Positions 1-64,000 of a stretch of DNA of 64,000 nucleotides are shown piece after piece (positions within the stretch are counted from its first letter, which is position 1; each line of letters starts with the position of its first letter). Source of the stretch: Minisyncoccota bacterium. GTDB lineage: Bacteria > Patescibacteriota > Minisyncoccia > Phycocordibacterales > UBA918. The DNA is taken from assembly GCA_018062385.1 (NCBI GenBank), contig JAGOSI010000001.1:5904-69903 (forward strand), read 5' to 3'. Under the pieces are notes generated by a model. That model searched no databases and was not told the DNA's origin. It saw only the letters and a list, made by a program, of their open reading frames with translations. Made by a program: the position numbers and the translations under genes.

Positions 1-504
1 TCTGAAACAGCTAAGCCAAAAGTTGGTAATCGTTTACCACTAAAAGCGATTCCAGTTGGTACTTTTGTATACAACGTGGAATTAAAACCAGGTGCTGGTG
101 CAAAAATTGCTCGCTCTGCTGGTAATCACATTGAAGTCGTTGCCCAAGACGTGAATTACACTCTACTAAAGATGCCTTCAACCGAAATTCGTAAAGTAAT
201 TTCAACTGCTTGGGCATCAATCGGTTCAGTATCAAACGAAGAACACCGCTTGGTGGATCTCGGTAAAGCTGGTCGCGCTCGTCATATGGGACTTCGTCCA
301 AAGACTCGTGGTTCAGCTAAAAACGCTGTGGATCACCCACATGGAGGAGGTGAAGGTCGCGCTCCAAGAGGACATCGCCGTGCTCGTACAAAGCAAGGTC
401 GTCCAACTGGAAAGGGACAAAAGACTCGTTCTCCAAAGAAGCATTCAAATGTATTTATTGTCGAACGTCGGAAGCCAGGTCGGCTGATGGGCGGGAAGAG
501 ATAA
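1..504 (+). CDS. rplB: 50S ribosomal protein L2, C-terminal part (5' end lies upstream of window)
   Basis: Frame 1 from position 1 reads ...IPVGTFVYNVELKPGAGAKIARSAG...HPHGGGEGRAP... to stop at 502-504; conserved L2 C-terminal motifs. Confidence 0.9.
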   Translation, partial: SETAKPKVGNRLPLKAIPVGTFVYNVELKPGAGAKIARSAGNHIEVVAQDVNYTLLKMPSTEIRKVISTAWASIGSVSNEEHRLVDLGKAGRARHMGLRPKTRGSAKNAVDHPHGGGEGRAPRGHRRARTKQGRPTGKGQKTRSPKKHSNVFIVERRKPGRLMGGKR

Positions 505-512
505 ACAAAAAA

Positions 513-541
513 GTCACTACGCAAGTAGTGACTTTTTTGTT
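513..541 (+). terminator. Rho-independent terminator after rplB (gtcactac-gcaa-gtagtgac + T-run)
   Basis: Perfect 8-bp stem, 4-nt loop, followed by TTTTTTGTTT; unexpectedly ends the operon before rpsS. Confidence 0.7.
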
Positions 542-703
542 TAGCAAGCAACTTGAGTTGCGTGCGTATCTCTTCCCGAGTCGCAGTGATATTTTTCTTT
601 CTCAAAAAGAAAAATCACGAGACGGGGTCGCGAACACTTAGTAGATTTGGAGTCAAAAACGAACAAATATACTTAGTGATTCGTGACGAAAGCGGTAAAA
701 CAA

Positions 704-734
704 CAAAAAACCCCTTACGCAGGGGTGTTTTTTG
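704..734. terminator. Bidirectional terminator (A-run, cccct-tacgc-agggg, T-run)
   Basis: Hairpin flanked by A7 and T7 runs immediately downstream of the minus-strand gene ending at 744. Confidence 0.6.
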
Positions 735-743
735 TGACTTTTG

Positions 744-1277
744 TTACACGGTTTTCTTAATGCTGCTGGCTAACATAAAGCTAATTACTATAGGCCATAT
801 AGTGTAAATCAAAACCATTGCATAGTAATCATTATTAAGTATAAGATTGTAGATTGCAGATGGTATAAGACCTCCAACTAATAATATAAGTATTATATTA
901 AATAAAGGAATGGTTTCATTGTTTTGTTTTATAACCATTTTAAAGCCTACGGTTAATATCAGAGCGCCAATTAGACCGCCAATAAACAGGCTATGATTTT
1001 CTAATTTGGAAAATTCTCCCGAGCTATCTTGCGCGGAAATAAAAAAAGCAATCAAATAACTGATTGTACAAAATTTTAACCAAATGTATTTTGTGTTTCT
1101 TTTTGGATATTTGGCCAATATTACTTTTAGGGTAATTAGTCCATAAATAAGACCAGCTCCTAAAATTATAAGTAACATAAAACCCCCTTCAAATTCAGTT
1201 ATTAGACTTAGAATACCTGACAAAAAAGCCAAGCTAGTAAATTGTTGTCTAAAACTTAGGCTATTAAAATAACTCAT
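744..1277 (-). CDS. hypothetical integral membrane protein (multiple predicted TM helices)
   Basis: 177-aa ORF, hydrophobic segments; no recognisable family. Confidence 0.5.
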   Translation of the reverse strand: MSYFNSLSFRQQFTSLAFLSGILSLITEFEGGFMLLIILGAGLIYGLITLKVILAKYPKRNTKYIWLKFCTISYLIAFFISAQDSSGEFSKLENHSLFIGGLIGALILTVGFKMVIKQNNETIPLFNIILILLVGGLIPSAIYNLILNNDYYAMVLIYTIWPIVISFMLASSIKKTV

Positions 1278-1367
1278 TGATATTTTTGTTTAGGTGATAA
1301 AATTTTTAATTTTAGTATTGTATCATTACATTTTTTTATTAAGTATATTTAAAACTGATTTTAAATA

Positions 1368-1688
1368 TTACACCCCTGGCTTTTTCTCCCTCGTCTTAAA
1401 TTCCGTGTTGGTAAATTTCTTGTGAGTAGATAAAGCGGAGAAAATGTGCGGAGCTAAATCGGAGTTGCAATGCACGGCTACCTTTTGGATACCTTGGCCA
1501 GAAATTATCAGCTCCATGCCGGCGTTGGTAAAGCAGGCAGTAATACGGCGTTTACCACTTTGGCTTTTTCCCTGAGTGATTATTCCTGGGGAAATCATTT
1601 CTACCCCCGGAATAGTTTCCAGTATGGTGACCACGGTTTCAGCTGTTTCGGTCAAGGTGGTGTGTGTTCCACCACGTAGGTTTTTCAT
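1368..1688 (-). CDS. hypothetical protein, possibly a fragment of a Rossmann-fold (LOG/DprA-like) protein
   Basis: 106-aa ORF; motif RGGTHTTLTE weakly resembles GGxGTxxE of LOG family, but the N-terminal half is absent; alternative plus-strand ORF 1470-1679 overlaps. Confidence 0.25.
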   Translation of the reverse strand: MKNLRGGTHTTLTETAETVVTILETIPGVEMISPGIITQGKSQSGKRRITACFTNAGMELIISGQGIQKVAVHCNSDLAPHIFSALSTHKKFTNTEFKTREKKPGV

Positions 1689-1778
1689 TACTTTCAGTAT
1701 AACATTATATATAAATAGACAAATTAATTATTTTTTTTACTAATTTCATATGTTATAGTAATAAATAAGCCATATATT

Positions 1779-2303
1779 ATGCCAAATAAAGAACTTGTCG
1801 ATTACATAAATAGCTCACTTTCCGCAGGCGAATCTCCCGAAAAGATTAGAGTAAATTTGATAACTTCAGGATGGAAGGAGGAGGAAATAGATGATGTTTT
1901 AAATAAATTAGTCTCTATTTTTGATGCTAATAATCCAATAGTTGATTTTGATTTTGAGATTAAGCATGAAGTTGGTCATGAAGTTAACTCACAAAATTAT
2001 CCTAATCAAAATCAAAAAAAAGATTTGAGCCCACTTTACTATTTACTAGGGGCTCTTATTTTAGATGTTGTAGGTTTTGGAGTGTGTGCGATGGGACCAT
2101 CTGCATATATTTCACTGTTCACAATCATTTATCTTTCAGCAGCCGTGCTTGCTTTTATTAGTATTATAAAAATTAACCAAGTCGACCAAATAACAGGATT
2201 AAAAAGAAATATCTTATTAAGAATTATTATAACTATCTTAGCTCTGGCTGTAGGTGGGTGGGGTCTTTTGTGGGGTGTCTGGGGTATTGGGGGAGCGTTA
2301 TAA
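1779..2303 (+). CDS. hypothetical membrane protein with N-terminal soluble domain
   Basis: 174-aa ORF; charged N-terminus, 3-4 hydrophobic helices, Gly/Trp-rich C-terminus. Confidence 0.5.
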   Translation: MPNKELVDYINSSLSAGESPEKIRVNLITSGWKEEEIDDVLNKLVSIFDANNPIVDFDFEIKHEVGHEVNSQNYPNQNQKKDLSPLYYLLGALILDVVGFGVCAMGPSAYISLFTIIYLSAAVLAFISIIKINQVDQITGLKRNILLRIIITILALAVGGWGLLWGVWGIGGAL

Positions 2304-2312
2304 ATAGAATTC

Positions 2313-3044
2313 ATGGAAGTTATATTTCATTACGCTACTGACTTGCTGGCCACTATCATTGGTGTTCATTTATATTTACGATCTAGAAATAAGGATTTAA
2401 TTCGTGAAGAATATCGTATATATATAATCATCGGAGCTTTAATCGGAGCTTTAATTTTTAGTCGTTTGATAGCGGCTTTTGAAAATCCTGAACTTTTTCT
2501 TAATCCTCCAAATTATTTTTATTATTTTTCTGGTAAGACAATCATTGGTGGAATTGTTGGTGGTATTTTGGGTATTGAAATAGCAAAAAAAGTACTTGGA
2601 ATAAAAGTCTGGACAGGTAATCGTGCTTTGGTGCCATTAATTGTAGCAATAATAATTGGTCGGATCGGATGTTTTGTGGCTGGAGTTCAAGATGGTACAG
2701 TCGGTGGAGTTTGTAATTATTTTTGGTGTTTGGAACAGGGAGATGGATTGCTAAGGCATCCAAACTCACTTTATGAAATAACTTTTCTTTTGCTATTTCT
2801 TGTCGGCTACTATTTTGCCAAAAAATCAACTTATCCCACTATAATCTTTTTAGTTGAGACACCGGGTATAGCTTTTAGAACTTTTATTATTTTGTATTTT
2901 TCTTTGCGTTTTGGAATAGAGTTTTTAAAAGATACCAATCCAATTATTCTTGGTTTAAATAGTATTCAATTAATTTGTCTACCTTTTATTGTGTGGTACA
3001 TAAATGATTTGAGGTATAAATATTTTTCTCGCCAAGGTGTTTAA
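2313..3044 (+). CDS. lgt: prolipoprotein diacylglyceryl transferase (Lgt) family protein
   Basis: IIGRIGCFVAG(V)QDG resembles the Lgt GR(L)GNF(I)NGE signature, and LRHPNSLYE matches the Lgt HPSQLYE motif; polytopic membrane protein; 243 aa is short for Lgt. Confidence 0.6.
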   Translation: MEVIFHYATDLLATIIGVHLYLRSRNKDLIREEYRIYIIIGALIGALIFSRLIAAFENPELFLNPPNYFYYFSGKTIIGGIVGGILGIEIAKKVLGIKVWTGNRALVPLIVAIIIGRIGCFVAGVQDGTVGGVCNYFWCLEQGDGLLRHPNSLYEITFLLLFLVGYYFAKKSTYPTIIFLVETPGIAFRTFIILYFSLRFGIEFLKDTNPIILGLNSIQLICLPFIVWYINDLRYKYFSRQGV

Positions 3045-3112
3045 GTTGTGTTAGATTACCCTCGTTGTTCTTTAGTAGTTCTTTTCATAAAACTCTTTGA
3101 TAGGGGAATATA

Positions 3113-4489
3113 ATGAGTCATAATCGAGAAGTTGTAACCTCAGGGGGTGAGTGTTGTGGTAACACTTTAACCCTAGACCATTTTTGTGGTAACGGGGCAC
3201 TTTTAGTAAAAAACAAGCGTTCCAGATGTAATGAATGTTTCAGTGATGTACCAGCCGAGGTCTGGCGATCAAATGATAGTCCACCGCGTATTTATATGCG
3301 TAAGTATTGTTCAGATCATGGTGTTACCAGCTCAAGACTGTCTAGTGACGCCCAGTTCTATTTTTTACCAAAAAATGGAGAAGTTAATTGTTGTGCACCT
3401 GGTAGTGATTGTTCAACCTCTCCGCTTGGTGAAAACGCAATAACTGCTAGTCAATTACATACCTGTACTTTGGTAATTGAGATTGTGTATGATTGTAATC
3501 TGTCTTGTGAGACTTGTTATGCAAATAGTCCAAAAGCTTCTGGTGGAATAAGTAGTAATTATCTATCTTTTGATGATTTTCAGTCACAAGTATTGAGTGT
3601 TCTTGATAAGCAGGGCAAGATTGATATCCTACAACTTTCTGGAGGTGAACCAACTCTTCATCCTGAGCTAATGCGTATTTTGTCTTGGCTTAAAAATGAA
3701 CCAAGAGTTACAGATGTACTTCTAAATACCAACGGTACTCGCCTTATCGATCCGTTGTTTGTAGGTGAGCTTGCTAAAAATATCCCTCAAGGTAAATTCG
3801 GAATCTACTTGCAGTATGATGGTGATCTTGAGGCTGGACAGAATGAGTTGAGGGGAGGTGATTTTCGTTACATTAGAAGTCGAGCGATAGATAGGTGTAA
3901 AGAGGTAAATATTCCAATTGCTTTAGTAATGACAGTATCACATGATAATAAATTTGATTGCCCATCTGCACTTAATCGTGCACTTCAAGATGATCATGTG
4001 CGTTGGGTAGTATATCAACCTGAATTTATTTCCGGCAGGAACGATAAAACTAAGAAATTGGAAATCCCAATTAATGTCGCTGATGTTATTCATAGCGTGG
4101 CAAAGGGAAGTGTTATGGATTTAGGTTCATGGATGCCCTTGCCGTGTAGTCATCCGAATTGTGGCACTATAGGATTTCTTGTTCGTAAAAATGGGCAGTG
4201 GTTTCCGGTATCTGACTTTGTCGAAATGAAGCAATTTACTCCACTAATAGTAAATCGTATGAATTTTGATGTGGATGATGCGCTGGATGCTTGTGGTTGT
4301 GATAACTATAGTCTATCTGAATATCTTGAAAGGTTAGGAATTTCTAAACAGGATATAAAGATGGTTTTTATTAAGCCATTCATGGATGCAAGAACTTGGG
4401 ATACGGATCGTATCGAAGCATGTTGTACTCATGTTCTAACTCCTGAAGGCAAGGTGGATAGTTTTTGCCGTTATTACGGTAGTAAGTAG
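3113..4489 (+). CDS. radical SAM enzyme with ~120-aa Cys-rich N-terminal extension and Cys-rich C-terminal (possible auxiliary Fe-S) region
   Basis: CNLSCETCY = CxxxCxxC radical SAM motif preceded by a conserved aromatic; N-terminal region has CC, CG, CxxC and CCxxxxxC clusters; C-terminus has CSHPNC, CGC and CC....C. Confidence 0.7.
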   Translation: MSHNREVVTSGGECCGNTLTLDHFCGNGALLVKNKRSRCNECFSDVPAEVWRSNDSPPRIYMRKYCSDHGVTSSRLSSDAQFYFLPKNGEVNCCAPGSDCSTSPLGENAITASQLHTCTLVIEIVYDCNLSCETCYANSPKASGGISSNYLSFDDFQSQVLSVLDKQGKIDILQLSGGEPTLHPELMRILSWLKNEPRVTDVLLNTNGTRLIDPLFVGELAKNIPQGKFGIYLQYDGDLEAGQNELRGGDFRYIRSRAIDRCKEVNIPIALVMTVSHDNKFDCPSALNRALQDDHVRWVVYQPEFISGRNDKTKKLEIPINVADVIHSVAKGSVMDLGSWMPLPCSHPNCGTIGFLVRKNGQWFPVSDFVEMKQFTPLIVNRMNFDVDDALDACGCDNYSLSEYLERLGISKQDIKMVFIKPFMDARTWDTDRIEACCTHVLTPEGKVDSFCRYYGSK

Positions 4490-4640
4490 CGTTATTTTTA
4501 GGAAACACCAAGCATTTTTTGCTTGGTGTTTTTTGTCTCTATAAACCGCTAATTCAAAGTCTCGTGTTGGTAATTGTTTGCTAATTACTTAAAGTGGAAA
4601 TGTTATACTGGAGCATTATCTAAATTTTAATTAATTCCTT

Positions 4641-5849
4641 ATGAATGTTTTTGCCGATAATCGCTTCAGTCTAATATTTATCGTTAGTCTTTTGTCAGCT
4701 TTGTTATTTTTAGTCACCCCATCATTTTCTCAAGCCCAAGTGCCAGGAGATTGTGGCTTCACTGCTACTTTGGAGCTGGGTTCCGACAGTGAGGAGGTGC
4801 GTTGTTTGCAAAAGTATCTCAATGCCAGCGGTTTTGTAATTGCTGAGAGTGGCCCAGGTTCGGTTGGAAAGGAGACTTCTATGTTTCGAGCTCTTACTAA
4901 AGAAGCATTGATTAAATGGCAACAATCGCACAATATTACCCCGGCCACTGGCGTGTTTGGTGAAAAATCAAAAGCTACTTACTTACTTGATTTGGTTAAA
5001 AAATTAAGTAATGAACAAGGAGGTCAAAATGTGGTAGTAACAGACCCCGTACCAGATACTGAAGACACCGTCAGTGCTGATATACCCGACACTGATTCTG
5101 AGGCTAAGAATGACGCTGAGCGACAGATCACTTCTGCAATGGTAATGATCCTAGATACTTATGACGAACTAGACAATGTTCGTGATGATGATCCAGATGA
5201 GGCTGTAAATATTGAAGAAGATACACGTGAATCATTAAAGGATCTGTTAGAATCAATAAAGACTTATTTTGACGGTGACTATGACGAAGCCGGAAGTTTG
5301 GCCGAGGATGTTTTAAATGACGCTACCGATTCCTTTGAAGACGCTGGTGGAGAATCAGCTAAAAGCAAAGCTGAGGATATACTTGATGATGTTGAGGATT
5401 TCTATGATGATCTAGAAGAACTTATAGCTGATGCAGAGGATCAAAATGAAGATGTGGGCGACGCCCCAGATCTTTTAGAAGAAGCTCGAGATTTATTAGA
5501 TGAAGCTGAGGAAGCCTTTGCTGATGGTGTCTATAAGCAAGCCATCAGCGATGCTAATGACGCTGAAGATTTACTAAATGAGGCCGAAGATGAGATTGAT
5601 TTAGTGTCTGATCGTGACGCGGAGAAGTTGGTGAAGGAAGTTTGGGATCAATTTGACGAAGCGGAAGATGAATTATCTGAAGCTGAGACCAATGGTGAAG
5701 ATATTGACGAAGCGGAAGAATTACTTGATGATGCCAAGCGCAATCTAAAGAAGGCTGATATGGCGCTTGATGAAGAGGATTACTCCGAAGCCGTTGATTT
5801 GGCAGAAGAAGCCGAAGAATTGATTGAAGAAGCTTTGGATGAGCTGTAA
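4641..5849 (+). CDS. secreted protein with peptidoglycan-binding-like domain and long acidic (D/E-rich) repetitive C-terminal region
   Basis: Signal peptide ...PSFSQAQ; segment CLQKYLNASGF...GVFGEKSKATY resembles a PG_binding_1 domain; ~250 aa tail dominated by D/E with repeated EAEE/DEAE motifs. Confidence 0.6.
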   Translation: MNVFADNRFSLIFIVSLLSALLFLVTPSFSQAQVPGDCGFTATLELGSDSEEVRCLQKYLNASGFVIAESGPGSVGKETSMFRALTKEALIKWQQSHNITPATGVFGEKSKATYLLDLVKKLSNEQGGQNVVVTDPVPDTEDTVSADIPDTDSEAKNDAERQITSAMVMILDTYDELDNVRDDDPDEAVNIEEDTRESLKDLLESIKTYFDGDYDEAGSLAEDVLNDATDSFEDAGGESAKSKAEDILDDVEDFYDDLEELIADAEDQNEDVGDAPDLLEEARDLLDEAEEAFADGVYKQAISDANDAEDLLNEAEDEIDLVSDRDAEKLVKEVWDQFDEAEDELSEAETNGEDIDEAEELLDDAKRNLKKADMALDEEDYSEAVDLAEEAEELIEEALDEL

Positions 5850-5879
5850 AAAACTGAATTTAACCAAAAAATATCAGAA

Positions 5880-5916
5880 AACTGAGTTTTCCAGAGGGTA
5901 AACTCGGTTTTTTTCA
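5880..5916 (+). terminator. Rho-independent terminator after acidic-protein gene
   Basis: aactgagttt...aaactcggtt 10-bp stem (one G-U), followed by T7. Confidence 0.65.
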
Positions 5917-5937
5917 TCGGCAATATGTACGTTTTCA

Positions 5938-5966
5938 TTGACTTTTCCGTCTTTTTTCGGTACTCT
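5938..5966 (+). promoter_or_regulatory. sigma70-like promoter of rpsS sub-operon: TTGACT-N17-TACTCT
   Basis: -35 TTGACT at 5938-5943, 17-nt spacer, -10 TACTCT at 5961-5966; the module TTTTTCGGTACT(C/G)TAGC recurs upstream of rpsN at 10011-10031. Confidence 0.6.
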
Positions 5967-6154
5967 AGCCAAGTTCCAACCTCAGTGAGGAGTTAAGAAT
6001 CTATCTAAATTCTTAGTGTCACCTCACAAAAAGTTAAGAAGAAGTTGATTTATAAAGCTTTGAGAACCTCTGTTAAGGACGGCCGTTACCTTTCTTTACA
6101 AGAGGTTCTCAAAAAACGCATTATCAATGCGTTATTATTCGTATAGTTAAATGT

Positions 6155-6496
6155 ATGTCACGATCACTCTATAAAGGACCATACGTAGATGAGAAGTTGC
6201 TGAAGAAGATCGCCGGTAAAAAACCCGGAGAGAGTGTTGTCATCAAGACTTGGGCGCGCGATAGCGTAATTGCTCCGGAAATGGTTGGCTTCACGTTTGG
6301 TGTCCATAACGGTAAAGAACATATTCCAGTTTCTGTTTCTGAAGAAATGGTAGGTCACCGTTTAGGAGAATTTTCACCAACTAAGAAATTCCATCGTCAC
6401 GGAGGTAAGATGCAAAAAGAACTTGAGCAGAAGAAGAAGCAAGCTGAAATTGATGCTGCAAAAGCCGCTAAATCAGCTTCCTCTAGTAAAAAGTAG
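6155..6496 (+). CDS. rpsS: 30S ribosomal protein S19 with Lys/Ala-rich C-terminal extension
   Basis: [18 protein letters not shown]...[19 protein letters not shown] matches S19; extra C-terminal [20 protein letters not shown]. Confidence 0.95.
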
Positions 6497-6499
6497 GAT

Positions 6500-6823
6500 A
6501 TGAAAGCAATTCTAAAAAATTACCGTCAATCACCTCGTAAAGTACGTTTGGTGGCTGATGTGGTACGCGGAAAGAAAGTTACCGAAGCCCTTGCCATGCT
6601 CCGCTTTGTTGATAAGCGAGCGTCTGGTCCATTTGCTAAGGTTATCGAATCAGCTGTAGCCAATGCGGTACAAGCTGGTAAATCAACCGATCGTCTTTTT
6701 ATTAAGAAAGTAGCAGTTGATAAGGGAACGGTTTTGAAGAGATTCATGCCTCGTGCTCGCGGTTCTGCGTCACGCATTAATAAGCGAAATAGTCACATCT
6801 CAGTCGAACTCGGCGAGAAATAA
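6500..6823 (+). CDS. rplV: 50S ribosomal protein L22
   Basis: Sequence similarity to L22 (SPRKVRLVADVVRGK...); position after rpsS. Confidence 0.95.
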   Translation: MKAILKNYRQSPRKVRLVADVVRGKKVTEALAMLRFVDKRASGPFAKVIESAVANAVQAGKSTDRLFIKKVAVDKGTVLKRFMPRARGSASRINKRNSHISVELGEK

Positions 6824-6828
6824 TACCT

Positions 6829-7551
6829 ATGACACACGTAGCCCATCCATATGTTCAACGTATCGGGGTCAATCGCGATTGGAAGAGTCGTTGGTTTACT
6901 ACTGATCCAAAGAAGTTTCGTGAATATCTACGCTCTGATGCCGAAATTCGACGTCTTCTTGAGAAGAAGTTGAAAGGTATGTCAGTTGATAAGGTTGAAA
7001 TTGAACGCAACCAAAAAGATATTCGCATTATTATTAAAACTGCTCGTCCTGGACTTATTATTGGTCGTAGTGGAGAAGGAGTAATCAAGCTCAAGAAAGA
7101 GGTTGATATGTTACTTCGAACACAAAAGCTAACCAATAAACCAGAAATTAAGCTTGATATTGAAGAAGTTCGTTCTCCAGAATCAAGTGCTAACATTGTT
7201 GGACAAATGATTGCTGAAGGACTTGAGAAACGTCTCACTTTCCGTCGCGTCATGAAGCAAACGATTGAAAAAGTTATGGCCAATCGCGATGTAGAAGGAG
7301 TACGTATTATTCTTTCTGGTCGTCTTGGTGGAGCAGATATGGCACGAAAGGAGGAATTAAAGAAGGGTCGAATTCCTCTCCAAACTCTACGCGCAGATAT
7401 TGATTTTGCTCGTGTTACTGCTCGTCTACCTTATGGTGCGATTGGTATTAAGGTTTGGATTTATCGCGGACAAGTTTTTGCTGATCGTAAAAGCGGTCAA
7501 GCAGAAGCCGCTCCACGACAAAGTCAGTCTCGGGCACCTCGTAAAGGTTAA
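6829..7551 (+). CDS. rpsC: 30S ribosomal protein S3
   Basis: HPYVQRIGVNRDWKSRWF..., KH domain and conserved S3 C-terminal domain; synteny. Confidence 0.95.
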   Translation: MTHVAHPYVQRIGVNRDWKSRWFTTDPKKFREYLRSDAEIRRLLEKKLKGMSVDKVEIERNQKDIRIIIKTARPGLIIGRSGEGVIKLKKEVDMLLRTQKLTNKPEIKLDIEEVRSPESSANIVGQMIAEGLEKRLTFRRVMKQTIEKVMANRDVEGVRIILSGRLGGADMARKEELKKGRIPLQTLRADIDFARVTARLPYGAIGIKVWIYRGQVFADRKSGQAEAAPRQSQSRAPRKG

Positions 7552-7562
7552 TTAAAATACAT

Positions 7563-7997
7563 ATGTTATTTCCGAAAAAAGTAAAGCACCGTAAATGGCA
7601 AGTCGGTAGACAAAGCGAAGCTAAAAGAAACACTCCTGATACTCGAGGTATCACTGTGTCTTTTGGTACCTTTGGTCTTAAGGCGACTTCAGCATCACGT
7701 GTGCGTTCCAATCAAATTGAAGCGGCTCGTCGTGTAATCTCACGAACTATCGGCAAGACCGGAAAAATTTGGATCCGTATTTTCCCCGACAAGCCAATGA
7801 CCAAGAAAGCGGCTGAAGTACCGATGGGTAAGGGTAAAGGTGATTTGGATCATTATGTGTTTGAAGTTCATCCTGGACGTATTCTCTTTGAGGTACAAGG
7901 TGTCTCTGAAGAGGTAGCACGTGAAGCTTTTCGAAAGGCCTGCGCCAAGCTTCCATTACAAGGTAAGCTCGTTGGTCGCGAGGAAACGACAGCGTAA
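7563..7997 (+). CDS. rplP: 50S ribosomal protein L16
   Basis: [16 protein letters not shown]...; synteny. Confidence 0.95.
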
Positions 7998-8008
7998 TAT
8001 ACTTACTT

Positions 8009-8209
8009 ATGATTAAAATGTCAGACATTAGAAATAAGTCGGAAGCAGAGCTGGTTGAGTTGGTAAATACTGCTCGCGAAACAGTTCGTGCTGAACGCTT
8101 TAAAGATAAATTCAGTCGCAAGGCTGGTATCATCAATGGTGCCAAGAAGGAAATTGCTCAGGCACTAACCGAATTAACAACTCGTCGTCGTAACAATGAC
8201 GCTAAATAA
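8009..8209 (+). CDS. rpmC: 50S ribosomal protein L29 (start may be the second ATG at 8018)
   Basis: ...SEAELVELVNTARETVRAERFK...; stop TAA overlaps rpsQ start (TAATG). Confidence 0.9.
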   Translation: MIKMSDIRNKSEAELVELVNTARETVRAERFKDKFSRKAGIINGAKKEIAQALTELTTRRRNNDAK

Positions 8210-8475
8210 TGAGTATGACTACTGAAAATACAACAACTGTATCAAATCGTCGTACCTTGCGTGGAACTGTAGTTTCAACCAAAATGCAAGACACTATAAC
8301 GGTAGCTGTCGAGCGTTATGTGAAGCATCCAAAATACAAGAAGTTCATGCGACGCACGAAGAAGTTTTTGGTACATGATGCAGGTAATACTGCGAAAGAA
8401 GGAGATGTGGTCGATATTAAGGAATCACGCCCGTTGTCAAAACGAAAGCGTTTCGAACTTGTAAAGACAAAATAG
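8209..8475 (+). CDS. rpsQ: 30S ribosomal protein S17
   Basis: ...RRTLRGTVVSTKMQDTITVAVER...; synteny. Confidence 0.95.
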   Translation: MSMTTENTTTVSNRRTLRGTVVSTKMQDTITVAVERYVKHPKYKKFMRRTKKFLVHDAGNTAKEGDVVDIKESRPLSKRKRFELVKTK

Positions 8476-8476
8476 T

Positions 8477-8848
8477 ATGATCCAGCCACAAACAATTGTT
8501 AAGATCACTGATAACTCTGGCGGTAAGATCGGTCGAGTATTTAAAGTACTTGGTGGATCAAAAAAGCGCTATGCAGAATTAGGTGAAGTCGTGGTGCTTT
8601 CAGTACAAGTTGCTGAGCCACGAAAGCAGATCAAGAAGAAAGATGTTGTGTACGGAGTGATTGTGCGTCAGCGCAAGCCTTTCCGTCGAAAGGATGGTTC
8701 ATACGTAAGTTTTGATGATAACGCCGTTGTTATTATCGACAAGGTAAAGAAGGAGCCTCGCGCTAACCGCGTGTTTGGTCCGATTCCTCGTGAACTATCA
8801 GAAGCTGGTTATCAGAAAATAGTCTCTCTAGCACCAGAGGTGGTATAA
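8477..8848 (+). CDS. rplN: 50S ribosomal protein L14
   Basis: MIQPQTIVKITDNSGGK...; synteny. Confidence 0.95.
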   Translation: MIQPQTIVKITDNSGGKIGRVFKVLGGSKKRYAELGEVVVLSVQVAEPRKQIKKKDVVYGVIVRQRKPFRRKDGSYVSFDDNAVVIIDKVKKEPRANRVFGPIPRELSEAGYQKIVSLAPEVV

Positions 8849-8869
8849 AGAGTCGTTAATGATATAGCT

Positions 8870-9181
8870 ATGAAAATTAGAAAAGGAGATACCGTGCAGA
8901 TCATTGCCGGAAAAGATAAAGGTAAGACAGGATCAGTTTTGACTGCCTTGCCAAGAACCGAACAAGTAATTATCGAAGGAATGAATGTGGTGAAGAAGCA
9001 CCAAAAGAATCGTCGCACTCGTTCACAAGGTCAAATTATCGAAAAAAGTTTACCAATCCACGTATCTAATGTTGCTTTACTAGAAGGCGACAAGCCAGTA
9101 CGTGTGGGATACAGCATTGAAGGTGAGGGTGAGAAACGAAAGAAAGTGCGTGTTGCCCGCCCAAGCGGTAAGAAACTATAA
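8870..9181 (+). CDS. rplX: 50S ribosomal protein L24
   Basis: MKIRKGDTVQIIAGKDKGKTG... KOW motif; synteny. Confidence 0.95.
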   Translation: MKIRKGDTVQIIAGKDKGKTGSVLTALPRTEQVIIEGMNVVKKHQKNRRTRSQGQIIEKSLPIHVSNVALLEGDKPVRVGYSIEGEGEKRKKVRVARPSGKKL

Positions 9182-9182
9182 T

Positions 9183-9719
9183 ATGGAAACAACACAAACT
9201 CGCATCAAAAATGCCTATGGCGCTATGAAGACAGACTTTGGTTATACCAATGTCATGCAAGCTCCAAGAGTAGAAAAGGTAGTGGTATCAGTGGGTACTG
9301 GCCGTGTTCAGGACAAAGCGAAAATTGCTTTAATCCAAGATCGTCTAGCTCAAATCACTGGTCAAAAACCATCACCGCGACCAGCGAAGCAATCAATTGC
9401 TTCATTCAAGCTACGTGAGGGTGATATCATTGGTTACCAAATAACTCTACGTGGTGCTCGCATGATGCACTTCCTAGATAAGTTGATCAACCTAGCTTTG
9501 CCACAAACTCGCGACTTCCGCGGACTAAAGGTAACAGCGATTGATGAAATGGGTAACTACACTATTGGTATTAAGGAACATACGATTTTCCCAGAGTGTG
9601 GTGACGAAGAAATCAGAGACGTTTTTTCATTAGCGATTACGATTGTAACTACCGCTAGTGACAAGAAAGAGGCCGAAGCTTTCTTGCGTCATATTGGTTT
9701 ACCTTTGCAAAACAAATAA
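9183..9719 (+). CDS. rplE: 50S ribosomal protein L5 (start at METTQTRIKNAY; the listed ORF begins at an upstream in-frame ATG inside rplX)
   Basis: L5 signature sequence; ATG at 9183 directly after the rplX stop. Confidence 0.9.
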   Translation: METTQTRIKNAYGAMKTDFGYTNVMQAPRVEKVVVSVGTGRVQDKAKIALIQDRLAQITGQKPSPRPAKQSIASFKLREGDIIGYQITLRGARMMHFLDKLINLALPQTRDFRGLKVTAIDEMGNYTIGIKEHTIFPECGDEEIRDVFSLAITIVTTASDKKEAEAFLRHIGLPLQNK

Positions 9720-9743
9720 TTGATTGTAAGAGAAATAATAAAA

Positions 9744-9775
9744 CCCCCGAAAAACTTCGTTTTTCGGGGGTTTTT
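9744..9775 (+). terminator. Rho-independent terminator after rplE (cccccgaaaaac-ttc-gtttttcggggg + T5)
   Basis: 12-bp perfect stem and T-run; separates rplE from rpsN, which are normally co-transcribed. Confidence 0.75.
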
Positions 9776-9998
9776 GAAGTGTGATTAAATTTAATATTTT
9801 CTGTCAGTTTTATAAAATTTTCCGATTAATCCCATTACAAAAAATAAAAGTACTAACAGAAGTAACCAAAATGGAGCCAAAATCATATCTTTCACTATAA
9901 ATTCCTCCTAATTTAAAAATAAATCATAATCTCTACTTGTGTATCTATAATTATAATGACATTTTTTAAAGTTTTGTCCACAGACACCTATTAGTAGG

Positions 9999-10027
9999 TT
10001 GACTTTATCCTTATTTTTCGGTACTGT
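9999..10027 (+). promoter_or_regulatory. sigma70-like promoter of rpsN-secY sub-operon: TTGACT-N17-TACTGT
   Basis: -35 TTGACT 9999-10004, 17-nt spacer, -10 TACTGT 10022-10027; near-identical to the promoter at 5938-5966. Confidence 0.6.
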
Positions 10028-10156
10028 AGCGGGCAAGGCGACATTATAGGTCACCAACAAAAAACCTATAGTTCGCTGCCCAGTCTTTGACTCGGCGATT
10101 ATCAGGGGGTAAGTCACGACAAACTACGTGATACTATCCCATAAACAAACACAAAA

Positions 10157-10342
10157 GTGGCACGAAAATCAGTAAAGCTTCGCGCGATGCGCGAACCAAA
10201 GTTTGCTTGCCAAGTCGTAAGACGATGTAAGCTGTGTGGCCGAAAGCGAGGATATATGCGAGATTTTGATACTTGCCGTATCTGTTTCCGCGAGTTGGCC
10301 CACGAAGGACATATACCAGGAGTTAAGAAATCATCATGGTAG
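10157..10342 (+). CDS. rpsN: 30S ribosomal protein S14 type Z (zinc-binding, 61 aa), GTG start
   Basis: [16 protein letters not shown]...[38 protein letters not shown] with CxxC...CxxC. Confidence 0.95.
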
Positions 10343-10734
10343 GAGATATTATTGGCGACATGATCATTCGACTGAAGAACGCTGGAGTAGTAGGCAAGAA
10401 ACAAGTAGAAATGCCATATTCTAAGCTTCGTCATGCAGTCGCGAACAAGTTAGTCGCAGCCGGATATATTGAAAAGGCCGAGCAACAAGGGAAGAAAGAT
10501 AAGGTACAGAAGTTACTAGTGGTAACTCTAAAGTATGAGAACGGACGACATCGAATTGATGGCGTAAAGCGTATCTCAAAACCAGGTCGCCGCTTGTACA
10601 CAAAGGTCGCAGATATTCACAGAGTTAAGTTTGGTAAAGGGCATATGCTACTTTCTACACCAGCTGGCATCCTCACAAACGAGGAAGCTAAAGCGCAAAA
10701 TGTAGGAGGTGAACAGCTCTTCATCATTTGGTAA
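10336..10734 (+). CDS. rpsH: 30S ribosomal protein S8
   Basis: Conserved S8 sequence; 7-nt overlap with rpsN. Confidence 0.95.
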
Positions 10735-10738
10735 AAGT

Positions 10739-11269
10739 ATGAGTCGATTAGGAAAACAACCAGTAACCATTCCAACCGGAGTCACAGTCACATGTGATGG
10801 TGGATTACTAAAGGTGACGGGACCAAAAGGAACTCTAGAGAAGCCAGTCCGACCAGATGTAAATATTGCTATTGACGGCAATACTATTACTTTGACACCA
10901 AATAAGACGGTTAATGCACCAGCTTTGTGGGGAACCTACGCTGCTCACGTGCGTAATATGATCAAAGGTGTAACTGAAGGCTTTGTTAAGATCCTAGAAA
11001 TCGAAGGTGTAGGATACCGCGCTGAAGTAAAGGGAAGTGAGATTGTTCTAAATATGGGCTACTCACATCCAGTACCACTAGCAATTCCAGCTGGAATTAC
11101 TGCTTTGGTAGAAAAAAGTGTCGTCACTCTTAGTGGTATCGATAAAGAGCTTTTGGGTCAGTTTGCAGCAAATGTACGCAAGGTACGCAAGCCAGAACCA
11201 TACAAAGGTAAGGGTATTCGTTATCGTGGAGAGTTTATTATTCGCAAACAAGGTAAGAAGGCTGCGTAA
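10739..11269 (+). CDS. rplF: 50S ribosomal protein L6 (start at MSRLGKQPVTIP)
   Basis: L6 N-terminus MSRxGKxP.TIP; ORF track begins 30 nt upstream at an in-frame ATG overlapping rpsH. Confidence 0.9.
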   Translation: MSRLGKQPVTIPTGVTVTCDGGLLKVTGPKGTLEKPVRPDVNIAIDGNTITLTPNKTVNAPALWGTYAAHVRNMIKGVTEGFVKILEIEGVGYRAEVKGSEIVLNMGYSHPVPLAIPAGITALVEKSVVTLSGIDKELLGQFAANVRKVRKPEPYKGKGIRYRGEFIIRKQGKKAA

Positions 11270-11290
11270 GCCCATAATTCGATTTGATAT

Positions 11291-11641
11291 ATGGAAAAAA
11301 CACAGTATAAAACAAGTAAGCGAGTATCTCGCCATAATCGGATTAGGGCTAAGGTGTCGGGTACGGCAGAACGCCCACGCCTAGCTATCTTCCGCAGTAA
11401 CCGCTTTGTCTACGCCCAGCTAATAGACGACGTTACTGGTAAGACACTAGCAGCTTCTGATTCACGTAAGGTTGAAGGTAAGACTTTGACTGAACGCGCT
11501 CAGGCGGTTGGTACAGATATTGCTAGTAAGGCTAAAACTATCGGTGTCAATACTATTGTATTTGACCGTGGTGGTTTTCGTTACCAAGGAGCCGTGGCAG
11601 CGCTAGCTGATAGTGCTCGAACTGGAGGCTTGGTATTCTAA
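11291..11641 (+). CDS. rplR: 50S ribosomal protein L18
   Basis: ...RPRLAIFRSNRFVYAQLIDD...FDRGGFRYQGAVAALADSARTGGLVF. Confidence 0.95.
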   Translation: MEKTQYKTSKRVSRHNRIRAKVSGTAERPRLAIFRSNRFVYAQLIDDVTGKTLAASDSRKVEGKTLTERAQAVGTDIASKAKTIGVNTIVFDRGGFRYQGAVAALADSARTGGLVF

Positions 11642-11692
11642 ATTAATAAACGAAAGTATTGCTAAATTCATTACTTTCATAAGAAAAAAATA

Positions 11693-12310
11693 ATGTCAGA
11701 AACAAAACAGCAGGAAGCTACAACTGGCGCTACGCCAGAGCTTGAGGTGAAAACCTCTACCGATGCACCCGCTGTCGCTGGTTCAGAAAGAACTGAACGC
11801 GGTCGACGGGGACAAGGAGGAGCAGACAAAAGAAATCAACGTCGTCCACGACGTGGCGCTGGTCGTCCAGAACGCGCACGTCCAGAATTTGACCAAAAAA
11901 TCATTAGTATTCGTCGCGTAACTCGTGTTATGGCTGGAGGTCGTCGTTTCAGTTTCTCAGTAGCGATGGTGATTGGTGATAAGAAAGGAAAGGTGGGAGT
12001 TGGTATTGGAAAAGCTGGTGATACTCAAGCCGCAATCGAAAAAGCGATTCGTGATGCTAAGAAGAACATGATTATCGTACCAATGGACAAGGAGAGCCGT
12101 ATTCCACACGATGTACATACAAAGTATGTTTCAAGTGAGGTAATGATTATGCCGGCACCTGGTCGTGGACTAGTAGCAGGATCTTCAGTACGTACCGTTC
12201 TTGAACACGCTGGTGTGAAGGATGTGACTGCCAAAATCTTCTCACGTAGTAAGAACAAACTTAACAATGCTCGCGCCGCTGTCGAAGCGCTTAAACTTCT
12301 AAGGAAATAA
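11693..12310 (+). CDS. rpsE: 30S ribosomal protein S5 with Arg/Gly-rich N-terminal extension
   Basis: S5 dsRBD and C-terminal domain (...IISIRRVTRVMAGGRRFSF...); ~60-aa basic N-terminal extension. Confidence 0.95.
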   Translation: MSETKQQEATTGATPELEVKTSTDAPAVAGSERTERGRRGQGGADKRNQRRPRRGAGRPERARPEFDQKIISIRRVTRVMAGGRRFSFSVAMVIGDKKGKVGVGIGKAGDTQAAIEKAIRDAKKNMIIVPMDKESRIPHDVHTKYVSSEVMIMPAPGRGLVAGSSVRTVLEHAGVKDVTAKIFSRSKNKLNNARAAVEALKLLRK

Positions 12311-12315
12311 TTAGT

Positions 12316-12768
12316 ATGCAGTTACATGAACTAAAACCAACTTCTCCAAGAAAGACCGCCAAAAGAATCGGTCTTGGTGGAAAGCGTGGTAAGACTTCTG
12401 GTCGTGGAGGAAAGGGTCAGACCGCTCGTACTGGTAACAGTATGCGTCCAGAAATGCGCGACCAGATCAAGAAGCTTCCAAAGCTTCGTGGGCACGGTAA
12501 AAATCGCGCTCGCACTGTAAATAGTGAAAGAGAAGAAATCGCTGTAGTAAATCTATCTCGTTTAGAGACAGTATTTAACGCTGGTGATACAGTGTCTCCA
12601 AAGACTCTGGTGGCAAATAAGGTCATCAGTGCAGTAGGTAGACGTGTACCAAAGGTAAAGATCTTAGCTACAGGAGAAATCACTAAGAAATTAACTATTG
12701 AAAACTGTCAGATGTCAGAGACAGCTAAGGCAAAAATCGAAAAAGCTGGTGGAATTGTTACAAAATAG
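12316..12768 (+). CDS. rplO: 50S ribosomal protein L15 (directly follows rpsE; no L30 gene)
   Basis: MQLHELKPTSPRKTAKRIGLGGKRGKTSGRGGKGQ... Confidence 0.95.
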   Translation: MQLHELKPTSPRKTAKRIGLGGKRGKTSGRGGKGQTARTGNSMRPEMRDQIKKLPKLRGHGKNRARTVNSEREEIAVVNLSRLETVFNAGDTVSPKTLVANKVISAVGRRVPKVKILATGEITKKLTIENCQMSETAKAKIEKAGGIVTK

Positions 12769-12783
12769 GTACTATAGTAATGT

Positions 12784-14055
12784 ATGCAAAAATTCTTCCG
12801 CAAACTTACTCTAGTCTTCACCGAACCGGCGATTAGAAATCGAGTCTTATTTATCCTTGGAGCACTGGTCATTTTTAGAATGCTAGCGTCAATTCCGATT
12901 CCAGGAGTTGATCAAGCGGTTTTGCAACAATTTTTTGCCAACAACCAATTCCTAGGATTACTCAACATCTTCTCTGGTGGTGGATTGGCCAACTTGTCAA
13001 TCGTAATGCTTGGTGTAGGGCCGTTTATTACAGCGGCTATCATCATGCAGTTGATGACGGTGATGTCACCAAAAATCAAGAGTATGCACACTGAGGAGGG
13101 TGAAGCTGGACGTGCAAAGTTTACTCAAATCAGCCGACTTTTGACTTTACCTTTGGCTGTTCTACAAGGTTTTGGCTTCCTAACTCTTCTACAGAGTCAG
13201 GGGGTTATCTCTGGACTTTCTACCTTTGATTTCGTAGTTAATGTGATCTTGGTGGTAGCTGGTTCTATGCTCCTTATGTGGATCGGTGAATTAATCACCG
13301 AATACGGTATCGGGAACGGTGTTTCAATTATCATCTTTGCTGGTATCGTAGCAACTTTGCCATCGACCGTTAGTCAATTGGCTTTTACTTTTGATCCGTC
13401 ACAATTACCATTGTATATAGGATTCGGCTTTGTTGCCCTCTTCATTATTTATGCGGTGGTATTCATGACTGAAGCTGAGCGTCCGGTACCGATTACTTAC
13501 GCCAAACAAAGTCGAGGAGGAGCAACTTATGGAGGTAGTTCTTCATACTTACCACTTCGTCTCAATCAGGCTGGAGTGATTCCGATCATCTTCGCGCTAT
13601 CGATCTTGCTCTTCCCGCAAATGGTGCTAAACATTCTTTCAGCCTTCAATTTGTCTTGGGTGGCAGGAGCTAATGAGACAGTGACTTCTATCCTTAACAA
13701 TCAGCTGATCTACGGTGCTATCTACTTTGTCTTGGTTTTCCTATTCACTTTCTTCTATACTGCAGTAACTTTCGACCCAGAGAATGTGGCTAAGAACTTA
13801 CAAAGAAATGGTGCTTATATCCCCGGTATTCGTCCAGGTAACCATACTTCAGAATATCTTGGTGGTTTGATCACTCGTTTAACTCTTGTTGGTGCTATCT
13901 TCCTTGGCTTTGTAGCAGTGTTACCGATTGGTATGCAAATGGCAACCGGTATTGCAGCTCTAGCGATTGGGGGTACAGCGGTGTTGATTGTGGTGCAGGT
14001 AGTTCTAGACTTGATTCGTCGACTTGATGCTCAGATATCACTTCGAGAGTACTAG
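12784..14055 (+). CDS. secY: preprotein translocase subunit SecY
   Basis: 10-TM protein with SecY motifs; follows rplO. Confidence 0.95.
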   Translation: MQKFFRKLTLVFTEPAIRNRVLFILGALVIFRMLASIPIPGVDQAVLQQFFANNQFLGLLNIFSGGGLANLSIVMLGVGPFITAAIIMQLMTVMSPKIKSMHTEEGEAGRAKFTQISRLLTLPLAVLQGFGFLTLLQSQGVISGLSTFDFVVNVILVVAGSMLLMWIGELITEYGIGNGVSIIIFAGIVATLPSTVSQLAFTFDPSQLPLYIGFGFVALFIIYAVVFMTEAERPVPITYAKQSRGGATYGGSSSYLPLRLNQAGVIPIIFALSILLFPQMVLNILSAFNLSWVAGANETVTSILNNQLIYGAIYFVLVFLFTFFYTAVTFDPENVAKNLQRNGAYIPGIRPGNHTSEYLGGLITRLTLVGAIFLGFVAVLPIGMQMATGIAALAIGGTAVLIVVQVVLDLIRRLDAQISLREY

Positions 14056-14070
14056 AGGTACATTGAAAAC

Positions 14071-14120
14071 AAAAAGCCAGAAAAAACCAGTCCCTAGGGA
14101 CTGGTTTTTCTGGCTTTTTG
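14071..14120. terminator. Bidirectional terminator between secY (+) and cmk-like gene (-)
   Basis: Long perfect palindrome gccagaaaaaaccagtccc-tag-ggactggtttttctggc flanked by A- and T-runs. Confidence 0.75.
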
Positions 14121-14126
14121 TTTCCT

Positions 14127-14759
14127 CTAATATTGATTTTTAAATGAGTATCCAAGTGGAATAGAGCTTCTTACTTGTTTCCAAGTGTCAGTTTTTAGCC
14201 ATTGTCGGTAATGATCATAGACAGTCAAAGCTACAGTTTGTGGGGTGTGACGTGAGGTGTCTATAACTAAGTCAAAGTGTTCGATATTGTATGGGTCGAC
14301 ATTGTACATTTGCTTAAAGCGTCGCCTTTCGTTTTCCATGCGTTCTTGCACTTGTTTACTGACGGAATCAAGGGAACTGGCAACTTCGCCACTTTTAGTT
14401 CGCATGTTGTTGCTCACAGCATCTTTAAAGATACGTACTGTCGCTACCTGCATATCAAGATCTAAATAAACCTTAAAAGATTCTGGTAACCAATAGAAAC
14501 CGAGACGAGAATCAATAATCACATCTTTTTTGTTTCTAAGTCCGCGCAGATATTCATCGACTTTAGTATCAAGAGCGTGGTCATCGTTGGCTTTTTCATT
14601 GTATTCAGCCAAGGTCATATGTTCACGTGCTAAGATATTTCGTACCATATCGCCTGAAGAGTATCTGGTGTATCCCAATAATTCTGCCACTTTGTCGGAG
14701 GTTGAAGATTTTCCGCTTCCCGGTTTGCCTGAAATGGTAATGATATGTTTTCTTTCCAT
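14127..14759 (-). CDS. cmk: P-loop nucleoside monophosphate kinase, cytidylate kinase-like
   Basis: ITISGKPGSGKSSTSDKVAELLGY..SGDMVR resembles the CMK N-terminus (IDGPxGSGKST...G..YR); assignment within the NMP kinase family is tentative. Confidence 0.5.
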   Translation of the reverse strand: MERKHIITISGKPGSGKSSTSDKVAELLGYTRYSSGDMVRNILAREHMTLAEYNEKANDDHALDTKVDEYLRGLRNKKDVIIDSRLGFYWLPESFKVYLDLDMQVATVRIFKDAVSNNMRTKSGEVASSLDSVSKQVQERMENERRRFKQMYNVDPYNIEHFDLVIDTSRHTPQTVALTVYDHYRQWLKTDTWKQVRSSIPLGYSFKNQY

Positions 14760-14816
14760 GATAGTAGCATATCATAAAAAGCGGTTGCGAATGAGGCAAA
14801 AAACTGATACTCTCGG

Positions 14817-15395
14817 TTGACTATGGAATATAAAACTAAATATAAAAGTATTGTTTTTATGGGTAAAATCGCCTCTGGCAAGGGCACTCAAGCCAATGCT
14901 ATCAGTAGTCATTTTGGTGGAATTATTTATTCAAACGGTAATAAAGTCCGCGAGACGGCTCAATTGCCAACTGTTTTTGGCAAGAAAATCAAAGAAATTT
15001 ACGAAACTGGATTATTAATTCCAGAGTGGGTCGCTTCTTATTGGATGACGCACGCGATTGTTACTCAGTTTACTGATGAACGAGTGATTTTTGAGGGGGT
15101 AGCTAAGAAACCAAATGAAGCTGAACTTTTTCATGAAATCCATGAAATGATTGGTCGTCCATATATAGTTTTTAATTTAGATGTCAGTGATGAAGAAGTT
15201 CATGCGCGGAGTGCTATGCGTGCCCGTGATGTGGTTGATAATCCTAAAGCAGTAGATACCCGCTTGGCAGAATATCAAACCTACACCACCAAGTCTATCG
15301 AATTTTTTAGAGACAAAGGCACCTTGATTGATATTGATGGCTCTTTAGATTCAAAAACCGTTCAAGAAAAAATCTTTAAGTATTTAATAAATTAA
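14817..15395 (+). CDS. adenylate kinase family paralog with degenerate motifs
   Basis: P-loop GKIASGKGTQA present; DGFPR replaced by EGVAKK; LID arginines partly retained. Confidence 0.55.
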   Translation: MTMEYKTKYKSIVFMGKIASGKGTQANAISSHFGGIIYSNGNKVRETAQLPTVFGKKIKEIYETGLLIPEWVASYWMTHAIVTQFTDERVIFEGVAKKPNEAELFHEIHEMIGRPYIVFNLDVSDEEVHARSAMRARDVVDNPKAVDTRLAEYQTYTTKSIEFFRDKGTLIDIDGSLDSKTVQEKIFKYLIN

Positions 15396-15400
15396 ATTTT

Positions 15401-15997
15401 ATGGAAGCATTAACCGTTATTTTTATTGGTCCACAAGGTAGTGGAAAGGGAACTCAGATTGATAAAGTGAGATCAGTTATTTCACAGCTCGATAATGAAA
15501 GGAAATTATTAGAAATCCAAACTGGTCGCTTGTTTCGTGCTATGACAGCCAGAGCTGATACTTTTGCAAAAAATAAAATAACTAACACTTTGTCACAGGG
15601 TATTTTGCAACCAGATTTTCTAACTTTTGTGTTATGGGGACAGGAGATGTTAAATGAACTTGACCCAAATAGTCACTTATTAATTGACGGTTTTCCGAGA
15701 ACTGTGTCGCAAGCTCAAGTTTTAGAGGGGGCCTTTACCTTCTTTGAAAGAAATCATATTCAAGTTATTAATCTCGATACACCGGAAGAGATTGTGCGTG
15801 AGCGAATGCTTGGTCGTGCTCGAGCCGATGATACTTTAGAGGCGATTGAGAGTCGTTTGCGCTGGTATCGTGAAGATACTTTGCCAGTACTAGAATACTA
15901 TCGTCAAAAGAGCAATGCTACTGTGCACGATATCAACGGCAATAATTCTATAGAATCTGTTCATGAGCAGATTTTGGTAGCGCTTAAACTAAAATAA
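15401..15997 (+). CDS. adk: adenylate kinase (short LID, no zinc knuckle)
   Basis: IGPQGSGKGTQ, LIDGFPRTVSQAQ, GRARADDTLEAIESRL; canonical position after secY. Confidence 0.85.
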   Translation: MEALTVIFIGPQGSGKGTQIDKVRSVISQLDNERKLLEIQTGRLFRAMTARADTFAKNKITNTLSQGILQPDFLTFVLWGQEMLNELDPNSHLLIDGFPRTVSQAQVLEGAFTFFERNHIQVINLDTPEEIVRERMLGRARADDTLEAIESRLRWYREDTLPVLEYYRQKSNATVHDINGNNSIESVHEQILVALKLK

Positions 15998-15999
15998 AT

Positions 16000-16770
16000 A
16001 TGATCACCAAAAAAACACCAGAGGAAATTGAGATTCTAAAAGAAGCCGGTGCGATTTTAGCCAAATGTCTTAAAGAATTGGCAAAAGAAGCAGTAGTAGG
16101 AAATACCACGCTTGATATTGATGATCGAGCGATGGAACTGGTGGAGGAGTATGGTGTTGAGCCGGTACTTCTCGGTTATCACCCCAGCTTTGCTGATTAT
16201 CCTTACCCAGCTGCAGTTTGTGTTTCGGTCAATAATTGTGTTCAGCACGGTATTCCGAGTGAAGAGGTGATTTTGAAAGAGGGGGATGTGGTCAATATCG
16301 ACATGTCGATCGGCTACAAGGGTATGATAGTGGATTCGGGCATCACGGTTGGGGTGGGTGAAATTTCGGCTGAAGCTAAGTCACTTCTGGCTGTAACTCA
16401 AGAGGCTTTAGCGCATGGGATTAAAATGGCAAAAGCAGGAAATAGAATTGGTGACATCAGCGCCACTATTCAACAGTTTGTAGAATCACGCGGATTTTCA
16501 GTGGTGGAAGTTTTGTGTGGTCATGGTGTGGGTTACAAAGTGCACGAAGAACCAACTATTCCTAATTTTGGTAAAGCTGGTACTGGTCCAAAAATTGAAG
16601 TTGGACACGTTTATGCAATTGAACCGATTGTAAATGCTGGCAAAAAAGATGTTTACTTTGATGATGAGGGTGATGGCTATAGTGTTTACACCACCGACGG
16701 CTCAATTTCCGCTCACTTCGAGCATACGGTAGCGATTACTGAAAATGGTCCAGTGATTTTGACGAGGTAA
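16000..16770 (+). CDS. map: type I methionine aminopeptidase
   Basis: Pita-bread fold metal ligands (D...D...H...E...E context) and synteny after adk. Confidence 0.9.
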   Translation: MITKKTPEEIEILKEAGAILAKCLKELAKEAVVGNTTLDIDDRAMELVEEYGVEPVLLGYHPSFADYPYPAAVCVSVNNCVQHGIPSEEVILKEGDVVNIDMSIGYKGMIVDSGITVGVGEISAEAKSLLAVTQEALAHGIKMAKAGNRIGDISATIQQFVESRGFSVVEVLCGHGVGYKVHEEPTIPNFGKAGTGPKIEVGHVYAIEPIVNAGKKDVYFDDEGDGYSVYTTDGSISAHFEHTVAITENGPVILTR

Positions 16771-16811
16771 TTATTTTTCTTTATCAATTTTAAGCATATT
16801 GAATAATCACT

Positions 16812-17171
16812 ATGAGTGAAGATATTAAATCTGTTGTTTCAAAAGAAGATACTTTTGATAAATTAGAAATAAGAGTGGGGCGAGTAATTTCTGTAACGCT
16901 CGCACCAGACGCGCCAAAACCAGCCTATGTTATCAAAGCAGATTTTGGTAAGTTTGGTATAAAAACTTCAGTAGGGCGTTTTACTCAGCATTCAGAAGAA
17001 GAACTTAAGGGGAAACTTATTCTTGGGGTTTTGAATTTTGATACAAGACAAATTGGTTCTGTAATTTCAGAATTTCTTTGTTTAGGTGTTCAATATCCTA
17101 AAGCGGATAGCGGGGAAGCTACAATTATTACACCATTAGTTGAAGTTAAAATAGGTGGAAAATTATTTTAA
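16812..17171 (+). CDS. tRNA-binding domain protein (CsaA/Myf/EMAP-like OB fold)
   Basis: LEIRVGRVISVTLAPDAPKPAYVIKADFGKFG...RQIGSV matches the tRNA-binding domain pattern (LDLRVGKI...KLYV..VD.G). Confidence 0.65.
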   Translation: MSEDIKSVVSKEDTFDKLEIRVGRVISVTLAPDAPKPAYVIKADFGKFGIKTSVGRFTQHSEEELKGKLILGVLNFDTRQIGSVISEFLCLGVQYPKADSGEATIITPLVEVKIGGKLF

Positions 17172-17213
17172 CTAATTAGTTTATCAAATATATTATCTAC
17201 TTTTTCAAAAAAA

Positions 17214-17459
17214 TCACTTCGGATGTTTAATTATCGAAATGATTATGTAATCTGGGTCGATGATATAAAAGTAAAATCTATAGCCTTTATCGATTCTGCT
17301 TTGCCAAAGATCTTCAAAACCTTGATACTTTTTTATGTTTAGTGAGGGGTGTTGGTGGTTTTCTAACAAATAAGCAAATTGTTTGTCAGCTTTCTTTTGT
17401 ATTAATTTGGGTAAGGAAAGGTATTGCCTAATCGCTTTTTCGCTAAGCTTTATTTTCAT
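17214..17459 (-). CDS. type II toxin, RelE/ParE family
   Basis: C-terminal WQSRIDKGYRFYFYIIDPDYIIISIIKHPK resembles the RelE/YoeB motif (W..R....YR..F.I....I.I..I.HR); 17-nt overlap with upstream antitoxin gene. Confidence 0.65.
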   Translation of the reverse strand: MKIKLSEKAIRQYLSLPKLIQKKADKQFAYLLENHQHPSLNIKKYQGFEDLWQSRIDKGYRFYFYIIDPDYIIISIIKHPK

Positions 17460-17709
17460 AGCGATCTAGTTTTTTATGAAATTCATCAATTGAACCAAAC
17501 TCAATAAATCTGCCTTTTTTAATATCGTCTAGACTTTCTTTTATGTCTTTAGCCAGTTCTGTATCGAGTGAAGAAAGTTGTGGTTCCAAGATAATTTTAT
17601 TGCCAGATACTTCAATACGCAATACTTGCCCCTCTTCAATCGCTAGGAGATTGCGCAATTTTTTGGGTAGGGTAATCAATCCACGTTGTTGAAGCTTAAT
17701 CGTATTCAT
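17443..17709 (-). CDS. antitoxin, AbrB/MazE/SpoVT-type DNA-binding domain
   Basis: LITLPKKLRNLLAIEEGQVLRIEVSGNKIILEP = swapped-hairpin AbrB-like fold; upstream of and overlapping the toxin gene. Confidence 0.6.
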   Translation of the reverse strand: MNTIKLQQRGLITLPKKLRNLLAIEEGQVLRIEVSGNKIILEPQLSSLDTELAKDIKESLDDIKKGRFIEFGSIDEFHKKLDRYENKA

Positions 17710-18025
17710 ATTTTCAGTATATATGAATTTCAGTATTTTGTAAAATTAGTGTTGGTAATCTTAACGAAGTAATAAAAACTATCAGTAATTTCACAAAAAC
17801 TGTCTAACCAATAAACAATTAAATATTATTCGTGTCAATAGTGACAGTTGTGTATATACGTGATACTTTTGGCGCGGGTGATTGAGGTGACTCGTGTACG
17901 TATTTTACAGTCAAGTCAGCTTACTTCTTATGATCTTTTTGTTTTTTGAAATTGAACATTTGAAAATCACCTAAACGGAGCGTATTTTACGCTTTTTCTA
18001 AACTTTGAAAAAAGGAAGTAAGAAG

Positions 18026-18454
18026 ATGAAAAAAACTACTTTAGTGTTTGCTGCTGTAGCATTGATGGTGTCTAGTTACACCTTCGCAGGTGGTCAGTAT
18101 GGAAAAAGTGGTGTCTTTGTAAGCAGTGCAACCAATGCTGGTGCGTTTACCAGTAAGGGTACCTCCGAAGTCGGCTTTGTTGGCGTGGGAGGAGGGCAGG
18201 CACATAGTCCTACTGGAAAAGTTGCGGTTAATTCCGCAACCGAACAGTACGGTGCTGCTCAGGGAGGTCAGAGTGATATTCTTACTTCCGTGAACACAGG
18301 TGCAATAGCACTGCAAAATAAAGGCTCGTCATCGGCTTCGGCTGGGTCAGAGACTGTCACCACTTCTTCAGTGAAGAACGGTACAGCTGTCACCTCGGCT
18401 GGTGCGACGGTGAATGCAGTTGCCAATAATTGGCATAGCCACTTTCACCATTAA
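18026..18454 (+). CDS. secreted Gly/Ser/Thr/Ala-rich low-complexity protein with His-rich C-terminus (NNWHSHFHH)
   Basis: Signal peptide MKKTTLVFAAVALMVSSYTFA; RBS aaggaag 8 nt upstream of ATG 18026 (the ORF track starts at an upstream TTG). Confidence 0.55.
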   Translation: MKKTTLVFAAVALMVSSYTFAGGQYGKSGVFVSSATNAGAFTSKGTSEVGFVGVGGGQAHSPTGKVAVNSATEQYGAAQGGQSDILTSVNTGAIALQNKGSSSASAGSETVTTSSVKNGTAVTSAGATVNAVANNWHSHFHH

Positions 18455-18538
18455 AATTAAAGTGAAGTAGTGAATAGCGGAGAGTTTACTCTCCGCTATT
18501 AATTTATTATCTTTTCAATTTTTAAAGAGGGAATAGAG

Positions 18539-19573
18539 ATGAAAAATATATCAATGCAAACAGTATTGATTTCGTTTTTATGTTTATGTTTTTTTTCTAG
18601 TTCTACCTTTGCACAGTCAACGGCTGGTGCTACGGCAGGAGCAAATGCAGGAGCAAATGCAAATGCGAATGGAAATAATAGTGTGGTTGACGTTAGTGCT
18701 ACAGGTGGCAGAGCGTCTTCCGTTTCTGAGTCTTCGGCAATAACTGGGGATTCAAATGCTGAAGCTGTGTCTGGGGATTCAAATGCGGCAATTGGTGCTG
18801 TGTCACCCACTCAAAACACGATAATTCAGTCAAGAACCAGTATTCCAACTTCGCCACCTATACCAGGATTTCCTATGGTAAATCAAACACCACAAATTTT
18901 TGGTCCTTTAGGAAAAACTTTTAATGAGGCAGGAATTTATGTGACTGACGTTCTCGAGTCAGTTTGTCCATCTAGGGCGGTAGCAGGAATAAATATCGCT
19001 AAAAGGAAAATGACCAGCTGGTTTGATGATGAAAGAATCAACTTTGTACCACATATTGATTATGTTTTACAAGAGGCGGACAAACCTTTTGTTAGAAGAT
19101 CTAGTATGATAAAAGTTGGTGTTCGTGGTTATTATAAGTGTGTAGGAATGATTACTGCTACTGCAAAACCTGGAGATGCTCTTGATGTTTCATTTGCTTC
19201 ACTTCGTAATGAAGTTTTGCAAAAGATTACTCGTGACCTTAAAGGTTATGAGGAAATTAAGGTATTTATTGCTAATAATGCAAGAGTGGTGACACCAGCT
19301 GTTGGTTCCACAGGATTTAGTCTCGGTGTGGGCGGTGGCGGTAGTGCCACCCCTTCATCAGTATTTTTGGGTGGAGCGACAGGAGCTTCGATGAGCAGTA
19401 CGACTACTTTTCCTAGAGGAATGGTTGGCTTCACAGCCGTCTTGCTGTCTGAAACAACTGATGGTGATCCAGATGGAGTTTTTGTAAGTTTTGTGGATGA
19501 AAAAGATTTGTCCGAAAATGCGGTTTATACAAATGGGATTGAAGCAGGGAGGAAAAATTCCTTGATTCAATAA
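18539..19573 (+). CDS. secreted hypothetical protein with Ala/Gly/Asn repeat region
   Basis: Signal peptide ...SSTFAQS; TAGATAGANAGANANANGNN repeats; no recognisable domain. Confidence 0.55.
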   Translation: MKNISMQTVLISFLCLCFFSSSTFAQSTAGATAGANAGANANANGNNSVVDVSATGGRASSVSESSAITGDSNAEAVSGDSNAAIGAVSPTQNTIIQSRTSIPTSPPIPGFPMVNQTPQIFGPLGKTFNEAGIYVTDVLESVCPSRAVAGINIAKRKMTSWFDDERINFVPHIDYVLQEADKPFVRRSSMIKVGVRGYYKCVGMITATAKPGDALDVSFASLRNEVLQKITRDLKGYEEIKVFIANNARVVTPAVGSTGFSLGVGGGGSATPSSVFLGGATGASMSSTTTFPRGMVGFTAVLLSETTDGDPDGVFVSFVDEKDLSENAVYTNGIEAGRKNSLIQ

Positions 19574-19596
19574 TAAGTTCTAAAGATTTAGATTTA

Positions 19597-19633
19597 ATAC
19601 CACTTCGACAAAAACGGAGTGGTATTTTTTTTG
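19597..19633 (+). terminator. Rho-independent terminator (ataccact...agtggtat + T8)
   Basis: 8-bp stem, 13-nt loop, long T-run. Confidence 0.65.
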
Positions 19634-19729
19634 TATTTAAAATCTGGGTATTATTGCTTTTTGTATAACAAAAACGCTTGAATATTAAGCCTATAAAGGC
19701 TATACTGCGGGCATATTTAAGTATTTATT

Positions 19730-20335
19730 ATGAAAAAATTTCCACACCAAGAACGAACATTTATTATTTTGAAGCCTGATACGGTTCAACGAAGCCTCGT
19801 CGGCGAGGTTGTAAAGCGGATTGAACGTACTGGTCTCAAGTGTACAGCCATGAAAATGTTTGTCCCTGATGAAGAGCGTTTGATCCAACATTACAACAAA
19901 ACCGACGAATGGTTTTTGAAGAAGGGAACCAATGTGATAAACGATTTAATGGCTCAAGGTCTACCTATAGACAAAGAGCCGATTGAATATGGTCGCGATA
20001 TTATCCGTACTATTGTGAAGTATATGACCGCAGGGCCAGTAGTAGCGATGGTATTTGAAGGAAATCAAGCTGTGCAAGTGGTAATGAAGATTGTAGGTAC
20101 TACCGAACCAACCACTTCTGATGTCGGTACTATTCGTGGTGATTATACTATCGATTCATACGGACATGCTTCTTTTGAAAATCGTGCCGTGAGAAATCTA
20201 GTGCACTGTTCTGATGCTCCAGCTGAAGCCGAACGAGAAATCGCTATTTGGTTTAAGGAAGATGATATTATGAAGTACACAACTGCGCAAGAAAGAATTT
20301 TGTACGACGTGAATTTAGATGGTGTTGATGAATAG
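19730..20335 (+). CDS. ndk: nucleoside diphosphate kinase (with internal insertion)
   Basis: ERTFIILKPDTVQRSLVGEVVKRIE...NLVHCSDAPAEAEREIAIWF (NDK active-site His and C-terminal motif). Confidence 0.85.
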   Translation: MKKFPHQERTFIILKPDTVQRSLVGEVVKRIERTGLKCTAMKMFVPDEERLIQHYNKTDEWFLKKGTNVINDLMAQGLPIDKEPIEYGRDIIRTIVKYMTAGPVVAMVFEGNQAVQVVMKIVGTTEPTTSDVGTIRGDYTIDSYGHASFENRAVRNLVHCSDAPAEAEREIAIWFKEDDIMKYTTAQERILYDVNLDGVDE

Positions 20336-20349
20336 TAGAAGGTGAGCTA

Positions 20350-20401
20350 AAAAAGCCGAGTGGATGTGAAGCATCCACTCGGCTTTTTTTTAATTTTAAA
20401 T
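20350..20401 (+). terminator. Rho-independent terminator after ndk
   Basis: aaaaagccgagtggatg-tgaa-catccactcggcttttttttt. Confidence 0.8.
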
Positions 20402-20474
20402 AATTGATAATTTGGAATTTAGTTGTATAGTAAAAGATGGTAGTACATTTTCATTTACTATTTGGAGGCATATT

Positions 20475-20675
20475 ATGTCAAAAAAAGAGCATTTGATAGA
20501 AGAAGATTCTTTTGAAACAGATCAAAATTCTTATTTGAACAGTGATGAGTTGACTGGTGATTTAGGTTTTCCGGAAAATACTGATGAAGACGACAATGAG
20601 GATTTTACAGATCAGCTTATCGATGAAGAGTTAGATGGTTGTGCCCATAAACGTCCAGTTTTATATGAAGAATAA
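20475..20675 (+). CDS. small acidic hypothetical protein (66 aa)
   Basis: GGAGG RBS 5 nt before ATG 20475; followed by terminator at 20690-20735. Confidence 0.4.
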   Translation: MSKKEHLIEEDSFETDQNSYLNSDELTGDLGFPENTDEDDNEDFTDQLIDEELDGCAHKRPVLYEE

Positions 20676-20972
20676 AAAACATTTAATTGACACACTATTT
20701 AATTACTAAGTAGTGTGTTTTTCCATTTATCAATTGCCAAAATAAATACTTAGTAGTACCATACTAAAGGAACCACATTAACGTATGTTCCGATTAAACA
20801 TTTATGCAGGGTCGCCAGCAGTCTCAAGAGGCCATGAGAATTCGCAAGAAATTTCAGACACCGCTTGGAAATGGTACCCACCTAGAGATTCTAGGAGCAT
20901 ACGTGGTGGTTCCCTTGAAAGTACGCCTCTTACGAGGTGTTTTTTCATGCCTTTTGGAGTAATATAAGTAGT

Positions 20973-21356
20973 ATGAAGACTTACTTCGGCCTAATTTTAT
21001 TCACCTCTTGGTTTTTGTTGGCCGTGCTCCATACTTTCTTCACAGTGTCTTGGTTGTACTGGTATTACACTTGGCTCGATATTCCCATGCATTTGTTTGG
21101 TGGTTTTTTAGTTATGACAACTTGGTTTTATTTTCGTAGTAAAAAGCCTTGGTTGATGGAGTTGTCTAAAAAACCGATCTTTAATCCGATATTTTTATTT
21201 ATTTTAATTATTATTGGTTGGGAAATTTTTCAATTAACTCTCGGTAAGCCTATTTCCAATAATTATGTCAATGACACCAGAACTGATTTGGTGATCGGCT
21301 TGATCGGTGGACTATTAAGTTATTTTTTCTTTTCTTCACGTACAATAGGAAAATAA
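20973..21356 (+). CDS. hypothetical small membrane protein (4 predicted TM helices, Trp/Phe-rich)
   Basis: ORF 20937-21356; likely start MKTYFGL; preceded by a terminator-like hairpin. Confidence 0.5.
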   Translation: MKTYFGLILFTSWFLLAVLHTFFTVSWLYWYYTWLDIPMHLFGGFLVMTTWFYFRSKKPWLMELSKKPIFNPIFLFILIIIGWEIFQLTLGKPISNNYVNDTRTDLVIGLIGGLLSYFFFSSRTIGK

Positions 21357-21359
21357 TAT

Positions 21360-22721
21360 ATGAAATCAACTTTAGGTTTTTATGGAGGTGTCGGCTCAGT
21401 TACAGGAGCAAACTTCATGCTCGATACCGGTGAATTGGCGATTTTGGTAGATTGCGGATTGGTGCAGGGGGATAAATTTGCCATGAATAAAAACGCTGAG
21501 GCATTTGTTTATGATCCAAAAGTAATAGATGTGCTACTAGTGACACATGCTCATGCCGATCATATTGGGCGAATCCCAAAATTGGTTCGCGATGGATTCT
21601 CTGGAAAAATTTACAGCACTACTCCGACTAAAGAACTGGCGGGAGTAATGATGCGTGACGCGCTTAAGGTTATGCAATATGAAGCCAAGAGATTTGGACA
21701 GGAGGTCTTATATAAAGAGGAGGATATCGACATGGCTTTGAGATTGTGGCAGGCCGTAGAATACGAAGATAAGTTTACACTTGGTAAGGATATTGAAGCT
21801 TGGTATACCGATGCTGGGCATATTTTAGGCTCAGGTATGGTGCATTTAGTGCGCGGTGATAAAAAGATCGTTTTCACTGGAGATGTGGGTAATATCCCTC
21901 AGCCTCTTTTGCGGGCGCCTGTTATTCCTAAAGACTATGATTATTTGGTGATGGAAAGTGTGTATGGAGATAGGCTACATGAGGAAGTAGAAGAGCGAAC
22001 TGCGCTTTTGCGTCATTATATTGAAGACACTAAAGCCAAAAATGGTACTTTGATTATTCCGGCTTTTTCATTAGAGCGAACACAATCTATGTTGTTTGAA
22101 ATCAATAATATGGTGGAAGCTCACGATATTGAGCCAATACCCGTTTTCCTTGATTCACCACTTGCTATTACTGTAACTGACACTTATCGTAAATATACTA
22201 ATTATTTACGACCAGAAATTCAGAATCAAATAAAAAAGGGAGATGATATTTTTGACTTCTCTGGTCTAAAGTTCACTCACTCCATTAAAGATTCAGAAGC
22301 AATCAATCGCCAAAAGGGAGCCAAAATTATTATTGCTGGCTCGGGCATGAGTCACGGTGGGAGAATTTTACGTCACGAGAAGGAATATCTAGATAATCCA
22401 AGCACCACTCTCTTATTGGTCGGTTATCAATCAGTTGGAAGTATTGGACGTTTGCTTCAAGATGGTGCCAGAAGCCTGGTGATTGATGGTGAGAAGGTGA
22501 AAATAAAAGCTCAGATTGCAATGATCAGAGGTTTCTCTGGTCACGCTGATCGCGATCAGTTGATTGAGCTAGTGGCACATGGTGGCCACAAAGCCAAGCA
22601 GGTGTTTGTTGTTATGGGGGAGGAGCGATCAGCTTTGTTCTTGACTCAAAGATTGCATGATTATTTGGGTATTAATGCCGTGGCACCAGATTTAAATCAG
22701 GAAGTAGTAATTGATTTTTAA
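21360..22721 (+). CDS. beta-CASP family metallo-beta-lactamase fold ribonuclease (TTHA0252/RNase J-like)
   Basis: HAHADHIGRIP (HxHxDH), later D and H motifs, C-terminal RNA-metabolising MBL domain; 453 aa. Confidence 0.7.
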   Translation: MKSTLGFYGGVGSVTGANFMLDTGELAILVDCGLVQGDKFAMNKNAEAFVYDPKVIDVLLVTHAHADHIGRIPKLVRDGFSGKIYSTTPTKELAGVMMRDALKVMQYEAKRFGQEVLYKEEDIDMALRLWQAVEYEDKFTLGKDIEAWYTDAGHILGSGMVHLVRGDKKIVFTGDVGNIPQPLLRAPVIPKDYDYLVMESVYGDRLHEEVEERTALLRHYIEDTKAKNGTLIIPAFSLERTQSMLFEINNMVEAHDIEPIPVFLDSPLAITVTDTYRKYTNYLRPEIQNQIKKGDDIFDFSGLKFTHSIKDSEAINRQKGAKIIIAGSGMSHGGRILRHEKEYLDNPSTTLLLVGYQSVGSIGRLLQDGARSLVIDGEKVKIKAQIAMIRGFSGHADRDQLIELVAHGGHKAKQVFVVMGEERSALFLTQRLHDYLGINAVAPDLNQEVVIDF

Positions 22722-22733
22722 GCTAAAAATATT

Positions 22734-22793
22734 AAGACCGAAGCCGTAGGCTTCGGTCTTAATAAAACCACCCGCCGTAGGCGGGTGGTTTTT
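22734..22793. terminator. Two tandem terminator hairpins shared by the RNase gene (+) and rplT (-)
   Basis: aagaccgaagcc-gtag-ggcttcggtctt and aaaaccacccgcc-gtag-gcgggtggttttt. Confidence 0.75.
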
Positions 22794-22796
22794 AGA

Positions 22797-23141
22797 TTAC
22801 TTTACGCTCTCTACTAAGCGAGTGAAAGCTTCTGGGCGATCCTTGGCCATAGTGGCTAGAATTTTGCGATCAATCTCGATGTTCTTAGTTTTCAATTGAT
22901 TGATGAAGCGGCTGTACTTTAGACCAAATGCCATTAGGGCAGCATTGATGCGTACTGTCCAAAGACGACGGAAGTCATTCTTTTTATCCTTACGATGGGC
23001 AAAAGCGTGTAGTTGAGCGTGATAAATAGCTTCACGCGCCACTCGCTTTTTCTTTGATCGTTGTAGACGGTAACCCTTAACTTGGTCAAGGATATTGCGG
23101 CGTCTTTTTTGGGCCATTAGGCCTCCTTTTACTCTTGCCAT
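22797..23141 (-). CDS. rplT: 50S ribosomal protein L20
   Basis: MARVKGG..AQKRRRNILDQVKGYRL... Confidence 0.95.
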   Translation of the reverse strand: MARVKGGLMAQKRRRNILDQVKGYRLQRSKKKRVAREAIYHAQLHAFAHRKDKKNDFRRLWTVRINAALMAFGLKYSRFINQLKTKNIEIDRKILATMAKDRPEAFTRLVESVK

Positions 23142-23171
23142 ACTTTTTTATTAAAACTACTACTAAATGGA

Positions 23172-23363
23172 CTACGCACCGGTCTTAGGAAGAAAACGGC
23201 GAGTAATACGCTTGCTGAGGGTAAGAAGCTGTGTACGCTTGCGACGTAGGCGTTGTTGCCCAGTTTGACGAGCGTTGAAGTGGTTTTGCCCAGGCTTACG
23301 AGCTACCAATTTACCGTTCTTAGTTACTTTTATGCGTTTCGTGAATGATTTATTTGTCTTCAT
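23172..23363 (-). CDS. rpmI: 50S ribosomal protein L35
   Basis: MKTNKSFTKRIKVTKNGKLVARKPGQNHFNARQ... Confidence 0.9.
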   Translation of the reverse strand: MKTNKSFTKRIKVTKNGKLVARKPGQNHFNARQTGQQRLRRKRTQLLTLSKRITRRFLPKTGA

Positions 23364-23438
23364 AATTATTTACTTGCCGGAGCTGAAGTGTCGCAACTAT
23401 AGCGTATCTCGACTACTATGTCAAAACCCCAAGTTATG

Positions 23439-24104
23439 CTAAATCATACCGGCTTCTAGGAAGTCGTCAAGGTTCTTTTTCTTTGATTTATTGATACCGG
23501 TTTCGCTTGGAACTGAAGCTTTTTTATTTTCTACCTTAACAATCTTTGGTAGTTGAGTTTTTGGTTGTCCGGCCACACGCTCAATGGTGATGGTAAAGCC
23601 TTTTGGGCTTCTTTTCATCTCGTCAGCCACTTTATATTCGGTAGGAATGATCTTCATAAAGCGATCTAGCCTTTCTTTTAGGAAACCTTCTTCCATGAAC
23701 TTATAGCGTCCCCAGAGGAACAAGTCGATTTTTACTCGATGACCCTCTTCCAGCCATTCAGCGGTTCTTTTAGCCTTTAATTGCTGATCGTGTTCACCAG
23801 TGCCGATTTTAACCTGCACGCTCTTGGTTTCTGTGACATGAGACTTAGCCTTTACTTCTCGAGCCTTACGGCCAGTTTGATAGCGAAATTTACCAAAGTC
23901 CATGATCTTGGCTACGGGCGGGTTGGCGTTTGGGGAAATTTCAATTAGATCAAGACTGTGTGCCTCGGCGATCTTCATGGCTTCAGCCACGGTTAAAAGA
24001 CCCAGGTTTTCACCTTCTGGCCCCACGACTCGCAATTGCTCCGCTTTAATCGCATGGTTAATGCGAGTTTTAATTTGTTTTTGGACCGAAAATTGTTTTG
24101 ACAA
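23439..24104 (-). CDS. infC: translation initiation factor IF-3 with C-terminal Lys-rich extension
   Basis: IF3 N- and C-domains (…AIKAEQLRVVGPEGENLGLL…, …KSVQVKIGTGEHDQQ…); infC-rpmI-rplT order. Confidence 0.9.
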   Translation of the reverse strand: MSKQFSVQKQIKTRINHAIKAEQLRVVGPEGENLGLLTVAEAMKIAEAHSLDLIEISPNANPPVAKIMDFGKFRYQTGRKAREVKAKSHVTETKSVQVKIGTGEHDQQLKAKRTAEWLEEGHRVKIDLFLWGRYKFMEEGFLKERLDRFMKIIPTEYKVADEMKRSPKGFTITIERVAGQPKTQLPKIVKVENKKASVPSETGINKSKKKNLDDFLEAGMI

Positions 24105-24323
24105 GAAAATTTGACTTATTGGATAAAAATAATTTTTGAGATGTGCCTAGATTTTTTATGTTAACCCCCAACGTTTAGGCAACTATTGGTAACAAAAATT
24201 TACCATAAAAACACGAATAAGCAACTACTTTTAAACAGGTTTAAGTTTTTTGCTATTGGTTCTAGATAATTGTCGATTATTTGTGATAATTAAAAATTTT
24301 AATGTTATAATTTTCAGCATAAT

Positions 24324-24962
24324 ATGCCAAGAGTAAGTGCTAAAGATATAAGTGAAGAATCTAAGCGTGCCCCACGTCGTCAGGTGGTGCGAAAAGCCTC
24401 CTCACCTCGAGTTAGAAAAACCACAGCTACGGGAATACCGAAAGATCGAGTGGTAGAGGAGATTAATGCTCCTGTGCGTAGAGCGCCTACTAATGTATCT
24501 GATAATAAATCCCGTGTTCGTTTTTCTCGCAAAACTATTATCTTCAGTGGTGCTTTTGTGGCAGTGTTGGCTACTTCTGTTTGGATTGGTACTGCCGATA
24601 ATGGTCAAATAAATGTAGCGTCAAAAATTGAAGAACGTAATAATCAAATCGCTAATGGCGAATTTACTGCCGACAATTCTTCTGGGGTCAATGGTGGTCA
24701 AATGATTCCCGTACAAAATAGCGCACCTACTGTACCAAATGGTGGCCTAAAGGGGCGAGGAGTTGGTACTGCATCAGTAAGTCAGCAGGCAGCTGTTGTT
24801 GCGGCTGAAGATGCTAATGCTTCTAGTACTGAAGATATCAGTACTAGCACAGAGGAGATAAATAATAATGAGGCGAGTGAGACTAATACTGAAAGTGCAG
24901 ATGGTGTCAATTCAGATCTTGGGGGAGAAGAAGGAGAGGCTGCGGTTGGTTCGGAAATTTAG
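24324..24962 (+). CDS. hypothetical protein, basic N-terminus, one TM helix, Ser/Thr/Asn/Glu-rich low-complexity tail
   Basis: 212-aa ORF; single hydrophobic helix IIFSGAFVAVLATSVWIG. Confidence 0.45.
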   Translation: MPRVSAKDISEESKRAPRRQVVRKASSPRVRKTTATGIPKDRVVEEINAPVRRAPTNVSDNKSRVRFSRKTIIFSGAFVAVLATSVWIGTADNGQINVASKIEERNNQIANGEFTADNSSGVNGGQMIPVQNSAPTVPNGGLKGRGVGTASVSQQAAVVAAEDANASSTEDISTSTEEINNNEASETNTESADGVNSDLGGEEGEAAVGSEI

Positions 24963-24976
24963 GATTAAGTTAAACT

Positions 24977-25010
24977 AAAAGCGCCGGCACGAAGTGCCGG
25001 CGCTTTTTTG
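24977..25010. terminator. Bidirectional terminator (gcgccggcac-gaa-gtgccggcgc) between 24324 gene and SET gene
   Basis: 10-bp GC stem with A-run and T-run flanks. Confidence 0.75.
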
Positions 25011-25016
25011 TTTGAT

Positions 25017-25436
25017 TTATACTTCTTTCGTTTTTTTCTCGAGACAGGCCGTACATTTACAATTGTCTTTACCAATCAGTTCATTAAAGTAGAATTTTCC
25101 GTAATTGTAAGTTAATTCTTCACCAGATTTAATGTTTCTCTTGGCATAAATATAAATATGTTCTTCCTCGTCATCTAGTTCTGGATAGCTATTTGGTTTG
25201 CAAGAATGATTGATATAGCGAGCTAAATTATCGCGTCCTTTGCCGTCGATGGTCCATTCATTATTTAGTTCAAATAAATATTTTCCACCACGCTTATTGG
25301 CTTCCTCTTCAGTAATTTTTTCGCCAGTGTACTCAATAATCATTTCACCTTTTTTAAAGTCGCGTCGAGCAAATAATCCAAGACCACTTTGACTCTTTTT
25401 GGTTTGCACATTTTCATTTTTCATAGGTGACAACAT
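25017..25436 (-). CDS. SET domain protein (putative protein-lysine methyltransferase) with post-SET Cys cluster
   Basis: GLGLFARRDFKKGEMIIEYTGE...ARYINHSCKPN...GEELTYNY, then CKCTAC. Confidence 0.75.
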   Translation of the reverse strand: MLSPMKNENVQTKKSQSGLGLFARRDFKKGEMIIEYTGEKITEEEANKRGGKYLFELNNEWTIDGKGRDNLARYINHSCKPNSYPELDDEEEHIYIYAKRNIKSGEELTYNYGKFYFNELIGKDNCKCTACLEKKTKEV

Positions 25437-25591
25437 TATAATTGACCCAGTGGTTTTGAACAGTGTATAAAAAATAATTTAGGGGAAATTTGTTATTATG
25501 TGTCTATGAATAGAACTCTTCGGGGGAAGTTGGAAATACTAAGCTCAGTTGTGTTGAGAGAGGAAAGAGGAAATCATTTTTAAATTAATTT

Positions 25592-26779
25592 ATGTCTACT
25601 ATTCTTATTATCAACCCTGGGAGTTCTTCAAAAAAAATTACCCTCTACAAAGATGATATCAAGCTCATGGATACTTCGGTTGAGGCCGGAGCTGATGGTT
25701 ATAATGTGTGTACCACTGTTAAGGGTGTGCAACAACAGTGTCTGCCGGTCAATCGTCTACGTTTCAATGATTCCTTGGCAGATTTTCTTAAACAAGCGGT
25801 GGAATCAAAAAACCTTGATAATCTAATGGAAATAAAAACCGTAGCACTTAGAGTTATTGCGCCCGGAACTTTCTTTCAGAGTCATCGAGAATTGAATGCA
25901 GAATATTTACAAAACTTGCAAGAATCTGAAAGTTTGGCTCCTCTCCATATCTCACCCCTACTAAAGGAAATTTCTTTACTAAAAAAAATATTACCTCAGG
26001 CTAGACTATTTGGTTTGTCTGACACAGCTTTTCATCAGACGATCCCCGATTATATTCGTAATTATTCTCTACCGACTGCTGAAGCTGAAAAGTATGATCT
26101 CTACCGTTTCGGTTGTCATGGGTTGTCTGTGGCTTCGGTGGTGGAGCGATTGCATTCGGTAGTAGGGGTAGATCCGGCTAGGGTAATTGTTTGTCATATT
26201 GGGAGCGGGGTAAGTGTGACGGCAGTAAAAGGAGGAAAAAGCTTTGATACATCTGCCGGCTATGTACCTGAAACTGGTCTCATAATTGGGAGTAAGGCAG
26301 GAGATTTAGATAGTGGAGCCCTATTAGCTCTAATGAAGAAACAGCACCTAAAACCAATCGACACCGATAATTACCTTCAAACTCAAGGCGGATTATTTGG
26401 TCTTTCAGGGGAAATTGACTTGCGTCTATTGTTGGAGCGGAAGGTTAAAGGTGATTTGGTTGCAATTAAAACGCTAGATAGTTTTGTCTATCAGATCAAA
26501 AAGAAAATTGGATCTTTTATGACCGGAATGGGTGGCGTGGATCTCTTGGTTTTTACCGCCACCGCTGGCGAACGGAGTCCAGCCTTAAGGTCTATGATTA
26601 CTGCTGAATTGTCCGATCTCGGCATTGCACTTGATACTGAAAAGAATGATTTATGTATTGGTAAGAATGGGGTGATTAGTCAGGTGGGGTCTTTGGTCAA
26701 AGTTGCTGTAATCAAAAGTGATGAGACGAGTGAGATAATGAGAATTCTAAAACCAGTAAAAACCACAGTGACTTATTAG
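25592..26779 (+). CDS. ackA: acetate/propionate kinase family protein
   Basis: ILIINPGSSSKK, FGCHGLSVASV, HIGSGVSVTAVKGGKSFDTSAGYVPETGLIIGSKAGDLD match ASKHA acetate kinase motifs. Confidence 0.7.
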   Translation: MSTILIINPGSSSKKITLYKDDIKLMDTSVEAGADGYNVCTTVKGVQQQCLPVNRLRFNDSLADFLKQAVESKNLDNLMEIKTVALRVIAPGTFFQSHRELNAEYLQNLQESESLAPLHISPLLKEISLLKKILPQARLFGLSDTAFHQTIPDYIRNYSLPTAEAEKYDLYRFGCHGLSVASVVERLHSVVGVDPARVIVCHIGSGVSVTAVKGGKSFDTSAGYVPETGLIIGSKAGDLDSGALLALMKKQHLKPIDTDNYLQTQGGLFGLSGEIDLRLLLERKVKGDLVAIKTLDSFVYQIKKKIGSFMTGMGGVDLLVFTATAGERSPALRSMITAELSDLGIALDTEKNDLCIGKNGVISQVGSLVKVAVIKSDETSEIMRILKPVKTTVTY

Positions 26780-26781
26780 TT

Positions 26782-28086
26782 ATGTCCAAAAAAGAAGATA
26801 ATAAGTACAACTCAATCGCTGTTGCTCAAGCGGTTTTCGTATTTTTTATTTTATTTGGTTTATTGATAGGCCTGGTGTTCTACTATGATTTTTCTGGTAT
26901 CAATCTCGGAGCCTTGGCGTTTTTAATTGCTGTGACTTGTGCAGTGCTTTTGGCTAAAAATATTTATGATCTAGCTCGTGAAGAAGAAAAGACAGTTAAA
27001 ATTGCTAAAAGATTATCTGAGGATGTGGTTAGTAATCCTTCTCAGAAATTATTCGCTGAAGTTTTCAATAATAGTCCAATCGCTTATCTAATTCTCGATA
27101 GTGAAGGTAATATTATTACCTCAAATAAATCAGCTGTGAGACTATTGGGTCGTTCGGCGATGAGGCTCGATAAGACTCAGTTTTTTACTTGCATTGGTGC
27201 TCATTCTGAACATTTGATTTTGATTAAGGAGAAGTTCCGTAACGGTGTGATTGTCAGTGAAGAAGAAATTGAAATTAATCGTGACGGAAGCTCTGGCTGG
27301 GCGACGATGTCGATTTTTCCTTTCACAGATTATGCTAATCAACGCATGAGTTTGGTAACACTCTTGGATATTACCAGACAAAAAGAAATAGATACCGCTA
27401 AATCAGAGTTTGTTTCTTTAGCTTCGCATCAACTACGAACACCGATTGCCGGTATGCGTTGGAGTGCTGAGCTGCTCTTGATGGACGGTGCAGAATCTTT
27501 AAGTAAACAACAGCGTCGTTATGCTGATCGGTTGTTGTCTAATGTCCAGAGGATGGCAAATTTGGTAGATGATTTTCTTCAGGTCTCTAGGTTTGACCTT
27601 GGGACAAGAATTTTACAACCAGAAGTGGTGGATATTCAAAAGTTAATCAATGATGTGGTTGGTGAACAATCTCTAATGACTAGTAGTAAGCAGATCGTAG
27701 TGGAAAGACATTTTGATGACAGCGTGAGCGAGATTGTGACCGATGAAAAACTTTTAAGGATGATTGTTACCAATCTATACAATAACGCTATAAAGTATTC
27801 GCATAATGGAGGGGTGGTTGAAATTACCTATTTCCGAGAGGGGGAGGATTTGGTTATTGAAATTAAAGATTATGGTATGGGTATACCGGTAGAAGATCAG
27901 TCACGTATTTTCACTAAAGTGTTTAGGGCTAGTAATGCTCTTCGTGAAGTTCCGGACGGTACCGGACTTGGGCTTTATATTGTAAAAAAAGCCGCTCAGA
28001 CCTTGCGTGGCCGAGTGACTTTTAATTCCAGTGAAAATGTTGGTACTACCTTTACTGTAGTGATACCTCTGACTTTGTCTGTGTAG
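26782..28086 (+). CDS. sensor histidine kinase (2 TM, PAS-like, HisKA, HATPase_c)
   Basis: H-box SHQLRTPIAGMRW, N-box NLYNNAIKYS, G-boxes DYGMGIP / GTGLGLYIV. Confidence 0.85.
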   Translation: MSKKEDNKYNSIAVAQAVFVFFILFGLLIGLVFYYDFSGINLGALAFLIAVTCAVLLAKNIYDLAREEEKTVKIAKRLSEDVVSNPSQKLFAEVFNNSPIAYLILDSEGNIITSNKSAVRLLGRSAMRLDKTQFFTCIGAHSEHLILIKEKFRNGVIVSEEEIEINRDGSSGWATMSIFPFTDYANQRMSLVTLLDITRQKEIDTAKSEFVSLASHQLRTPIAGMRWSAELLLMDGAESLSKQQRRYADRLLSNVQRMANLVDDFLQVSRFDLGTRILQPEVVDIQKLINDVVGEQSLMTSSKQIVVERHFDDSVSEIVTDEKLLRMIVTNLYNNAIKYSHNGGVVEITYFREGEDLVIEIKDYGMGIPVEDQSRIFTKVFRASNALREVPDGTGLGLYIVKKAAQTLRGRVTFNSSENVGTTFTVVIPLTLSV

Positions 28087-28100
28087 CCTTAATAAACTCT

Positions 28101-28472
28101 CTAGGCCAATTCTTTCTCTACTCGCAACACGATATCGCTAATGCTGGAACGGGATTTATGAATAACATCTTCAGTCTTGATGTTGTTGTCTATCATATTT
28201 TGTTCGGATAGATCTGAAGCAGTGATAATTAAAATACGAACATCTTTACCCCAAGAATCGTTTTTTAAATGATTAATAATTTCTATACCATCCATATCTG
28301 GTAGGCGTAAGTCGAGGAGAATTAGGTCGGGTTTTTCGGTTAAGGCTAGGTCTAATCCAGTTTTACCATTGTTGGCTTTAAGGGGGCGATAACCCTTTAA
28401 TAACAATACATCTTCTAAAGAGTCAGCAAGATCAGTTGAGTCCTCAATAATCAAGATCGTTTTTTGTAACAT
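28101..28472 (-). CDS. single-domain response regulator (CheY-like receiver only)
   Basis: ILIIEDSTDLADSL...DLILLDLRLPDMDGIEI; 123 aa with no output domain. Confidence 0.8.
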   Translation of the reverse strand: MLQKTILIIEDSTDLADSLEDVLLLKGYRPLKANNGKTGLDLALTEKPDLILLDLRLPDMDGIEIINHLKNDSWGKDVRILIITASDLSEQNMIDNNIKTEDVIHKSRSSISDIVLRVEKELA

Positions 28473-28562
28473 AATGATAATTGTAGCGTATTTAATTAAT
28501 GATGGATAGATGACTGTAAGTTACAACTTACCAATTCGTCCTAATAAGTGTAAGATAAAATC

Positions 28563-29219
28563 ATGAATAATCAAAAAAACATTGTCGCAGTAATTGTTGC
28601 TGTAGTGACCGTTGTTATTTTAGGAGCAGTTTATTATTTCTTTGGTCCACCGTCTAATGATCGCATGATAGTTACAAACACTACCGAGACTATTGCTAAT
28701 GAAGAGTTAAATTTCTCTTTCTCCTACGAAAGTGGAGAAACAGCCCTTAGTTCAATGGAGACTTTGCCAGAACAATTTGGAAGTAGCACCTTACAAAAAA
28801 TGTACATGTTAATGGATACTAGAGAGTTAGAAAGTTTTAACCAAGCTAAAGAAAAAGGTGAAGTCAGAGAATCTCCACCAGCAATTAGTGTTTTGGTCTT
28901 TGAAAAAGCATCGACTACTGAAGCTATAGTAGCGTCATCAACCGCTTCCTCCTCTGATTCTTCTGTTGAAAAAGTTAAGCAGTGGGCAAAAGATAATAAT
29001 CAATTTACCAACTTCAATCTTGCAACTAGCGACATTGAAGAAACTGAAATTGATGGTGCTTCCGCTATTCACTATCAGACAGATGGACTCTATAAGCAGG
29101 ATGTTTATGTGGCGCGTTACGGCAAGAAAATGTACTTATTTGTTGGACAGTCTATGAATGAAGGTGATTATATGCAAGAATCTTTTAAGAAAGTAATTGA
29201 TTCAGTATTGTTTGAGTAG
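28563..29219 (+). CDS. hypothetical membrane-anchored protein
   Basis: N-terminal TM helix, then soluble domain; no recognisable family. Confidence 0.45.
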   Translation: MNNQKNIVAVIVAVVTVVILGAVYYFFGPPSNDRMIVTNTTETIANEELNFSFSYESGETALSSMETLPEQFGSSTLQKMYMLMDTRELESFNQAKEKGEVRESPPAISVLVFEKASTTEAIVASSTASSSDSSVEKVKQWAKDNNQFTNFNLATSDIEETEIDGASAIHYQTDGLYKQDVYVARYGKKMYLFVGQSMNEGDYMQESFKKVIDSVLFE

Positions 29220-29268
29220 AATTAATTAGGTAACATTACTCATATAGTCTTTAATTTAACATTTAATT

Positions 29269-29988
29269 ATGCAAAATTTAATCATCGCAGTAGGTTTAAT
29301 TATCGTGGTTTGGGTCGGATTCATGTTCTTCGGTAATGATCAAGAAGAAGTCTCTAATCAAATGAAAGAAGCAACGCAGGAGCAGTTAGAGGAAATTAAT
29401 TCTACGTCCAACAATGAACAAACTACTATTCAGTCGGGTTCGTACGAGATTGATGTTGCTGAGAGTGAGGTTAAGTGGGCTGGTAAGAAGCCATTGATTG
29501 ATGGTTATATTAATTCTGGTACTATCGGTTTAAATGAAGGTGGAGTGCAGATTGATGAAAATGGTATTATGTCCGGATCATTTATTATTGACATGCAGAC
29601 CTTAAGGGTTGGTTTGACCGCGAAAAAACCTGGTCAAGAAACTAAGTTGGAAGAACACTTGAAGAGCGATCGCTGGTTTGATGTAGAGACTTATCCAAAT
29701 GCTAACTTTGTTATCAATAAAGTTACCGCCAAAAGTACTGATTCAGCCAATACTTCCTACGACATTGAAGGTGATCTCACTATCAAAGGTCAGACTCACA
29801 CTATCACTTTCCCAGCTACGATTGAGCAAGGTTCTGATGGACAGGTGGTCGCTGAAGCTACTACTAAGATTGATCGCACCAAGTGGGGACTAACAGCCGG
29901 ATCTTCTTCCTTCTTCGATAATTTGGCAGACAATGTGATTGATGACATGATTGAATTATCATTCAAGCTAGTTGCTAATAAGCAATAA
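29269..29988 (+). CDS. YceI-like (polyisoprenoid-binding) domain protein, membrane-anchored
   Basis: Pattern ...W.G.K......G...G.........ID..........L.SD.WFDVETYP.A.F......GDLTIKGQTH...........IDR..WG typical of the YceI family. Confidence 0.6.
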   Translation: MQNLIIAVGLIIVVWVGFMFFGNDQEEVSNQMKEATQEQLEEINSTSNNEQTTIQSGSYEIDVAESEVKWAGKKPLIDGYINSGTIGLNEGGVQIDENGIMSGSFIIDMQTLRVGLTAKKPGQETKLEEHLKSDRWFDVETYPNANFVINKVTAKSTDSANTSYDIEGDLTIKGQTHTITFPATIEQGSDGQVVAEATTKIDRTKWGLTAGSSSFFDNLADNVIDDMIELSFKLVANKQ

Positions 29989-29994
29989 TTTTTC

Positions 29995-30270
29995 ATGGGA
30001 TTTTTTAGTGATACACCAAAGAAGATTAGTAAGGAGGAGTGGGAAAAGATTCGTATAAATCTCTATGGCAAGTTAGATGAGAGAGAGCGCATTGAATTAG
30101 AAAAGTTTTTCCGATCTGATTTAAGTGAAAAGGGTCTCGAGGATGGTATTTCGCGCGCTGAGTTTGAAGCTGGTATGGCCTGGCTCAGAGCCAATCCAAA
30201 GAAGCACTTATTTGAAGAGAATGATCTAGAACAAATCGCTAAATATTTTGAAGAGCATCTGCAGGATTAA
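29995..30270 (+). CDS. hypothetical protein (91 aa)
   Basis: ORF only. Confidence 0.35.
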   Translation: MGFFSDTPKKISKEEWEKIRINLYGKLDERERIELEKFFRSDLSEKGLEDGISRAEFEAGMAWLRANPKKHLFEENDLEQIAKYFEEHLQD

Positions 30271-30296
30271 AAATGCGGTGCAAGTCTTAGTTTAGA

Positions 30297-30758
30297 GTGC
30301 GTGATATGCTTAATGTAAAATATGACTATATGCAAACAAAAAAATCAGTCTACATAAATTTGATCGTCAAAGACTTAGCTAAAGCTACTGCTTTTTACGA
30401 AGCGATTGGTTGCACCAAAAATCCAATGTTTAGTAACGAAGTTGCTAGTTCCATGATGTGGAATGAAGAGATTGTTTTCATGCTCCTAACTGAAGAGTTT
30501 GCCCGTAACTTTAGTGATAATAAAATCATTCCCAATCAAAAAGAGTCAGTCAGTGCTTTCTACGCGTTGAACTTAGCTTCCAAGGAAGAGGTCGATGAAT
30601 TTTGCGCTAAAGCCAAAAGTGCAGGAGGAAGAGTGTACGAAAATAAGTTTAATCAGGATATGGCAGGAGACTTCATGTACGCTTTTGAAGTGGAAGACAC
30701 TGAAGGTTATATCCTTGAACCAGTCTTTATGGACATATCAAAATTTCCACAAGAGTAA
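30297..30758 (+). CDS. VOC (glyoxalase/bleomycin-resistance fold) family protein, tentative
   Basis: YINLIVKDLAKATAFYEAIG beta-alpha-beta start typical of VOC proteins; start may be 30306. Confidence 0.4.
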   Translation: MRDMLNVKYDYMQTKKSVYINLIVKDLAKATAFYEAIGCTKNPMFSNEVASSMMWNEEIVFMLLTEEFARNFSDNKIIPNQKESVSAFYALNLASKEEVDEFCAKAKSAGGRVYENKFNQDMAGDFMYAFEVEDTEGYILEPVFMDISKFPQE

Positions 30759-30763
30759 ACATT

Positions 30764-30789
30764 AAAAAACCGCCACTAGGCGGTTTTTT
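30764..30789 (+). terminator. Rho-independent terminator (aaaaaaccgcc-acta-ggcggtttttt)
   Basis: Perfect stem, A/T-run flanks; marks the chromosomal edge of the ssrA cassette array. Confidence 0.75.
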
Positions 30790-30889
30790 AATGTTACGTG
30801 TACTTCTGTGTCGGTGGGGTAGTTTGGCTTAAGTTGACCTAGTTTTTAATGACCGAAGGGAATATAAAAACGTAAATGCCCTTGTGGTG

Positions 30890-30950
30890 AAACATAGTTT
30901 GATTGAGAGGGAGTGTCCTAATTTCCTTAAGATTGTTGACCTCTGGTGAT
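30890..30950 (+). repeat. ~50-60 bp conserved direct repeat, copy 1 (aaacatagtttgattgagagggagtgtcctaatttccttaagattgttgacctctggtga)
   Basis: Shares the core TTGATTGA.A.GGA.TGTCC.AATTTC(C)TT.AAG..GTTGA..T.TGGT with copies at 31703-31762 and 32657-32708. Confidence 0.7.
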
Positions 30951-30966
30951 TTGCTATACTTTCAAA

Positions 30967-31623
30967 ATGGACAACAAAACTATAATTAATAAGACTATTG
31001 AATTTGTTAAAAATACCCTATCTGAGGCAGAGGGCGGTCATGATTGGTGGCATATTTATCGTGTTTGGAAAAATGCTCAGCATATTGCAAGTAATGAGGG
31101 AGGTGTAGATTCGTTGGTCGTTGAGCTAGGTGCTTTGTTGCATGATATTGCTGATTCCAAGTTCCACAATGGTGATGAAGAAATTGGTCCGAAGACGGCT
31201 AGAAACTACCTTACCTCACTAGAGTTACCAGACTCTGTAGTAGAACATATAGAAAATATAGTTCGTCATATTTCTTTTAAGGGTGCAATAGAAGGGCAAA
31301 AGTGGACTTCGCCAGAATTGGCGGTCGTGCAGGATGCCGACCGCTTAGATGCTATTGGAGCTATTGGTATTGCCAGAACTTTTAATTATGGAGGTCATAA
31401 AGGAAGGGGATTATACGACCCGACTATCAAGCCTAACCTACAAATGAGCAAAGAGGAGTATAAAAACAGCAACGCACCAACTTTGAATCATTTCTACGAA
31501 AAACTTCTTTTGCTTAAAGATCTAATGAATACTAAAACTGGAAAAGAAATGGCGGAGGGGCGCCATCAGTTTATGGAGCAATATCTAGAGCAGTTTTACT
31601 CTGAGTGGGAGGGTAAAAAATAA
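30967..31623 (+). CDS. HD domain metal-dependent phosphohydrolase
   Basis: HDWWHIYRVW...LLHDIADSK...DADRLDAIGAIG (H...HD...D motifs); start at ATG 30967 (MDNKT). Confidence 0.7.
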   Translation: MDNKTIINKTIEFVKNTLSEAEGGHDWWHIYRVWKNAQHIASNEGGVDSLVVELGALLHDIADSKFHNGDEEIGPKTARNYLTSLELPDSVVEHIENIVRHISFKGAIEGQKWTSPELAVVQDADRLDAIGAIGIARTFNYGGHKGRGLYDPTIKPNLQMSKEEYKNSNAPTLNHFYEKLLLLKDLMNTKTGKEMAEGRHQFMEQYLEQFYSEWEGKK

Positions 31624-31648
31624 GAAACTCACTTGAGGGTAAGTTTCT

Positions 31649-31690
31649 GTTGTTCTATGTATTTCTACACACTTCTTTATGTGGAGCAGT
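31649..31690 (+). repeat. Degenerate copy of ssrA 3'-terminus plus downstream spacer
   Basis: ctgttgttctatgtatttctacacacttctttatgtggagcag aligns with 33020-33063, with a deletion in the core. Confidence 0.5.
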
Positions 31691-31702
31691 TTTCTCCGAG
31701 TT

Positions 31703-31762
31703 AAACATAGTCTGATTGAAATGGAATGTCCAAATTTCTTGAAGGTGGTCGATTTGTGGTAG
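31703..31762 (+). repeat. ~60 bp conserved direct repeat, copy 2
   Basis: aaacatagtctgattgaaatggaatgtccaaatttcttgaaggtggtcgatttgtggtag. Confidence 0.7.
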
Positions 31763-32038
31763 CTACCGCATTGATACCTTGAGTGACAAATCAAGAGCCT
31801 TGGCAATGCGACTGAGAGTTTGCAGGGAAGGGTTACCATCTCCTCGCTCAAGGCGGGAAATAACTGGCTGACGACTACCAATTGCTTCAGCCAGTTCTGT
31901 TTGTGACCAGCCACGTTTAATGCGTTCTTTGATAATAGTTTTTACTACCTCATATTCTGGTCCGAGATCTTCGTATTCAGCTTTAACAACTGGGTTCTTG
32001 AGAGCTTTGACTTTAAATTGTTTGAATGTAGTACTCAT
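31763..32038 (-). CDS. HTH XRE-family antitoxin (HigA-like)
   Basis: RIKRGWSQTELAEAIGSRQPVISRLERGDGNPSLQTLSRIAKAL; downstream of the toxin gene as in HigBA. Confidence 0.65.
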   Translation of the reverse strand: MSTTFKQFKVKALKNPVVKAEYEDLGPEYEVVKTIIKERIKRGWSQTELAEAIGSRQPVISRLERGDGNPSLQTLSRIAKALDLSLKVSMR

Positions 32039-32064
32039 AAAATGAATATAACTTATAAGTTATA

Positions 32065-32370
32065 TTATTGCAAGTGTGATTTGGTATCCCGAGCTCTAGC
32101 TAGTTCCTTATCGAGCGTTTTTTGGCTTTTCTTAATACAAGCATGTAACAAAATAGCCTGTTTCTTATGGAAGTAGTAGAATATCCTAACTTCTCTTGTT
32201 CCTCGTATCCGTAGCTCTAGTAGTCCATCAGACATATGTCTGCTATGGGGCATTCCTAAATCGTTTCCAAATTCTTCTAGTAATTCAACGGTGCGAATTA
32301 CTTTAGCAATCTCTTTTGCGTTGAGTGACTCAAGAAATGTTTCAACTGAGTCAAGAAGAATAATTTGCAT
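32065..32370 (-). CDS. type II toxin, RelE/HigB (phage Gp49-like) family
   Basis: 101-aa protein with ...GNDLGMPHSRHMSDGLLELRIRGTREVRIFYYFHKKQAILLHACIKKSQK... typical of HigB/Gp49; the toxin-first order matches HigBA. Confidence 0.55.
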   Translation of the reverse strand: MQIILLDSVETFLESLNAKEIAKVIRTVELLEEFGNDLGMPHSRHMSDGLLELRIRGTREVRIFYYFHKKQAILLHACIKKSQKTLDKELARARDTKSHLQ

Positions 32371-32416
32371 GAAATAATTATAGCAAAATAAAAAACTTAC
32401 TCGTGGGAGTAAGTTT

Positions 32417-32473
32417 TTATGTTGTTTTATGTATTTCTACATATTTCTATGTCGGTGGAGATGGCGAATTGGT
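32417..32473 (+). repeat. Near-exact direct copy of the ssrA 3' terminus plus 30-nt downstream spacer
   Basis: tatgttgttttatgtatttctacatatttctatgtcggtggagatggcga, identical to 33020-33070 except 3 substitutions; preceded by terminator hairpin 32396-32418. Confidence 0.8.
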
Positions 32474-32565
32474 CACGAATCACTAAGTATTTTTGTTCGT
32501 CTTCGACTCCAAATCTACTAAGTGTTCTCGACCCCAGCTCGCTTGCCTCCGGCATCGCTCCGCTT

Positions 32566-32586
32566 TTCAATTCTCGCCATCTCCAC
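32566..32586 (+). repeat. Inverted-orientation copy of the ssrA 3' terminus (ttcaattctcgccatctccac)
   Basis: 21-nt identity to the sense strand of the tmRNA 3' end; forms an inverted repeat with 32451-32468. Confidence 0.65.
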
Positions 32587-32656
32587 AAATAATAATAAAA
32601 GCCCCAAAATGGGGCCGTTATTATTTGTGGAGCAGTTTAACTCAAGTAAAAACCTC

Positions 32657-32708
32657 TTTGATAGAAATGGAGTGTCCTAATTTCTTGAAGGCAGTTGATT
32701 TGTGGTAG
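32657..32708 (+). repeat. ~50 bp conserved direct repeat, copy 3
   Basis: tttgatagaaatggagtgtcctaatttcttgaaggcagttgatttgtggtag. Confidence 0.7.
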
Positions 32709-32712
32709 AAGT

Positions 32713-32994
32713 CTATTTCTGAGTGACTTTGTATTCTTTACCTTCTGCGTCGTAGGTAATCCATTCACCAACTGATACTCCTTCCTTAAAGTTACCGGAG
32801 CGTTTCAATGTTCCGTCTAGACGGTACCATTCCCAGTATCCGTTTGGATGTCCATCTTTCATCTTTCCCTTAGACCAGATAGTTTCTCCATTGGCATGAT
32901 ACTTGATAGTGTAGCCACGAATCACTTCAGATTTTTTCGGAGTAATCTTTTTTGTGGGCTTTTTATTCATTAGTAATAAGTATAACAAAAACAA
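32713..32994 (-). CDS. MORN-repeat / YwqK-like small protein
   Basis: GHPNGYWEWYRLDGTLKRSGNFKEGVSVGEWITYDAEGK = MORN variant repeats; Lys-rich N-terminus. Confidence 0.5.
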   Translation of the reverse strand: MFLLYLLLMNKKPTKKITPKKSEVIRGYTIKYHANGETIWSKGKMKDGHPNGYWEWYRLDGTLKRSGNFKEGVSVGEWITYDAEGKEYKVTQK

Positions 32995-33056
32995 AAAAGC
33001 TTACCCATACGAGTAAACTTCTATGTTGTTGTATGTATTTCTACATACTTCTATGT

Positions 33057-33453
33057 CGGTGGAGATGGCGAGAATTGAACCCGCGTCCGAATGAGGGTGT
33101 CTTTATGAGTCTACAGTGTGTAGTTTCACTTTAGGTTTAAACTATTTAGCTATAAGAGAAACCAAACACTAAATAATCGAGTTTCAAGAATTTGAGTTTA
33201 CTACTGAAACGACATAGCAAACCGTAATCTCATGGCTATTTTACCCACACTCCTTTATGAGATATAGAGGAGGTGAGCATCGCTACGGCCTGCGTAAATT
33301 TACGCTAGAGCGGGAGCGAATCCAAACGCGTTAGCGTAAGGACTTGGTATGCTTTTCTTTGCACATACAAATTGCTCGAGTTTTGAGAGAGTCTCGAGCA
33401 GCTCTCACACTGCACACAAAGAGCACGACTCACCGTCGATGCCTAGCATCCCC
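33057..33453 (-). ncRNA. ssrA: tmRNA (transfer-messenger RNA, one-piece)
   Basis: Minus strand: 5' GGGGATGCTAGGCATCGACGG... and 3' ...GGACGCGGGTTCAATTCTCGCCATCTCCACC (T-arm plus acceptor; CCA not fully encoded); candidate tag frame ...GCT AAC GCG TTT GGA TTC GCT CCC GCT CTA GCG TAA (ANAFGFAPALA*). Confidence 0.9.
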
Positions 33454-33681
33454 TAAAAGAGTCCGAAATAATGCAGACGCTTTTAGGGAATAGTGTGATT
33501 ACTTTCAAAGAACTCGATTATTTTACAATCATTTAGTTTAAATGTAAAGCTTTAGTGTGGAGGTGGTGTAAAGCCGTAAAATATTACAATGTGTGATAAA
33601 AGGTGAATTTTTATAGAATAAGAAGCGTGGTATGCTGAGTATATTGTTGATTGTAAATATTTTTCTAAACTAATTGATGAC

Positions 33682-34368
33682 ATGGATAATAATGAAAAAA
33701 TAATTTTAAAAGTAGATGAAGTTGAAAAATTTTTTGCTATTAATAGTGGAAATTTAACTATTCTCAACGGAGTGTCATTTTCTGTAAAAGCTGGAGAAAA
33801 GGTTGCTATTATTGGCCCTTCTGGTTCTGGTAAATCAACCCTACTGTCTTTGATTGGATTATTAGATGAACCCAGTGCTGGAAAAATAATTATTGATAAT
33901 CAAAATATCAATGAATTGTCAGAAGTGTCACAAGCAGATTTTAGAAATAAAAAAATTGGTTTTATTTTTCAATCCTTCGAATTAATATCTTCATTTACTG
34001 TTTGGGAAAATATTGTTGCTCCTTTAGATATTGCTGATATAAAGCCAGATAAAAATTATGTTGATGGTTTGATAAAAAAATTGGGTCTGGAAAGTAGGGT
34101 GCAAGCTTTGCCGAATACTTTGTCTGGTGGTGAGAAACAACGAGCAGCAATAGGAAGAGCTTTGGTCAATAATCCCGCTTTAATTTTAGCTGATGAACCA
34201 ACCGGTAGCTTAGATAGAATAACCGGTGAAAGAGTCCTCGATATGTTGATAGCAGCGGTGACCGACAGTGGTTCTTCATTAATTATTATTACTCACGATG
34301 AAAGTTTGGCAGATAAAATGGATAGAGTATTTGAGTTAAGAGACAAGACTATTCATGAACGCAATTAA
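33682..34368 (+). CDS. ABC transporter ATP-binding protein (YbbA/LolD/MacB-ATPase-like)
   Basis: Walker A GPSGSGKST, ABC signature LSGGEKQRAAIGRA, Walker B ILADEPTGSLD. Confidence 0.85.
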   Translation: MDNNEKIILKVDEVEKFFAINSGNLTILNGVSFSVKAGEKVAIIGPSGSGKSTLLSLIGLLDEPSAGKIIIDNQNINELSEVSQADFRNKKIGFIFQSFELISSFTVWENIVAPLDIADIKPDKNYVDGLIKKLGLESRVQALPNTLSGGEKQRAAIGRALVNNPALILADEPTGSLDRITGERVLDMLIAAVTDSGSSLIIITHDESLADKMDRVFELRDKTIHERN

Positions 34369-36847
34369 TTTAATTTTTAAATATAGCGCAAGGTTGGTAA
34401 TTAGAGAATGGCGTAAATTTATTTTACCGTTTTTTTCTTTATTAATAACTGTATCAATTTTAATTTTAATATTATTAGTCACAACCTCGGGTACATCTTT
34501 ATTAAATGATCAGGCTCGCGAGTTGCAGGGTGGAGATGTGGTTTTAAGTAGTACCAGTAAAATTGATGTCGAGTCATTTTTGCAAAGTACAGCCTTGCAA
34601 CCGGAATTGATTTCTGAACAAATGAGCTTCTCTGGTACGCTGGAAAGTGATTTTGCAACCACGCCATTTTCTGTGCAGGTAGTAGATAATAATTATCCCT
34701 TGTATGGGAACTTTACCTTGGTAGACGGTGTTTTTTCCCAAGTTGGTGAGGATGAAATTTATTTAGATGTTAATGGAGCTGAAAAGTTGCAAGTTGAGCT
34801 GGGTGACAGTATTTATTTTGGAGAGACTGAGTTAAAAGTGGCTGGCATCATTGCTTCTGAACCAACTTCAGTGTTTGGAGGTTTTCGTTTCTTACCCAGA
34901 GCTATATTTTCTTTTTCAAGTTTTTATAAATCTAAAGTAGATCCTGCTTTACTTAGAGTCGACTATATTGATGCTTTAAAATTTGAAGAAAAGCTAACTT
35001 TCGCACAAATATCAGAAACCAGGTCTTTCTTTAAGAATGCAAAAGATGTTGATGTTGATATTGCTGGACAAGATAATCGAGGTTTGCAATTTGGTTTGCA
35101 AACCGTTTCAGATTTTTTAGTAGTTTCAATATTGATTACTATGGTCTTGGCCAGTGTCAATGTTTATGCTGGCATGCTGTATTTTGTGACAATTGAGAGA
35201 AAGAGTTTGGCTATATTGCTAGCTTTAGGTTTAACTAAAAATAAATTAAGCTTAATGCTTGGCACTGCTCTGTCATACATTGTCTTATTATCAAGTCTCG
35301 GTGGCGTAATGATTGGTATATATTTATTCACCACTTTGCAGAGTTATTTAGATACTAATTATTTAATTAAAATACCTAGTCCTGATTTTATTTTCTATGG
35401 AGTTGTCAGTACTGTTATTATATTTTTCCTCGCGGTTTCCGCTTTTATACCAGCGATAAAAAATAGTTTAGCTTTTAATCCAAAGCAAATTCTTATTGAT
35501 GATACCTCTAGTAGGATTAAGACATTTTCTTTAAAGACAATTATAAAAATAACTCTTATTACCTTGCTACCACTAACCGTCATTGCTATCTGGTTGTTTG
35601 GTAGTGTCTATAGTGGTGTGGGAATATTAATAAGTATTATATTGATTTACGTTTCCGTTTCCTTAGTGTTTGTTTGGGTTTTAAATTGGTTTTATAAAAA
35701 TAGATTCAGGTATAATTTTTTCGTTAGAAGTATAATCAACCAAAAGAAATCCGATGGATTATTTGGTACTATTTCTTTTACTTCTTTGTTCATTGCCCTG
35801 ACCGCACTTAGCACTCTGGTTTTATTACAATCATCTATAAAAAATTATTTGCAAAATGATTTATCAAACACTATACCTACTACATATATTTTGGATGTTC
35901 AGCCTTCGCAAAAATCTGATTTAAAAAATAATTTTCCTCAATTAGAATTATTTTCTAATACGAGAGCTCGTTTATTGGCAATTGATAATTTGCAAATCCA
36001 AGATGAAATTACAAAAGGTAATCCTAATGTTGAAAGGGAATTAGGAAGGGAGTTTAATTTAACTTCTAGAAAAAGTTTGTTGGCAAGTGAAGTAATTGTT
36101 TCGGGTAATGAGATAATTGGTCAAGTAGGGGAAGTATCGGTCGATGAGGAGTTTGCTAAAAGAGCCAATATAAAAATCGGATCACAATTAGTTTTTTTGA
36201 TTCAAGGTTTTGAGGTTGAGGTCATGGTCACTAGTCTCAGACAAACTGATTCTCGATCTGGTCTACCATTTTTTTATTTTATTTTGTCACCAGATGATCT
36301 TGAAAGATTCCCTAGTGTTTACTTTGGTTTTTCTTATGATGACACAGAAGTTCAAAAGCAATTAGGAAAATATATTGCCCAAAATGCCCCTAATATTTCC
36401 ATGATCGAAACCCAAACGATTAGTTTGTTGGTTATTAAAATTATCAGTATTTTATCTATATTAATTTTAGCAGTCACCATACCACCCTTATTGATTGCTA
36501 CACTGCTAATAACTACATTGGTGATATTTTCCTATTCGACACGTCGACGAGAAGGAGGGAGGTTTAGAGCTTTAGGATTTTCGCAAAAAAAATTATTAAA
36601 GCAGTATTTATTAGAAACAATATCTCTTACTCTAATAGCAACTGTTTTTGCGTACTTTTTATCAATAATAATTAATTTTTTAGTTATGAATTACTTTTTT
36701 GATATCAATAATTTTGTTTGGTTTGATTTAAATTTAATAATCGGTTTAGCATTGATTTTATTTTTTATAATAAGTGTCGCTTTCTATTTATTTAAAAATG
36801 ATAATATGCCATTAAGAGAATTGCTTTCGTATGAAACAAACTTTTAA
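34355..36847 (+). CDS. ABC transporter permease with two FtsX-like domains (YbbP-like, 830 aa)
   Basis: Large polytopic membrane protein following the ATPase; duplicated 4-TM FtsX modules. Confidence 0.7.
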   Translation: MNAINLIFKYSARLVIREWRKFILPFFSLLITVSILILILLVTTSGTSLLNDQARELQGGDVVLSSTSKIDVESFLQSTALQPELISEQMSFSGTLESDFATTPFSVQVVDNNYPLYGNFTLVDGVFSQVGEDEIYLDVNGAEKLQVELGDSIYFGETELKVAGIIASEPTSVFGGFRFLPRAIFSFSSFYKSKVDPALLRVDYIDALKFEEKLTFAQISETRSFFKNAKDVDVDIAGQDNRGLQFGLQTVSDFLVVSILITMVLASVNVYAGMLYFVTIERKSLAILLALGLTKNKLSLMLGTALSYIVLLSSLGGVMIGIYLFTTLQSYLDTNYLIKIPSPDFIFYGVVSTVIIFFLAVSAFIPAIKNSLAFNPKQILIDDTSSRIKTFSLKTIIKITLITLLPLTVIAIWLFGSVYSGVGILISIILIYVSVSLVFVWVLNWFYKNRFRYNFFVRSIINQKKSDGLFGTISFTSLFIALTALSTLVLLQSSIKNYLQNDLSNTIPTTYILDVQPSQKSDLKNNFPQLELFSNTRARLLAIDNLQIQDEITKGNPNVERELGREFNLTSRKSLLASEVIVSGNEIIGQVGEVSVDEEFAKRANIKIGSQLVFLIQGFEVEVMVTSLRQTDSRSGLPFFYFILSPDDLERFPSVYFGFSYDDTEVQKQLGKYIAQNAPNISMIETQTISLLVIKIISILSILILAVTIPPLLIATLLITTLVIFSYSTRRREGGRFRALGFSQKKLLKQYLLETISLTLIATVFAYFLSIIINFLVMNYFFDINNFVWFDLNLIIGLALILFFIISVAFYLFKNDNMPLRELLSYETNF

Positions 36848-37514
36848 AGCGATGCTAATTACTTTTATACTTTTTGCGTTTTTCGGGATTTTTTGGTTGG
36901 TCACTGATAAGCAAGAAATTGTGATAGAAGAAAAAGATTTACAAGAATTAAAAACTGAAAAGATTAAAATTATTGCCTTCGGTGATAGCTTAACGGCTGG
37001 TTATGACCTAACCAATCAAGAAACTTATCCAGCCCAATTAGAGCAGAGTTTGCAAGCTCTGGGTTATTCTGTGATGGTTATCAATGCTGGGGTTAGTGGT
37101 GAAACTTCACGCGGTAATTTAGAAAGAGCAAATTTTATTAGTAACCAAAACCCCGATATTGTACTCTTGGGTATTGGTGGAAATGATGCCTTACGTTCTT
37201 TGTCTGTTTCTGAAACAAAAAATAATATTTTAAGTACTATTGCAGTCTTAAATAAGAATCCTAAACCACCAAAAATATTTTTATTGAAAATGCAGGCACC
37301 TTTAAATTCCGGTTTTAATTATAAAGAAAAGTTTGATGCTATTTATAATGATATCGCATCAGAAACAGGAGTGACATTGATACCTTTCATTACCGAAGAA
37401 ATTTATTTTGATACTAATAATAAATTATCCGATGGTATTCACTTAAACAAAATTGGTTATAAAAAAGTGGTTGATAATTATATTTTACCAGAAATGATTA
37501 AAGTTTTAGATTGA
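36831..37514 (+). CDS. SGNH/GDSL hydrolase (TesA/lysophospholipase L1-like)
   Basis: IIAFGDSLTAGY (GDSL block I), GVSGETS, GIGGNDALR, DGIHLN; follows the ybbA-ybbP-like genes as tesA does in E. coli. Confidence 0.75.
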   Translation: MKQTFKAMLITFILFAFFGIFWLVTDKQEIVIEEKDLQELKTEKIKIIAFGDSLTAGYDLTNQETYPAQLEQSLQALGYSVMVINAGVSGETSRGNLERANFISNQNPDIVLLGIGGNDALRSLSVSETKNNILSTIAVLNKNPKPPKIFLLKMQAPLNSGFNYKEKFDAIYNDIASETGVTLIPFITEEIYFDTNNKLSDGIHLNKIGYKKVVDNYILPEMIKVLD

Positions 37515-37653
37515 TTAAGTAAATATAAAAATGCATGGTGAATTGAGGGTAATGAAGCATTATACAGAAAAGTGACAGATGTCATTGCTTAAAACATATG
37601 TATTATTTACTGCACGCATCAATATTGAGTGATTGTGTTAAAAATTAATAAAT

Positions 37654-37690
37654 AAAGCCCCAGTCAAATAAAAATTGACTGGGGCTTTTG
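37654..37690. terminator. Terminator hairpin (aaagccccagtcaa...ttgactggggcttttgg)
   Basis: 14-bp stem; A- and T-rich flanks. Confidence 0.65.
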
Positions 37691-37921
37691 GATTATTATC
37701 TAAAATAGAACAAGCTAGTTTTAATCATTTCCAGAGATGATATTTTTGGTATCTACAATTTCTACAATCAAATGTCGTTGGATTTGAATATTTTGTCAGT
37801 CAGAGTGTGTCCGCATCTCGGGCATTTCATTAAAATAAATACGGTAAATTTGTAGATAAGTATAATAATTATACTTATAAATGGCAAAAGATAATCCACT
37901 AGTTTCTCCTATTGTTGTAAA

Positions 37922-38368
37922 CTACTGACTTTTCAAAATGCGTTCGATATCGCGCTTGGTGTCTCGCTCCTTTAACTTCTCGCGTTTGTCGGCTTTTTTC
38001 TTACCACGCGCTAAAGCGATTTGGAGCTTGATATGTCTTTTTTCACTGTACCACTTCACGGCGACAATAGTCAAACCTGGTTGTTCGCCGTAGCGTTTTA
38101 GTTCGGCCAGCTGTTTCTTTGTGAGGAGGAGTTTGCGAGTTCTTTCTGGGTCATATTTTTTTGGGGCGTTGGCAACTTGATAAGGACTGATCGAAGCACC
38201 TAAAAGCCAAGCTTCATCACCGCGAATCACCACGTAGGCACCGTTTAGGCTAGCTTTGCCAGCTCGTAAAGCTTTTACTTCAGTGCCAAGTAAAACCACC
38301 CCCGCTTCGAAAGTTTCAAGCAGTTCAAAATCAAAGGTGACTTTCTTGTTGCGGATAAAGTCGGTCAT
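37922..38368 (-). CDS. smpB: SsrA-binding protein SmpB
   Basis: ...FELLETFEAGVVLLGTEVKALRAGKASLNGAYVVIRGDEAWLLGASISPY...KWYSEKRHIKL... Confidence 0.95.
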   Translation of the reverse strand: MTDFIRNKKVTFDFELLETFEAGVVLLGTEVKALRAGKASLNGAYVVIRGDEAWLLGASISPYQVANAPKKYDPERTRKLLLTKKQLAELKRYGEQPGLTIVAVKWYSEKRHIKLQIALARGKKKADKREKLKERDTKRDIERILKSQ

Positions 38369-38422
38369 AATTTAATATTATCAATAATACTATAGAGGTT
38401 TGGGGGTTTGAGCAAATTAAAG

Positions 38423-38467
38423 TAGGTGGGGAGGAAGGTAAAGGGGCGCGGGCTTTGCCCGCGCCCC
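38423..38467. repeat. Perfect 20-21-bp GC-rich palindrome (ggaaggtaaaggggcgcgggc-tttg-cccgcgcccctttaccttcc) in the divergent smpB/ftsH intergenic region
   Basis: Seen directly; no adjacent T-run on the plus strand. Confidence 0.7.
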
Positions 38468-38528
38468 TTTACCTTCCTATGAAAATCTAGCTCCAAAACC
38501 TCTCGCAATACTCGTTATTTTATGTATA

Positions 38529-40631
38529 ATGCTCAATAATATGTCAAAATCAGAAAAAGATATCAATAACCCAGTTGAAAACGAGACAAAACCAACTGCC
38601 AGTCCTGAAGAAAATAAAACTGAAGACCAAAAGCCTGAGGAAAAATCAGAGATTAATAAAACTGAACCCGATAAGGACACGAAAATGTCTAAGCTCCGTG
38701 GTGTTGGTCAGCAGATGCCAATTGGTCCGGGCAACTTCTGGAACAATATGTTGTCAACAGTATTGCTTTTGATTTTCATTACTCTCGCTTTTAGCTACGT
38801 GACCGAAAACCAAACCAAGCCAGATCAGCTTTCGCTCTCGGAAGTGGTGGGGCAGGTAAAGTCCGGTGAGGTTAAGGAAATTATTGTGCGTGGTAGCAAG
38901 CTTGAGATTAAGTACAACGATGAGACTCGCAATGTGGCCGAAACTAAAAGAGAAACGGACGCTTCGGTTACAGAATCACTTAGTAATCTTGGTGTTTCGC
39001 CCGAACAACTCAGTACTATAAAAATTGATGTTCAAAGAGAAACTGGATTTGGTTATTGGCTTTCACAATTTGCGCCATTTATTTTCCCATTGTTATTTTT
39101 GATCTTGATTGTTTGGTTCTTTATGCGTTCAGTGAAAGGGGCAGGGATGCAAGCACTTAATTTTGGATCAAGTAAAGCGAGAATGATAGACCCAAATGAT
39201 ACTGCTCAAAAAGTCACTTTCAAAGATGTGGCCGGAGCCAAAGAAGCAAAACAAGAGCTAGAAGAAATTGTTGATTTCCTAAAGAATCCAAAGAAGTTTT
39301 TGGATATTGGCGCAGAGATTCCTAAAGGGGTAATGATGATGGGTGCACCGGGAACTGGTAAGACATTGCTGGCGCGAGCGGTGGCGGGGGAGGCAGGTGT
39401 GCCATTCTTTTCAATCTCAGGATCTGAGTTTGTGGAGATGTTTGTGGGAGTGGGAGCGTCTCGAGTGCGTGATTTGTTTGGTATGGCCAAGAAAGCTGCG
39501 CCAGCGATTATTTTTGTGGATGAGATTGATGCGGTTGGGCGAGTTCGTGGTACTGGAGTTGGTGGTGGCAATGATGAGCGTGAACAAACCCTCAATCAGA
39601 TTTTGGTGGAGATGGATGGTTTTGAACCAAACGCTAAAGTGATTGTGATGGCTGCAACCAACCGCCCAGATGTACTTGATCCAGCGCTACTTCGCCCCGG
39701 ACGTTTTGATCGTCGGGTGACTATCGACTTGCCAGACAGAAAAGACCGAGAAGAAATTCTTAAGGTGCATGCTCGTAAGAAGCCACTTCAAGAAGATGTT
39801 AATTTAGAAGTAATTGCAATGAGAACCCCTGGTTTCTCCGGTGCAGATCTTTATTCACTAATGAACGAGGCTGCTATTTTGACGGCTCGTGAGAAACGCA
39901 AAAAGGTTGGACAGTTTGATATTATTCGCTCAATTGAAAAAGTTATGCTGGGACCTGAGCGTAAGAGTCATGTCTTGTCGCCACGCGAAAAGCTTTTGAC
40001 TGCTTATCATGAAGTCGGACACGCTTTGGTAGCTTCGGTTTTGCCTTATGCTGATCCGGTGCAAAAGATATCGGTTATTTCACGTGGACGAGCCGCTGGG
40101 TATACTTTGAAATTACCAGACGAAGATCGTCGTATGCATACCAAGAAAGAATTTCTAGATGATATTGCTATGACTCTTGGTGGATATGTAACCGAAGAAA
40201 TGGTGTTTGGTGATCTTACTACTGGACCAAGTAACGACTTGCAGGTGGTGGCAAATTTGGCGCGCGATATGGTCACAAAATACGGTATGAGTGATCTTGG
40301 TCCGATTGCATTCGAGGGTACAGGTGGACGCATGATCGGTGGCGGGATGAGTGAAGATCGTGGATATTCACCGCAAGTAGCGAAGGCGATTGATGACGAA
40401 GTACAAAAAATTATTGAAGACGGAAAAAACAAGGCTAGAGAAATTTTGACTAAGTATCGCACTGCACTTGATGTTATCTCGAAACGTTTGGCTGAGGTAG
40501 AGACCTTAGAGCGTGAAGAATATGAAGCTTTGTTAAAGCGAGAGGGGGTAGAAATTCAAGACGCATATAAGAAGCAGAGGGAAGAGGAGGAAAAGGTTGG
40601 CGATCCAACAAAAGTGTTGGAAGATAAATAG
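38529..40631 (+). CDS. ftsH: ATP-dependent zinc metalloprotease FtsH with acidic/Lys-rich N-terminal extension
   Basis: AAA Walker [27 protein letters not shown], zinc motif HEVGHAL; 2 TM. Confidence 0.95.
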
Positions 40632-40636
40632 AGAAC

Positions 40637-40668
40637 AAAAACCAAGATGAAACCATCTTGGTTTTTTG
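40637..40668 (+). terminator. Rho-independent terminator after ftsH
   Basis: ccaagatg-aaac-catcttgg + T6. Confidence 0.75.
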
Positions 40669-40763
40669 TTTGGTTAGTTGTAATTCACTTATTATAAATA
40701 AAAAGACTTAATTTAACCCCCCGTGTTAATATGTGGTGTTATTAAATTAGATTATAAATTTTT

Positions 40764-41423
40764 ATGTTTGTATCCAGTCGTTTACAGTCGCTCTCGCCTT
40801 ACTTATTTTTGCTAGTAGCAACTTTGGTTATTTTATTTATTCCAAGTTCTTTTGCTAAAGCGGAAACTGTTACCAGTTCAGTTGCTCCACAAAGCGAAAC
40901 TCTTTTAAAAATTAATGAGTTACAGAAATTAGTTGAAAAGTATCAGAATATGCAGTTGGCAATAACTCAGCCAGCAACTACTTCATCAGATACTTTGTTT
41001 GTAGCCAAGCTGGCTGGTACAGCAGCATCTCATTGGAGTAAAGATTTAATCACATATACTTTATATTATGATATTACAGCCAAAGGAAGTGACATCTATC
41101 TTCATGACCAGCCAGAAGGTTATGAATATTTGACTATTCTTAATAGTAAAAATGAAAAAGGCCCAGGATCGTATGGTTATGGAGAAACAGTTACAAAAGC
41201 AGAAAAGATAGTTGGTGCGCAAGGAAATACAATTTACAAAGTTGCTAAAGGTACAAAGCAACGTTTTGCTGTGAAAGTTAAATACACCCCGTTTATTTCT
41301 GATGATAGTTATCGAGTTGTCCTAGGAATGTTACCATACATGACTGAGTTAGAGGGAAGGACTAATACTAAAGTGGTTAATTTCTCTACTTACCCAGTTA
41401 TGTGGCGCACTAGCGGATATTAA
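40764..41423 (+). CDS. secreted hypothetical protein
   Basis: Signal peptide ...SSFAKAE; no recognisable domain. Confidence 0.5.
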   Translation: MFVSSRLQSLSPYLFLLVATLVILFIPSSFAKAETVTSSVAPQSETLLKINELQKLVEKYQNMQLAITQPATTSSDTLFVAKLAGTAASHWSKDLITYTLYYDITAKGSDIYLHDQPEGYEYLTILNSKNEKGPGSYGYGETVTKAEKIVGAQGNTIYKVAKGTKQRFAVKVKYTPFISDDSYRVVLGMLPYMTELEGRTNTKVVNFSTYPVMWRTSGY

Positions 41424-41440
41424 GATAATTAATGATTTAT

Positions 41441-41481
41441 AAAAAAGAGGCGCGGGCGAAGCCCGTGCCTCTTTGTGTTTT
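41441..41481. terminator. Bidirectional terminator (agaggcgcgggc-gaa-gcccgtgcctct)
   Basis: Stem-loop with A6 and T-run flanks. Confidence 0.7.
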
Positions 41482-41498
41482 GGATTGTTTGTTGATTA

Positions 41499-42191
41499 TT
41501 ACAACTCCCTCAATTTTTCTTCACTTACAATCACCCCATCTTCCATGTAAATAATGCGGTGAACACCCAAGGCGTATTCACGTTCGTGGGTTACCATCAC
41601 TACGGTTTGATGTTGTTCACGATTTAGCTTGGTAAGAAGCTCAATTATTTGTTCACCAGAGATACTGTCAAGATTTGCAGTTGGTTCATCAGCGAAAATA
41701 ATTTTTGGATTACTACCAATAGCGCGGGCAATAGCTACACGTTGCTGTTCTCCGCCAGAAAGCTCAGAAGGAAGGTTTAGATATTTGCCAGCTAGTCCGA
41801 CATCGTCAAGGGCCTTGTCTGATTTTTGGGTTGCCATTTCCCAGTCTTCACCCCGCATTAAAAGTGGCATCATGATATTTTCACGAGCTGATAAATCGGG
41901 AACGAGAGCATAATCTTGAAAAACATAACCCAGGGTATTGAGTCTGAATTCAGTTTTTTCTCTTTCGGAAAGATTTACAACATCAGTACCATCGACCACT
42001 ATCTCACCCTCGGTTGGTGTGTCTAAAACTGACAGTTGATACATAAGAGTAGATTTTCCAGCACCAGATTTTCCCATAATAGCTACAAATTCTCCCTCAC
42101 GAATATCTATATCAATACCACGCAAAACATGGGTGACCAGATTGTCTTTTCCAAACGACCTTTTGATATTTTTAGCGGTGATGATGTTCAT
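41499..42191 (-). CDS. ABC transporter ATP-binding protein (MacB/FtsE-like)
   Basis: GKSGAGKSTL, LSGGEQQRVAIARA, IIFADEPTANLD. Confidence 0.85.
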   Translation of the reverse strand: MNIITAKNIKRSFGKDNLVTHVLRGIDIDIREGEFVAIMGKSGAGKSTLMYQLSVLDTPTEGEIVVDGTDVVNLSEREKTEFRLNTLGYVFQDYALVPDLSARENIMMPLLMRGEDWEMATQKSDKALDDVGLAGKYLNLPSELSGGEQQRVAIARAIGSNPKIIFADEPTANLDSISGEQIIELLTKLNREQHQTVVMVTHEREYALGVHRIIYMEDGVIVSEEKLREL

Positions 42192-42192
42192 A

Positions 42193-43440
42193 TTATTTTC
42201 TACCTAAAATAGCATTGAGAGTATTTTGTTTGGCTATTAGCCAAGCGGGAATAAAACCAGCGATGAGGGTAATAATAAACAAAACAATAAATTTATAAAA
42301 TGTTGTTTCGGGATCAGCCGAAAGAATGCCATCACTGAAAGGGAATTGAATGGGATTTTTTTCAAAATAAGGAACCAAGAATCCGTAAGTTAAAAGTGCA
42401 CCAAGAGCTGAGCCAGACAAGGCGTAAAATGCAGCTTGAATTACATAGGCAATTTCAATCGCTTTTCGGTCGATACCGATTCCTTTCAAAATACCTATGT
42501 GTCTGCGTCTTGAAAGGGCGTTGATGAAAATAATAATAAAGATAGTAATTGAGGCCACGATAATACCAATTGAACCAATAAAAGTACCTAGAACATTAAA
42601 AGTGTTTTTTATATCGATTAAGAATTTAGGTAGATTTTCTTCATAAGTTAAAATCTTAGCGTAGGCATCAAGTCCGCTAGCTTTCATAGAAGCTACCACC
42701 GAAGCATTATCAGAAGGTTCTACGGTGCGGATCACAATTTGGTCGGCGTTCCGGTCTAGGCGATTAAAGAGGCGTCTAAATTCACGTTCAGGGATATAAG
42801 TAGCGAGATTGACTTCATCGACCTTTGATTCGATTATTCCTTTCACGATAAATTCTTTGGTAGTGTCGCCAACACTGAGACGTACAGTGTCGCCAGGGGA
42901 GATGTCAGACACAGTATCAAATACGTCACCAAATTGCTGGGCATATTCTTCGATGTAATAAATACCAATTAAAATATAACCCTCCTCATTGGGATTTAAA
43001 TATTCACCTTCGACTAATAAGTCGCCAAGGCCGGTCATGGCGTGTTCTTGAATTGGGTCAATACCAGTCACGGTTACAGCTGCAGTGTCTCGTTCACCAC
43101 TCAAGTCCCTCCGTTCTTTATAGTTGGCTTCTAGTGTCCCGCCACTTTTATAACGCACCGAATAAGTAGAGATCTCGGGATAGGTAGCAATCTCTCTAAT
43201 AAAGGAGTTGGTTTCTAAAATGTGATCTTGATCATCTAAGGTGGTGATAACAACATCACCGAGTGCGCTCTTTCGAACCGCTTGTTCAGCACCTTCAATC
43301 AGTCCGACTAAAATACCAGACACTGCAATTAAATTAAGAAAGGTCAGCATCATTACAAAGATGATTAGAGAGGTAGTCCACAGACTAGCTCGCTGAATTT
43401 GTCTAAGTCCTAGGAGTAAGCCGATGCGAAGACTGCGCAT
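42193..43440 (-). CDS. ABC transporter permease, FtsX/MacB-type (N-terminal TM, large extracytoplasmic domain, 3 C-terminal TM)
   Basis: Topology and position between the ATPase and adaptor genes. Confidence 0.7.
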   Translation of the reverse strand: MRSLRIGLLLGLRQIQRASLWTTSLIIFVMMLTFLNLIAVSGILVGLIEGAEQAVRKSALGDVVITTLDDQDHILETNSFIREIATYPEISTYSVRYKSGGTLEANYKERRDLSGERDTAAVTVTGIDPIQEHAMTGLGDLLVEGEYLNPNEEGYILIGIYYIEEYAQQFGDVFDTVSDISPGDTVRLSVGDTTKEFIVKGIIESKVDEVNLATYIPEREFRRLFNRLDRNADQIVIRTVEPSDNASVVASMKASGLDAYAKILTYEENLPKFLIDIKNTFNVLGTFIGSIGIIVASITIFIIIFINALSRRRHIGILKGIGIDRKAIEIAYVIQAAFYALSGSALGALLTYGFLVPYFEKNPIQFPFSDGILSADPETTFYKFIVLFIITLIAGFIPAWLIAKQNTLNAILGRK

Positions 43441-43444
43441 AATA

Positions 43445-44947
43445 TTATGGAGCGATTACTACGTCACCTTCATTTAGTCCTCCCACTTCCATAAAGCCGT
43501 CATTGCCAGTAAATAATACTTCTACACTAGAAGTGGCGGTCTGTCCTTCGACTAGTTTTAGAACCACTTGGCTACCATCAGTCAGTGTCGTAACAAATCT
43601 TTTTGGAATTCGTAAAACATTGTCTTTAGATTTTATAATAATATCAATGTCGGCATTTAATCCAGATCGAAGCCATGATGGGGTTTCGGCAAGTTCAATT
43701 ATGGTTTCAAAATAAGCTACGCCATCAATTTGGGTGGCGACTGGTGCTATGTAAATAATTTTACCAGTTAGTGTGTCTTGGCTTTGAGCATCAAAAATTG
43801 CTTCAACTGATTGATCGGTGGTAATTTTGGTAATGTCAATTTCGGGAACGCGAGCTTTGAGGGTGAAAGTATTATTGGCTAAAACAGTAATCACCGCCAC
43901 GGTAGGAGCGGCCTCACCTTTAGTGATAGAAACATTGGTTACTGTACCAGCAAAGGGAGCAACAATTGACCGATCACTAATTCTGGCGTCTATCGTTGCC
44001 ACTCTAGCTTCTGCTTGAGCAATGGTGGCGTTGGCTTTTGAAATCTCCTCGGTTCGGGCTGGGGCGGTTGATAGACCAGCTTCTTTTCTAGCTAAGTTTA
44101 AGGAATTTTCAGCGCTAGCAATGGAATTTTTAGCTTGAGTAATGGCTAAGGTGTAAGAATTATTTAAAGCGGTATAGTTGGCGCTCCTCGTGTTTGGAAT
44201 TTTTATTTCCCAATCTGAATCACTGTATAGATCTCCGGTAGTAAATTTTAAATATAAGCCACAGTTGCCGATAGGAGTGGGTTGATCGACACTTACTAAT
44301 CCGGTGCCTTTTTCTAATCCAGTATAGGTGTATGAATATCCTGACTCGCTACTGGAGCGATAAACGTGTAAATTATAAACCCCTTCCTTATCGCAAATAT
44401 AATTTCCAGTCACTGTGGGTGGTGTACTTTCTTCGTTTGGATCTAGAGCTAGGGAAGTAAGGTTGGTGGAGAAAAGTGCTGTACGGGCGTTTTCTACTTT
44501 ACGATTTTCTTCGATGATTACTCTAGCTAAATTGGCTTCGGCGTTTTTTATATTGGTATCAGCTACGGCGATGGTTTCGCTTCTGGGGCCAGCGGTGGTT
44601 TCGCGGTAGGCGGCGCGAGCGATAGCGAGCGCCGCCATGGCTTCATTTCTTTCGGCTACCAATTCGGTATTGGCTAGAGTAGCTAGTACTTCACCAGCTT
44701 TTACTGTCGATCCTTCTTCAATAAAAACATCAGTTACTATCCCTGTGCTTGGAAAAGCTAAGTCAGCCACTTGCTTGGCTTCAATAAAACCAGAAACTGA
44801 AACCAGATCAGTAACGTCACCTTTTTCGACAGTGGCAGTGATAAGATCTGGAGGTGGAGGGTTTAGATATTTAAAAACAAAAATACTAGCACTTAGTAAT
44901 AATATGGTAATTAAAACATTGGTGAAGTTAAATTTTAAAAAAGACAT
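43445..44947 (-). CDS. HlyD/MacA-family periplasmic adaptor (membrane fusion) protein
   Basis: N-terminal TM anchor, biotinyl/lipoyl-like hairpin motifs (...GEVLATLANTELVAERNEAMAALA...), long coiled coil, beta-barrel. Confidence 0.65.
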   Translation of the reverse strand: MSFLKFNFTNVLITILLLSASIFVFKYLNPPPPDLITATVEKGDVTDLVSVSGFIEAKQVADLAFPSTGIVTDVFIEEGSTVKAGEVLATLANTELVAERNEAMAALAIARAAYRETTAGPRSETIAVADTNIKNAEANLARVIIEENRKVENARTALFSTNLTSLALDPNEESTPPTVTGNYICDKEGVYNLHVYRSSSESGYSYTYTGLEKGTGLVSVDQPTPIGNCGLYLKFTTGDLYSDSDWEIKIPNTRSANYTALNNSYTLAITQAKNSIASAENSLNLARKEAGLSTAPARTEEISKANATIAQAEARVATIDARISDRSIVAPFAGTVTNVSITKGEAAPTVAVITVLANNTFTLKARVPEIDITKITTDQSVEAIFDAQSQDTLTGKIIYIAPVATQIDGVAYFETIIELAETPSWLRSGLNADIDIIIKSKDNVLRIPKRFVTTLTDGSQVVLKLVEGQTATSSVEVLFTGNDGFMEVGGLNEGDVVIAP

Positions 44948-44968
44948 TGCTCACATTGTAGCATTTTG

Positions 44969-45041
44969 TCCGCCAACTTGGACTCGAACCAAGGACCACA
45001 GAGGTATAAGCTCTGCGCTCTACCAACTGAGCTATTGGCGG
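44969..45041 (-). tRNA. tRNA with anticodon UAU (Ile-type, AUA-reading), C1-G72, A73, no encoded CCA
   Basis: Minus strand CCGCCAA-TA-GCTCAGTTGGTAGAGC-G-CAGAG-CTTATAC-CTCTG-TGGTC-CTTGG-TTCGAGT-CCAAG-TTGGCGG-A; cloverleaf parsed by eye. Confidence 0.65.
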
Positions 45042-45157
45042 AACACTCTTTATTTAGAGTGTTCAAACTATACCGCGATTTTGCGACTAACTCAATATAC
45101 AATAGGTCTTGCAATTTTTTTAAAATAAGATTAAATGTAAACAGTTTCAACCAGGAA

Positions 45158-45180
45158 AGGAGGTGATCCGCGTCCCCTGC
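45158..45180 (-). other. 16S rRNA 3'-terminus-like fragment (GGATCACCTCCTTTC, anti-SD region) on the same strand ~120 nt upstream of the tRNA; no rRNA gene attached
   Basis: Minus strand reads ...aaggtacaacaggcaggggacgcGGATCACCTCCTTTCctgg, resembling the 16S end ...AAGGTAGCCGTAGGGGAACCTGCGGCTGGATCACCTCCTTTCT. Confidence 0.4.
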
Positions 45181-45360
45181 CTGTTGTACCTTATCAGGCC
45201 ACTAAGCGACTCAAATTTTTTGAGTCGCTTTTCTTATTCCAAATTAGGCTAAACCTTATCAACATAAACGACTGTTTTACCAGTCGTTTTGTGTTTTTTA
45301 CCGATATAATACCGTCAGATGTACCCAGTCTTTAAAAACCCAAGAAATTTAATAATTGAT

Positions 45361-47454
45361 ATGATAAAAAAACTCACCCTCGGCCTCTTAGTTTTGGTCG
45401 TTGGTTTTACCGGTACGAATTTTACAAATCTTGCAGAAGCGCAAACTGCTGACAGTAATTGTCTACTTCCTGTAAGTAGCGTGAATATTGTTACTTGCAA
45501 CTCTAGTCAAAACCCTGTTCCTGCTACTATTGATAGCAATGGTTATAAATATAATCCTGGACACTATGTATTAGTAGCAGCTTATAATGCAAAGCTATTA
45601 GATGATAACCCAAACATTGCAACTGATGGTGATGCATTCATGCGTTCTATAAAAGATTCCGGCGTGAAGGGGATTATGGTACGCTATAATTGGTATGATT
45701 TAGAGAAGGCTAAAAATGATTATTCACCATTAAATAGAGTGAAAAAACATATTGATTTAGCACATAAATTTGGACTCAAATTTATAATCTTGATTGAAGA
45801 CAAGGCCTTTCAAGGTTTAGAGTCACCTCTACCAGATTATCTTAAGTCTAATCCAGATTATTCCTATAAAAATGTTACAAACAGTTACAATGCCACTAGA
45901 TGGAATGCTTTTGTACACGAAAGAACCAAAGCCCTAGTTAACAAGCTCGGTGAAACTTTCGATGCACATCCAGCTTTAGAAGGTATTGGTTTTAATGAAA
46001 CTGCAACCAATCTACCAGCTGGCACAGTTACTACACCACCATACGACCCTGTGCTTTATCGTGACTATATAATTGATTTATTAAAGACTAGTTCCGTTGC
46101 TTTTCCAAATTCAAGGATATTTTGGTACATGAATTACCTGCAACCAGGTTATTCAAAGGGGGTGTATCTTGATAATAAAAAGACGCAAGCTTTCTTGGGT
46201 GATATAGGTGAAATTATGGTTGATTATCCAAATGTCACCATTGGAAGTCCAGATATACTGCCTGAGGACAATTCGATTGTAACTAGAGTAGAACCTCTAT
46301 TTGATAAATTCCACGGACTTGGTATAAAACTCTTCGGTTCAATGCAAAATGCTAGTTATCGAGAGATTCATGCGACTGCTACTCGATCAATGTATCAAAC
46401 CCTGTATTGGACACCTCTAGAAATGTTCCAGTATGGTCGCGACAACTTCCATGCACAATATATGTTTTGGAATTATAAAACATGGTTAACTGAAGGTATG
46501 CCAGCAGGAGAGTATCGTTGGGAAGATGCTATTCCAGTGATTAAGGCTAATCCAGTATTTAATCCAACCGCACCGCAAAGATTTGCTAAAAATCAAAGAG
46601 TACAAACTAATGACAGTGGTGTAAATGTAAGATCTACTTCAACTTTAGCGGTTCTTGGTACTCAAGCACTAAGTCGACCAGGTACTATCCTTCTTGATTC
46701 TTATCGTCACAATCTCAATGGTACTGCTATGACTAACAATCAGTGGTGGAAAGTTAACTTTGACACCGGAGTAGACGGTTTGGTAAATGATGCTTTACTT
46801 AGTCCTTTAGGTACACCACCAAGCACCTCATTACCTGATGTCATTGTCACTGCCTTAAACTACAACCAAACCACCCACACCTTCACTGTCGTGGTAAAAA
46901 ACCAAGGTACTGCAGCGACCCCAGCTGACACTGTTATTGGTGTCGGCTACCTCGTCAATGGAGTACAAAGAACTTGGGGTAAATCAATCCTGCCACTAGC
47001 TCCTGGCGCTTCAGTCACTATCGGTACTAGCCTTACTGGAGATGGGGCTGGCCCATACACTATCCCAAATGGTACTCACAACATCCGAGCTTGGGTCGAT
47101 GATGTAAACCGCTTTGCAGAATCTAATGAACAAAATAATGATCTAATAAAATCAATCACTGTTGGTGGAGGTACTTCAGTAAATGTTCCTCCAACTATCT
47201 CTGGAACATCATCTACAAGAGTTGTTAGAAATACACTTTACAGCTTTACACCAAGAGCTACTGATTCTAATGGTGACGTTTTGACTTTTTCTATTCAAAA
47301 TAAACCAGCTTGGGCAACTTTCGATACTGGTACAGGTCGATTGAGAGGTACTCCAACAGGTCTAGCAACTTACAGTAATATCCGTATTTCTGTAACAGAC
47401 GGTAAATCAACCCCTGTTTCATTGCCGGCCTTTACCATTACTGTAACTAGGTAG
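45361..47454 (+). CDS. large secreted multidomain surface protein: N-terminal putative glycoside-hydrolase-like domain, SH3b-like, CARDB domain, cadherin-like/putative Ig domain
   Basis: Signal peptide MIKKLTLGLLVLVVGFTG...; CARDB-like segment VIVTALNYNQTTHTFTVVVKNQGTAATPADTVIGVGYLVNG...; PPTISGTSSTRVVRNTLYSFTPRATDSNGDVLTFS = cadherin-like domain. Confidence 0.55.
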   Translation: MIKKLTLGLLVLVVGFTGTNFTNLAEAQTADSNCLLPVSSVNIVTCNSSQNPVPATIDSNGYKYNPGHYVLVAAYNAKLLDDNPNIATDGDAFMRSIKDSGVKGIMVRYNWYDLEKAKNDYSPLNRVKKHIDLAHKFGLKFIILIEDKAFQGLESPLPDYLKSNPDYSYKNVTNSYNATRWNAFVHERTKALVNKLGETFDAHPALEGIGFNETATNLPAGTVTTPPYDPVLYRDYIIDLLKTSSVAFPNSRIFWYMNYLQPGYSKGVYLDNKKTQAFLGDIGEIMVDYPNVTIGSPDILPEDNSIVTRVEPLFDKFHGLGIKLFGSMQNASYREIHATATRSMYQTLYWTPLEMFQYGRDNFHAQYMFWNYKTWLTEGMPAGEYRWEDAIPVIKANPVFNPTAPQRFAKNQRVQTNDSGVNVRSTSTLAVLGTQALSRPGTILLDSYRHNLNGTAMTNNQWWKVNFDTGVDGLVNDALLSPLGTPPSTSLPDVIVTALNYNQTTHTFTVVVKNQGTAATPADTVIGVGYLVNGVQRTWGKSILPLAPGASVTIGTSLTGDGAGPYTIPNGTHNIRAWVDDVNRFAESNEQNNDLIKSITVGGGTSVNVPPTISGTSSTRVVRNTLYSFTPRATDSNGDVLTFSIQNKPAWATFDTGTGRLRGTPTGLATYSNIRISVTDGKSTPVSLPAFTITVTR

Positions 47455-47473
47455 TAGTATAATTTTCGTTTGA

Positions 47474-47509
47474 AAAACAAGACACCGCATAATGCGGTGT
47501 CTTGTTTTT
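47474..47509. terminator. Bidirectional terminator (aaaaacaagacaccgcat/atgcggtgtcttgttttt) shared with recG
   Basis: 15-bp perfect palindrome. Confidence 0.8.
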
Positions 47510-49682
47510 ATTCCAGATGCAGTGATTTTTCTAGTCTTTCTAATTGTTTAGTAATTAGTGGGTGTGATTTTAGGGTGGTGTCATTAGCTACCAATTTTTG
47601 TGCCTCATTTCTGGCGGCTTCTACTAATTTCAAATTCTTGATTGCCTCCATACCGAGGTCTGACAAACCTGATTGTTTTTGGCCATAGAGTTCACCAGAA
47701 CCACGAAACTGCAAATCGTACTCAGATAATTCAAAACCATTTTTAGCAGTAGTGAGAGCCTTTAATCTTTGCTTGGTTTTGTCACTTTTGCTATCAGTAA
47801 CCGCAAAGCAATAAGCTTGATGATTGCCACGAATTACGCGTCCACGGAGTTGGTGTAATTGTGCTAAACCAAATCTTTCTGCTCCCTCAATAATTATATT
47901 GGTAGCGTTTGGTACATTGACACCAACTTCTACGACTGAAGTGGCAACCAAAATATCGGTTTTGTGCTCAGAAAAATTCTTCATAATTTTATCTTTTTCT
48001 GCTGGAGTCATTTTGCTGTGTAGGATATCAATTTTGTAACCAGCAAATTCATTTTTACCAAGACGCTCAGCTTCACTGGTGACATTTTTCATGGCGATAG
48101 CATTGGCTTTGTCGGGGTCTGGTTCTTCAATGCGTGGACAGATCACATAAGCTTGTCGGCCATTTCTCAATTCTGATTTTACATGTTCGTACATTTCGCC
48201 ACTTTGTCCTGGGCCGACAACTTTAGTAATAACCGGTTTTCGCCCGCTGGGCATCTGGTCTAAGAGTGTAATATCTAAATCGCCATAGATAGTAAGTGCG
48301 AGAGTGCGAGGAATTGGAGTGGCAGTCATAGATAAAAGATGGGGAAGATAGTTGTCTTTCTTGGCTAGGAGCTTTCTTTGATTGGTACCAAAGCGATGTT
48401 GTTCATCAATAATGACATAGGCCAGATGTTTAAATTCTACACTTTTATAAATCAAGGAATGAGTACCAATAAGAATAGGTATTTCGCCATTTTTAACCCA
48501 TTTTAATAACTGAGCTTTTGAGATGGGAGTGGGTTTATTAGGGTCGGATTTTGAAGGAAATTTTTGACAACCACTACTGGTAAGAAGTCCGATTTGAATC
48601 GGTAGGTGTTTGAAATATTCAATGAAACTTAAGAAGTGTTGTTTGGCTAAAATCTCAGTAGGCGCCATGTAAGCCACTTGAAGATTGCCGTATTCAAGTT
48701 TTTTGTCTAAGCCTTCAGGAGGGCGTGAAGTAGCAACAGCAAAAGCGGTGGTGGCCGCAACTGCGGTCTTTCCACTACCAACATCACCTTCCAGTAGTCG
48801 TGACATGGCGTGCTTACCAACAAAATTTTTACTAATAGCCTCAATGGCTTTAGTTTGTGCTTCAGTCAAAGCAAAAGGAAAGCGACTAGTGAATTCTTCT
48901 AAGTGTTCTTTTTCTACTTTGATTTTGTAGGTGGTGGCAGCATTGGCTTCGGCGCGTTCTCGGGCTTTTTGAACTTGAATATAAAAAACTTCTTGAAAAG
49001 CAAAACGCTTGCGCGCACTCTCAGCGTGAGAGATTTTCTTGGGAGTATGAATCCAAACCAAGGCCGTCTTTATTTCAGGTAAGTTGTAGGGTTTGATGAT
49101 TTCTAAGGGTAATGGATCTTCTATTTTATCTAAAACTCCTTTCTCAAAACACTTCATAACCGCATGATAAAACCATTTGCTAGTTATGCCTTTGGTTTCG
49201 CGGTAAATGGGGTAGAGAGTGTCTTCCTCTACTTCACTGCCTTTGAAGATTGAGTCATGTCGGTCGATAGGAAGGTTGTTTAAGAGCTCGACTTCAGGAT
49301 TGGAAAGGTAAAGTTTACTGTCATTACCAGCTACTTTTCCGGCCAGTTTTACATAAGCTCCTTCTTGATACATTTTGGCTATGTATGGTTGATTGAACCA
49401 CATAACTTTAATCTTGGCTGATCCGTCCTCGACATAAGCTTCTCCAATCGGTACCTTGCTTTTCCAAGCCTTGCGGGTTTTTAGTCCAGTGAGCTGTCCG
49501 TAGACCACCGCTTCCTGTCCCTTGATCAGGCTACTGACGGACTGTACATCGCTGATATTTTCGTAGCGAACTGGTAAGTGAAACAAGAGATTTTCTATGG
49601 TAACAAGCCCAAGTTTTTTTAAAGCTTTTTGTTGCTCGGTACTTAAGCGAAAATAAGTAGTTAGCGGGTCGTTAAGATTCAT
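47508..49682 (-). CDS. recG: ATP-dependent DNA helicase RecG
   Basis: Wedge/OB N-domain, helicase motifs GDVGSGKT, DEQHRFG, C-terminal helicase domain; 724 aa. Confidence 0.9.
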   Translation of the reverse strand: MNLNDPLTTYFRLSTEQQKALKKLGLVTIENLLFHLPVRYENISDVQSVSSLIKGQEAVVYGQLTGLKTRKAWKSKVPIGEAYVEDGSAKIKVMWFNQPYIAKMYQEGAYVKLAGKVAGNDSKLYLSNPEVELLNNLPIDRHDSIFKGSEVEEDTLYPIYRETKGITSKWFYHAVMKCFEKGVLDKIEDPLPLEIIKPYNLPEIKTALVWIHTPKKISHAESARKRFAFQEVFYIQVQKARERAEANAATTYKIKVEKEHLEEFTSRFPFALTEAQTKAIEAISKNFVGKHAMSRLLEGDVGSGKTAVAATTAFAVATSRPPEGLDKKLEYGNLQVAYMAPTEILAKQHFLSFIEYFKHLPIQIGLLTSSGCQKFPSKSDPNKPTPISKAQLLKWVKNGEIPILIGTHSLIYKSVEFKHLAYVIIDEQHRFGTNQRKLLAKKDNYLPHLLSMTATPIPRTLALTIYGDLDITLLDQMPSGRKPVITKVVGPGQSGEMYEHVKSELRNGRQAYVICPRIEEPDPDKANAIAMKNVTSEAERLGKNEFAGYKIDILHSKMTPAEKDKIMKNFSEHKTDILVATSVVEVGVNVPNATNIIIEGAERFGLAQLHQLRGRVIRGNHQAYCFAVTDSKSDKTKQRLKALTTAKNGFELSEYDLQFRGSGELYGQKQSGLSDLGMEAIKNLKLVEAARNEAQKLVANDTTLKSHPLITKQLERLEKSLHLE

Positions 49683-49836
49683 TCCTACTATGGTAACAGA
49701 TTTATGTAAATGAAGGGCGAGGGAAGTTTGGTTTTAGTGCTTGCATTTATTTAATATCTATGATATAGTTTTCTACGGTCTGGTTTTTGCGACCAATTTT
49801 CTAAATTTTTTTTTCTAAATTTTTTGGAGGTTGTAA

Positions 49837-50522
49837 ATGAAAAAGCTCTTTTTAGCTTTAATAACAAGTCTGATGTTTGTTGGTGTAGCTCATGCTTTAC
49901 CACAATATGAATTTATAGGGGGTACAGAAACCATTTTCGACAGAAGCAACACCTTTGGAATACTGTCTGAAGGGCAGACAGCAAGTGGGGTCAATATTGA
50001 CCGCACTAGTAGTTATGCATCTTGGTGTTTTCTGAGCCAACGCAAGTATCATTTAATACCTTAGTCAACACCATACCGTTGGCAGAAGGGGTTGTTGGTA
50101 TCACTAATGATGTACATGTTCCTGGGAGGATATTTTCTAATGACGACACAGCATTGACTCTGTCGCCACTTCAAGGGGCGTACTATATGTGGGTCACAGA
50201 CTATAAAGTCTCTGACCCGAATGTGGTAGAGACATCGTGGTCTCTAAGTCGTGGAGGTCCAAGCGATCCCATGATTGCTGATCCAATGTGGTCGCTCATT
50301 GGATTGGGTGACAACTCATTTTTGAGTATCTTTCAGTTTGATCAAGGAAACTCATCAGCTGGTATGTGGGTGGCCGAGGTGAGTATGCCCGCTATTTCAC
50401 CCGTTCCCGAACCTGAGACCTATGCCATGTTGCTGATCGGACTTGGATTCATTGCTTTCGCTGTTCGTAAACAGCGGAAAGATAATGGCAATGAGTCTTT
50501 ATTTGTTCCGGTGGGGGCTTAG
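49837..50522 (+). pseudogene. PEP-CTERM sorting-domain protein, interrupted by a frameshift near 50022-50064 (pseudogene or sequencing error)
   Basis: ORF 49837-50064 has signal peptide MKKLFLALITSLMFVGVAHA; overlapping -1-frame ORF 50022-50522 ends with PVPEPETYAMLLIGLGFIAFAVRKQRK (PEP motif + TM + basic tail). Confidence 0.55.
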
Positions 50523-50639
50523 GCCACCAAGGCCAAAAATAGCCGCATTTTTAATTTATTAAAAATGCGGCTTTATTTTTTGGTTTTTTATTTAGCTAAG
50601 CAATTAGTGTTATACTATTCATCACATTAATTTTTTAGT

Positions 50640-51806
50640 ATGCCAACACCAAAGAAAACCACGATCAAGAAAAAAGACTACAATCAGCTGGCTTTAGCTG
50701 TTCATAAAAAACTTAAAGGGAAGTTGGGTGTGGTGAGTAAAGGTAGTCTAAAAACCAAAGATGATTGGAGCACTCTCTATACTCCTGGAGTTGGAGCAGT
50801 ATCAATGCATTTAGCTAAGCATCCAAAAGACGCTCGTCTATACACGATAAAAAATAATACCGTAGCGGTAATTTCGGATGGTTCAGCAGTTTTAGGATTA
50901 GGTAATATTGGAGCTATCGCGGCTTTGCCAGTAATGGAAGGTAAGTGTGCGATCTTTAAAGAAATGGCGGGTGTGGATGCTTTTCCGATTGTACTCAATA
51001 CACAAGATACAGAAGAAATTATTAAAGTAGTAAAAGCTATTGCACCAACTTTTGGTGGTATTAATCTCGAGGATATCTCAGCTCCGAAGTGTTTTATTAT
51101 TGAGGAACGTTTAAAGAAAGAATTAGATATTCCCGTGATTCACGATGATCAGCATGGTACAGCGATCGTGGTTTTAGCAGGACTAATCAATGCTTCTAAA
51201 GTGGTAGGTAAAAAGCTGGAGAACCTAAAGGTGGTAATTGTAGGTGCGGGAGCGGCTGGAAGAGCGATAGCCTTGCTTTTGAAATTAGCGGGTATAAATA
51301 ATGTAATTATAACTGATACCAAAGGGGTGATTTATAGAGGTCGGAGTGGACTTGAGGGCTACAAACGCCATTTATCTGAAGTGACAAATCCAGAGCGAAT
51401 ACAAGGTGATGTTATGAGTGCTGTGGTAGGAGCAGATGTGATTATTGGTGTGTCGGGGCCAGGTACGATCGCCAAAGCCCATATAGAAGCCATGGCCGAA
51501 AAGGCTATCGTTTTTGCGATGGCTAATCCTATACCAGAGATTATGCCTAATGATGCGCTTCAAGCGGGGGCGATGGTGGTGGCAACTGGTAGGTCCGACT
51601 ATCCAAATCAGGTTAATAACGCCCTGGCTTTCCCTGGCTTATTTAGAGGGGCATTAGATAAGAAAGTAAAAAATATCACTGATGAAATGAAAATTGTTGC
51701 GGCTAAAAAAATCGCCGCTTTAGTCAAGAAACCAACGGCTGAAAATATTATTCCCTCAGTGATGACCGAAGGTCTTGTGAAGGCGGTTGCGAGTGCAGTC
51801 AAGTAA
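50640..51806 (+). CDS. maeA: NAD(P)-dependent malic enzyme (small form)
   Basis: YTPGVGAVSMHLAKHP...VISDGSAVLGLGNIGAIAALPVMEGKCAIFKEMAGVDAFPIVLN...VVIVGAGAAGRAIA. Confidence 0.85.
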   Translation: MPTPKKTTIKKKDYNQLALAVHKKLKGKLGVVSKGSLKTKDDWSTLYTPGVGAVSMHLAKHPKDARLYTIKNNTVAVISDGSAVLGLGNIGAIAALPVMEGKCAIFKEMAGVDAFPIVLNTQDTEEIIKVVKAIAPTFGGINLEDISAPKCFIIEERLKKELDIPVIHDDQHGTAIVVLAGLINASKVVGKKLENLKVVIVGAGAAGRAIALLLKLAGINNVIITDTKGVIYRGRSGLEGYKRHLSEVTNPERIQGDVMSAVVGADVIIGVSGPGTIAKAHIEAMAEKAIVFAMANPIPEIMPNDALQAGAMVVATGRSDYPNQVNNALAFPGLFRGALDKKVKNITDEMKIVAAKKIAALVKKPTAENIIPSVMTEGLVKAVASAVK

Positions 51807-51819
51807 TTAATTTTTAAAT

Positions 51820-52146
51820 ATGAAACTAACCGAACAAAAATGTGTAGCTTGTGAAGGGGGAGTGGCACCATTTTCATCACGAGAAGTTGAAGTGTTACTT
51901 TTGCAGGTACCAGGCTGGCGGGTGTTGGCAGATCAAAAAACTATCGCCAAGAAATATGTGTTTAAGGATTTTAAGGAAGCTCTAGCTTTTGTAAATAAAG
52001 TTGGTGACATTGCCGAAGCTGAAGGTCATCATCCTGATATCCATTTGGTAAATTTCAAAGAAGTGGAAATTCATTTACGTACTCACGCTATTGATGGTGT
52101 GTCTAATAACGATTTTATTGTCGCTGCTAAAATTGACCATTCCTAA
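51820..52146 (+). CDS. phhB: pterin-4a-carbinolamine dehydratase (PCD/DCoH)
   Basis: ...FKDFKEALAFVNKVGDIAEAEGHHPDIHLVNFKEVEIHLRTH... Confidence 0.85.
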   Translation: MKLTEQKCVACEGGVAPFSSREVEVLLLQVPGWRVLADQKTIAKKYVFKDFKEALAFVNKVGDIAEAEGHHPDIHLVNFKEVEIHLRTHAIDGVSNNDFIVAAKIDHS

Positions 52147-52193
52147 TACTAAATTTTTATTTAAACAATTATCAAATTGAAGTTTTTGCCATG

Positions 52194-52226
52194 AGCGGTA
52201 ACGTAAGTTGTTACCGCTCTTTTTAT
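52194..52226 (+). terminator. Rho-independent terminator after phhB
   Basis: gagcggtaac-gtaagtt-gttaccgctc + T-run. Confidence 0.7.
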
Positions 52227-52831
52227 TTGCTTTTAGCAATAAAATTTAGATAATTTCTGGAACCCGGTTTAAAGATTTCAAAGTGTATAATTTCAAAATC
52301 GTGCGCCAACAGTATTTTTTCAATTTCTTCTTGGTTATAAAAACTAAACCAACGGGGAAGACTGACACCGGAACTTTCTCGATATGTTTCATTGTCGCCT
52401 TCAATCATACCTAAGCCCAATACACCATTGGGTCCTAAAATCCTTTTAATTTCATTTAGAGCGATATCGATATCTTTTTTTGGTACATGCAATAACGAAG
52501 TGTATACCCAAGCACCAGAGAAAGATTGATTGGCGAAGGGTAGGTTCATGAAATCACCCAATACAGAATCTAACCCTTTTTCTGACGATAATTTCACCAT
52601 CGCTTCTGAAGCATCAAGACAAGTTACTGTTAGGCCAGCTTCTTTGAGTAGTAAACCATCTCTTCCCGGACCGCTACCAATATCTAAAACCCTGCCGTTA
52701 ATACCGACAGTTTCAATAAATTTATCTAAAAACGACCGAGGAAATTTTTGCCAAAAGTCAGTGGTTTCCATATCGTATTTCTCAGACATTTGGTTGTAGG
52801 TGTTTATGGTTATTTTATCCATATTTATCAT
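52223..52831 (-). CDS. class I SAM-dependent methyltransferase
   Basis: Motif I VLDIGSGPGRDGLLL, motif post-I CLDASEAMV. Confidence 0.75.
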   Translation of the reverse strand: MINMDKITINTYNQMSEKYDMETTDFWQKFPRSFLDKFIETVGINGRVLDIGSGPGRDGLLLKEAGLTVTCLDASEAMVKLSSEKGLDSVLGDFMNLPFANQSFSGAWVYTSLLHVPKKDIDIALNEIKRILGPNGVLGLGMIEGDNETYRESSGVSLPRWFSFYNQEEIEKILLAHDFEIIHFEIFKPGSRNYLNFIAKSK

Positions 52832-52924
52832 AAAGATTCCCTAGTAATATTCTATAGATTTTGATTATAGACTTTTTATTTGGTATAGGGTAGTCTGTTC
52901 AGGTTTTATTTAAAAAGGAGTTCT

Positions 52925-53203
52925 TTGATGAATGAAATACAGCTACTTGAAGCTATTGCTAATTTACGGAGTTTTTTTGAAAGGAAAGGAATTGCTAAGT
53001 TTGATTTTCCGCATGATAAATTTCTCGATTATCCGTCATGTGGACTGGAACATTGTCATGCCATGCTCGATAAAATGGAGGTTTTTATCAATGAAGGTAG
53101 GCTTGATAAGGTATATCGCTGGCTTGGATTTATCCAAGGATGTCTATGGACACAAAAAATCTATACTTTGGATAGTTTGAAAGACATGAATCGAAAAAAA
53201 TAG
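52925..53203 (+). CDS. hypothetical protein (92 aa)
   Basis: ORF only; followed by terminator. Confidence 0.35.
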   Translation: MMNEIQLLEAIANLRSFFERKGIAKFDFPHDKFLDYPSCGLEHCHAMLDKMEVFINEGRLDKVYRWLGFIQGCLWTQKIYTLDSLKDMNRKK

Positions 53204-53220
53204 TAAAAGTGTAAAAATAA

Positions 53221-53257
53221 AAAACCTGTCAGAAATGGCAGGTTTTTCTATTTTTTT
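53221..53257. terminator. Bidirectional terminator (serves + ORF 52925 and the minus-strand tRNA pair)
   Basis: acctgtc-agaaatg-gcaggt hairpin with A- and T-runs. Confidence 0.6.
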
Positions 53258-53263
53258 GGGGTG

Positions 53264-53351
53264 CGGAGGATGTGAGATTCGAACTCACGGACCCGTTTAA
53301 AGGTCGACAGTTTAGTAAACTGTTGGTTTAAACCACTCACCCAATCCTCCT
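53264..53351 (-). tRNA. type II (long variable arm) tRNA, Ser-like (G73), apparent anticodon ACU in loop UUACUAA, non-canonical
   Basis: Minus strand GGAGGAT-TG-GGT-GAGTGGTTTAA-ACC-A-ACAGT-TTACTAA-ACTGT-CGACCTTTAAACGGGTC-CGTGAG/GTGAG-TTCGAAT-CTCAC-ATCCTCC-G. Confidence 0.5.
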
Positions 53352-53373
53352 TATTTATATTGCTCAACTCTTT

Positions 53374-53462
53374 GGCGGAGACGCAGGGATTCGAACCCTG
53401 GAGGGTTTTAACACCCTACTTCGTTAGCAGTGAAGCGCTTTCGACCACTCAGCCACGTCTCC
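53374..53462 (-). tRNA. tRNA-Ser(GCU), type II, CCA encoded
   Basis: Minus strand GGAGACG-TG-GCT-GAGTGGTCGAA-AGC-G-CTTCA-CTGCTAA-CGAAG-TAGGGTGTTAAAACCCTCC-AGGG-TTCGAAT-CCCT-GCGTCTCC-G-CCA. Confidence 0.8.
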
Positions 53463-53529
53463 ATAATATTCAATTTTCTGCAACTTTTTATTATTTGAAA
53501 ATAATCGCAGTGGCAATAAGATAACATAT

Positions 53530-54141
53530 TTAATGAGTCAACGCCAAACACACAATTTCCGTATCTTCTGGTAGATTTCCCTTTAAGACTTTGTAGGCTG
53601 AAGACATAGTGGCTCCGGTTGTGACTACGTCATCAATCAAAACTAGGCGATAGGATTGAAGATTTATATCTGTTCCTTGAAAGACGAATACATCATTCAT
53701 ATTGCCTAAGCGTTCATCTCGATTCATTTTAGTTTGTGGTCTCGTGTCTTTGATTCGGATTAATAAATTTTTTAATAAAATATTTTTTCCGTTCACAACT
53801 TTTTCCAATACCCTAGTCACTTGATTGTAACCACGATCTTTTTCTCGAGTAGACGACAGTGGAATCGGAATAAGAATGGTCGGCTTAATTGGTTGCTCTC
53901 CTAGCCATTTTGCTATGAGTATAGAAAGAAGTTTGGAAGCGTGTTGGTCATTATGAAATTTATTGGCTTTGATAGCCGTTCTCATTACTTCTTCCTTATA
54001 GTCACTTAGGACAACATAATGCAAAAAAGTTTTTGGTAAATAAAAGCGTAAAAACTTTTGTGGTGTTTCTGATCTTAAATTAAGAATGGTCGGGTGAGGT
54101 GGTAATAAAGTGTCAAAAATCTTACGCAAGATATCCAGCAT
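53530..54141 (-). CDS. comFC: ComF family protein (phosphoribosyltransferase domain, competence-associated)
   Basis: C-terminal PRTase motif RLVLIDDVVTTGATM; adjacent to pil genes. Confidence 0.6.
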   Translation of the reverse strand: MLDILRKIFDTLLPPHPTILNLRSETPQKFLRFYLPKTFLHYVVLSDYKEEVMRTAIKANKFHNDQHASKLLSILIAKWLGEQPIKPTILIPIPLSSTREKDRGYNQVTRVLEKVVNGKNILLKNLLIRIKDTRPQTKMNRDERLGNMNDVFVFQGTDINLQSYRLVLIDDVVTTGATMSSAYKVLKGNLPEDTEIVCLALTH

Positions 54142-54191
54142 GCCTGTTAGTATATAACATAAACATGTTAGAATGATCTGATATATAGACT

Positions 54192-55262
54192 ATGTTTGGA
54201 AAATTTTTTAGCGGGACATTTAAAAACGACAGGGCTAATCGCGTGGTGGGTATCGACATTGGTTCTTCTTCCATAAAGGTGGTGGAGGTGCAGGAAAATG
54301 GTGGAGCACTTAGTCTCACTACTTATGGTGAGTTGCAGTTGGGTCCTTACGCAAATCAAGATATAGGCCAGTCGGTTGTTTTGGATGCTAAACAAGAACA
54401 GCAAGCTCTCGTTGATGTGGTTAGAGAATCGGCAGTAAAAGCTAATAAGGCGGTATTTGCTATGCCTCTATCGTCTAGTTTTGTGACGATGATTGATTTT
54501 GAAGCGGATATAAAAGAAGATATTTCTTCAAGGGTTAGAGTGGAGGCGAGAAAATATATCCCAGTACCGATTAGTGAAGTTACACTTGATTGGGCTGAGA
54601 TTGAATCTGAAAACAATACAAACCAGAAACATCGCAATGTTTTAGTAGCCGCGATTCAAAATCAAGCCCTCAATCGTTTTAAGACTTTGATGCAGTTCGC
54701 TAATTTAAAAGAACCACCAACTGAAATCGAATGTTTCAGTGCGATCCGAGGAGTGTATGACGAGAAAGAAGAAAACATGGCCGTAATTGATATTGGTGCT
54801 GTTTCGACTAAGCTTTATATTGCTCACAAAGGGTTGTTGCGGCGTATGCATCGAGTGCGAGCTGGTGGAGCGATTGCTACCAAGCGTATCGCCAGTGCCC
54901 TCGAGCTCTCTTTTGAAGAGGCTGAAATCAAAAAGCGTTTAATCAAGAAAGACGATGCTGATTTTCGTGAGGTGGCCCGCTTCCATGATAGTTCTTACGA
55001 TCGTACTTGGCAGGAATTTAGACAGGTAATTAAAGAATACGAAGACAGCGCCTCAATTAAGTTAGACAAAGTATACATCACTGGCGGTGGTTCTATTTTT
55101 CCAACCACAAAAATTTTAGTTCAAGATATTTTACGGAAGGAAGTCGTAGTGGTAAATGCTTTTAGTAAAGTATCTTATCCAGCTTTCATGCAAGATATAA
55201 TTTTTGAATTGAATCCTGCTTTTCATGTTGCTCTCGGAGCAGCGCTTCGCATGTTTGAATAA
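54192..55262 (+). CDS. pilM: type IV pilus assembly protein PilM (actin-like ATPase fold)
   Basis: VVGIDIGSSSIKVVEV...; size and first position in the pil operon. Confidence 0.8.
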   Translation: MFGKFFSGTFKNDRANRVVGIDIGSSSIKVVEVQENGGALSLTTYGELQLGPYANQDIGQSVVLDAKQEQQALVDVVRESAVKANKAVFAMPLSSSFVTMIDFEADIKEDISSRVRVEARKYIPVPISEVTLDWAEIESENNTNQKHRNVLVAAIQNQALNRFKTLMQFANLKEPPTEIECFSAIRGVYDEKEENMAVIDIGAVSTKLYIAHKGLLRRMHRVRAGGAIATKRIASALELSFEEAEIKKRLIKKDDADFREVARFHDSSYDRTWQEFRQVIKEYEDSASIKLDKVYITGGGSIFPTTKILVQDILRKEVVVVNAFSKVSYPAFMQDIIFELNPAFHVALGAALRMFE

Positions 55263-55318
55263 TTTTCATCCACAGCTTTAGGTTCGCTACTAAGTTTGAA
55301 AATCGGTATAATCTTGTT

Positions 55319-56050
55319 ATGCCAGAACCCTTAAACGCATCGTTCATTCCAAAGCGCAATACTAGTCGACCAAATCGCCAAAATCACACAGAGCGAGTTT
55401 TTCTCGGTACACTATTAATTCAGATTTTATTTTTTGCGACTTTACTCGCAACTCTGGGAGTTTTTGTTTATGAAAAGAATCTAAAAGAAAAATTAGAAAG
55501 TGAGGTTATTTCTTTTAATAATGAAATCTCATCTTTTAGTGAAGAGGAGATGAAGCGAGTTATTGGTCTAGATAATCGGATGAAACAAGTAAGTGGTCGT
55601 CTAGCCCATACCGCATCTGTCGTTTCAATTTTTGAAGCTATGGAAGTAGCGACTTTGCAATCAGTTCAAATTAAGAGTCTAAAATTAGTGAGAACTGACG
55701 ATACGCAATTTTCATTAGAATCAAACATGGAAACTGATACTTTCGATTCAGTTATGTTTCAAAGAGGTGTCTTGGAGAGAGATGATAATCTGACTGTAAC
55801 CAAAATGGCCGATTTAAAACTCGTTACTCCTGTTAGACCAGATGGTAGTACAATTGAACAAGACAAAGTCTTACAATTTAAAGCTAATTTAGCTATTAAT
55901 ACCAGTGATGTGCCACATAAAGGGGGTGGTGTTCCTATCGTTAGCGAAGAAATTGTGCCAGATGAGGCAACAACCTCTGAAGCGGTAAATACTGAAGAAG
56001 AGAACAGTACTTTATCAGATGAAGAAGAGTCTAATCAAGAAAATATATGA
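55319..56050 (+). CDS. PilN-like bitopic membrane protein (tentative)
   Basis: Single TM after a basic N-terminus, coiled-coil; position after pilM. Confidence 0.4.
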   Translation: MPEPLNASFIPKRNTSRPNRQNHTERVFLGTLLIQILFFATLLATLGVFVYEKNLKEKLESEVISFNNEISSFSEEEMKRVIGLDNRMKQVSGRLAHTASVVSIFEAMEVATLQSVQIKSLKLVRTDDTQFSLESNMETDTFDSVMFQRGVLERDDNLTVTKMADLKLVTPVRPDGSTIEQDKVLQFKANLAINTSDVPHKGGGVPIVSEEIVPDEATTSEAVNTEEENSTLSDEEESNQENI

Positions 56051-56598
56051 ATGTAAATTCTCTCTTCTTTCAAGTGGTGATGGCCGGCTTAGCAATAGCG
56101 ATTGTTTTTCTCTATATTCAACCGGCTTTTCTCAGGATTGGTGAAACCCAAGATGCAATTGATCAGTATAAAAATGAACGTCAAAAAGTTACTGAAGTAA
56201 CCAATCAGCTTAATCAGCTAATTGAAAAGGTGAACAGTATTTCTGCAACCGATCAAAGAGATCTTTTGGTATATATGCCAAATAAGATTGATAATATCTC
56301 AGTTTCTCGAGATATCTACAACTTAGCTTCGGCAGCACAAGTAGATTTGACTAGTGTGAATTATATAGAAAATAAAAAGGTTGATATTGGTGAAGAAGAG
56401 GAGGTGATAAAAGAGGCATTGCCTATACCACACCGCTTTTCAGTTAATATCAATGGTTCTTATGAAGATATTAAAAAGTTTTTAGGTTTGTTAGAACAAA
56501 GTAATTATCCTTTGGAAGTTCATATTCTTGAAGTTGCTCCTTCACTCCTAAATAAACTTACAGCCAATATGGAAATTGTAACTTATTCGCATCTATAG
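56047..56598 (+). CDS. PilO-like bitopic membrane protein (tentative)
   Basis: Single N-terminal TM, coiled coil; 4-nt overlap with upstream gene. Confidence 0.4.
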   Translation: MNVNSLFFQVVMAGLAIAIVFLYIQPAFLRIGETQDAIDQYKNERQKVTEVTNQLNQLIEKVNSISATDQRDLLVYMPNKIDNISVSRDIYNLASAAQVDLTSVNYIENKKVDIGEEEEVIKEALPIPHRFSVNINGSYEDIKKFLGLLEQSNYPLEVHILEVAPSLLNKLTANMEIVTYSHL

Positions 56599-56607
56599 TT
56601 ATATTGT

Positions 56608-56937
56608 ATGAGTTCTTCATTTAAAAATGTCTTAGTAATATTGGTTCTTATCACTTTAGGCTTCGTGGCTTACTATGTAATCTTTGCTAAGGACGAAGGG
56701 GCGGTGGCATTGGGTGATAACCCTATGGTCTCACCAGAGCTTTATGCCAGTACTCAATTGTTTATTGAGTATCGCCTAGCTTTAGATAAGGTTAAGATTG
56801 ATACGGCTATATTTGAAAACCCGCTATTTACCTCTTACCAAAATTTTACTTTACCAGTAAGTAGTCAGGCAACCAGCCGTAACAATCCTTTCGCACAACC
56901 TAGCAGCTCCAATCTTGATGGTGAAGTTGATTCCTAA
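56608..56937 (+). CDS. small membrane-anchored hypothetical protein (pilus operon)
   Basis: N-terminal TM; ORF only. Confidence 0.4.
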   Translation: MSSSFKNVLVILVLITLGFVAYYVIFAKDEGAVALGDNPMVSPELYASTQLFIEYRLALDKVKIDTAIFENPLFTSYQNFTLPVSSQATSRNNPFAQPSSSNLDGEVDS

Positions 56938-56946
56938 ATCTAAGCT

Positions 56947-58782
56947 ATGAATCCGCTAGAAAGATTATTAGAAACCGGTGAAGTAACCGAATCATTTGTT
57001 CGTCAAATTGAGCAAGTTGCTGAGGAAACTAAACGCCCTTACGAATCAATCTTGATTGAAAAGGGTATTTCTAAGGATACAGTTAGAAAACTTTTTGCGG
57101 ATTATTATCAAGTGCCGTTTTTTGTTATTCCCGAAGGTTTTAATATTAGCGAAGAAATCCTTTCCTATATACCAGAGGAGTCGGCCATGCACTACCGAAT
57201 TGTTCCTCTCAAGATGGAGAGTGATATTTTGGTGGTTGGTGCTAATGATCCAGATAGTCTTCAGATTCGTGAAGTGCTAAACTTTGTAAGTACTAAATAC
57301 AACATCACCTACAAACTAATGTTCATGCTTGATGAAGATATCAAGCGGGCACATGGTTTTTATGCAAATCTTAAAGGGGAAGTAACTGATGCTCTTGAGT
57401 CACTGGAAGGGGAGTTGAATGCCGAAATTGCAGCGGAAGTAGAGGAGGCTTCCGAAGCTGATAAAAAGACCATGGAGCATATTGAAGAGGATGCTCCGGT
57501 GACCAAAATTGTGGCCACTATTTTACGATATGCAGTGGATGGCGCGGCTTCTGATATTCATGTCGAGCCAACCGACGGCAAGGTAGTGGTACGCTTTAGA
57601 GTTGACGGTATCCTTACGACTTCTTTGGAGTTGCCGAGAAACGTTCATATGGCGGTAGTGGCTAGAATCAAGATCTTGTCTTCGATGCGTTTGGATGAAA
57701 GACGAAAGCCACAAGATGGCCGTTTTTCAGCCACTTTTGATGGTCGCAAGATTGATTTTCGCGTTTCTTTGCTACCGACTAGTCATGGCGAAAAGGTGGT
57801 GATGCGTATTCTTGATAATGAGAAGGGTGTGCGATCGCTCGAGGAGGTTGGAGTTTCTCCTCATCTATTAAAGACGATTCGTCGAGCCATCCAAGAACCT
57901 TACGGAATTATTTTGATTTCAGGTCCAACCGGATCTGGTAAGTCCACGACTCTTTATGCGATGTTGTCGGAAGTTGATCGCTTAACCAAAAATGTGCTCT
58001 CGCTCGAAGATCCGGTGGAATACAACATCAGTGGTGTAAGTCAGTCGCAAGTGCGACCAGAAATTGGTTATACTTTTGCCAATGGGCTCCGATCCGCCTT
58101 GCGTCAAGACCCCGACATTATTATGGTGGGAGAAATTCGTGATAAGGAAACAGCTCAATTGGCTATTCAGGCAGCTCTAACTGGTCACTTGGTTCTCTCT
58201 ACCATCCACACCAACAGCGCTATTGGTGTAATTCCTAGACTGATTGATATGGGTGTAGATCCTTATTTGATTGCTCCAACACTTAAACTTGCTATTGCTC
58301 AGCGACTAGCGAGAAGGGTTTGTCCTGGTACTGGAAAGATTGAAACAATAAGTTCTAGTACCAAGTATATGATGGAGGAGACATTTAAAACTCTGCCAAA
58401 GAAATACCAAGAACGAATTCCTAAACAAGAGACAATGGTTTTGCCAGAGCCGGCCCCAGGCTGTACTACTGGTCTAAAGGGACGAGTGGCGGTGATGGAA
58501 GCTTTTGAAGTAAATGACGAAATACAAGAATTAATTCTCCGTAATGGTTCTGAGGATCAGATTTTCCAAGTAGCGAGACGATACGGTTTTATGACCATGA
58601 AAGAAGATGCAATTATCAAAGCTCTTGAACACACTATTCCACAAGAAGAAATGAATGCCTTTGGCACTAAAGTCGGTTTAGACATAGATATTGATGAGAT
58701 GGCCGGACCTGTCGATAACCAACTTCTCGGTGACCCTGAAGCGGATATAATGGATGTTAATGAAGATATTGCTGATCGATGA
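56947..58782 (+). CDS. pilB: type IV pilus assembly ATPase PilB (GspE family)
   Basis: N-terminal GSPII_E_N domains, Walker A SGPTGSGKSTTLYA, Asp box, His box, tetracysteine CPGTG...C-like motif. Confidence 0.9.
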   Translation: MNPLERLLETGEVTESFVRQIEQVAEETKRPYESILIEKGISKDTVRKLFADYYQVPFFVIPEGFNISEEILSYIPEESAMHYRIVPLKMESDILVVGANDPDSLQIREVLNFVSTKYNITYKLMFMLDEDIKRAHGFYANLKGEVTDALESLEGELNAEIAAEVEEASEADKKTMEHIEEDAPVTKIVATILRYAVDGAASDIHVEPTDGKVVVRFRVDGILTTSLELPRNVHMAVVARIKILSSMRLDERRKPQDGRFSATFDGRKIDFRVSLLPTSHGEKVVMRILDNEKGVRSLEEVGVSPHLLKTIRRAIQEPYGIILISGPTGSGKSTTLYAMLSEVDRLTKNVLSLEDPVEYNISGVSQSQVRPEIGYTFANGLRSALRQDPDIIMVGEIRDKETAQLAIQAALTGHLVLSTIHTNSAIGVIPRLIDMGVDPYLIAPTLKLAIAQRLARRVCPGTGKIETISSSTKYMMEETFKTLPKKYQERIPKQETMVLPEPAPGCTTGLKGRVAVMEAFEVNDEIQELILRNGSEDQIFQVARRYGFMTMKEDAIIKALEHTIPQEEMNAFGTKVGLDIDIDEMAGPVDNQLLGDPEADIMDVNEDIADR

Positions 58783-59134
58783 TGATGTTTTTTTGCGTGA
58801 CATGTATGCCACCAAATTTCTTGCATGCGGTCATGATTTAGAAACCTCTGACGGCGGGTCAACCACGCTATCTTTGTTGGGAAAAGGAAATAAGTATGAT
58901 GTGGCATTATTTGACATGATCATGCCCGGAACCAACGGAGTCGAATTGCTGACAATTATTAATCAACAATTTCCTGGTCAAATAAAATACAGTATTTTTC
59001 TAACCAATCAGGGACAAGACGCTGATATTCGTGAAGCTACCGAAGCTGGAGCCGTCGGTTACATTATTAAGGCTAATACTATTCCGAGTGAAGTGGTAAA
59101 GCAGGTAGAAGATATTGTTAGTAAGCAAAAATAA
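58763..59134 (+). CDS. CheY-like single-domain response regulator (PilH/PilG-like)
   Basis: KILLIDDDVFLRDMYATKF...DVALFDMIMPGTNGVEL; overlaps pilB 3' end; ORF track start 58754. Confidence 0.75.
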   Translation, partial: KILLIDDDVFLRDMYATKFLACGHDLETSDGGSTTLSLLGKGNKYDVALFDMIMPGTNGVELLTIINQQFPGQIKYSIFLTNQGQDADIREATEAGAVGYIIKANTIPSEVVKQVEDIVSKQK

Positions 59135-59143
59135 TTTTTTAAT

Positions 59144-60211
59144 ATGGCGGTCGATTATAAAAAAGAACTACAATTACTCATCGATTTACTTCTGGCAGAA
59201 AAAGCTTCAGACTTACATTTTTCCGTCGGTTCTCATCCTTTGATTAGAGTGTCGAGCACGCTCATTCCTTTAGTAAAAAAACCAATTCTAACCAACGCTG
59301 ATGTTGAAGCTTTTGCTCAAGTTTTGATGCGTCCCGATCAGTACGATCGTTTGATTAAGCGAGAGGAGGTAGATTTTTCTTACGAAAACGCTCAGTCTGT
59401 TCGTTTTCGTGGTAATGCCTTTATACAAAGAGGTAAGAAAGCCATTGCTCTTAGATCTATCCCGAATGTCATTAGAACTTTTGAAGATTTAAATTTACCG
59501 CCAATTCTCGATAGTTTTACCCAGCGTACTCAGGGATTCTTTCTTTGTGTAGGGCCGGTCGGTCAAGGTAAGTCGACTACTTTGGCAGCTATGGTAGACC
59601 GTATCAACAAAACTCGCGCTGAGCATATTGTTACCATCGAAGATCCGATTGAATACGTATATCAAGATGATAAATCACTAATTGATCAAAGAGAAGTTGG
59701 TATCGATACTGATAGTTTTGAAACTGCTCTCAATTCTGCTTTTCGTCAGGATGTAGATGTAATCTTGGTGGGTGAGATGCGTAATGCCGAAACTATCGCC
59801 ACTGCGGTAACCGCTGCCGAAACCGGACATTTAGTTTACTCTACTCTCCACACAAACAACGCTGCTCAAACCATTAACCGTATCATAGACACTTTTCCCG
59901 GTGATCAGCAAGACCAGATACGTGTTCAGTTATCGAGTTCACTTATTGCAATTTTTTCACAACGTTTGATCCCGCACATTGCTGGTGGTTTAGTACCAGC
60001 TTTTGAGCTGTTAATAAACACTACCGCTGTGGCCAATCTTATTCGCGAAAATCGTATTCACGAAATTCCATCTGTTATTGAGACTGGTCTCGAGCAGGGA
60101 ATGATAGACATGAATCGCTCTTTGGTAAAATTGGTACAAAATGGTGACATTACAGTCGAGAACGCCTTTACCTTTTCTACCAATCCTAAGGGCTTAGAGA
60201 GATTAATTTAA
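59144..60211 (+). CDS. pilT: twitching motility ATPase PilT
   Basis: GPVGQGKSTTLAAMVD, IVTIEDPIEYVY, GHLVYSTLHTNNAAQTINRIID. Confidence 0.9.
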   Translation: MAVDYKKELQLLIDLLLAEKASDLHFSVGSHPLIRVSSTLIPLVKKPILTNADVEAFAQVLMRPDQYDRLIKREEVDFSYENAQSVRFRGNAFIQRGKKAIALRSIPNVIRTFEDLNLPPILDSFTQRTQGFFLCVGPVGQGKSTTLAAMVDRINKTRAEHIVTIEDPIEYVYQDDKSLIDQREVGIDTDSFETALNSAFRQDVDVILVGEMRNAETIATAVTAAETGHLVYSTLHTNNAAQTINRIIDTFPGDQQDQIRVQLSSSLIAIFSQRLIPHIAGGLVPAFELLINTTAVANLIRENRIHEIPSVIETGLEQGMIDMNRSLVKLVQNGDITVENAFTFSTNPKGLERLI

Positions 60212-60221
60212 ATTTTAAAAT

Positions 60222-61439
60222 ATGCTTTTCAATTATGTAGCTGTCGACAACACAAACATCCAACGTGACGGTACGGTGGAGGCAGTTACTATTGATGCAG
60301 CTATTACAGCCATTCAAAAGCGTGGCTATACGGTAGTATCGATTGATCCGGTACAAACTGAACGTAGTTTAAAGGATCTGGTTAATGTAGATTTTCATTT
60401 TTTTAATTCAGTTTCCAATAAGGAAATTGTGATTTTGTCACGACAAATTGCTACTTTGTTTCAGGCCCATGTTTCACCCCTTCGTATCTTCCGTTTACTT
60501 TCAGCCGAAATTGAAAACCCACAGCTTAAAACTGCGATGGACAAGATTGTGGAAGATTTACAGGGTGGAAGTTCTATCTCACGCGCTTTGGCTAGTCATC
60601 CTGATATCTTCTCTTCATTTTATATAAATCTAGTGCGTTCTGGCGAAGAGTCTGGTTCTCTAGAAAAATCTTTCTCTTACCTAGCTGATTATTTAGATCG
60701 TTCTTATGAAACTGTCTCAAAAGCCCGCAATGCTTTGGTTTATCCAGCTTTCGTTATTACAATTTTCATTGGAGTAATGAGTCTAATGTTGACTATGGTG
60801 ATTCCGGCTATTGCACAAATTCTGATTGACTCTGGTCAGGAATTACCGATCTATACCAAAATTGTGATTGGGGTATCAGATTTTATGGTCAACTATATTG
60901 GCGTTATTATTCTTCTCTTGTCGGTAGGCGGAGTACTTTTCTGGCGCTTTCTTAAGACTGATACAGGAAAACGTACCTTTGATGAATTTGTTTTGTCCAT
61001 ACCTTATCTCGGCGACTTACAAAAAAAGTTACTTCTAACTAGAATCTGCGACAACCTTTCTACTATGCTAGAACGCGGTGTGTCGATGGTGCAGGCACTT
61101 GAAGTAACAGCTGATGTGGTAGACAATATGGTCTACAAGGAAATTATTCAAGAAGCACTGTTTGAAGTAAAAAGTGGTCGATCTTTTGGTGATGCGATTG
61201 CTGAGTATCCAGAGATTCCAGGAGTCTTGACTCAAATGACTAAGGTGGGTGAGGAGACAGGAAGTTTGGCGGAGATTTTGGGTACTTTGGCCAACTTTTA
61301 TCGTCGTGAGGTAAATAATGCTGTCGATACTTTGATTGGCTTGATTGAACCAATCATGATTGTTTTCCTAGGTCTTGGTGTAGGTGTACTTTTGGTTTCA
61401 GTCTTGATGCCAATTTACAATTTGACCAATGCGTTCTAG
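60222..61439 (+). CDS. pilC: type IV pilus inner-membrane platform protein PilC (GspF family)
   Basis: Two T2SSF repeats, 3 TM; 405 aa. Confidence 0.85.
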   Translation: MLFNYVAVDNTNIQRDGTVEAVTIDAAITAIQKRGYTVVSIDPVQTERSLKDLVNVDFHFFNSVSNKEIVILSRQIATLFQAHVSPLRIFRLLSAEIENPQLKTAMDKIVEDLQGGSSISRALASHPDIFSSFYINLVRSGEESGSLEKSFSYLADYLDRSYETVSKARNALVYPAFVITIFIGVMSLMLTMVIPAIAQILIDSGQELPIYTKIVIGVSDFMVNYIGVIILLLSVGGVLFWRFLKTDTGKRTFDEFVLSIPYLGDLQKKLLLTRICDNLSTMLERGVSMVQALEVTADVVDNMVYKEIIQEALFEVKSGRSFGDAIAEYPEIPGVLTQMTKVGEETGSLAEILGTLANFYRREVNNAVDTLIGLIEPIMIVFLGLGVGVLLVSVLMPIYNLTNAF

Positions 61440-61448
61440 AGGTAAAAC

Positions 61449-61505
61449 TAAAGAGGGCAAAAAGGCGCGTCTACGACGCGCCTTTTTGCCCTCTTTAGTT
61501 TTTTA
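61449..61505 (+). terminator. Rho-independent terminator after pilC
   Basis: ctaaagagggcaaaaaggcgcgtc-tac-gacgcgcctttttgccctctttag + T6. Confidence 0.8.
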
Positions 61506-61669
61506 CTATCCACACACCAAACAGCCCTGCTTTTCCTGACCGCTAGTATAATTAATGAGTCTATGTACAACGTAGACAAATCTATACATTTATCATTCAG
61601 ATACACAGCTGATATCTGAATGGTCTTTAGTGCAGATATTAATATTTAATAAACCCTTATTCTAAATTT

Positions 61670-62128
61670 ATGAATAGAAAAATGTTAACGATGTTGAAGA
61701 AAGGTTTTACCCTTATCGAACTTCTAGTCGTAATCGCCATTATTGGTATTTTGGCCGCGGTGGTATTGGCTTCATTAAATGATGCTCGAAGTAGTGGTAG
61801 TGATGCTTCGATTAAGCAATCATTGGGTAATATTCGTTCACAAGCTGAGATTGTTTACAATGCTAGTTCAACATACTCGTATGCTCTTGTTTGTGATAAC
61901 GCAAAAACAGTTCAATTAATGGATGCTGTTGTGGCTAATGGTCCTGCTACTAGTCATAGTTCAGCAGCTGTATCTGCTACAGTTGCGTCATGTAATGATA
62001 GCGACACAGCTTGGTCTGCAGCCTCCCCTCTAAATGGAGGTGGATACTGGTGTGTTGACAGTAGAGGTGTAGCTACTACAACATCAGCTGTTCCTATATC
62101 AAACAGTACTGATTATGTGTGTAGCTAA
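61670..62128 (+). CDS. pilA: type IV (major) pilin with class III signal peptide
   Basis: MNRKMLTMLKKG|FTLIELLVVIAIIGILAAV prepilin cleavage/methylation motif; C-terminal Cys pair. Confidence 0.85.
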   Translation: MNRKMLTMLKKGFTLIELLVVIAIIGILAAVVLASLNDARSSGSDASIKQSLGNIRSQAEIVYNASSTYSYALVCDNAKTVQLMDAVVANGPATSHSSAAVSATVASCNDSDTAWSAASPLNGGGYWCVDSRGVATTTSAVPISNSTDYVCS

Positions 62129-62242
62129 ATATTAAATATATTTTGTTCACAAAAAGCACCACTGGTGCTTTTTGTGTTTTTAGAGTTTCTTGTTTTGGAT
62201 TCTAAGTCAATTATCTTTTCTGTAGATGCTATAATCTAGCTC

Positions 62243-63079
62243 ATGCCAGTCATATTTACTGATCTACCAACCCTTTTTGTTTTAGGATTTACTTTTATCT
62301 TTGGAATAATTATCGGTAGTTTTTTAAATGTGTATATTTATCGTCTGCATACCGGCAAGTCTCTGTCTGGTAGCTCGCATTGTTTGTCTTGTGGTACTGG
62401 CCTGAAGGCTTATGAATTAGTGCCACTTTTTTCTTATTTATTTTTAAGAGGCAAGTGTCGCACTTGTAGGTCTTTTATACCGTCAAGGTATTTTCTGGTG
62501 GAAGGGCTCACTGGTCTGCTGTTTGTTTTTGTCATGCTTACAGCCATTGACTTGTTTACCTTATTGCTCTTTTGGTTTTTGATATCAGTCTTGGTAGTGA
62601 TTTTTGTCTATGATCTCTACCATATGATTATTCCTGATGAAATGGTTTTTACTTTAATGGTAGTGGCTTTCCTACATGAGTTTTATTGGCTGGTGTTAGG
62701 AGTGTCGGCTGTTGACTTTGCTTTTAATATTTTAGCGGCTCTAACCGGATCTTTATTTTTATTTTTGTTATGGCGAGTGTCGGAAGGAAGATGGATTGGT
62801 TTTGGTGATGTGAAGTTGGTTTTACCATTGGGGATTTTAGTAGGATATGCCGGAGTGTTTTCAATGTTGGTATTATCATTTTGGATTGGGGCGATTATCG
62901 GACTTTTGCTTTTAGCTTGGCAACATCTACAAAAGAGGGGAAAACCACACTTACGTTTCTTAACGCGAGAGCTTACAATTAAAAGTGCTGTTCCGTTTGC
63001 GCCATTTTTGATTTCCGGTTTCTTGGTAGTGTTGTTTTTGGAAATTGACGTTGTGTCTTTGATTACTTATGTACCATAG
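62243..63079 (+). CDS. pilD: prepilin peptidase (A24 family, PilD)
   Basis: N-terminal CxxC...CxxC zinc motif (HCLSCGTG...CRTCRSFIP), catalytic GFGDVKL. Confidence 0.85.
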   Translation: MPVIFTDLPTLFVLGFTFIFGIIIGSFLNVYIYRLHTGKSLSGSSHCLSCGTGLKAYELVPLFSYLFLRGKCRTCRSFIPSRYFLVEGLTGLLFVFVMLTAIDLFTLLLFWFLISVLVVIFVYDLYHMIIPDEMVFTLMVVAFLHEFYWLVLGVSAVDFAFNILAALTGSLFLFLLWRVSEGRWIGFGDVKLVLPLGILVGYAGVFSMLVLSFWIGAIIGLLLLAWQHLQKRGKPHLRFLTRELTIKSAVPFAPFLISGFLVVLFLEIDVVSLITYVP

Positions 63080-63668
63080 TGGATATAAAAAAAGTTTTAA
63101 AATTACTGGTTTTGCACTAGTAGAATTACTGGTCAGTATCAGTATTTTGGTTTTGGTTACTGGAGCAGTTATGGCAAATCATGGCGCTTTCAATAGTGCG
63201 GTTTTGCTTCGTGGTCAGGCATATGAAGTAGCTTTTCAAGCTAGAGATACTCAGCTTTTTGCGGTTAGCATCATGAGTGATGCGGGCCAGTATAGAAATA
63301 TTTACGGCTTACATTTTGATAAAAACAACAACACCGGTTACAAAATTTTCCGAGATAGCAATCGCAATTCTTATTTTGGTACTAGTGAAGAATTTGGTCG
63401 GCAAGGCAGTCTTGATTCAAGGTTTGTCATTGGTGATGTGCGGTGGGTTCATAGTAATGGATCAGAGACCAGTATTAATAATGTTTCAGTATTGTTTGAA
63501 CGACCAAATTTTGATGCAAAGTTTTTTGAAGCGGCTGCTCCTGGGGGTGAATTATCCAATGCTATGGCGGTTGAGATTGATATCCGAACCAAGGGAACAA
63601 GTGGCAATACAAACGGTGAGGTACGCACAGTTGAGATTACTCGAACTGGTCAAATCTCGGTACAATAA
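63069..63668 (+). CDS. prepilin-type N-terminal cleavage/methylation domain protein (minor pilin)
   Basis: ...KITG|FALVELLVSISILVLVTGAV. Confidence 0.7.
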   Translation: MYHSGYKKSFKITGFALVELLVSISILVLVTGAVMANHGAFNSAVLLRGQAYEVAFQARDTQLFAVSIMSDAGQYRNIYGLHFDKNNNTGYKIFRDSNRNSYFGTSEEFGRQGSLDSRFVIGDVRWVHSNGSETSINNVSVLFERPNFDAKFFEAAAPGGELSNAMAVEIDIRTKGTSGNTNGEVRTVEITRTGQISVQ

Positions 63669-63670
63669 TT

Positions 63671-64000
63671 ATGATGTCTACAAATCGACAGAGTGGCTTT
63701 AGTTTGATTGAGATGATCGTTTCTCTTGGAGTTTTTTCAATTGTGATTACTACCGCGGTAGGAGCTCTCCTTGTGGTTATTGCTACCAATCAGCAGTTAC
63801 AAGCTGAGCAAACTGTAATGACTAATCTCGCTTTTGCGATGGACAGTATGACACGAGAAATGAGAACTGGGTATGGATATGTTTGTGCATCGGTTGCCAC
63901 ACGTAACGCTAGTGCTGGTTCATTTGGTAAAATCTTTGAGGACGGAGACAGTGCGCACGACAGCATGAGTACTACCACCAATAGCGATTGTGCTACTGCC
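63671..64000 (+). CDS. prepilin-type minor pilin, 5' partial (runs off window end; not in ORF track because it has no stop)
   Basis: ATG 63671: MMSTNRQSG|FSLIEMIVSLGVFSIVITTAVGALL...; open frame to 64000. Confidence 0.65.
   Translation, partial: MMSTNRQSGFSLIEMIVSLGVFSIVITTAVGALLVVIATNQQLQAEQTVMTNLAFAMDSMTREMRTGYGYVCASVATRNASAGSFGKIFEDGDSAHDSMSTTTNSDCATA

Follow-up and report, generated by a model that had tools for sequence, protein, structure and literature searches.

The gene under study lies on the minus strand of the window, a term used here for the whole analysed stretch of 64,000 nucleotides. The organism is a CPR (Paceibacteria-type) bacterium with a tiny genome, and the closest genome was that of Parcubacteria OLB19. 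The open reading frame described in the original prediction was recovered intact in the window DNA, with the same coordinates (25017-25436) and on the same strand. The GC content was normal. The gene has already been annotated automatically as 'SET domain-containing protein'. The following features were assigned at the locus.

24977..25007, no strand assigned: bidirectional intrinsic-terminator hairpin (14 pairs, 9 of them G-C; promoter/terminator scan)
25017..25436, minus strand: maximal SET open reading frame (139 aa plus stop; open reading frame listing and sequence)
25017..25424, minus strand: most likely coding sequence, MKNENV... (135 aa plus stop; second ATG)
25044..25061, minus strand: post-SET-like cluster C126-K-C128-T-A-C131, predicted Zn site together with C79 (three Cys invariant in 36 homologues)
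25098..25385, minus strand: SET domain core, residues 18-113 in the numbering of the 139-aa product (PF00856; AF2 and Foldseek)
25101..25118, minus strand: segment with E107, Y110 and Y112 (invariant; alignment to 2w5y; role of Y3942 according to PMC3585878)
25200..25211, minus strand: N76 H77 S78 C79, predicted to serve in SAM binding, in the pseudoknot and as first Zn ligand (aligns to MLL1 NHSC)
25377..25385, minus strand: GxG motif G18-L19-G20, part of the SAM-binding site (G18 and G20 invariant; aligns to MLL1 G-R-G)
25435..25440, minus strand: perfect TATAAT, -10-like (10 nt upstream of the ATG at 25424; overlaps the first ATG)

Translation probably starts at the second ATG (25424), judging from sequence comparison, and would yield a product of 135 aa. 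The N-termini of most homologues correspond to this codon, and the 135-aa start was used by gene callers on 19 independent contigs from several samples, which carry the identical protein in the same gene context. A look-up of the 139-aa product gave no match; the 135-aa product was found. The codons of N76-C79 (25200-25211) and C126-C131 (25044-25061) were confirmed against the DNA.

The SET gene carries its own transcription signals, a terminator and a -10 box. The hairpin at 24977-25007 is common to the SET gene and to a convergent gene for a 212-aa membrane protein (24324-24962, plus strand), and is followed by a T-rich tail after the plus-strand copy, less so after the minus-strand copy. 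At the other end, 15 related loci carry TATA(A/C)T at a distance of 6-11 nt before the start codon, which further supports the start at 25424; no matching -35 element was found for the TATAAT at 25435..25440. The position of this box just upstream of 25424 suggests that the SET mRNA may be leaderless or have a very short leader. The gene had been described as a lone gene between infC-rpmI-rplT and a divergent ackA. This is close to correct, except that the convergent membrane-protein gene, which lies between SET and infC, is left out. In relatives, a phosphoketolase gene is located between SET and ackA.

The domain assignment was borne out by profile, PDB sequence, predicted fold and conservation. 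The profile search proposed in the original prediction (Pfam PF00856) gave 101.1 bits versus a gathering score of 22.4 (E 5.5e-29) and covered model positions 1-105 of 105, and no Pfam domain besides SET was detected in the 135-139-aa product. A PDB sequence search returned 121 chains at E<=1e-3 with KMT2D as the best match (2.7e-21). The AF2 model had a pLDDT of 75.9 (only 65-71 for residues 111-139) and a pTM of 0.69; a Foldseek search of this model against the PDB yielded 394 matches at E<=1e-3, and the best 50 of the 394 were all SET domains, headed by the SET domains of MLL1 and MLL4 (TM 0.64-0.71, 35-39% identity). As judged by these matches, the predicted model adopts the SET (beta-clip/pseudoknot) fold. 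Neither a sub-threshold profile match nor another beta-rich fold, the two outcomes named beforehand as speaking against a SET domain, was obtained with profile, PDB search or predicted fold.

The hallmark motifs claimed for the protein were each legible in the translation: S-G-L-G-L-F with the GxG motif at residues 18-20, R-Y-I-N-H-S-C-K-P-N (73-82), G-E-E-L-T-Y-N-Y (105-112) and C-K-C-T-A-C (126-131). The SAM-binding and catalytic motifs (GxG, the SET-I Tyr, (R/K)xxNHSCxPN and ELx(F/Y)xY) were all present and aligned to the corresponding residues of MLL1 and KMT2D. Invariant in 36 homologues were G18, G20, Y36, Y53, F55, N76, H77 and C79, and in the C-terminal part E107, Y110, Y112, C126, C128 and C131. 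On sequence and model together, the gene is read as a real, single-domain SET protein-lysine methyltransferase of a known enzyme class.

Among characterized systems, KMT2/MLL enzymes (MLL1, 2W5Y; KMT2D, 4Z4P) were the best matches in both sequence and fold, with E-values of 2.7e-21 to 1e-20, 35-39% identity and a TM of about 0.7. They have in common with the protein from the window the GxG motif, the Y, NHSC and ELTY(D/N)Y motifs, a Tyr at the Phe/Tyr switch and a Cys-rich tail after the SET core. In contrast to them, it is a single-domain prokaryotic protein of 135 aa without the SET-N flank, the Win motif and the partners of the WRAD complex. Compared with MLL1, its SET-I lacks about 8-9 residues, and the tail reads C-x-C-x2-C instead of C-x-C-x4-C. 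Being of one domain and in a prokaryotic context, it does not fall into the KMT2/MLL/SET1 (Trithorax) class of H3K4 methyltransferases. Histone H3 is not to be expected in this organism.

The C-terminal cysteine cluster, described originally as a post-SET cluster, is real, but its spacing is not canonical. CKCTAC (C-x-C-x2-C) was found in the query and its clade, and six more distant CPR homologues carry His in place of the last Cys (C-x-C-x2-H); this exchange suggests that a metal ligand has been kept. The canonical post-SET spacing C-x-C-x4-C occurs in MLL1 and, within the sister clade, in Pseudoxanthomonas, Verrucomicrobia and two of the three Methanosarcinales sequences. The four candidate metal ligands C79, C126, C128 and C131 were invariant in the 36 homologues. 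Due to the non-canonical spacing and the low pLDDT of residues 111-139, Zn binding and closure of the channel by the tail are treated as predictions.

This spacing and the shortened SET-I could also be taken to indicate a protein that is catalytically inactive or not a lysine methyltransferase, i.e. a scaffold or reader with a SET fold, or an enzyme whose substrate is not a protein. Such a protein is very improbable, since all SAM-binding and lysine-channel residues of MLL-type SET domains are present and invariant across the family, and pseudo-enzymes normally lose these residues. A minimal enzyme is provided by vSET of Paramecium bursaria chlorella virus 1 (3KMA), a catalytic core of about 120 aa which works as a dimer and was matched by Foldseek with E 1.4e-8 and TM 0.61/0.78; vSET has no post-SET Cys cluster, whereas the protein from the window keeps an invariant one. 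As far as the work of Manzur et al. 2003 is reported in PMC10117894, vSET is active without any post-SET, and its target is H3K27 of the eukaryotic host.

The preferred reading, held to be probable, is that of a stand-alone cytoplasmic, SAM-dependent SET protein-lysine N-methyltransferase serving the bacterium's own physiology; most likely it is a mono- or di-methylating, Zn-dependent enzyme acting on a conserved basic endogenous protein. SAM would be held in a pocket formed by G18-x-G20, Y53 and N76-H77. The target lysine would insert its epsilon-amine from the other side of the pseudoknot into a narrow channel of aromatic residues (Y36, F55, Y110 and Y112). The short post-SET segment would close over this channel, with one Zn coordinated by C79, C126, C128 and C131. 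[quoted passage not shown] A conserved acidic hairpin, P-E-L-D-D-E-E-E-H (residues 85-93), was identified, and the pI is near-neutral. Taken together with the very slow evolution of the surface, both features point to one conserved, basic and abundant endogenous substrate. An N-terminal signal peptide was not found, in agreement with what had been predicted: the N-terminus is hydrophilic and has no hydrophobic stretch. The target is probably intracellular, although in CPR bacteria attached to host cells the missing classical signal peptide may be compatible with export.

Bacterial SET proteins had been characterized beforehand as sporadic, and a patchy presence suggesting horizontal transfer had been proposed as a point to be checked. 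Within its own lineage the gene is not sporadic. Its position was kept in at least 15 related CPR genomes (clade A, loci L001-L014 and L030). Across 9 syntenic genomes, the mean identity of SET was 68%, as compared with 72% for IF3, 72% for the RNase-J-like protein, 52% for the histidine kinase (HK), 50% for ackA and 46% for the response regulator (RR). The dN/dS ratio was 0.038 versus the closest genome, the values being saturated or undefined for pairs more distant than L001. As judged from these sequence comparisons, the gene is vertically inherited in its own lineage, under strong purifying selection and about as conserved as a translation factor. Stable synteny and purifying selection leave no local patchiness that would point to recent transfer. 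In a neighbor-joining (NJ) tree, the query was placed as ingroup to the outgroups MLL1 and KMT2D, and a few non-CPR sequences were interspersed in the wider SET clade. The genome scan had been seeded on peptides such as GEELTYNY, so that non-CPR loci are biased and no prevalence was drawn from them. A phage or defence-system origin was rejected on the basis of the normal GC content, the stable synteny and the lack of PHROGs and PADLOC matches. Among the papers searched, none dealt with SET proteins in CPR or Patescibacteria.

The pattern of conservation also bears on a nucleomodulin-like effector, which would be exported by an episymbiotic CPR cell and methylate host proteins in the manner of NUE, RomA/LegAS4, BtSET or BaSET. 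CPR bacteria are commonly host-attached, and this was counted in favour of an effector. Further in its favour, the SET proteins of bacteria studied experimentally are mostly secreted effectors (PMC10117894), and the sole NCBIfam match was a weak, partial one to the SET region of Legionella AnkI/LegAS4 (NF043024). With 41.6 bits versus a cut-off of 550, however, this match reflects the generic SET core only. RomA/LegAS4 (AnkI), BtSET of Burkholderia and BaSET of Bacillus anthracis share this catalytic core, but they are larger, secreted and host-chromatin-directed proteins with accessory regions; the protein from the window has no signal peptide, no NLS-bearing extension and no ankyrin or other accessory domain. 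Effectors would not typically show a dN/dS of about 0.04, a conservation like that of IF3 and a gene order kept across many genomes; close homologues occur also in free-living phyla, and the hosts of CPR bacteria are mostly prokaryotes without histones. An effector function is therefore considered improbable.

Precedents for the preferred endogenous enzyme are available from other prokaryotes. Go1-SET of Methanosarcina mazei methylates K37 of MC1-alpha, an endogenous basic DNA-binding protein, in vitro (PMC3980110). Like the protein from the window, Go1-SET is a small stand-alone prokaryotic SET protein with a Cys tail, and it serves as the precedent for the proposed function on an endogenous basic substrate. 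Methanosarcinales homologues were 44-48% identical to the query. With orthology to Go1-SET assumed from taxonomy, the Methanosarcinales sequences L048, L068 and L069 fell into the other major clade of the NJ tree, so that the query is not assigned to the Go1-SET type. The SET-I of L048 and L068 is longer and their tail reads C-x-C-x4-C; the tail of L069 reads C-x-C-x3-C, as opposed to C-x-C-x2-C in the query. MC1 is archaeal and not expected in CPR bacteria. The chlamydial SET proteins resemble the query in being bacterial SET proteins: cpnSET methylates the histone-like Hc1 of the bacterium itself in vitro (PMC10117894), and NUE, a nuclear effector secreted by a T3SS, modifies histones of the host and reportedly leaves Hc1/Hc2 untouched. 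They differ in being linked with SWIB-domain proteins; neither a secretion system nor a SWIB context was present at the query gene.

The substrate class is a guess, because no consistent partner gene was found. Clustering of the neighbours across 80 genomic loci revealed only clade-specific synteny and no universal partner, and gene context was dropped as a pointer to the substrate. The best guess is a nucleic-acid-associated protein, with a nucleoid or histone-like protein and, at slightly lower probability, a component of the translation apparatus as tentative candidates. The convergent membrane protein (24324-24962) was considered as an obligate target. An R-K-A-P-T motif occurs in its basic cytoplasmic tail in 12 of 13 orthologues; the window copy has R-R-A-P-T and the protein is restricted to clade A, hence this candidate was rejected. 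Searches of the window with tblastn for HU (E. coli), L11, NusG and phosphoketolase gave no match, which is uninformative for a 64-kb sample.

A possible, though unlikely, refinement is that the enzyme modifies the translation or transcription-elongation apparatus, with uL11, IF3, another ribosomal protein, NusG or EF-Tu as target. It would then have a role like that of the SET-domain Rkm enzymes in yeast or of the Rossmann-fold PrmA on L11 in other bacteria. The adjacencies first suggest this. In clade A and in the divergent L014, L016 and L018 (55-57% identity), SET is located upstream of infC-rpmI-rplT on the same strand, and this adjacency persists even where the other SET flank has changed. 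In an independent clade (L019, L021-L023 and L025), SET precedes secE-nusG-rplK, again in the same orientation. In L024, nusG and rplK are encoded on the other strand, upstream of SET, and in L026 the convergent neighbour is the ribosome-biogenesis GTPase RsgA. NusG near SET was confirmed by Pfam, and rplK (L11) was assigned by reading the sequence. SET also evolves as slowly as IF3. The Rkm enzymes belong to the Rubisco-LSMT-like SET subfamily and are larger eukaryotic proteins, not close sequence relatives of the query; the top PDB and profile matches of the query were KMT2 and EZH, not LSMT-like. The likeness to Rkm2, a SET enzyme with a substrate in the translation apparatus, is one of functional analogy; Rkm2 of yeast methylates uL11 (PMC9387862).

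These gene pairs are adjacencies and not operons. In the window, a strong terminator and an opposite-strand gene separate SET from infC; in clade B, secE is preceded by hairpins resembling terminators and by a conserved promoter-like element of its own; and in L016 and L018 there is a structured spacer of about 120 nt. Co-transcription with infC or secE-nusG-rplK was rejected on account of these terminators, promoter-like elements and spacers. Furthermore, only about 3 of the approximately 14 independent CPR contexts are translation-related, which is near the background expectation for genomes so small. The contexts are heterogeneous, the others including HD, GIY-YIG, DsbA-like, hydrogenase, cupin, MscL and FAD oxidase genes. 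A Lys-rich C-terminal extension of IF3 found no support as substrate, as it is absent in L016 and L018 despite SET adjoining infC there. A literature search on PrmA in CPR bacteria gave nothing relevant. More speculatively, the subfamily with the C-x-C-x2-C/H tail might constitute a core housekeeping lysine methyltransferase of Paceibacteria-type organisms, which would place a constitutive mark on a universal gene-expression component, e.g., uL11, IF3, another ribosomal protein or the main nucleoid protein. If so, some of the smallest genomes among bacteria would have retained SET-based protein methylation through strong selection, and the SET subfamily would possibly replace the Rossmann-fold (PrmA-type) enzymes of other bacteria.

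The gene itself is unsurprising as a member of a known enzyme class. What is known of SET lysine methyltransferases comes mainly from eukaryotic chromatin and from effectors secreted by bacteria, and endogenous roles in prokaryotes are represented by two in-vitro examples, Go1-SET on MC1-alpha and cpnSET on Hc1. With its short C-x-C-x2-C/H tail, the subfamily would offer a naturally compact form of the post-SET zinc site. A minimal SET protein at a fixed position, with IF3-like conservation in a lineage of extreme gene loss, suggests that a methyl-lysine mark is important for a basic function of the CPR cell. Naming the substrate would provide a concrete case for what SET enzymes did before eukaryotic chromatin.

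ORF calling in the window gave an intact gene at 25017..25436 on the minus strand, encoding 139 amino acids plus a stop codon. All SET motifs quoted in the original prediction were found in its translation, namely GLGLF (GxG, residues 18-20), RYINHSCKPN (73-82), GEELTYNY (105-112) and CKCTAC (126-131). The Pfam SET model PF00856 matched with 101.1 bits (E 5.5e-29; gathering score 22.4 bits) over model positions 1-105 of 105. A phmmer search of PDB chains returned 121 distinct sequences at E<=1e-3, headed by the SET plus post-SET domains of KMT2D and MLL1 (E 2.7e-21 to 1e-20), with alignments reaching the Cys tail. An AlphaFold2 model was built with 36 homologues as input (mean pLDDT 75.9, pTM 0.69). 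Foldseek comparison of this model to the PDB gave SET domains only among the 50 matches listed; the best were MLL1 and MLL4 (TM 0.64-0.71, 35-39% identity), and the minimal viral vSET was also among them. A sub-threshold profile match or another beta-rich fold, the outcomes named at the outset as speaking against the assignment, were thus not found. The similarity is not due to chance, and the protein is a bona fide SET superfamily member by profile, motifs and fold alike.

The gene order was derived from Pfam labels on an identical contig and from ORF calls.

Genes and sites around SET in the window
21360-22721, +, beta-CASP metallo-beta-lactamase (RNase-J-like)
22797-23141, -, rplT
23172-23363, -, rpmI
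23439-24104, -, infC
24324-24962, +, 212-aa single-pass membrane protein, no Pfam hit
25017-25424 or 25436, -, SET, between the membrane-protein gene and acetate kinase
25044-25061, -, CKCTAC codons of SET, confirmed on raw DNA
25200-25211, -, NHSC codons of SET, confirmed on raw DNA
25592-26779, +, acetate kinase (ackA)
26782-28086, +, PAS/HisKA histidine kinase (HK)
28101-28472, -, response regulator (RR)

The initial description as a lone gene between infC-rpmI-rplT and ackA was nearly right; it left out the membrane-protein gene that separates SET from infC. In 14 related genomes, a phosphoketolase (XFP) gene of ~785 aa separates SET from ackA, whose start it overlaps (comparison loci L001 3570-5927, L004 3558-5909 and L085 3552-5906; L numbers denote genomic loci carrying SET homologues). 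The XFP_N, XFP and XFP_C domains were seen in the closed genome CP060227.1. In the window species, XFP is absent from this position, where only 155 nt are left (25437-25591), and none was detectable in the rest of the 64-kb window; AckA therefore lacks its usual source of acetyl phosphate at this site. The XFP-less SET-ackA layout was also present in independent assemblies. Elsewhere in the window (GC content ~0.39), a tmRNA gene (Rfam, 105 bits; 33057-33453, -) and an SmpB-like ORF (37922-38368, -) lie ~4.5 kb apart, separated by an ABC-transporter ATPase, an FtsX-like permease and a GDSL-like lipase; this stretch has the lowest GC in the window (0.31-0.33).

Most homologues start at the residue matching the second Met (MKNENV...) of the ORF. 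The 139-aa product was not on record in the gene-call collection; gene calls on 19 contigs, drawn from several independent samples, give the 135-aa product from 25424, with identical neighbours throughout. A perfect TATAAT stands at 25435-25440 (-), sharing bases with the first ATG and preceding the second by 10 nt. In 15/15 loci examined of clade A (close relatives with SET in the same gene order), TATA(A/C)T occurs 6-11 nt upstream of the SET start. On these grounds the start was taken as 25424 (second ATG), and the mRNA is probably leaderless or has a very short leader; no convincing -35 element was found upstream of SET. Downstream of SET, a terminator scan detected a 14-bp G+C-rich hairpin (24977-25007) that serves SET and its convergent neighbour as a bidirectional terminator; SET is monocistronic. 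A conserved ACTGT(T/G)(C/T)AAAA motif was noted in the divergent SET/ackA (or xfp) intergenic region (window ~25455-25468, equivalents in L001-L013). Its spacing from the SET -10 box varies; a role as operator is possible, as is one as -35 region of the opposite-strand promoter (reverse complement TTTTGAACAGT).

Invariance of residues (numbered on the 139-aa ORF) was judged in a 36-sequence alignment. MLL1 equivalents were obtained via alignment to 2W5Y, with numbering counted from the C-terminal N3969, in agreement with chain indices.

Invariant catalytic and SAM residues
G18, G20: GxG motif
Y36: MLL1 Y3858
Y53, F55: MLL1 Y3883, F3885
N76, H77: MLL1 N3906, H3907
C79: MLL1 C3909
Y110: MLL1 Y3942, Phe/Tyr-switch residue
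Y112: MLL1 Y3944

Every SAM-binding or lysine-channel residue of MLL-type SETs is included in the set invariant among the 36 homologues; SET-I is 8-9 residues shorter than in MLL1. On its own, the MLL1 SET domain acts as a monomethyltransferase, and its Y3942F mutant trimethylates; Tyr at the Phe/Tyr switch is not limiting in all SET enzymes (PMC3585878). By analogy, the invariant Tyr at the Y3942 position suggests a mono- or di-methylating enzyme.

The predicted post-SET cysteine cluster was borne out in its four invariant putative metal ligands but lacks the canonical post-SET spacing. In the 36 homologues, the tail is invariant as C126-x-C128-x-x-C131, that is C-x-C-x2-C as opposed to C-x-C-x4-C of MLL1. 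The latter spacing was found in a sister prokaryotic clade (Pseudoxanthomonas, Verrucomicrobia, 2/3 Methanosarcinales loci, Woesearchaeota), and C-x-C-x3-C in a third group (L063, L069, L070, L078). The last Cys is replaced by His in six more distant homologues from CPR (Patescibacteria, the host lineage of the window), L026, L028, L029, L034, L049 and L054, with tails CRCEKH, CRCSSH, CRCKKH, CQCVVH and CRCPKH, as expected if this position is a metal ligand. The invariant tail Cys and the His replacement suggest a single Zn site of C79, C126, C128 and C131 (or His), which, with its shorter loop, would seal the lysine channel in the manner of other post-SET enzymes; AlphaFold2 confidence over the tail was moderate (65-71).

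An indexed protein search yielded 1,117 relatives at E<=1e-5. The best 120 of these, each a separate 90%-identity cluster, were 66-97% identical and 115-205 aa long (mostly 129-145 aa). Among 1.84 billion 50%-identity representatives searched exhaustively with HMMER, 12,564 were SET relatives at E<=1e-3 and only 33 at E<=1e-30, so that a tight family of few 50% clusters lies inside a very large superfamily. Named homologues belonged to Candidatus Nomurabacteria and Paceibacterota; the closest genome was 'Parcubacteria bacterium OLB19' (90% identity).

Mean amino acid identity to the window, averaged over nine loci holding all markers, was 68% for SET, 96% for L35, 88% for L20, 72% each for IF3 and the RNase-J-like protein, 52% for HK, 50% for ackA, 46% for RR and 35% for the membrane neighbour. 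The dN/dS of SET was 0.038 (dN 0.052, dS 1.37) versus L001, more distant pairs being saturated. SET kept its position in 15 loci (L001-L014, L030). In its own lineage, the gene is vertically inherited under strong constraint; the 'sporadic' occurrence originally stated for bacterial SET proteins does not describe it there, and the unchanged position was found in place of the patchy presence among sister genomes proposed as a sign of transfer.

In a neighbour-joining (NJ) tree of 80 loci and the window, the query fell within a large, mostly CPR clade, in which a small number of sequences are scattered that bear the labels Alphaproteobacteria, Acidobacteria, Bdellovibrionales, Nitrospira and Cytophagaceae. 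Some of these sit on megabase contigs and are probably real transfers. TPA MAG taxon labels are unreliable, and sampling outside the close family was biased by seeding the genome scan on peptides such as GEELTYNY. CPR-type SET genes on records labelled 'Gammaproteobacteria' (L015, GC 0.39) and 'Chitinivibrionales' (L017, 3.7-kb contig) suggest that these are CPR contigs that were mis-binned. L002 and L003, filed under 'Candidatus Saccharibacteria', match this Paceibacteria-type window in full gene order and at 87-97% identity in ribosomal proteins. All four labels look wrong. A Methanosarcinales homologue (L068 324-1283, 320 aa) has SET fused to a C-terminal ~150-aa region that looks flavodoxin-like by eye, and the 264-aa homologue P0121 carries a tandem pair of SET stretches.

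As a single-domain protein of a prokaryotic clade, the window protein is excluded from the multidomain KMT2/Trithorax family. It is not an orthologue of Go1-SET, since the Methanosarcinales homologues fall in a different NJ clade, and it is not an effector of the LegAS4/RomA type. A role as host-directed effector is unlikely: the sole effector-family match, AnkI/LegAS4, scored 41.6 bits against a 550-bit cut-off, neither a signal peptide (as already predicted) nor an accessory domain was seen in the protein, and it evolves like a housekeeping gene. No matches to phage or defence-system families were found for SET.

The acidic hairpin PELDDEEEH is conserved (E86 and E91 invariant) and, with the slow evolution of the entire protein, suggests one conserved basic substrate. 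Our best guess is an endogenous, abundant, basic, nucleic-acid-associated protein. Go1-SET methylates MC1-alpha K37 (PMC3980110) and cpnSET methylates Hc1 (PMC10117894), both in vitro; by analogy, these prokaryotic precedents point to nucleoid-protein targets, and a nucleoid protein is tentatively put forward. A component of the translation apparatus is rated as nearly as likely a substrate. This idea arose from gene context, with the yeast SET enzyme Rkm2, whose substrate is uL11 (PMC9387862), as the analogy: infC-rpmI-rplT follows SET on the same strand in clade A and in the divergent lineages of L014, L016 and L018, and secE-nusG-rplK does so in the independent clade B (L019, L021-L023, L025). 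NusG was assigned by Pfam and L11 (rplK) recognised from sequence; in L024, nusG and rplK are upstream of SET on the opposite strand. However, SET only adjoins these genes, with terminators, promoter-like elements or spacers in between. Moreover, ~11 other independent CPR contexts are not translation-related, and 3/~14 is about chance level for small genomes. Other CPR contexts comprised HD domain, GIY-YIG, DsbA-like thioredoxin, NiFe hydrogenase, cupin, MscL, FAD oxidase and no-Pfam proteins, and one had a convergent RsgA GTPase.

Small stand-alone genes for GIY-YIG nuclease domains (81-95 aa) directly adjoin SET in two unrelated CPR contexts (L020 3536-3823; L027 6364-6609). In the five clade B loci, a promoter-like element, CTAGACTTTTC...TTTTCTGCTATA, is conserved before secE-nusG-rplK and is preceded in some loci by a terminator-like hairpin after SET. 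The convergent membrane protein (24324-24962, +) has a basic, histone-tail-like cytoplasmic N-terminus bearing an R-K-A-P-T motif, a conserved extracytoplasmic GQIDV...ERN...VPVQN...GGL segment and an acidic Ser/Thr-rich C-terminus. It was not supported as a target: R-K-A-P-T is present in 12/13 orthologues and reads R-R-A-P-T in the window. All clade-A relatives carry a Lys-rich C-terminal extension of IF3 (~45 aa, window 23439-23580, -), ending in the strongly conserved KSKKKxLDDLLExGMI. This candidate was likewise not supported; L016 and L018 carry SET without the extension.

Catalogues of bacterial SET genes date back to 2007, and public sources already name homologues 'SET domain-containing protein'; no discussion of CPR/Patescibacteria SET proteins was found in the literature searched. 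The interest of the finding lies in a SET methyltransferase conserved at the level of a translation factor in a lineage defined by genome reduction.

Follow-up and report, generated by a model that had tools for sequence, protein, structure and literature searches.

In a Patescibacteria genome, tiny cassettes that lack a recombinase gene are stacked at the 3′-terminal bases of the tmRNA gene, ssrA. The window analysed here, by which we mean the whole 64-kb stretch of DNA, places ssrA at 33058–33453 on the minus strand (ARAGORN; Rfam RF00023, 105 bits), with three cassettes in tandem on its 3′ side that carry a MORN gene (432 bp), a HigBA pair (774 bp) and an HD gene (867 bp). Every cassette is flanked by a 5–7-bp core, TCCAC(C/A), made up of the tmRNA acceptor end, the discriminator and the first C, and each has two arms, a terminator/promoter arm (X) that faces ssrA and, at the opposite end, a conserved arm of ~83 nt (R):

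33058..33453, minus strand: tmRNA gene (ssrA), with terminal bases ..CATCTCCAC(C) as attB-like attachment site (ARAGORN, Rfam).
32627..33058, minus strand: cassette 1 (432 bp), consisting of X1 arm, MORN-like gene and R1 arm; from the window and L026 compared with L019, L011 and L025.
32989..33057, minus strand: X1 arm, with spacer, ATRGAA repeats at 10-bp phasing and terminator hairpin 33022–32995.
32713..32988, minus strand: cargo 1, a small MORN-repeat-like protein of 91–93 aa (Pfam MORN_2).
32627..32708, plus strand: R1 arm, with core GTGGAG, linker and R50, and the plus-strand open frame WSSLTQVKTSLIEMECPNFLKAVDLW ending in a stop.
32455..32626, minus strand: H+Z block (172 nt), separating cassettes 1 and 2; fold z = −8.5; 24 homologues.
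31681..32454, minus strand: cassette 2 (774 bp), with X2 32385–32453, higB 32065–32370, higA 31763–32038 and R2 31681–31762.
32377..32385, minus strand: higB extended −10 TGcTATAAT, 6 nt 5′ of the higB ATG, at the end of X2.
30814..31680, unstranded: cassette 3 (867 bp), with X3 31623–31680, HD hydrolase 30967–31623 (plus strand) and R3 30814–30949.
30758..30813, unstranded: distal junction, with a 12-nt X-like remnant (30801–30812) and the bidirectional terminator of the flanking gene (30758–30795).

The core, read as GTGGAG, recurs at 33059, 32627, 32455 and 31681 and, in degenerate form, at 30814; it is short (5–7 nt), the single exception being one 14-nt copy. An 83-nt block, in which terminator and spacer are joined to 14 nt from the ssrA end, is found twice, at 32385–32467 and 32989–33071 (86% identical), a 33-nt spacer starts at 31644, 32416 and 33020, and the R arms form an ~83-nt repeat family at 30867–30949, 31680–31762 and 32626–32708. 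Each of these motifs is confined to the ssrA locus within the 64-kb window, where shuffles lead one to expect 0 to 0.17 matches; the array described in an earlier, sequence-only reading of this DNA is confirmed. That reading was right that each cassette holds a conserved repeat, but its length of ~50 bp was too short. Where it saw a 21/21 match to the ssrA end at 32448–32468, 14 nt are ssrA sequence and the other 7 nt are spacer, and its degenerate ssrA ends at 31670–31690 and 30801–30820 dissolve into a 6–7-nt core (GTGGAG or GTGGGG on the plus strand) with spacer remnants. Terminator hairpins lie at 33022–32995, 32418–32391, 31648–31623 and 32616–32600, the first of which, in X1, is the present terminator of ssrA; the region holds 9 terminator-like sites against 2.1 expected.

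Genuine copies of the ssrA end occur only in the H+Z block, which had been overlooked along with the inverted copy inside it. H is the hairpin that terminated ssrA ancestrally (stem 32581–32632). Z combines two ssrA ends, one inverted and perfect over 21 nt (32566–32586) and one direct but degenerate, with a structured segment of 106 nt. Since H is a palindrome, the block supplies a second, inverted attB, and in a variant-B strain this inverted site is occupied by an R-armed C39-peptidase/GNAT cassette, itself inverted.

The cargo genes are unrelated to one another. The MORN_2 match is weak (E 2.8e-4, under the Pfam family cutoff), the gene being called as 91 aa in L026, while cassette 2 matches Gp49/HigB (5.9e-21) and an HTH_3 antitoxin (1.4e-17) and cassette 3 an HD domain (E 1.9e-11, Pfam), the latter ending in an R3 that is a type-3 arm with a 66-nt in-frame insertion. 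The −10 of higB had been read as TATAAT 7 nt before the ATG, with a terminator hairpin as its −35; the −10 stands, as the extended motif listed above, but upstream of higB a match to a −35 is absent and the hairpin has no support in that role. The HD gene has an equivalent TGcTATACT before its ATG at 30952–30960 (plus strand), and similar TTTTGnTATACT sequences lie 3′ of X arms in other loci. The position of the motif suggests a putative leaderless promoter for higB at the end of X2. A glyoxalase-like gene flanks the array, as it also does in L005, L029 and L055, and the window encodes the type IV pilus genes PilM, T2SSE and T2SSF.

Comparison with related genomes showed that whole cassettes are present or absent. 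In one species (variants A, B and D) the flanks are 100% identical between strains, yet cassette content differs precisely: cassette 1 is missing from the conspecific variants B and D, and the window and L026 differ from L019 and L011 by exactly 432 bp with CTCCAC at its bounds, the remaining sequence being identical. Homologous recombination cannot make this MORN insertion, because only a 6-bp core is shared and the flanks are non-homologous on both sides. One, two or more cassettes occur in L001, L004 and L005, and presence and absence are also seen in L080 versus L082.

HigBA cassettes were found at at least 13 loci. In L004 the cassette and its arms match at 83% identity over 786 bp, and its HigA and HigB are 94.5% and 86% identical in amino acids to those of the window, compared with 44% for AckA, 51% for HK and 40% for RR; this similarity, far above that of the neighbouring housekeeping genes, speaks for movement of cassettes between lineages. 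In L056 an HD cassette (82% aa) stands in reversed order relative to HigBA, and in L039 a cassette is inserted at a tRNA-Ala, with only the core in common with its new context.

A metagenome scan with the R arm returned 51 further loci, tied to tmRNA and in one case to tRNA-Ala; 13 of them keep the tmRNA, which is always upstream and in the same orientation. The array is neither an invariant block among relatives nor built on a dispersed motif, and serial insertion of recombinase-less cassettes at an ssrA hotspot, as first proposed from the sequence, is supported by strain, recombinase and metagenome comparison alike. Arrays hold up to 5–6 R copies, in one direction throughout, with cassettes of 0.43–2.6 kb whose cargo includes toxin-antitoxin, GNAT, glyoxalase-like and NUDIX genes; the family is widespread and, it appears, undescribed. 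The proximal arm is of three types, X, Y or H, each beginning with a terminator hairpin and usually ending in an extended −10 promoter directed toward the cargo. The R arms are under purifying selection and, unexpectedly, appear to behave like a conserved micro-ORF, of 13–27 codons, that begins at the crossover point.

No recombinase gene had been noticed within or next to the array, and we found none in the window among 40 ORFs scanned against Pfam; tblastn of the window with two large serine recombinases (LSRs) as queries gave no match. LSR elements are, however, seated at the identical core in two species, though not in the window itself: L025/L027 reveal an element of 6,044 bp that encodes an LSR of 530 aa and has TCCACA at both junctions, and L082 compared with L080/L081 one of 7,006 bp that encodes an LSR of 554 aa and has TGTGGA at both junctions. 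The LSR catalytic domain matches the TP901-1 integrase, and LSR homologues number more than 1,459; among the 120 best, 102 carry ..DVEMxGIEP.. at the C-terminus, the antisense translation of the tmRNA 3′ end. Because their C-termini read in this way, the LSR genes adjoin ssrA. In L087 an LSR gene runs via the core directly into an R arm, a natural LSR–R junction.

The geometry of the sites points the same way. GGTTC, part of the T-loop, lies 13 nt 5′ of TCCAC in all 23 tmRNA ends (GGTTC-N13-TCCAC), whereas the P arms of the LSR elements in L025 and L082 have GGTTC-N18-TCCAC; in the 43 R copies with a scorable core, the 5-mer 18 nt away is GGTTC in 18, GGTTT in 14 and nnGTT in 11. In LSR half-sites, the distal motif, bound by the zinc-ribbon domain, lies 5 bp nearer the centre in attB than in attP (PMC3783163). 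The 5-bp shift from N18 in the R arms to N13 in ssrA is, as a predicted half-site spacing, typical of serine-integrase attP versus attB. The N18 motif of the LSR elements shares bases with the codon of an invariant Asn in the LSR tail and so in part tracks protein conservation, and no mirrored GAACC motif was seen by inspection.

Given the observed architecture, precise presence and absence, sharing among lineages and occupation of the same core by LSR elements, we on balance favour an array of non-autonomous cassettes that arose by conservative site-specific recombination at the 3′ extremity of ssrA, with an ssrA-specific LSR acting in trans. We infer the LSR, as opposed to another enzyme, as the mover, as we do the route of transfer between cells and the role of the R micro-ORF. 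A cassette, read in ssrA orientation, runs from the core TCCAC(C/A) through the proximal arm, cargo in either orientation and R arm to the next core; when free, it would bear an attP-like R-core-X junction that recombines with the attB-like junction of ssrA, core and flank. Newcomers would enter beside ssrA and shift older cassettes outward, and because they enter there, internal junctions would re-form R-core-X, as is seen at 31623–31762. The enzyme would most likely belong to a Patescibacteria-wide, ssrA-specific LSR family whose own elements, of 6–7 kb, occupy the same TCCACA in conspecific strains. Each insertion had been thought to restore the tmRNA 3′ end; instead, ssrA is never disrupted, because the crossover falls within its last encoded bases (TCCAC), and each cassette delivers a fresh terminator that keeps ssrA terminated.

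Several observations sit uneasily with an LSR. The near-core sequences of R and X are unlike the arms of both LSR elements except for GGTTY and TCCAC; no LSR homologue turned up in the 51 metagenome loci with R arms, which span about 250 kb; and we found no circular cassette or terminal-overlap contig, nor any match in viral contigs. The attB flank and proximal arm are variable (X, Y, H or the end of an LSR gene), which is unusual where an enzyme should bind both half-sites. The arms, of 83 nt for R and about 45 nt for X, in which repeats are phased at 10 bp, are also long for a 40–50-bp LSR site and more reminiscent of the arm-type sites of tyrosine integrases. This last point invites a lambda-type tyrosine integrase acting in trans, with R and X as arm-type or accessory-factor regions and TCCAC(C/A) as a 6–8-bp overlap: the 5–7-bp identity block would suit such an overlap region, and the three to four ATRGAA repeats of X resemble arm-type or Xis sites. 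We nevertheless regard it as unlikely, as a heuristic regex found no tyrosine-recombinase motif in the window or 87 loci, no integrase family recurred among 139 ORFs or among the 20 array and neighbouring ORFs scanned, the recombinase elements observed at this core are all LSRs, and Y or H arms can replace X.

We give a similarly low probability to the cassettes being fossils, that is, decayed LSR elements (CIMEs in the strict sense) that lost their integration module and became fixed, with strain differences produced by deletion and by homologous recombination between the repeated arms instead of by current mobilisation. The ssrA islands of Dehalococcoides, associated with the serine recombinase DsiB, lie in tandem downstream of a single-copy ssrA with 3′-end repeats, and a ~540-aa serine recombinase gene, itself containing the ssrA repeat, lies next to attL and reads toward ssrA; about half of the islands, for which cis-mobilization was proposed, have no integration module, and 15 such islands have been read as fossils of this kind (McMurdie et al. 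2011; PMC3146451). Here too we find units downstream of ssrA with direct 3′-end repeats, presence and absence, and a site-specific recombinase in the population, and the LSRs of L025 and L082 are arranged as DsiB is. The present units are, however, of 0.4–2.6 kb with a single gene as opposed to islands of 10–30 kb, have a 5–7-bp core as opposed to a 20-bp repeat, share an 83-nt R arm with a micro-ORF as well as a terminator/promoter arm, and reside in Patescibacteria. CIMEs keep att sites but have neither integration nor transfer genes; they are stacked in tandem beside integrase-bearing elements at a target gene's 3′ end, and are defined as decayed ICEs or IMEs (Pavlovic et al. 2004; review, PMC5704250). 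The cassettes resemble them in their att sites, being cargo only with a core on both sides; we saw in them no remnants of recombinase, integration or conjugation genes, and by this indirect test an origin by decay from an ICE or IME does not appear to apply. Repeats of 70–160 bp in R and X could indeed support homologous recombination, and the H+Z blocks resemble leftovers of older events. Against decay, dozens of unrelated cargos share one dedicated design, the X arms are kept across lineages as a terminator-plus-promoter module and are not LSR-gene remnants, the R arms are under selection, the HigBA cassette is far more alike than its genomes, and the MORN insertion took place at a 6-bp core between non-homologous flanks. 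Tycheposons of Prochlorococcus, which likewise bear cargo, target tRNA genes, including tmRNA, through tyrosine or large serine recombinases; in a streamlined genome, genomic islands grow from their tandem integrations, with partial tRNAs in between, and from remnants. They encode an integrase and usually replication genes themselves and measure several kilobases or more (Hackl et al., bioRxiv 10.1101/2020.12.28.424599). In the present cassettes both kinds of gene are missing, and the conserved arm is specific to their family.

DNA uptake is believed to occur in Patescibacteria, and uptake followed by homologous recombination, with R and X only as homology anchors and no continuing part for site-specific recombination, would fit both the 85–95% identity of arms between distant genomes and the pilus genes of the window. 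We think this improbable: the first insertions at ssrA-core-H, which share only 6 bp, insertion into the inverted site and the conservation of the arms are left unexplained, and the tRNA-Ala insertion of L039, where only the core is shared, already speaks against it as the only mechanism.

Integron arrays and CALINs consist of small, mostly single-gene cassettes in one direction, each with a conserved site and all entering at one platform, and may lack a local integrase. SCC elements target an essential gene at its 3′ end through serine recombinases and form composite tandem arrays that include recombinase-less pseudo-SCC, while the pdif modules of Acinetobacter plasmids are small, recombinase-less, often toxin-antitoxin units with short sites in alternating orientation. 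SCCmec and pdif differ from the present system in their targets (orfX and dif-like sites) and enzymes (CcrAB and XerCD), and have no R-like arm. SCC has been compared with DsiB (PMC3146451). In favour of a mechanism of IntI on folded attC, or of Xer/pdif type, the architecture, cassette sizes and cargo are like those of chromosomal integrons, and X contains a dif-like palindrome, TATGTATTTCTACATA; yet the R-core-X segment (31625–31765) folds no better than shuffles on both strands (z = 0.41 and −0.47), neither IntI nor a tyrosine recombinase was found in the window or loci, cassette boundaries lie at TCCAC and not at the dif-like palindrome, and X is dispensable. The fold test and boundary mapping largely refute this reading, which we consider very improbable. 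Local tandem duplication of one module with later divergence would explain the periodic architecture but is refuted by the comparative data and deserves almost no credence, the cargo genes being unrelated, single cassettes occurring apart in other genomes and strains, and R copies matching one another at only 61–78% within the window but those of other genomes at up to 90%.

The likeness to integrons lies in the one-way arrays, conserved end site, fixed platform and toxin-antitoxin, GNAT and glyoxalase-like cargo; the differences are that the system has no IntI, a junction that is not attC-like in fold and the tmRNA 3′ end as platform, that each cassette brings a promoter and a terminator, and that the enzyme is likely to be a serine recombinase. 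We tentatively raise the possibility that Patescibacteria (CPR) possess an integron-like cassette system built on a serine recombinase, in which the 3′ end of tmRNA, or of tRNA-Ala with its same terminal bases, would play the part of attI and the R arm that of attC, and one ssrA-specific LSR family would serve in trans hundreds of differing one- or two-gene cassettes, each with a terminator and a leaderless promoter. If so, the upstream context of the micro-ORF would be altered by each recombination, which might couple recombination state to expression.

The 3′ end of ssrA, the tmRNA gene, is followed in the window by three cargo-bearing cassettes and one block without cargo, all of which share one short end; this core, TCCAC(C/A) in ssrA orientation (GTGGAG on the plus strand), is made up of the final two bases of the tmRNA acceptor stem, then the discriminator A, then the opening C of its CCA end.

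Features of the ssrA array (window coordinates; cassette cargo annotated with Pfam)
33058-33453, minus strand: ssrA (ARAGORN, Rfam)
32627-33058: cassette 1, MORN-like gene, 432 bp
32455-32626: H+Z block, without cargo, 172 bp
31681-32454: cassette 2, higBA, 774 bp
30814-31680: cassette 3, HD hydrolase, gene on the opposite strand, 867 bp
33059, 32627, 32455, 31681: core copies; degenerate copy at 30814
33022-32995, 32418-32391, 31648-31623: terminator hairpins of the X arms
32385-32377, minus strand: extended -10 of higB, TGcTATAAT, 6 nt before the ATG
30952-30960, plus strand: extended -10 of the HD gene, TGcTATACT, adjoining the R arm
32627-32708, 31681-31762, 30814-30949, plus strand: R arms with micro-ORF

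The cassette repeats occur at this locus alone within the 64 kb, where none is expected by chance, which answers the concern of the sequence-only reading that they might be a dispersed motif. The window's gene content is that of a core Patescibacteria-type chromosome, with a ribosomal protein operon, SecY and type IV pilus genes, and its FtsH is 80% identical to that of a Paceibacteria MAG. A tRNA-Ser with the unusual anticodon ACT (53263-53350, minus strand) lies beside tRNA-Ser(GCT) (ARAGORN); Rfam confirmed both as tRNAs.

Each window cassette opens on its ssrA side with an X arm, in which a spacer precedes a terminator hairpin and contains ATRGAA three or four times in 10-bp phasing, and closes on its far side with an R arm. 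The ~50-bp direct repeat noticed earlier is indeed conserved, but it forms part of this longer arm (~83 nt), which adds a linker of ~30 nt and the core. At the cassette-cassette boundary R, core and X are contiguous (31623-31762), exactly as predicted if circles bearing R-core-X inserted tandemly into ssrA-core-flank: a cassette circle carrying this attP-like site would insert into the attB-like site at the ssrA end, and repeated insertion would build a tandem array. The R-core-X junction showed no significant single-strand fold relative to shuffles, and an attC-like site was therefore rejected. Across 30700-33100, Rfam at permissive E-values matched no family to the repeats or to Z, the structured segment of the cargo-free block.

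Where cargo is directed away from ssrA, an extended -10 follows the hairpin 6 nt before the start codon, and comparable elements come after X arms in other genomes. The window cargo genes at these elements (TGnTATAAT/TATACT) have neither a Shine-Dalgarno sequence nor a -35 box, a pattern that suggests leaderless expression of cassette genes. The leaderless higB promoter proposed earlier, with a -35 region supplied by the hairpin, kept its -10, 6 nt before the ATG, and lost its -35: a search for a canonical -35/-10 promoter of higB or the HD gene returned extended -10 elements only, and because no -35 matched, leaderless expression is something we infer.

Conspecific variants, retrieved through contigs encoding identical ABC ATPase and HigB proteins, differ in the cassettes that they carry, the presence/absence variation that successive integration at ssrA had been proposed to leave. 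All three cassettes are present in variant A (the window and contigs L026, L023 and L024). In variant B (L019, L011) the 432-bp MORN cassette is missing, and ssrA ..CATCTCCAC continues directly into H, the ssrA terminator hairpin. A different cassette is present there, which encodes a C39 peptidase and a GNAT acetyltransferase and combines an R arm with a proximal arm of another kind, Y; this cassette lies in inverted orientation at an inverted ssrA-end copy beyond H. H is palindromic, so that the ssrA end plus H presents nearly the same attB from either side, which accounts for the orientation of this cassette. Variant D (L025, L027) is variant B plus a 6,044-bp element that encodes a 530-aa large serine recombinase (LSR) and is inserted between ..CATCTCCAC and A; its junctions, CATCTCCACATCTTGG and TTATGTCCACAAATAA, have TCCACA in common. 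In a second species, L082 corresponds to L080/L081 plus a 7,006-bp LSR element at the ssrA end, with TGTGGA shared, and this element adjoins a GDSL-lipase cassette bearing R.

In several assemblies made independently, contigs break off inside the 3′ end of ssrA or right at it (the starts of L007, L008, L009, L010, L014 and L025/L027), many of them exactly at that end (L007-L010), breaks that are to be expected because the locus is polymorphic and repeat-bounded, and that are consistent with population heterogeneity there. The array will tend to drop out of binned genomes of these organisms.

In the H+Z block, H precedes Z in ssrA orientation, and the two together span 32454-32632. Z (32454-32587) is a long hairpin of ~130 nt (RNA fold z = -8.5); in its closing stem, one arm repeats the final 21 nt of ssrA in inverted orientation without a mismatch, and the other is a direct, slightly deleted ssrA-end copy. 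Its 24 homologues in other loci, often two per locus or in tandem, are always in ssrA orientation, and their internal hairpins show compensatory changes. The window HigBA cassette comes after the direct end of Z, not after ssrA itself; judged by these end copies, Z supplies additional attB-like ends.

A scan of genome collections for the R core returned five true loci, in Patescibacteria. The order at L005 is ssrA, X, one 123-aa gene, R, H and the glyoxalase-like flank seen in the window, and that at L001 is ssrA, H, Z, X, one 95-aa gene and R. The HigBA cassette of L004 is 83% identical to that of the window over 786 bp, both arms included (HigA 94.5%, HigB 86% at the protein level), against only 44%, 51% and 40% identity for the syntenic acetate kinase, histidine kinase and response regulator. 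When metagenomes were scanned with the R pattern relaxed, 51 loci emerged, and tmRNA was kept in 13 of these, without exception on the upstream side and with its relative orientation unchanged; the comparison loci are short and frequently cut near ssrA. Arrays reach five or six R copies in one direction at ~0.6-2.7 kb spacing. At least 13 loci contain a HigBA cassette, and at L056 an HD cassette (82% aa) lies on the ssrA-proximal side of HigBA, the reverse of the window order. Further cargo in R loci includes GNAT, C39 peptidase, HAD, DUF305, PspC, acyltransferase, NUDIX and patatin proteins.

The cassette family is not strictly ssrA-specific, since an R/X cassette at L039 comes after a displaced tRNA-Ala 3′ end (..GGGTCCACC/GACATAG); the TCCACC terminus is common to tRNA-Ala and tmRNA. 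This cassette occupies 1759-2583 (numbered on the reverse complement of the locus, in ssrA orientation), and the displaced tRNA-Ala(TGC) is partial and interrupted. Viral collections gave no match to strict or relaxed patterns of R50, the conserved part of the R arm, or to core+X patterns, so the cassettes do not look phage-borne. No circular contigs were found.

The observation that no recombinase lies in or near the array was borne out throughout the window by Pfam ORF scans, tblastn and a motif scan. Nor was one detected in the metagenome loci: none of the 20 array and neighbouring ORFs scanned encodes one, and a heuristic tyrosine-recombinase regex was negative in the window and the comparison loci. 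A Pfam census of 139 ORFs gave no recurrent recombinase family among the 25 commonest families listed, and tblastn with two LSRs matched only their own source loci. A link between the LSR of L006 and an R arm was rejected: the two are 5 kb apart, with no att-like junction between them. A LOOT RNA at L006 (2112-2239, minus strand; Rfam RF03000, 77.6 bits) shares a defence-like island with the gene of a 442-aa serine recombinase, and an R arm lies a few kb away.

Large serine integrases follow an established rule: relative to attP, attB has its distal motif shifted 5 bp towards the centre (PMC3783163). In 23 of 23 tmRNA ends, 13 nt separate the GGTTC of the T-loop from TCCAC, and in the P arms of both LSR elements (L025, L082) a GGTTC is 18 nt from TCCAC; in R arms, the 5-mer 18 nt from the core is GGTTC in 18 of 43, GGTTT in 14 and nnGTT in 11. 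On these spacings the site geometry fits an LSR; from this and from the co-location of LSR elements and cassettes we infer that the enzyme is most probably an LSR working in trans. Near the core, R and X differ in sequence from both LSR elements, each site is variable on one side, and we identified no cognate LSR for the R cassettes.

Homologues of the L025 LSR number more than 1,459 (523-575 aa), some labelled Parcubacteria or Minisyncoccia.

C-terminal tails of the best 120 of more than 1,459 L025 LSR homologues
..DVEMxGIEP.., 102/120: antisense translation of the tmRNA 3′ end; gene abuts ssrA
DVDI..N.. (for example ..FWEYYQSS..), 6/120: predicted for the excised form
DVDPxGLEP, 4/120: antisense of a tRNA 3′ end
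..EMWRW.., 1/120: ssrA antisense, other frame
DVEDFVPS-stop, 1/120: reads into the R arm
other tails, 6/120: unclassified

LSR genes spanning the attachment site
L025, 6-1598, minus strand
L082, 9651-11315, plus strand
L087, 690-2276, plus strand

The 102 ssrA-abutting genes match the arrangement of DsiB of Dehalococcoides, whose gene abuts ssrA likewise (PMC3146451). The six excised-form tails indicate that the LSR gene spans attP, and its C-terminus therefore differs between the two states: ssrA antisense when integrated (..DVEMAGIEPASE..), a different conserved tail of ~35 aa when excised (..DVDI..FWEYYQSS..). This change could serve as a directionality or expression switch. The LSR gene of P0062/L087 does not stop at the core but continues without a gap into an R arm of type B, so a junction of LSR-gene end, core and R exists in nature. 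At L079 (3804-6478), the LSR element at ssrA has genes for an AlwI-type restriction enzyme and an N6/N4 methyltransferase as well as an HTH_17 (excisionase-like) gene. DDE transposases interrupt or flank this element, and its LSR reads ssrA antisense in a different frame (..PEMWRWRELNPR..).

All 67 R copies examined keep one open frame on the strand opposite ssrA; it begins at the core, where CCA is read as TGG (Trp), and closes at a conserved stop codon, with the consensus W-x-[ST]-L-x-[QE]-V-[KR]-T-S-L-I-E-M-E-C-[PA]-N-F-L-K-[IV]-V-D-L-W. In raw counts that ignore shared ancestry, 41 distinct copies show 3,982 synonymous and 2,393 non-synonymous single-nucleotide codon differences, and the other five frames give synonymous/non-synonymous ratios of 0.08 to 0.65. 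Codon positions 1, 2 and 3 have diversities of 0.19, 0.09 and 0.35 from LIEMEC onward, and all four third-position variants of the P/A codon were seen. Type-3 R arms have an optional 66-nt linker insertion (window 30831-30895), in frame with the micro-ORF and found also in L001, L006, L028, L054, L059, L060, L075 and L078; it folds into a hairpin that shows compensatory changes (GTTTTTA/TAAAAAC versus GAAATTA/TAATTTC) and occurs twice in tandem in the database ORF P0011. At many junctions CCAC/AT yields ATG-TGG precisely at the crossover. By its codon pattern, the R arm behaves like a protein-coding micro-ORF, a signal that we regard as real and unexplained.

We considered whether the R arm is the C-terminal tail of a long gene across attP, and rejected this, as no long protein ends in the R peptide: a profile search of 5.8 billion proteins returned 28 ORFs only, of 29-71 aa, and nothing matched when the ssrA-antisense tail was searched for in the R frame. 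Comparison of the R tail with LSR attP-form tails by hhalign detected no relation (probability 0.4%), and P0055, an LSR in the R frame, lies on a 13-kb contig without an R arm. Coding of the X arm in frame with R was also rejected, its frame not being conserved (6/5/1 split).

Tandem ssrA islands, some of them recombinase-less, and LSR genes overlapping attL are all known in Dehalococcoides (PMC3146451). Close analogues of the array are CIME accretion and tycheposons. In open-access full text we found no description of such a cassette system, whether very small purpose-built cassettes sharing a family-wide conserved arm, integron-like arrays anchored on tmRNA, their broad distribution in Patescibacteria or a micro-ORF in the arm.

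Patescibacteria have tiny genomes and few recognised mobile elements; to our knowledge they have no integrons, and their routes of accessory-gene exchange are largely unknown. If the reading is correct, the tmRNA cassette system would rank among the principal routes by which genes move and strains come to differ in this very large radiation, would explain the assembly breaks at ssrA in their genomes and would provide a serine-recombinase counterpart to integrons. Its natural short attP/attB pairs and more than 1,400 related integrases would be of interest for genome engineering, and the arm micro-ORF and C-terminus-switching LSR genes are leads on the control of directionality or expression.

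Follow-up and report, generated by a model that had tools for sequence, protein, structure and literature searches.

A predicted PEP-CTERM surface-protein gene of a Paceibacteria lineage and its frameshift allele

The locus and its host

The window, by which we mean the whole 64-kb stretch of DNA that was analysed, carries on its forward strand, at positions 49837-50522, a gene for a predicted secreted protein that is divided between two reading frames. The upstream part, ORF1 (49837-50064), encodes 75 aa and begins with MKKLFLALITSLMFVGVAHA|LPQYEF, in which a basic n-region precedes a hydrophobic core and the cleavage motif AHA. These features correspond to a Sec signal peptide of 20 codons (49837-49896) with predicted cleavage after AHA, which is followed by the first 42 residues of the ectodomain and then, out of frame, by 13 codons (WCFLSQRKYHLIP) that run to a stop. 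The remainder of the gene lies in the -1 frame (50013-50522), which encodes ...SPVPEPETYAMLLIGLGFIAFAVRKQRK and ends with ...SMPAISPVPEPETYAMLLIGLGFIAFAVRKQRKDNGNESLFVPVGA; it comprises ectodomain residues 63-185, the PEP-CTERM domain, a tail and the stop codon at 50520-50522. The overlap of the two frames extends over 50013-50064 and is therefore longer than the 50022-50064 initially reported. When a single missing A is restored in the window sequence, one protein of 228 aa results, which is 95% identical to its relative P0001.

The 5' leader of the gene (49800-49836) contains two copies of a polymorphic direct repeat (TCTAAATTTTTT), a T9 run (49806-49814) and a Shine-Dalgarno sequence, GGAGG (49826-49830), located 7 nt 5' of the ORF1 ATG; no Shine-Dalgarno sequence was found before the first GTG or TTG of the -1 frame. 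Downstream, an intrinsic terminator (50541-50582) is formed by a 14-bp stem with a 4-nt loop (50541-50572) and a subsequent T-run, with a folding z of -5.2. The gene therefore makes up a self-contained, monocistronic transcription unit. The opposite strand of the gene contains no ORF longer than 51 codons. The leader itself varies between alleles at 49800-49825, where one 14-nt repeat copy is missing (contigs L001 and L006) or T5GTT is present (L003 and L004), and such variants could modulate expression.

Which organism carries this gene? The window contains genes for ribosomal proteins, SecY, FtsH and Lgt, as well as a type IV pilus cluster, at a GC content of 39%. Its RecG is 92% identical to that of 'Parcubacteria bacterium OLB19', and the matches that follow OLB19, 79 of the best 80 loci, come almost all from Paceibacteria, Parcubacteria, Kaiserbacteria and Nomurabacteria MAGs. 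Judging from these RecG matches, the host is a member of the Paceibacteria (CPR/Patescibacteria) close to OLB19, a recognised Patescibacteriota genus (PMC12931201). The original prediction had called a PEP-CTERM system noteworthy here, and the host is indeed an unexpected one. The annotated genes of the window include no EPS locus, and in its pilus cluster (pilM, pilO-like, pilB, pilT, pilC, prepilin peptidase and pilins) no secretin is annotated. CPR bacteria are usually taken to be epibionts with a single membrane and no outer one.

Two other features of the neighbourhood were recorded. The region just past recG (41499-47454) encodes a MacB-type ABC/FtsX/HlyD-like trio together with a surface protein of 711 aa that has CARDB and He_PIG domains, and these genes are conserved as neighbours of the PEP-CTERM gene in the relatives. 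On the reverse strand, the window encodes a tRNA-Ser with the anticodon ACU (53263-53350; A at position 34) and a tRNA-Ile with the anticodon UAU (44968-45041), both unusual in bacteria; the former adjoins a normal tRNA-Ser(GCU) at 53373-53462.

A circulating frameshift allele and a recombinant 3' cassette

Same-species contigs (n = 6) were retrieved by the exact sequence of the neighbouring malic enzyme (50640-51806). Four of them carry the gene without interruption, annotated as 229 aa in three cases and, with its start placed further downstream, as 217 aa in L001; the other two show the same split into 75 and 165 aa as the window. The intact alleles originate from NCBI GCA_021733565.1 (L001), ENA (L003 and L004) and Logan (L006), and all of these contigs encode an identical malic enzyme. 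DNA alignments with these four contigs placed the lesion between positions 50021 and 50022, where the intact alleles have an A between the two bases (GCATCATTGG): the intact GCATCATTGGTG corresponds to GCATC-TTGGTG in the window, a difference of one base. Attention had first been drawn to the T4 homopolymer at 50028-50031, but this run is invariant in all alleles and the deletion lies 6 nt upstream of it, outside any homopolymer. A phase-variable gene of the simple-sequence contingency type was considered and rejected, given that the base lost is an isolated A within CATCATT and that T4 does not vary. As for GCA_021733565.1, which includes L001 (JAKFZD010002776) and L193 (JAKFZD010001563), it consists of thousands of contigs, odd for a CPR genome of ~1 Mb, which suggests a whole-metagenome or mixed assembly.

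An important question is whether the frameshift is real, could be an error of sequencing or assembly that conceals a gene intact in the organism, or is bypassed during translation. Single-base indels are common in assemblies and a T4 run lies 6 nt away, and an error had been one of the two options of the original prediction. However, the 75-aa ORF1 product with the same 1-nt deletion occurs on at least eight other contigs from different runs and at least three projects (Logan SRR25018317, SRR25018318, SRR25018358 and SRR11088468; NCBI GCA_020054605, GCA_020047435 and GCA_020049675). Seven of eight such contigs are 100% identical to the window over 686 nt, and the eighth, L103, combines the deletion and the 5' SNPs of the window with the 3' end of the other allele, so that the deletion is tied to a SNP haplotype of its own and, once, to another 3' cassette. 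An error would produce neither an identical deletion in independent assemblies at a non-repetitive site nor its recombination, which makes this explanation highly improbable; the frameshift is a natural null allele that circulates alongside intact ones. Leaky or programmed recoding appears very unlikely as well. A -1 slip of tRNA-Phe on U_UUU (50028-50031) would restore the frame at the cost of only Leu-Val becoming Trp-Cys, since the frame-0 TTT at 50029-50031 can re-pair with the TTT at 50028-50030 and the next codons, TCT-GAG..., are those of the intact protein; such a slip might therefore yield a trace of full-length product. Nevertheless, neither a canonical X_XXY_YYZ heptamer nor a downstream stimulatory structure (z = 0.03) is present, the intact allele can do without a slip, in the relatives the gene forms one ORF, and the frameshift haplotype bears no sign of being an ancestral or conserved state. 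The other initial option, a decaying gene, applies to this strain only: there are intact alleles beside it, and purifying selection acts strongly on the sorting signal.

One further truncated form was found in the family, namely P0143, a 90-aa version of a P0136-type orthologue on contig L106 (ENA ERZ27320627 NODE_2987). Because this contig has only 3.8x coverage and its recG is also split, P0143 was discounted as a second, recurrent inactivation and probably reflects an assembly error.

Comparison of the alleles also revealed a recombinant 3' cassette at 50348-50500, in which 46 substitutions and a 3-nt indel within 153 nt (~30%) separate the window from the other same-species allele. In the 511 nt upstream of the cassette, the same-species alleles differ by 3 substitutions, and identity returns 3' of it. 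At the protein level, the window cassette is the same as in P0002, from a more distant species, and P0001 is a further mosaic. Between the two cassettes, the PEP core (27 codons) shows a pS of 0.83 at a pN of 0.058; for the ectodomain, between species, pN reaches 0.23-0.50 at a pS of 0.70-0.73. In 11 family members, V190, P191, E192, P193, T195, G202 and L203 are invariant, whereas the ectodomains are only 24-40% identical. Purifying selection on the PEP core is thus strong, and in this fast-evolving surface protein no other part is as constrained as the sorting signal. This constraint exceeds what a plain hydrophobic anchor needs.

The protein family, its sorting signal and the search for an exosortase

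A word-indexed search of 5.8 billion proteins returned five full-length relatives (95, 73, 69, 42 and 36% identity), all other matches being restricted to the tail and belonging to ordinary proteobacterial PEP-CTERM proteins. When 1.84 billion representatives were searched exhaustively with a profile, 5617 matches reached E <= 0.001, but only ~10 clusters have the ectodomain in common: P0002, P0005, P0136, P0137, P0138, P0148, P0207 and the truncated P0143 and P0146. With an HMM of the ectodomain only, nothing beyond these clusters appeared among the best 150 matches. By these sequence searches, the passenger domain is an orphan with no homologue outside the clade. Also noted were high-GC predicted 'polyproteins' of 900-2500 aa (P0139, P0140, P0141, P0142, P0147, P0151 and P0157, all from outside the window) with 4-10 tandem modules, each of which has a PEP-CTERM domain at its end that continues into the signal peptide of the following module without a stop codon.

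The fold of the ectodomain was predicted with AlphaFold2 from ten family sequences (mean pLDDT 78.8), an earlier model from 5 sequences having been set aside (pLDDT 52.9). In the model, an all-beta sandwich spans residues 21-185 (pLDDT 75-94), a single long helix that would correspond to the TM segment covers residues 193-216, and the tail is disordered. A Foldseek comparison of the model with the PDB gave nothing significant; the resemblance of the predicted ectodomain to the fucose-binding lectin fold of LecB (PA-IIL) and thrombocorticin is weak, with marginal scores and an identity of 10-11%.

In at least seven lineages, the gene lies between a divergent recG and the malic-enzyme gene. This position was seen in the window species, the P0003 species (including a 993-kb contig), P0005, P0136, OLB19 (L012) and L014 (a 594-kb contig); one member, P0148, is instead found next to RNase III. 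Across the loci of ~60 Paceibacteria species in which this gene pair is retained (L012-L091), the recG/malic-enzyme gap is empty (37-153 nt) in 11, many of the non-empty gaps measure ~0.8-1.3 kb, and others are larger, up to 4.5 kb, and hold unrelated small genes. The gap is a site of variable insertions. It is occupied in one other species of the Paceibacteria by an orphan secreted protein (L050:5261-5956, reverse strand; CAZZPW010000006.1) with a sorting signal of a different type, VPLPA-CTERM (TIGR03370, 42 bits at a cut-off of 25.35); no relatives of this protein were found among 5.8 billion proteins. The occurrence of two flavours of signal at one site argues that exosortase-type signals are used, and not just tolerated, in these CPR cells.

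The PEP-CTERM sorting domain of the window gene (50400-50480) consists of the motif SPVPEPETY, the TM helix AMLLIGLGFIAFAV and the basic cluster RKQRK, and its PEP core almost matches the common proteobacterial consensus SPVPEPETYAMLLAGLGL. The tail region matched Pfam PF07589 with an E of 2.6e-9 and 37.2 bits (gathering threshold 20.7) and TIGR02595 with 24.7 bits (cut-off 16), and did not match LPXTG models; the curated PEP-CTERM cut-offs were also passed by the relatives P0004, P0005, L012 and L014. These scores, together with the signal peptide in ORF1, confirm the initial suggestion of a tripartite PEP-CTERM signal on a frameshifted, Sec-secreted protein. The signal peptide is kept in the intact alleles and in every family member; in the window, the frameshift separates it from the domain. 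The protein had been thought to end with RKQRK, but this cluster is followed by 13 further residues, DNGNESLFVPVGA, and a stop (50481-50522), which constitute a predicted cytoplasmic tail. Hence, the domain does not occupy the extreme C-terminus, and in all family members 9-18 aa extend past the basic cluster, often with a hydrophobic end.

Does the genome contain other proteins of this kind? A six-frame regex scan of the 64-kb window detected the PEP-CTERM motif once, in this gene, and P0003 was the only family member from the 993-kb contig among the database matches, which included no other protein with a similar cassette. Thus, no second PEP-CTERM protein was detectable by the motif scan of the window and the database matches, through which divergent paralogues could escape.

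The search for a cognate enzyme covered ~80 kb around the gene, of a genome of ~1 Mb, and in this region no exosortase was recognised by PF09721 or the NCBIfam Xrt models. Three multi-TM ORFs of the window that bear no annotation (744-1277, 1779-2303 and 20937-21356) had no Pfam or NCBIfam match and none to an exosortase model or profile, and PF09721 was absent from the Pfam labels of the genes within 10 kb in five related lineages and of those beyond both window ends. As a further query we used xrtV from a plasmid of Novosphingobium sp. ES2-1 (L095:12757-13638), one of the plasmids that carry the PEP-CTERM tail. Neither the XrtV sequence nor a 25-sequence XrtV profile nor hhalign gave a match, whether within the window or across 1.2 Mb of related CPR loci, and the matches listed in a database search with XrtV were 120 close XrtV relatives that did not reach CPR. 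In a metagenome scan, the matches listed were to PEP-CTERM at domain level and came from other bacteria; three of the loci concerned carry XrtV/B-like exosortases, and none of them is CPR. Multi-TM ORFs of related loci were also considered as candidates and proved to be TauE, ZIP, ABC-3 and YgjV. In the library searched, no paper was found that connects exosortase or PEP-CTERM with CPR bacteria.

Interpretation and comparison with known systems

We consider it fairly probable that the locus represents a variable surface-protein gene whose product is held, and likely processed, through PEP-CTERM, and which is present here as a loss-of-function allele. The intact gene would give a protein of 228-229 aa, exported by Sec via its signal peptide. 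Its ectodomain of ~165 residues would be a lineage-specific, fast-evolving beta-sandwich, weakly LecB-like according to the model, through which the protein may mediate adhesion. The PEP-CTERM domain and the short cytoplasmic tail would hold the protein in the membrane, and the domain most likely also marks it for processing, the PEP motif presumably being recognised by a transpeptidase of the exosortase type whose gene lies in another part of the genome. Such an enzyme is plausible because exosortase-family enzymes work in single-membrane cells, as in the case of archaeosortase A. In the genome studied here, since one A is lost after codon 61, at most a 75-aa product would be made, leaving a 55-aa secreted stub after cleavage; most of the ectodomain and the sorting signal would remain unmade. 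This allele circulates and recombines alongside intact ones.

It is possible, if rather doubtful, that the domain is instead a plain anchor or a relic that came from a diderm donor, whether together with the gene or as a separate module, and that serves as a TM anchor only, with neither exosortase nor cleavage. This would agree with the negative exosortase searches in ~80 kb and in the flanks of relatives, with the single copy of the gene in the data searched, with the extra 9-18 aa after the basic cluster in all members, with the near-identity of the PEP core to the proteobacterial consensus, and with a gene GC that exceeds the locus GC by 1-6 points. On the other hand, a mere anchor would need neither an invariant VPEP-T (V190, P191, E192, P193 and T195) nor a pN of 0.058 at saturated pS, the VPLPA-CTERM protein at the same spot in another species suggests that these cells make use of such signals, and the exosortase negative spans just ~8-10% of the genome. 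The proteobacterial character of the PEP-CTERM core could also point to a proteobacterial fragment mis-joined into a CPR contig, but we give almost no credence to contamination or a chimera of this kind: it is refuted by synteny, as the order recG, PEP-CTERM gene and malic enzyme recurs in many independent assemblies of at least seven diverged lineages, including the 993-kb and 594-kb contigs, and moreover the GC of the gene is near the genome value and nothing homologous to the ectodomain was found beyond the clade. A more unusual idea, which we regard as unlikely, is that the CPR clade uses PEP-CTERM and VPLPA-CTERM without a recognisable exosortase of its own, either through a new, unrelated sorting enzyme in a single-membrane cell or because the signals match the sorting machinery or the EPS matrix of a proteobacterial host. 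If the signals did match those of a host, the small lectin-like protein would be a host-tethering adhesin, and the frameshift loss and the cassette swaps would reflect host switching or phage/host pressure.

The significance of the gene lies in the taxonomic reach of the signal. In a Patescibacteria clade, a PEP-CTERM protein has been conserved vertically, keeps its synteny and shows selection, and a relative has VPLPA-CTERM at the same site. Exosortase-type signals thus extend into a phylum thought to be single-membrane and epibiotic. If a cognate enzyme exists, it would offer a handle on the attachment of CPR surface proteins; if it is absent, the conservation of the PEP motif will have to be explained in some new way. 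As a strain-level null allele the frameshift is nothing out of the ordinary, yet it illustrates cleanly how a CPR surface protein can vary by presence or absence and recombine by cassettes.

As defined by Haft et al. 2006, PEP-CTERM is found only in outer-membrane bacteria with EPS genes, is always accompanied by an EpsH-family exosortase, usually occurs in many copies per genome (median 8), and is followed by a median of 3 residues, with fewer than 10 in 87% of cases (PMC1569441). The protein described here resembles the substrates of the PEP-CTERM/exosortase system (EpsH, XrtA) in having a signal peptide, an orphan, fast-evolving passenger and the succession of PEP motif, TM helix and basic cluster. 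It departs from the system of Gram-negative EPS producers in that the CPR host is presumed to have a single membrane, that one copy was detected compared with a median of 8, that the tail has 13 aa compared with a median of 3, and that no exosortase or EPS locus was found nearby. VPLPA-CTERM (TIGR03370) is a sister exosortase-type signal, present at the same spot in L050 with a different motif and passenger and absent from the window. In monoderm-like cells, LPXTG/sortase is the system usually expected; it shares with our protein the arrangement of motif, TM helix and basic tail, but the motif here is PEP and not LPXTG. In haloarchaea, PGF-CTERM proteins are the substrates of archaeosortase A (ArtA), and after C-terminal processing the surface protein is reportedly tethered to the single membrane, as is said to have been described by Haft in 2012 and Abdul Halim in 2013. 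This system differs from ours in that its motif is PGF and not PEP, its enzyme is known in haloarchaea, and its passenger domains are unrelated in sequence. It nevertheless shares an exosortase-family signal in a cell presumed to lack an outer membrane and, by analogy, PGF-CTERM/ArtA is the most plausible functional analogue for the CPR cell.
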